A program made the position numbers and the translations under genes. A stretch of 13,786 nt of DNA. It comes from Fonticula alba ATCC 38817 (taxonomy: Eukaryota > Protista > Nucleariida). Location of the stretch: NCBI GenBank assembly GCA_000388065.2, contig KB932203.1; one strand, given 5' to 3'. The notes below the pieces were generated by a model. That model was not told the DNA's origin. It was given only the letters and a program-made list of their open reading frames with translations, and did not search any database. Every line of letters begins with the position of its first letter. Position 1 is the first letter of the stretch. Positions 1 to 13,786 of the stretch are shown here, piece after piece.

Positions 1-97
1 AATGTGCCGACCCATGCGCGTCCCCCCCCCCCCCCCCGTGCATGTGTGCTGGATATTGACTAACCATGTGAACGATGGCCGCACGCTTGATTGGCAG
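1..97 (+). other. 3' part of a spliceosomal intron (branch point and acceptor)
   Basis: Branch-site-like GACTAAC at 58-64 and a TTGGCAG acceptor ending at 97, directly before an open frame; C16 run at 22-37. Confidence 0.6.
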
Positions 98-428
98 GGT
101 GGACAAGGAAATTTCCCTGCTCAAGGAGGAGGATCTGATTGAGGCGCTAGTGTCGCCCAAAGATCGACCCTTGAGCATCTCCGCCCGCATGGCCGTGGTG
201 TCGTCGGAAAAGGACTTCAAGCTGGCCACGTGCGCCGAGACCCTGGGATGCGCCTGGCCGACGATCCTTGCGCGCCCGGCGTGGGGGATCGACGAGGAAC
301 CGTGGCGACCGATCGAGTTTGACCCGGCCAAATGCAGCGGTGTGAATATCACTGCCTCTGCGATTCGGCGGGAGGAGCTTGCCGCGCCGAGTGTCCTCAT
401 CCGAGTGACCAACAGCGAGTGGAACTAA
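98..428 (+). CDS. Probable terminal exon of an unidentified protein (5' exons lie outside the window)
   Basis: Open frame after the AG acceptor to TAA at 426-428 (VDKEISLLKEEDLIEAL...NITASAIRREELAAPSVLIRVTNSEWN). The amino-acid composition is globular-looking, unlike the Arg/Pro/Gly-rich shadow ORFs nearby. The ORF-track start at 75 is probably intronic. Confidence 0.55.
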
Positions 429-833
429 GTGCCGCTGCCGTGGGGCCTTGCGTGATCTCGGCCCGCCCTTTGCTTTTGGCGATGCCTGGCCGGCCCTTGC
501 TGACTGGCGGAGAATGTCGAAGCCCATCGGCCGCTCAGAGGGAAGAAATAGCAAACGACCGAGCGATGCCGCTGGCTGGCAGACACCCGCGTCCCTGGGA
601 GAGTGTGGGCCGGGTGCTCGGGAGCATACGCGCACGCGCCATGTGAGGGGAGCTGTCTCGGACCGGGGAGCCGGTGCAGGCGTTGCTTTGCTGAAGGAGC
701 CGCCAGCATGGGTCGGCATGCATGACGCCGGGTCCCGCGCGTTTGCATGCCATCCGGTCGGCTCCGGTGCGAGGGGGGCCGCTCTTGCCATTTGTATCCG
801 GCGCCACACATGGGAGGCAAACGGGCCAGGGCG

Positions 834-847
834 TAATATTAGGCCTC
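834..847 (+). promoter_or_regulatory. TATA-like upstream element of tRNA-Gly
   Basis: TAATATTAGGCCTC, an AT-rich island at about -33 to -26 of the tRNA in GC-rich DNA; TATTAGnnCTC also occurs upstream of tRNA-Thr. Confidence 0.45.
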
Positions 848-866
848 GGGATGGGACCCATCCTAA

Positions 867-937
867 GCGTCGATGGTTTAGTGGTAGAATTGCCGCCTGC
901 CACGCGGTAGACCCGGGTTCGATTCCCGGTCGACGCA
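867..937 (+). tRNA. tRNA-Gly-GCC: tRNA-Gly (anticodon GCC)
   Basis: Complete cloverleaf: acceptor GCGTCGA/TCGACGC plus discriminator A, D-loop AGTGGTA, anticodon stem GCCGC/GCGGT with loop CTGCCAC, T arm CCGGG-TTCGATT-CCCGG. No intron and no encoded CCA. Confidence 0.98.
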
Positions 938-943
938 CATCTC

Positions 944-948
944 TTTTT
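944..948 (+). terminator. RNA polymerase III T-tract terminator of tRNA-Gly
   Basis: TTTTT begins 6 nt after the discriminator base. Confidence 0.8.
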
Positions 949-989
949 CATCCTGGCGGGCCGAAGAGCCGGTGCAGGACAAGGGCCGC

Positions 990-1025
990 GGGGGGGGGGG
1001 GGGGGGAGGAGGAGGAGGAGGGGGA
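990..1025. repeat. G17 homopolymer followed by (AGG)n
   Basis: G run 990-1006, then AGG trinucleotide repeats. Confidence 0.9.
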
Positions 1026-1202
1026 GCACCACGGGATCGATCAAGCTCTAAGCGGGTGCGCGTGTGAGGGCGGCAGCCCGCTGGTTTTGTGGTCTCGGCG
1101 CGGATGCCCGTATGATTCCGGGCGGGATGTTCCTTGCTACATGGTACGCTTGACCGGGGTGTTTCTTGGAGGCGCGAGTGCAAGGTGAGAAAGTGGTTAT
1201 GC

Positions 1203-1430
1203 GAAAGGGAGGGGGAGGGGGAGGGGGAGGGGGAGAGAGGGAGAAAGGGAGAGAGGGAAATAAGGAGAGAGAGAGAAAAAGAGGGAGAGAAAAAGAGGGA
1301 GAGAAAAAGAGGGAGAGAGAGAGAGGGAGAGAGAGAGAAAAAGAGAGAGAGAGAGAGAAAGGGAAAGAAGGAGAGAGGGAGAGAGAGAGAAAAAGAGAGA
1401 GAGAAAAAAAGAGAGAAAGACGAAGAGAAG
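1203..1430. repeat. Polypurine (GA-rich) low-complexity tract
   Basis: 228 nt with only two pyrimidines (1261, 1421). Contains (GGGGGA)4 at 1211-1234 and (GAGAAAAAGAGGGA)3 at 1273-1314. Confidence 0.95.
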
Positions 1431-1585
1431 CATTGACATGTGCGCATGTGTATTTGGGCGACCGAAATGGGCCAAGGCGTTGAGAACAAGGCAGGTATAA
1501 GGAGAGAGACACACACACATGGGGGTACACAGCATCAGGATCCCGCCTCCGGCTGGGCCGCCGGACCAGTGGCAGCAGGAGGCCA

Positions 1586-1609
1586 GGGGGGGAGGGGGGG
1601 GGGGGGGGG
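1586..1609. repeat. G7-A-G16 homopolymer tract, about 75-100 nt past the stop codon of the large gene
   Basis: Directly visible G runs. Confidence 0.85.
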
Positions 1610-1682
1610 ATGGACGTGCAGCGTGCAGGCAGGGCCAGCCACCCGGGGGGCGGAATGGATGGCGGCGTTGCTTGCTTTCCTT

Positions 1683-4600
1683 TCAGACCGGAACAAAGAG
1701 GTTGCGGTTGAGGAGATGCGCGGGGAAGGCCTGGGGGGCCTTGACCTTCGGACGAGAGGGGCTGCCCTCGAAGCAGGACACCAGGAGGGCCCCGTTGGAG
1801 GCGGGAGTGGTGTCCGAGGAGGAGGAGGAGGAGTAGTAGTTTTGGTAGGGGTTGGCATAGTGGTGGCTGGAGCTGGTGCGCTCCAGGCGAAGCATCGTCT
1901 GGCTGGCCAGGTGGAAGAGGGCCTCCCGGACATCGGGCGAGGGGATGAGCTGGCGAGCGGCGGCCGCGCTGCCGGCGGTGGCCGGGTGCCCCTCGACCGG
2001 CGAGAAGGCCAGGGCACTGGCGAGGAGATGCAGGGCGGCGAAGAGCCGAGCCGAGCAGGAGAAGTGGCCGGTGCCGCCGGTGGGCAGGGGGGCCGCCACG
2101 CCGAGGGCACGAGTCAAGCCGGAGCACAGGATGGCATGGGTCCCGAAGGCGCGCAGATCTTCGACATTGCTGACGGACCCATCGCCACTGGGGGCCTTGG
2201 CGCCGAGGACCATGCGCTGGGTGGTGAAGAGCTGATCGGCCGGGGTCAGGCCGAAGGCATTCTCCGACAGGAGAGCCTGCCGGAGGAGGGCCCAGTCCAC
2301 ATGGGCCAGGGGGCTGCCAGCCGAGGCGGCGGTGGTCGCTTGGAGGATGGCCCCGACCGAGGCATTGTCCCCGGAAAGGAGGCCCAGCAGGGCATCGGCC
2401 ATGGTGTGCACGGTGTCGGAATTGGCCGCGGTCGCCGCCGGGCCAAGCGCATGGATGGCCGCCGCCAGGCCCAGGGCCAGGATCATCTCGCAGGCCAGGA
2501 GGAATTGCGAGAAGCGCAGGGCCACATGCAGGGAGGTGTCCCCACCGGCGGCGGTCCGGTGATCCGGGTGGAAGAGCTCGGCCCGGGCCAGCAGCAGCTG
2601 CCCCGGGTTCGGGCTGGCGGTGGCAAACCGAGCACGAGCCAGGGCCAGGGCCATCTCGTGGAGAACCCCATGGGCATCACGCTCGGCGGCCAGGTGCACC
2701 GGGCTCAGGCCGGACACCGGGCTCCGGGCGAAGATCGCCTGGCGCAGGGCGGCCAGCTGGGTGGCCGCATCGGCCGAGGGGCCGGCGGCGGCGGCGGCGC
2801 GCTGGACCACGCTGTCCAGCAGCAGGGCCGCCGCGGCCGGCTGGTGCGCATGGGCCGCATGGTGGAGGGGGGTCCACCCGCGGAAGGCGTCCATCTGGCT
2901 GGGATCCGCATGGAGGTCGGCCAGCAGGCCGGCGGTGGCATCGGTCAAGCCCAGCCGAGTCGCCAGGGACAGGGGGCTGAGGGCGACATCGCGCGTGCAG
3001 AGCACCGCCAAGGGCCGGTCCTCCGAGGTGCTGGTGGTCCAAGCGGCCAGGCTGTTGGGCTTGGCCTCGGCATCGAGGGCCAGGCCGATGGCCGCCAGGT
3101 CGGTCAGCTGGCCGGAGGACAGGGAGTACGGGGCCGAGGTGAGGATGTCCCGGAGGAGGGCCAAGGCCGGGCGGGAATTCAGCAGGGTGACGGCCGACAC
3201 GGCGGTGGTGTACTCGGTGCGGCTGTCCCCGCTGGAGGTGCCCATCGGGGCCACCTTGAGCACGGTGTCCAATTGGAAGAGCGACCGCTCGAGGGGGGCC
3301 GTGGTGAGGAAGACCTCGCGACCGAGGGCGCGGAGGATGCTGCGCTCGGTGTCGGGGACCATCTCGGCCAGGCGGGCCACATCCGGCGCACCGCGAACCA
3401 GGAGCTCGGAAGCCGGCCGGCGCTCGGTCGTGCGGTTCCAGAACTGGGCGAATGCCTGGCGCGGGGCCGGGTCGGTGGCCAGCCAACGGGCCAGGTCCTC
3501 ATGCCCGGCCAGCAGGGCCACCGTGGCCGGCGGCAGGAAGCTCAAGGGATGGTGGGCCCCATGGCCACCGATGATCGGGGAGTCGATGTTGTTGAAGCCC
3601 TCCGGCCGGGCGCCCGGGCCACCGGACAGGGCCACCAGCGTCAGCATATTGCGCGCCGACCGGTCGATCCCCTCGCCGCCCTCGGCCGCCGGCAGGAAGA
3701 GGGACGTCTTGCTGGACCGGGTGAGGACCGTGTGGCGACGGACCTCGGCCACGGGGACATCCGCCGGCAGGGGCCAAACCGCGAAGTTGACCCCGGCACC
3801 GAAGCGCCGAAGCAGCAGCAGCAGCACCGACTGAGGCAGGCCCATGGCCACGGCCATGGCAAAGGGCAGGGGGTTGTCCTCGGCGTCGGCGGCAATGTTG
3901 GAGGCCAGGCGCTCGGCCAGCTGCATCACCGGCGGGGCATAGGTCGAGTGGCCCTGGAGCCGGGCCGCCAGGCGGTCCAACCGCGTGACGGTATCCTCCA
4001 CCAGTCGCAGGCCATTGAGCAGGGCCAGCACCAAGGCCAGGGCATGGTCCTCGCCGCCGGGCAGGCCGGCCGCATGGAAGAGCGTCTCATTGAGGATGTT
4101 CAGGGAGACCGATTGCGAGGGCGACAGGCCCAGGTAGGCATCGGTGGAGGTCCGATGCCGGAGGAAGTCCTGGGCCGGGGCATCCCCGGTGGCCGGGGCC
4201 CGGCGGTCATCCCACTTGGCCAGGGTCTTCAAGGTGGGCAGGGGCTCCTGGCCGGAGGAATCGGCCGTCCGACGGGCATGGCGCGAGTACCAGCGGTTGT
4301 GGGAGGAAGACTGGCGGAAGGTGCTGGCCATGTCCTCATTCAGCAGGTGCATGCCGGCCATTTGGGCATCGGTGTGGCCGGCCCGGCGCCGAGCGGCCGG
4401 CAGGAACCCATGCTGCCGCAGGAACCCCTCCACCGGGTTGGTGGAACTGAAGCGCAGGTGGCCAATGCGCTCGGCCTTGGCGGCAGCCGGGTCATCGGCA
4501 TCGGGCTTCTTCTGGCTGGCGGCGCGCTGGGCCAGGCGATTGGCCCGGCTGGCCCGGCTGAAGGCCCGCTGGGCGGCCTCCGCCTTGGACATGGACGCCG

Positions 4601-6738
4601 AGGAGGCCAGCATGTCACGGCCCATGGCCATGCTGAGGGCCCCCTCATCGAAGTAGCAGGTGTCATCGTCGGAGAAGTCGGAGCACTCGTCATCATGGCC
4701 GGCGAAGCCGGCGGCCAGCAGGCTGACATTGTTGACGCGGGCCGCGCGCTTGGCCGCCGAGTCGGCCGTCTCCGAGGCGGCCTGGGCCGCGACGCGCATG
4801 GCCGCGCGGCTGAGCTTCGGCCGGTACTGGCTCGCCATCCGGGACAGCAGCAGCTCCACCATGGGGGCCGGGTGGTCCAGGAAGCGCAGGGCCACACGCA
4901 GGGGGGTGGTCTTGGAGGAGCCGCCCATGCGCGAGTCGACCAGGGCCACACTGGCACCATGCTTGGTGGTGTCGGTCAGGTCGGCCACGCGGTCCAGGTC
5001 CCCGGCGAAGACCGCCTCAAAGAGGGCCCGGTAGATGGCCTCATTGGCCTCGCCCTTGACCGGCTGATCGCCGGCCACAAACTGGACCCGGGCCACATCC
5101 GACACATTGGCCATCCGGCGGCGATGAGGGTGGCGCTTGGCGGACTTGCGCGCATGAGGGGTGGACTTGGAGCCGGGGGACTGGGCCGCGGCATTCAGCC
5201 CAAGCAGGGCCTTGGCATTGGCTTCGCGAGCGGCGGCCTCCGCGGCGAAGGTCACCAGGCGCTTGAGGGTGGCAGGCAGCACGGCCAGGGCCGACGCGGC
5301 CAGGCGCCGAGTGAAGGACTCGAGCTCCGGCTCGGCGGTGATGTGCTGCTGGCCGCCCAGCTCCCGGGCCAGGGCCGCCTGAATGGCGGCCGGGGTGAGG
5401 GTCTTGCTCAGGGCGTCGGCCTCGCGAGCGGTGATCCGGCTCCAGCAACGGTTGGAATACTCGTTGACCAGCTGGGTGGCCAGCTGGGTCGGGTCATCGA
5501 AGCCCAGCCGGCGCACGCGCTTGGGCTGGGGATCGGGACCGACCGCCGCCGGGTAGGTGAGGGTGAAGGTGGTGCTCATGCCGAAGCGGGTGGCCAGCAT
5601 CCGGCGCATGTCATCCAGGCGACGGAAGGCATCCATGCGCTGGTGGCGCGCGGCGTCGGCCACCGTGTCGATGGCCTCATTGGCGGTGGCCAGGATGTCC
5701 GGCCGCAGGCGAGCCATGACCTTGGGGGTGGAGTGGCCGCCGCGCTGGGCATTGGCCAGGGCGGCAAAGTGCTCGGCGTCGCGATCGTCAGCGCGCTCGC
5801 CGGCCGGCAGGCCGAGCATGTAATTGATGACGGCCAGGTCGTGCAGGAGGATGGTCAGCAGGGCGCCCGGGGGGGTGGATGGCGAATCCGCCGACAGGGC
5901 CTCATGGCGGGCGATCTCGCGCAGGATCTGCCGACGAGTGCGCATGCCCGCCAGGACCGAATGGATGCCGGTGGTGGAGAAGAGCTCCGGCGTGTCGAAC
6001 AGCCCCTGCGGAGAGCGGACCTTCCGGGCTTGGCGATCGCGCAGGCGGATGGCATTGCGCAGGATGAACACATGGTCGTCATGATCAGACAGCCGGGAAT
6101 CCGGCATCGCCTGGCCGGTGACATCCCCGGCGGCCAGCCACAGCAGGGCATCCGGAGCCGGGCGCTCGTGGACAAAGTCCTCATGGTCGGCCGGGTGGTC
6201 GCCCTGCTCGATGAGATCCCCATCGATGTCGATGTCGACCGATGCCTGCGCCGGCTCGGGGGACTCATCGTCATCGGAGCCGGACGAGGAGGCATCGTCC
6301 ATGGTGGAATCGGCCGAGGACTTGAGGGTGGCCAGGGCGGCGGCATACTCATCGCGCATGGCCTGCTTGATGGCACGCATGGCGGCCCGGATGTCGGCCA
6401 CCTCCACATCGGAGCTGTTGACATCCACCTCATTGAGGGCGGTCTCGGTGTTCAGCTCGGTGTGCGTGTAAATCTGGTCCACCAGGTCGAAGAGCTCCGG
6501 CGCGGCGGCGCGCAGGGAGGCCAGCTGCTCGGTGTTGTGGTTGCAGGCGTAAATCATCTCCGCGGCGGCGGACACCACGAAGTCCACGAGGTTGCATGCC
6601 GGGGCCAGGCCGACGGCCGGGTTGAAGGTGACATCGGCCACCAGGGGGGCATTTCGAGACCGCGGAGGCGGGCGCTTGTTGGAAGAGCTGTAGGCGCTGG
6701 CGACGTTGTTCAGCTGGTCGCGGAAGGTGGCCGGCATG
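1683..6738 (-). CDS. Last exon: ankyrin-repeat and Ala-rich helical region
   Basis: Open from the acceptor (TTGCAG|C ATG CCG) to TGA at 1685-1683. Ankyrin-like motifs include KTTPLRVALRFLDHPAPMVELLL (~4850-4915), GWTPLHHAAHAHQPAAAALLL (~2815-2879), GLSPVHLAAERDAHGVLHEM (~2652-2711), GDTSLHVALRFSQFLLACEMILALG (~2470-2547) and ENAFGLTPADQL (~2230-2268). Confidence 0.88.
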
Positions 6739-9700
6739 CTGCAAGGTGCGCGGATGAGCGGGGGGAGACAGGGGGAAAAAAAGGAAAAAAGGAAGCAGGT
6801 GAGCATGACACGCCGGAGCCGGGGAAGAAGCCGACCCCCGCCCGGGGGGAGGAGGCAGGCACACAAGGGCAGGCAGGACGCACCGAGACACGCTCTGGAA
6901 GACGATCGACACCAGCGACGACTCCAACGCCTGGAGGATGAGCTCCAGCACCCGCGGCAGGCGGGCCGTCAGGGCCAGGTGATGAGGCTGAGTCTCGAGG
7001 TTGAGGCTGGAGTAGCCGCGCTCGGCGCTGTACGGCCGGCGGTCGGTCCACACGGCCATGAGCAGCTCCTTGGAGGCATTCAGGTGGGACATCTGCACGA
7101 TGGCCGGGGTGCCGAGGCGGAGCAGGGCCTCGACCGTGTCGGCGGTGAGCTGCTCGCGGGCAGCACGGCCCAGCCCCTCGCGCAGGATGACCGGCATGCT
7201 CCGCCGGCCAAAGTCCGCGGCCAGCTGGAAGCCATACCGAATGGCCAGGGACAGGGGGTTGAGCTGGCCGATGGTGACATGCGCCAGCAGCGGGGCCAGG
7301 ACCTCCGGGGGGAAGCACTTGCCGACGAAGTCGGTCAGCAAGTCCGCCCGCAGGCGGATGGCATACACCCCGATGACATTCAGCTGGCTGGTCAGCAGCA
7401 TGTCAACCAGGTTGGCCGGCTGCGACCGGGTGGCGGTCGGGGAGTCGACATCGCGCTGGGCAATCGGCACCAGGTCCACGCCCTCGACCAGGAGCCGGGC
7501 CAGGGACACGGCGATGGTGCTGTCCTCCACGAAGGCCACCAGCATCAGGGGGGTCATGGCATCGCGGTCGTTGTTGGCGAAGGGCAGGCACGGCCGCGAG
7601 GCATTGGCCCCATGGGCCAGGAGCACCCGCGCGCAGGCCACACTCCCGAAGAGCACGGCATAATGCAGCGGGGTCAGATGGCCGTCCCAATCCTCGCAGT
7701 CCACCGAGACAAAGGCCTCGCGGATGGTCACCGAGGCCTTGGGATCGGAGGCGCTGGCCACGCTGACCTTGTAGGTCTTGGTGACATGGGGATCGGCGTC
7801 GTCATCGGATTCGGCCATCTCCATCATGTCCTCGAGCTCGGACCCATCGGAATCGGAGCCCTCGGAGCCCTCGGACCCATCGGAGTCGGAGCCGTCGGAG
7901 CCCTCGGAGCCGTCGGAGTCGGAGCCCTCGGAGCCGGAGCCCTCGGAGCCGGAGCCCTCCTCCTCCTCCTCCTCCTCGAGGTCCATGTCGGCGGTGCCGG
8001 GCGAAGAGGCGCGCGCACTGTCGGCGATGGCCAGCGAATGGCGCACGGCCGCGGCCTTGGCCTCATCGCCATCCTGCAGGTCGGAGGAGGGGCGCGCGCG
8101 CTTGACCCCGGGCGCGGAGCCCTCGCGAATGCGACGGGCCTCCAGAAGCAACTCGCGCACTTGGTGATTGTACTCCAGCAGGTCGGCCAGAATCTCCGGG
8201 CGATTGTAGTGCGCAGCAAAGTGCAGCGGGGTCCGGCCATTGAAGGCGCGCTCCGAGAGGTTGGGCTGCACATGCTCCGGCAGGGGCAACTCCAGGCAGG
8301 GCTCCAGCTCGGCCAGCAGGCGGCGATCGGCCTCATCGGTCAGGTCTTCCACATGGCCGGAGCAGCGCAGGCGCAGGACCGCCGCCCGCAGGGACCGCAG
8401 GCCGGCATCCAACAGGGCCTGGACCAATTCCCGGCGATTGGCCAGCACGGCCAGGATCAACGGAGTCCGGCCGAGGGAGTCCCGGGAATCCAGCCGCATG
8501 CCGATCATGTCCTCCAGGCGCTTGGTGGCGCGGTCCTGGGCCACCGTGGCCAGGGCATGGGCCGACCGGGCGGCCGACAGCCGCGCGGCCCAGGCAGCCT
8601 CATCGGCCTCCGGGGACTGGGGCCCATCGAGGTCCATGGAAGCGGCGGCGGCCGCCTTGCCGGCCTGGGCCTCCTCCACGGCGGCCAGGGCATCGGCCAG
8701 GGCCCGGTCGGCGGCGACCTTGTCAGCGCGAGCGGCATCCCGCTCGCGGACAAAGCGCTCGGACTCCAAATCCAGGGCCTGGCGGAAGAGGGCCATGTTG
8801 CCGGTGGCCGCGGCGGTGGCCAGCAAATCGGTCGACTCATCGAGGAAGGCCGGCTCCAGCCAGTCGCCATCGGTGATGGGCCGGAAGGAGCCGATGGACT
8901 GGCGGCCCGGGTCATCGGCCAGGAAGGTCAGGGACCCATAGACGAAGGCCGACTCGTTGATGTCGAAGTCCGAGGGGAAGGGCGGGCAGAAGCCACAGCA
9001 GTCCTCCAGCACGGTGGACATCCGGCCGACGAAGCACGGATGGGTGTGGTAGGTCTTGGTCCGGTCGAACCAGGGGGAATTGAGCATGGTGTCCTTGCCC
9101 TCCATGAGGGTTTGGATGCTCTTGGCATTCCAATTGGGGCCCCAGGGCAGGAAGACCGTGGCATAGTCGGACAGCTCGCTGATGTCGGTGCCCATGAGCC
9201 GGTCCCGGAGGAAGGCATCGCTGCTGAGGCGGTTTTCGATTTGCTGGCGAAGGTACCCCCCGGCGGAGGGGGTCCCGACGAGGCTGTTGCCAGACCCGAG
9301 GGCATCCTTGGACTCGTTGCGCATGCGCCGGAGGCGCTGCTCATCGCGGTAGTTCTGGATGGCGGCCGGCGACCGGAGGCGCTCCAGGAGAATGAGCCGG
9401 GCCAGGCCCTGGACCCGGTCGAAGGAGCGCTCCAGGATTTGGGGATCCACACGGGCCAGGTCGTAGTAGGGAGTGCGCACGGCAAAGCCACGGGCCGCAT
9501 ACTTGGACAGCCGGGTCTCGTAGGAGGGCGACCGCCGGGACATGTCGATGGTGTTGCGCTGGAACACCAGGGACGCATGGGCACGCGGCATGGCGTACAC
9601 CTGCCGGCCGTCGAAGGCCACACTGGAGCAGTCCACATCGAAGCCCATGAGCACCTCGGCCGGGGAGGCATACCGGCGGAGGACAATCTGGATGTGCCGG

Positions 9701-10410
9701 TAGGGGAACTGGCTGACGATGGACACGGCGTACTTGGACCGGAAGACCAGGGCCGCGTGGGGGATGGCATTGGAGATGGCCTCGTACAGCTCGACGAGCT
9801 TGGCCCGGGCGGCCTCCTCATCCAGGCCGTAGATGAAGAGATCGATGTCGGACGACCGGTACAGCATGTTGTGGTAGATGTAGCGCTGGCGCTTGGGGGA
9901 GATGGCCTCGCCCGGGGCGGTGGCCGTGGCGCCGATGAGCATGCGGGTGGAGGAGTCCACCTGGAGCGAGGCCCGGGCCTTGGCCACCTGGCCCGAGGGC
10001 ACGTCGGCATCCTCCATGAAGGTGGAGGAGGTCTCCGGGTCGAAGACCGGCATGAGGCTGGCCAGGACCGAGCCACCGGCCACCACGACATTGTCCCAGT
10101 TGACATAGCGCAGGGAGTTCTCGGTGAAGAGCTCCCAGTTCTGGTGGAAGGCGGCAAGCGAGCCGGCGGTGACCGGCTGGCCGGGGGCCTTGCGGAAGCG
10201 ATTGCCCTCGGTGCTGTCGGCGAACATCATCCGGAAGAGGGGCTGGCCATCCGGGCCGAGGGCGGCCTCCTCGTTGGCGTCGCGAGCGACCAGGGCCTCG
10301 GGGGCCTGGTCGAAGAGGGGGATCATCATCAGGTGGGGATCCTTCAGGTCGGCATGGTCGCGGTGCTGGGCGAACAGGGTGCGGTAGTGGTTCTCGCGAT
10401 CGATGACGGC
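1683..10410 (-). CDS. Large multi-exon protein (at least 2,860 aa): N-terminal nucleotidyltransferase-like domain plus ankyrin-repeat arrays; join(complement 6884..10410, 1683..6738), 5' end incomplete
   Basis: The two long ORFs join in phase across a GT-AG intron: 3527 + 5056 = 8583 nt = 2861 codons including TGA. Strong G/C third-position bias; ankyrin TPLH-type motifs in both exons; NTase-like motifs in the 5' exon. Confidence 0.85.
6739..6883 (-). other. Spliceosomal intron, 145 nt, phase 2
   Basis: Donor CG|GTGCGT at 6883, candidate branch site GCTCAC followed by a long T/C tract, acceptor TTGCAG|C at 6739. Splicing restores the frame (…FQSVS-R-MPATFRDQ…). Confidence 0.88.
6884..10410 (-). 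CDS. Large internal exon: NTase-like domain, His/Cys cluster, first ankyrin repeats and acidic tract
   Basis: Starts after a CTCAC…CCCTCCCAG acceptor (phase 0, AVIDRENHYRTLFAQ…). Ankyrin motifs GRTPLILAVLANRRELVQALLDAG (~8401-8472), GRTPLHFAAHYNRPEILADLLEY (~8170-8238) and LTPLHYAVLFGSVACARVLLAHGAN (~7600-7678). Confidence 0.88.
7838..7977 (-). repeat. Coding tandem repeat: acidic Ser/Gly/Glu/Asp tract (EEEEEEGSGSEGSGSEGSDSDGSEGSDGSDSDGSEGSEGSDSDGSE)
   Basis: On the plus strand, repeated GGAGCCCTC/GGAGCCGTC/GGACCCATC 9-mers with 6-nt spacers, all frame-preserving, plus a (TCC)n run. Confidence 0.9.
9484..10110 (-). other. Nucleotidyltransferase-like domain (Pol-beta superfamily, with class II CCA/poly(A) polymerase-like features)
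   Basis: NVVVAGGSVL (GGS at 10069-10077), SSDIDLFIYG (DID at 9841-9849), RHIQIVLR, EVLMGFDVDCSSVAFDG and RLSKYAARGF. These fit the hG[GS]…hDxDh NTase signature, recognised by eye. Confidence 0.6.
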
Positions 10411-10461
10411 CTGGGAGGGGTGCGGTGGGTGTGAGTGGCCGGGAGCGCGCCGGGGGCGAGG
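10411..10461 (-). other. 3' end of an intron upstream of the large exon
   Basis: The minus strand reads …CACTCACACCCACCGCACCCCTCCCAG|GCC: branch-like CTCAC, pyrimidine-rich tract and CAG acceptor. Confidence 0.7.
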
Positions 10462-10972
10462 NNNNNNNNNNNNNNNNNNNNNNNNNNNNNNNNNNNNNNN
10501 NNNNNNNNNNNNNNNNNNNNNNNNNNNNNNNNNNNNNNNNNNNNNNNNNNNNNNNNNNNNNNNNNNNNNNNNNNNNNNNNNNNNNNNNNNNNNNNNNNNN
10601 NNNNNNNNNNNNNNNNNNNNNNNNNNNNNNNNNNNNNNNNNNNNNNNNNNNNNNNNNNNNNNNNNNNNNNNNNNNNNNNNNNNNNNNNNNNNNNNNNNNN
10701 NNNNNNNNNNNNNNNNNNNNNNNNNNNNNNNNNNNNNNNNNNNNNNNNNNNNNNNNNNNNNNNNNNNNNNNNNNNNNNNNNNNNNNNNNNNNNNNNNNNN
10801 NNNNNNNNNNNNNNNNNNNNNNNNNNNNNNNNNNNNNNNNNNNNNNNNNNNNNNNNNNNNNNNNNNNNNNNNNNNNNNNNNNNNNNNNNNNNNNNNNNNN
10901 NNNNNNNNNNNNNNNNNNNNNNNNNNNNNNNNNNNNNNNNNNNNNNNNNNNNNNNNNNNNNNNNNNNNNNNN
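10462..10972. other. Assembly gap 1 (511 N)
   Basis: Run of N. Confidence 1.
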
Positions 10973-11006
10973 CCGGAGGAGCCCAGCCCATGCGTGGGAC
11001 ATCGAC
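10973..11006. repeat. 34-nt sequence identical to 13753-13786
   Basis: CCGGAGGAGCCCAGCCCATGCGTGGGACATCGAC occurs exactly at the right edge of gap 1 and exactly at the window end. Confidence 0.97.
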
Positions 11007-11153
11007 AGGAGGCCCCTGGTCCTGGGAGGATCCACTGGCAACGCCACGGGGAGACAGAGAAAGAGCGCGAGAGCGAGAAGACGACTGCCGAGCGGGCGGG
11101 GGTGCGTGTTTGTTTGGGGCCCTTCGGACGCGGAGGGCCGGTCCGGGGCTCAC

Positions 11154-11216
11154 GCAAGGGGATGGGGGGCGCCGGGAGTCCGGATGGTTCCCCCAGGGGC
11201 AGGCCGGCTGAGGCAT
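11154..11216 (-). CDS. Candidate first coding exon of the large gene (MPQPACPWGNHPDSRRPPSPC)
   Basis: ATG at 11216 followed by a phase-0 GTGAGC donor at 11153, compatible with the phase-0 acceptor at 10411. No homology support. Confidence 0.2.
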
Positions 11217-11633
11217 GCCTGACCAGGGGGCCAGCCGGTCGATTTAGGCCCGGCCGCCCTGCCTGCCGCCAGTGCGCGGGCCCCCCGCCGGCCCACCCGG
11301 CTGGCCCCTCAGCGGAGGCTCGTCAAGTGCGTTGGGGCTTGTCGGGTGGAATTATCCGCCGCCCGGAGCCGGGCTTGGTCCCAGGATCGTTGGGGGCGCG
11401 GCCCGGCGGCCGGCGCGCCTTTCGGGGGTGCGGTGCAGGGGCGCCCCGGCGGTCGGTGGCGCGACCGGGGATGCTTTGCGAATGGGGATCCTGAAACGTC
11501 GGCCTCGCCCCTCGGCCGCGCAAAGGCTCAGCCCCTGAGTCAAGATCGGGCGACCTTCCACAGTCGGCCGGGCACAGGACCGGGGGGGGGAACAAAAGCG
11601 AGGGGACGAAAAAACGCCGAGGGCCGGAGGGGG

Positions 11634-11637
11634 AAAA
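11634..11637 (-). terminator. Pol III T-tract terminator of tRNA-Thr (T4; a backup T6 at 11609-11614)
   Basis: TTTT on the minus strand begins 6 nt after the discriminator base. Confidence 0.7.
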
Positions 11638-11643
11638 TATATG

Positions 11644-11715
11644 TGCTCATTGGGTGGATCGAACACCCGACCTCCAGTTTACTAGACTGGCGCTCTACCA
11701 CTGAGCTAAACGAGC
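11644..11715 (-). tRNA. tRNA-Thr-AGT: tRNA-Thr (anticodon AGT)
   Basis: Minus strand: GCTCGTT TA GCTC AGTGGTA GAGC G CCAGT CTAGTAA ACTGG AGGTC GGGTG TTCGATC CACCC AATGAGC A. Complete cloverleaf with anticodon AGT; an A34 anticodon for Thr is typical of eukaryotes. Confidence 0.98.
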
Positions 11716-11739
11716 GGCTATGATTCAGCACGGCCCTGT

Positions 11740-11753
11740 GAGTGCTAATAAAT
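11740..11753 (-). promoter_or_regulatory. TATA-like upstream element of tRNA-Thr
   Basis: The minus strand reads ATTTATTAGCACTC, with the AT-rich part at about -38 to -30 of the tRNA. Matches the tRNA-Gly upstream motif at 9 of 11 positions. Confidence 0.45.
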
Positions 11754-11971
11754 CACCGAGGAGAGGGCGGGCGCTCGGAGGAATATCACTGGGTGGGCGC
11801 TTTGGCTGGCCTTTCCCAAAGAAGAAAAAAGCCGTCCCTCGGTGATTGTTGCGTGGTATGGCGTTTGGCTCAATTGTTATTCTTTTATTTTTCGGCATTA
11901 TTGGTCGTTTTTCTTTTCTGCGGGACCGGGCCCGGATGTGGCACCGCGGGCATTTCCCCCACCGTGACTCG

Positions 11972-12018
11972 GCATGCATGTGTGTGTGTGTGAGCGCATG
12001 CGTATGTGCATGCGTGCG
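11972..12018. repeat. Alternating purine-pyrimidine tract containing (TG)n
   Basis: Strict RY alternation over 11972-11992 and 11994-12018. Confidence 0.85.
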
Positions 12019-12336
12019 GAACCAGGGGGGAACCCGCCCGGTCGCGCGAGTTTAAGGCCCCACCCCCCCCCGGGCCCCTCGGTCCGGATGAGCGCCTGTG
12101 ATGTCCTTCGCCCTGTTGCGCGTTGCCTTCTTGCCCCTTGTGCGGCTCACTTGCCTCCGGCATGCCCCTCAGAGGGGGGTCCTTTTCGCCGCCATGTGTC
12201 CCTTGTCCCCCCCGCCTCCTGAGCTACTCGCCCCGGCGCGAATGGCCCCACACGGGGGTTACTCTTGGCCAGTCTGGGATCCTGGCATTCCCCCCCTCTT
12301 CCGGCGCTTGTTGCGGAGTTCCCCTCCCCCCCGCCT

Positions 12337-12379
12337 CTCTCTCTCTGCTCTCTCTCTGCTCTCTCTCTGCTCTCTCTCT
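12337..12379. repeat. (CTCTCTCTCTG)n 11-mer tandem repeat running into gap 2
   Basis: G at 12347, 12358 and 12369 (period 11) within CT dinucleotides; truncated by Ns. Confidence 0.92.
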
Positions 12380-13297
12380 NNNNNNNNNNNNNNNNNNNNN
12401 NNNNNNNNNNNNNNNNNNNNNNNNNNNNNNNNNNNNNNNNNNNNNNNNNNNNNNNNNNNNNNNNNNNNNNNNNNNNNNNNNNNNNNNNNNNNNNNNNNNN
12501 NNNNNNNNNNNNNNNNNNNNNNNNNNNNNNNNNNNNNNNNNNNNNNNNNNNNNNNNNNNNNNNNNNNNNNNNNNNNNNNNNNNNNNNNNNNNNNNNNNNN
12601 NNNNNNNNNNNNNNNNNNNNNNNNNNNNNNNNNNNNNNNNNNNNNNNNNNNNNNNNNNNNNNNNNNNNNNNNNNNNNNNNNNNNNNNNNNNNNNNNNNNN
12701 NNNNNNNNNNNNNNNNNNNNNNNNNNNNNNNNNNNNNNNNNNNNNNNNNNNNNNNNNNNNNNNNNNNNNNNNNNNNNNNNNNNNNNNNNNNNNNNNNNNN
12801 NNNNNNNNNNNNNNNNNNNNNNNNNNNNNNNNNNNNNNNNNNNNNNNNNNNNNNNNNNNNNNNNNNNNNNNNNNNNNNNNNNNNNNNNNNNNNNNNNNNN
12901 NNNNNNNNNNNNNNNNNNNNNNNNNNNNNNNNNNNNNNNNNNNNNNNNNNNNNNNNNNNNNNNNNNNNNNNNNNNNNNNNNNNNNNNNNNNNNNNNNNNN
13001 NNNNNNNNNNNNNNNNNNNNNNNNNNNNNNNNNNNNNNNNNNNNNNNNNNNNNNNNNNNNNNNNNNNNNNNNNNNNNNNNNNNNNNNNNNNNNNNNNNNN
13101 NNNNNNNNNNNNNNNNNNNNNNNNNNNNNNNNNNNNNNNNNNNNNNNNNNNNNNNNNNNNNNNNNNNNNNNNNNNNNNNNNNNNNNNNNNNNNNNNNNNN
13201 NNNNNNNNNNNNNNNNNNNNNNNNNNNNNNNNNNNNNNNNNNNNNNNNNNNNNNNNNNNNNNNNNNNNNNNNNNNNNNNNNNNNNNNNNNNNNNNNN
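12380..13297. other. Assembly gap 2 (918 N)
   Basis: Run of N. Confidence 1.
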
Positions 13298-13752
13298 GGG
13301 GGGGGGGGGGGGGGAAACTTGGGGTGTCTCCTCACCCCCGCCGGCCGGACTGGGCGCCGATCGCCGTTTGAAACGGACCCCCAGCCGGGCTTGTGCCCCT
13401 GTCCGGCGGCGAGGAGGGCCGTTCCGGGCGGGCGGGGGCCGACGGCTCTGCCGGGATTGGACCGCGGGCCGAGACCGCGTTCCGGGGCGGCGGTTCGCTC
13501 GGCCGGGGATGACCCACCGACTGGCCACACTAGCCAGAGAGGCAGGGGCCTCGTGTCAGGGTCCCCAGCACGGCTGGGAGCTGGTCGCCAACATGCGGGC
13601 ATACAGGCGCCGGGGAGAAGGCCACACAAAAAATGGGTCCCTCGCCCGGCATGGAGACATGCTAAGCCGCGCCCCCTCCGGTGGCGATACCGGCCCAGCT
13701 GCCGCGCGCAGTCGCCCCCCCCCCCCCCCCCGGGACACAGCGCACACCCGGG

Positions 13753-13786
13753 CCGGAGGAGCCCAGCCCATGCGTGGGACATCGAC
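13753..13786. repeat. 34-nt sequence identical to 10973-11006
   Basis: Exact match, ending at the last base of the window. Confidence 0.97.

What the first reader, a model, noticed from the sequence alone, without database searches (positions are those of the whole stretch)
1683..10410. Giant nucleotidyltransferase-like / ankyrin-repeat fusion protein of unknown function
Seen: one reading frame of at least 2,860 aa with an N-terminal GGS…DID / FDVDC / RLSKYAARGF domain, followed by about 10 ankyrin-type motifs spread over roughly 2,200 aa. Established: Pol-beta-superfamily NTases include CCA enzymes, poly(A) and TUT polymerases, OAS/cGAS second-messenger synthases and protein AMPylases; ankyrin arrays are protein-binding or sensor modules. 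Inference: an enzyme-plus-repeat-sensor architecture like that of innate-immunity or signalling proteins, with the NTase activated or targeted by the ankyrin arrays. From memory, similar motif sets occur in fungal proteins annotated only as 'ankyrin repeat protein' and in some large DNA viruses; this recollection is unverified. Automated annotation would probably miss the catalytic domain.
Basis: partly seen in the sequence, partly recalled or inferred. Interest (0 to 1): 0.75.

Follow-up and report, generated by a model that had tools for sequence, protein, structure and literature searches.

The report
Giant Gad2-type nucleotidyltransferase–ankyrin gene
This is a real, spliced gene of about 2,900 residues in the amoeba Fonticula alba, with an intact nucleotide-transferring enzyme domain at its front end. 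The domain belongs to the family Pfam calls Gad2, which is widespread in fungi and giant viruses, and whose substrate is unknown in any organism.

Summary
The gene is real but is not one unbroken frame. On the minus strand, exon 2 (10410-6884) and exon 3 (6738-1686) are joined across a 145-nt phase-2 intron, giving 2,860 residues. A first exon of about 32-35 codons is hidden in the N run at 10462-10972.

The first 540 residues match proteins carrying Pfam PF26128 ('Gad2') at E down to 1e-124. These come from fungi, other protists and giant-virus MAGs, and many are fused to ankyrin repeats.

- AGGS, SDIDLF, GFDVD and RRSPSYE are invariant or nearly so across the family.
- Pfam confirms ankyrin repeats at four places.
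- About 1,160 residues of exon 3 have no relatives outside Fonticula among 1.84 billion proteins.

The genome holds four colinear paralogs, two of them annotated as single proteins with introns at the same positions, so the two halves are one gene. The scan has already reported the other three paralogs on other DNA.

Verdict: a new member of a catalogued family of unknown function. Most likely it is an active RNA 3'-end nucleotidyltransferase on an ankyrin scaffold, but this is untested.

The parts
10462..10972 (.). Run of N that most likely hides exon 1 (about 32-35 codons including the ATG) and most of intron 1.
   Evidence: Paralog proteins P0121 and P0122 have 35 and 32 residues before the point that aligns with window nt 10410. 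No match to these residues exists elsewhere in the window.
10411..10461 (-). 3' end of intron 1: pyrimidine-rich tract ending in the acceptor CAG at 10413-10411.
   Evidence: Read from the sequence. P0121's own gene has a 111-nt intron at exactly this position, just before DLIDRENH.
6884..10410 (-). Exon 2: 1,175 codons plus 2 nt. It holds the nucleotidyltransferase domain, a C-terminal subdomain, ankyrin repeats and low-complexity inserts.
   Evidence: Translation. It is 63% identical and colinear with residues 37-1173 of P0121.
9376..10410 (-). Gad2-family (PF26128) nucleotidyltransferase domain, residues 1-345, with head and neck like class-II CCA-adding enzymes. The core is residues 85-345.
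10069..10080 (-). AGGS motif (residues 111-114), the G[GS] turn between strand 108-111 and helix 113-119.
   Evidence: G112 is nearly invariant in the alignment. Secondary structure comes from the model.
9886..10047 (-). Fonticula-specific insert of about 54 residues (122-175) between the GGS and DID motifs. It is predicted disordered.
   Evidence: Absent from fungal, protist and viral homologs in A1. pLDDT is about 48-67. Present in all four paralogs at 61-80% identity, so it is coding and not an intron.
9835..9852 (-). SDIDLF (residues 187-192), the DxD catalytic carboxylates on strand 189-194.
   Evidence: S187, D188 and D190 are at least 90% conserved. A weak Pfam Polbeta match is centred here.
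9628..9642 (-). FDVDC (residues 257-261). D258 and D260 are invariant and are candidates for the third catalytic carboxylate.
   Evidence: Invariant columns in A1 and A2. The assignment as third carboxylate is inference.
9484..9537 (-). RRSPSYE-x-RLSKYAARGF (residues 292-309), the invariant basic/aromatic signature of the family.
   Evidence: R292, R293, S294, Y297, E298, R300, L301, K303, Y304 and R307 are invariant or nearly so.
8836..9165 (-). Conserved C-terminal subdomain of the family (residues 416-525). It contains HTHPCF and DCCGFCP (8983-9048), a possible metal-binding cluster.
   Evidence: Conserved block in A1. pLDDT is 82-94. Metal binding is inference only, and the Cys cluster is not kept in the viral homologs.
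8398..8502 (-). Ankyrin repeat (exon 2 residues 637-671, GRTPLILAV).
   Evidence: Pfam Ank_2/Ank_5 match.
8167..8241 (-). Ankyrin repeat (exon 2 residues 724-748, GRTPLHFAA).
   Evidence: Pfam Ank and Ank_3, E 1.1e-10.
7828..7977 (-). Acidic Glu/Ser/Gly/Asp low-complexity insert (exon 2 residues 812-861).
   Evidence: Translation. The 9/15-nt repeat family D3. Not conserved in P0121.
7540..7719 (-). Two ankyrin repeats (exon 2 residues 898-957, LTPLHYAV and MTPLMLVA).
   Evidence: Pfam Ank_2, Ank_4 and Ank_5.
6739..6883 (-). Intron 2: 145 nt, phase 2, GTGCGT donor, pyrimidine tract, CAG acceptor.
   Evidence: Read from the sequence. The frame changes from minus-1 to minus-2 here. The annotated paralog P0121 has an intron at the aligned position, residues about 1175-1177.
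1686..6738 (-). Exon 3: 1 nt plus 1,684 codons. It is Ala/Leu-rich and predicted all-helical. The stop TGA is at 1685-1683.
   Evidence: Translation. It is 50% identical and colinear with P0121 residues 1207-2771. All four paralogs keep it open.
3138..6617 (-). Fonticula-only region (exon 3 residues 41-1200) with conserved blocks at 201-320, 561-640, 881-1040 and 1081-1160. It contains degenerate ankyrin-like motifs (YRALFEAVFAGDLD, TTPLRVAL, NPLPFAMAV).
   Evidence: A profile of the four paralogs finds only P0121 and P0122 among 1.84 billion representatives. No Pfam match. The Atlas language-model features look ankyrin-like at 0.94, which is a lead only.
2517..2981 (-). C-terminal ankyrin cluster (exon 3 residues 1253-1407: SPLSLAT, WTPLHHAA, LSPVHLAA, TSLHVAL).
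   Evidence: Pfam Ank_2 E 1.9e-7 for residues 1253-1308. The last two units are seen at motif level only.

Best explanation
The window holds one of four paralogous, intron-containing genes of Fonticula alba, each encoding a protein of about 2,800-2,960 residues.

Shown:
- The first roughly 540 residues are a Gad2-family (Pfam PF26128) nucleotidyltransferase.
- It has a Pol-beta-type catalytic head and a helical neck most like class-II CCA-adding/poly(A)-type enzymes and TENT5.
- It also has a family-specific C-terminal subdomain.
- The catalytic-type residues (G-S turn, DxD, a further invariant DxD in GFDVD) and a basic RRS...R..KY..R signature are kept.
- This core is the most conserved part among the paralogs.

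Inferred:
- The enzyme is active.
- It transfers nucleotides to a 3'-hydroxyl of an RNA, either tailing or repairing the 3' end. I put this at about 40-45%.
- The ankyrin repeats and the long helical, Fonticula-only tail act as a scaffold that brings the enzyme to its target or partners.

The family was inherited vertically in Holomycota (Fonticula plus fungi). It was quadruplicated and inflated with inserts in Fonticula.
For: Gene model:
- Frames and splice signals.
- Colinear 63% and 50% identity of both exons to the single annotated protein H696_03796 (P0121).
- P0121 maps at 100% to G000:C6 and has introns at both equivalent positions.
- A second annotated paralog, P0122 of 2,959 residues, covers both halves.
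- Four colinear loci exist in the genome.

Family:
- 165 hits, best E 4.5e-124, nearly all carrying PF26128.2 and many also Ank.
- The Atlas names PF26128 'Gad2'.
- Giant-virus homologs are found in IMG/VR and BFVD, with Fadolivirus at E 1.3e-35.

Fold:
- AF2 pLDDT 80, pTM 0.82.
- phrog_1614 matches 21 of 31 family members, best E 3.5e-7. It is a phage nucleotidyltransferase family that also detects Fonticula's own CCA-adding gene and rings in the same control bacteria as PF01743.

Activity:
- Motifs are invariant or nearly so.
- The core (residues 176-345) is 91-94% identical among paralogs, yet 17-20% of four-fold sites differ. This indicates purifying selection.

Nucleic-acid-end lead:
- One family member (P0105) is fused to polynucleotide kinase/3'-phosphatase domains PF13671 and PF08645.

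Descent:
- In the domain tree the four paralogs form one clade (100*), placed next to a fungal clade whose branching follows fungal phylogeny.
Against: - No substrate or activity is known for any member. Even phage Gad2 is only an AlphaFold-predicted nucleotidyltransferase with unknown mechanism (bioRxiv 10.1101/2023.05.01.538930; PMC13728456).
- No sequence-level match to solved nucleotidyltransferases.
- No match to PF01743.
- The class-II motifs that recognise ribose and base were not identified, so RNA 3'-end addition is an analogy from fold only.
- I could not inspect model coordinates, so the convergence of GGS, DxD and GFDVD on one pocket is inferred from secondary-structure order, not measured.
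- I could not compare directly with a phage Gad2 sequence. tblastn against 50,697 phage records found nothing.
- The role of the ankyrin and helical tail is untested. Its AF2 model was unusable (pLDDT 35).
Confidence: 0.85

Rival explanations
1. A sensor-coupled second-messenger synthase of the OAS/cGAS/CD-NTase kind. The repeat arrays would detect a ligand and switch on synthesis of a cyclic or linear oligonucleotide signal.
For: - The architecture is an enzyme plus repeats.
- The catalytic core is conserved while the tail is fast-diverging and lineage-specific across four paralogs, as in many immune sensors.
- The family includes a phage anti-defence protein and many giant-virus copies fused to BTB, F-box, VWFA or ankyrin modules.
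Against: - No Mab21, OAS or CD-NTase family match.
- No candidate receptor or effector for a signal was seen.
Confidence: 0.1
2. A nucleotidyltransferase that modifies a protein or small molecule (AMPylation-type) or blocks tRNA acceptor ends like MenT/TglT toxins, rather than an RNA-tailing enzyme.
For: - Ankyrin, BTB, F-box and TPR partners in the family are protein-binding modules.
- MenT/TglT toxins and antibiotic nucleotidyltransferases appear among the weak fold matches.
Against: - The best matches, including the helical neck, are to enzymes that extend RNA 3' ends.
Confidence: 0.15
3. A catalytically dead nucleotidyltransferase-fold scaffold (like the DZF domains of NF45/NF90) that only binds partners or RNA.
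For: - NF90/NF45 appear among the weak fold matches.
- A Fonticula-specific, predicted-disordered 54-residue insert lies between the GGS and DID motifs.
Against: - D188 and D190 are at least 90% conserved, and D258 and D260 are invariant, across fungi, protists and viruses.
- The core is 91-94% identical among paralogs despite synonymous divergence.
Confidence: 0.05
4. Two separate genes wrongly joined: a nucleotidyltransferase-ankyrin gene ending near 6,880 and an independent gene starting at the ATG at 6737.
For: Exon 3 begins with an ATG one base after the acceptor. No transcript data for this locus were available here.
Against: - Exon 2's frame has no stop near the junction and runs open into junk sequence.
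- Canonical splice signals restore the frame.
- All four paralogs keep the same order of parts.
- Two of them are annotated as single proteins spanning the junction, one with an intron at the same place.
Confidence: 0.03

Closest known systems
Pfam PF26128 'Gad2' family: eukaryotic and giant-virus members such as Fonticula alba H696_03796, chytrid and Dikarya 'ankyrin repeat proteins', and the Fadolivirus 1,496-residue ankyrin protein
   Same: - The same domain, with 37-48% identity to non-Fonticula members over up to 540 residues.
- The same invariant motifs.
- The same fusion to ankyrin repeats directly after the domain.
   Different: - This protein is about twice as long.
- It has a disordered insert inside the catalytic domain.
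- It has Ala-rich and acidic low-complexity inserts.
- About 1,160 residues of the tail are found only in Fonticula's four paralogs.
Phage Gad2 (Gabija anti-defence 2, Bacillus phage SPbetaL7; Yirmiya et al., bioRxiv 10.1101/2023.05.01.538930)
   Same: It gives the Pfam family its name. It is also a predicted nucleotidyltransferase with unknown substrate.
   Different: - Gad2 is a stand-alone phage protein of about 400 residues that blocks the bacterial Gabija system.
- Fonticula has no known Gabija.
- Direct homology to Gad2 could not be tested here. There was no tblastn match in 50,697 phage records, and no Gad2 sequence was available by reference.
Class-II tRNA nucleotidyltransferases / poly(A) polymerases (PF01743; e.g. 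PDB 3wfo, 3h37, 1miv, 1ou5)
   Same: - It has a G-G/S turn and a DxD strand.
- phrog_1614, a phage family of this type, matches at sequence level.
   Different: - No PF01743 match.
- No PDB hit by sequence or profile.
- The family's own signature (GFDVD, RRSPSYE) replaces the class-II motifs.
- The body and tail domains that hold tRNA are absent, replaced by a different subdomain and ankyrin repeats.
TENT5/FAM46 non-canonical poly(A) polymerases (PDB 6jyj, 7cqz)
   Different: Only 10-11% identity, no family match, and a different domain context.
cGAS/OAS/CD-NTase signalling synthases
   Same: The same broad Pol-beta superfamily.

Membership tests
Pfam PF26128 (Gad2 family) | Significant similarity over the whole domain to proteins that carry PF26128. 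| tested here: met
   165 hits, best E 4.5e-124, and nearly all of the 120 listed carry PF26128.2. The HMM itself is not in the local Pfam copy, so the test is through its members and not the model.
Pfam PF26128 (Gad2 family) | The family's invariant motifs: AGGS, SDIDLF, R-x-HIQIVLR-x-Y, GFDVD, RRSPSYE-x-RL-x-KY-x-x-RGF. | tested here: met
   All are present in the window protein. They are invariant or at least 90% conserved in alignments A1 (31 sequences) and A2 (30 sequences).
Pfam PF26128 (Gad2 family) | Direct homology to the founding phage protein Gad2, and anti-Gabija activity. | not testable with these tools
   No Gad2 sequence was available by reference. tblastn against the phage collection found nothing. 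The activity needs a phage-bacterium assay.
Pol-beta superfamily nucleotidyltransferase | A mixed alpha/beta core with the G[GS] turn after strand 1 and DxD on strand 2. | tested here: met
   [not shown]
Pol-beta superfamily nucleotidyltransferase | A third catalytic carboxylate that converges with DxD and G[GS] on one site. | tested here: inconclusive
   D258 and D260 are invariant and lie 68-70 residues after the DxD. Model coordinates could not be read, so the geometry was not measured.
Class-II CCA-adding / poly(A) polymerase family (PF01743) | A match to the PolyA_pol head-domain model and its motifs for ribose and base recognition. | tested here: not met
   No PF01743 match even at E up to 10. 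The model does find Fonticula's real CCA-adding gene elsewhere in the genome. There is structural resemblance only.
cGAS/OAS/CD-NTase | Fold and family match to Mab21/OAS/CD-NTase enzymes. | tested here: not met
   [not shown]
Ankyrin repeat proteins | Pfam Ank-clan matches above the gathering score. | tested here: met
   On the whole exons, Ank scores 59.7 bits and Ank_2 59.8 bits on exon 2, and Ank_2 29.6 bits on exon 3. On the pieces, four separate stretches are located.

The most novel reading that the evidence does not exclude
The eukaryotic Gad2-type nucleotidyltransferase-ankyrin proteins are conflict enzymes.
- The conserved catalytic head would nucleotidylate or tail an RNA (for example a tRNA or a viral RNA 3' end) or a nucleotide-sensing factor during infection.
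- The fast-diverging, lineage-specific tails of the four Fonticula paralogs would be recognition modules.
- The many giant-virus copies (fused to BTB, F-box, VWFA or ankyrin) and phage Gad2 would be viral versions of the same chemistry, used against host defence.
Probability: 0.12. Interest if true: 0.8.

Novelty: new member of a known kind. Interest (0 to 1): 0.4.

Why it matters
PF26128 is a strongly conserved, apparently active enzyme family. It is found across fungi (including human pathogens such as Paracoccidioides and Aspergillus relatives), other protists, many giant viruses and phages. No substrate or reaction is known for any member.

Fonticula, as sister lineage to fungi, shows that the ankyrin fusion predates fungal diversification. 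Its four inflated paralogs offer natural variants with a near-identical catalytic core and divergent tails.

Identifying the reaction would annotate hundreds of 'ankyrin repeat' and 'hypothetical' proteins. It could also explain how phage Gad2 defeats Gabija.

This locus adds little beyond the three paralogs the scan has already reported.

Tried and rejected
1. Pfam (local copy), NCBIfam and PDB sequence searches with the N-terminal domain gave nothing significant. PF26128 is not in the local Pfam.
2. A PDB profile search with alignment A1 was swamped by ankyrin hits from the homologs' tails. Repeating it with a domain-only alignment gave no hits.
3. tblastn of the core against 50,697 phage records gave no match. 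A motif scan of 185,579 bacterial and archaeal genomes found no relative. The link to phage Gad2 therefore rests on Pfam's family name only.
4. phrog_1614 was considered as a stand-in for Gad2. It behaves as a CCA-adding-like phage family, so it supports the class-II-like relationship and not the Gad2 link.
5. An AF2 model of exon 3 residues 541-1684, built from the four paralogs, had pLDDT 35 and pTM 0.30. It was unusable and was not searched.
6. Profile-profile comparison of the Fonticula and giant-virus proteins aligned only the enzyme domain and the first ankyrin repeats. Pairwise BLAST gave weak colinear hints further on (E 0.004-0.007), which I do not count.
7. An intron reading of the 54-residue insert in the catalytic domain was rejected, because it is conserved as protein in all paralogs.
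8. The plus-strand ORFs 1440-6941 and 6706-10434 were rejected as antisense artefacts.
9. A viral-insertion origin was rejected. The gene has host GC content, conserved introns, and a tree position beside the fungi.
10. The exons were searched separately, by reference.
Full report
**What is in the sequence**

The window is about 70% GC with two runs of N (10462-10972 and 12380-13297). At this GC content many frames stay open, so ORF length alone means nothing. Only two minus-strand frames give protein-like translations.
- Frame 1 runs from 10410 down to about 6886.
- Frame 2 runs from 6737 to the TGA at 1685-1683.
- The plus-strand ORFs over the same DNA translate to G/R/P/A-rich strings and are antisense shadows.

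Between the two frames lies a 145-nt segment, 6883-6739. It has a GTGCGT donor, a pyrimidine tract and a CAG acceptor. Removing it joins 'CG' to 'C' as an Arg codon and restores the frame. So 'one reading frame' holds only after splicing.

Upstream of 10410 there is another CAG acceptor, and the N run begins 49 nt further on.

**One gene, four paralogs, Fonticula alba**

Exon 3 finds a single protein in the 5.8-billion-sequence word search: P0121, 'hypothetical protein H696_03796 [Fonticula alba]', 2,773 residues.
- P0121 is colinear with exon 2: 63% identity, its residues 37-1173.
- P0121 is colinear with exon 3: 50% identity, its residues 1207-2771.
- P0121 maps at 100% to another contig of the window's own 31.3-Mb assembly. 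This identifies the genome and makes the window's gene a paralog.
- P0121's gene has a 111-nt intron exactly before DLIDRENH, the point where the window's exon 2 starts. It has a second intron at residues about 1175-1177, the window's intron 2 position.

Six-frame searches of the genome find four loci, each with the enzyme domain followed by the long tail in the same order. All tails are open over about 1,600-1,680 codons. A second annotated paralog, P0122 (2,959 residues, on contig C1), also spans both halves. It has 32 residues before the exon 2 equivalent. The window's exon 1 is therefore almost certainly inside the N run.

**The N-terminal domain**

The local Pfam, NCBIfam and PDB sequence searches see nothing significant. 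The only hints are a weak Polbeta match at the DID motif and phrog_1614 'nucleotidyltransferase' at E 1.1e-4.

The word-indexed search with residues 1-540 gives 165 hits, the best at E 4.5e-124. Nearly all are precomputed as PF26128.2, and many also carry ankyrin families. They come from:
- chytrids, Zoopagomycota, Glomeromycota, Ascomycota and Basidiomycota;
- Ectocarpus and Acrasis;
- EukProt transcriptomes.

The Atlas names PF26128 'Gad2'. IMG/VR holds nine giant-virus MAG loci. Three of them are single ORFs of 1,509-1,553 residues with ankyrin repeats right after the domain.

Other partners seen in the family:
- TPR (P0071, P0088);
- BTB (P0120, and several giant viruses);
- VWFA and F-box (giant viruses);
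- in one case, polynucleotide kinase/3'-phosphatase domains (P0105).

The alignments show these invariant or near-invariant positions:
- G112, S187, D188, D190, R224, Q241, R245, Y247;
- G256, F257, D258, D260;
- R292, R293, S294, Y297, E298, R300, L301, K303, Y304, R307.

**Fold**

AlphaFold2 with 31 sequences gives pLDDT 80.3 and pTM 0.82. Low confidence is confined to a Fonticula-specific insert (residues 122-175), a linker (370-412) and a short loop at 501-507.
- Foldseek against the PDB ranks only Pol-beta-type enzymes, led by class-II tRNA nucleotidyltransferases, but weakly (best E 1.7e-3).
- Against predicted viral structures the matches are strong. Fadolivirus ankyrin protein scores E 1.3e-35 with TM 0.71, and 65 hits fall below E 1e-3. 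They include giant-virus CCA-adding enzymes.

phrog_1614 matches 21 of 31 family members, best E 3.5e-7. It also detects Fonticula's own CCA-adding gene, and it rings in nine of the ten control bacteria in which PF01743 rings. This gives a sequence-level bridge to class-II-type enzymes.

The domain is therefore a nucleotidyltransferase of the Pol-beta superfamily. It is nearest in shape to enzymes that extend RNA 3' ends, but it is not a member of PF01743.

**Constraint**

Across the four paralogs, the catalytic core (residues 176-345) is 91-94% identical while 17-20% of four-fold sites differ. Flanking segments are 60-89% identical, and the tail is 43-59% identical. The core is the part under the strongest purifying selection. 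This argues for an active enzyme and not a dead scaffold.

**The rest of the protein**

Pfam confirms ankyrin repeats at exon 2 residues 637-671, 724-748 and 898-957, and at exon 3 residues 1253-1308. Further TPLH-like motifs are visible only by eye.

A profile of exon 3 residues 41-1200 from the four paralogs was scored against all 1.84 billion cluster representatives. It finds only the two annotated Fonticula paralogs. This roughly 1,160-residue region is lineage-specific.
- Language-model features resemble ankyrin proteins at 0.94, which is a lead only.
- The AF2 model is all-helical but unusable, with pLDDT 35.

**Descent**

In a maximum-likelihood tree of the domain (46 rows, quick search), the four paralogs form one clade (100*). 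They sit beside a fungal clade that branches chytrids, then Zoopagomycota, then Glomeromycota, then Dikarya. One giant-virus clade lies inside the same well-supported group. This fits vertical inheritance in Holomycota with duplication in Fonticula, plus exchange with viruses. The root is arbitrary, and the long viral branches are unreliable.

**What is known**

Gad2 was defined in Bacillus phage SPbetaL7 as a 400-residue protein needed to overcome Gabija.
- It is toxic when expressed.
- AlphaFold predicts it to be a nucleotidyltransferase.
- Its mechanism is unknown, and a November 2026 review still says only that.
- I found no paper on the eukaryotic or giant-virus members.

The scan's own notes show that the other three paralogs were already reported, with the same reading. 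Those notes are not independent evidence, but my own tests agree with them.

**Verdict**

The nucleotidyltransferase reading is supported. The cGAS/OAS-like signalling analogy is not favoured.

The locus is a new member (the fourth paralog) of a catalogued but functionally unknown family. My best mechanistic guess, at about 40-45%, is template-independent nucleotide addition to an RNA 3' end, directed by the ankyrin/helical scaffold. It rests on fold analogy and on one kinase/phosphatase fusion, and it needs biochemistry.

Noticed in passing
window 867-938 (+) and 11643-11715 (-): tRNA-Gly(GCC) and tRNA-Thr(AGT) genes flank the giant gene. Both are confirmed by ARAGORN and Rfam.
   Followed up: yes
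window 10973-11006 and 13753-13786: An identical 34-nt string occurs directly after the first N run and again at the window's end, 2,780 nt apart. It may be a dispersed or tandem repeat or an assembly join. A second N run lies at 12380-13297.
   Followed up: no
window 1168-1443: A purine-rich (AG / GGGGGA) microsatellite of about 275 nt lies just downstream of the gene's stop codon.
   Followed up: no
window 9886-10047 (exon 2 residues 122-175): A 54-residue, predicted-disordered insert sits between the GGS and DID motifs of the catalytic domain. It is present in all four Fonticula paralogs and absent from fungal, protist and viral homologs.
   Followed up: partly
G000:C8:1611945-1612667 (L018, L019): Fonticula's ordinary class-II CCA-adding enzyme gene (PF01743), split by an intron. 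It is also detected by phrog_1614.
   Followed up: partly
P0105 (841 aa, ENA metagenome protein): A PF26128 domain is fused to AAA_33 kinase and PNK 3'-phosphatase domains (PF13671, PF08645). This is the only fusion seen that points to nucleic-acid end processing.
   Followed up: no
L001, L003, L004 (giant-virus MAG contigs): Single ORFs of 1,509-1,553 residues have the same enzyme-then-ankyrin layout. In the domain tree they fall inside the Fonticula-plus-fungi group, which suggests host-virus exchange.
   Followed up: partly
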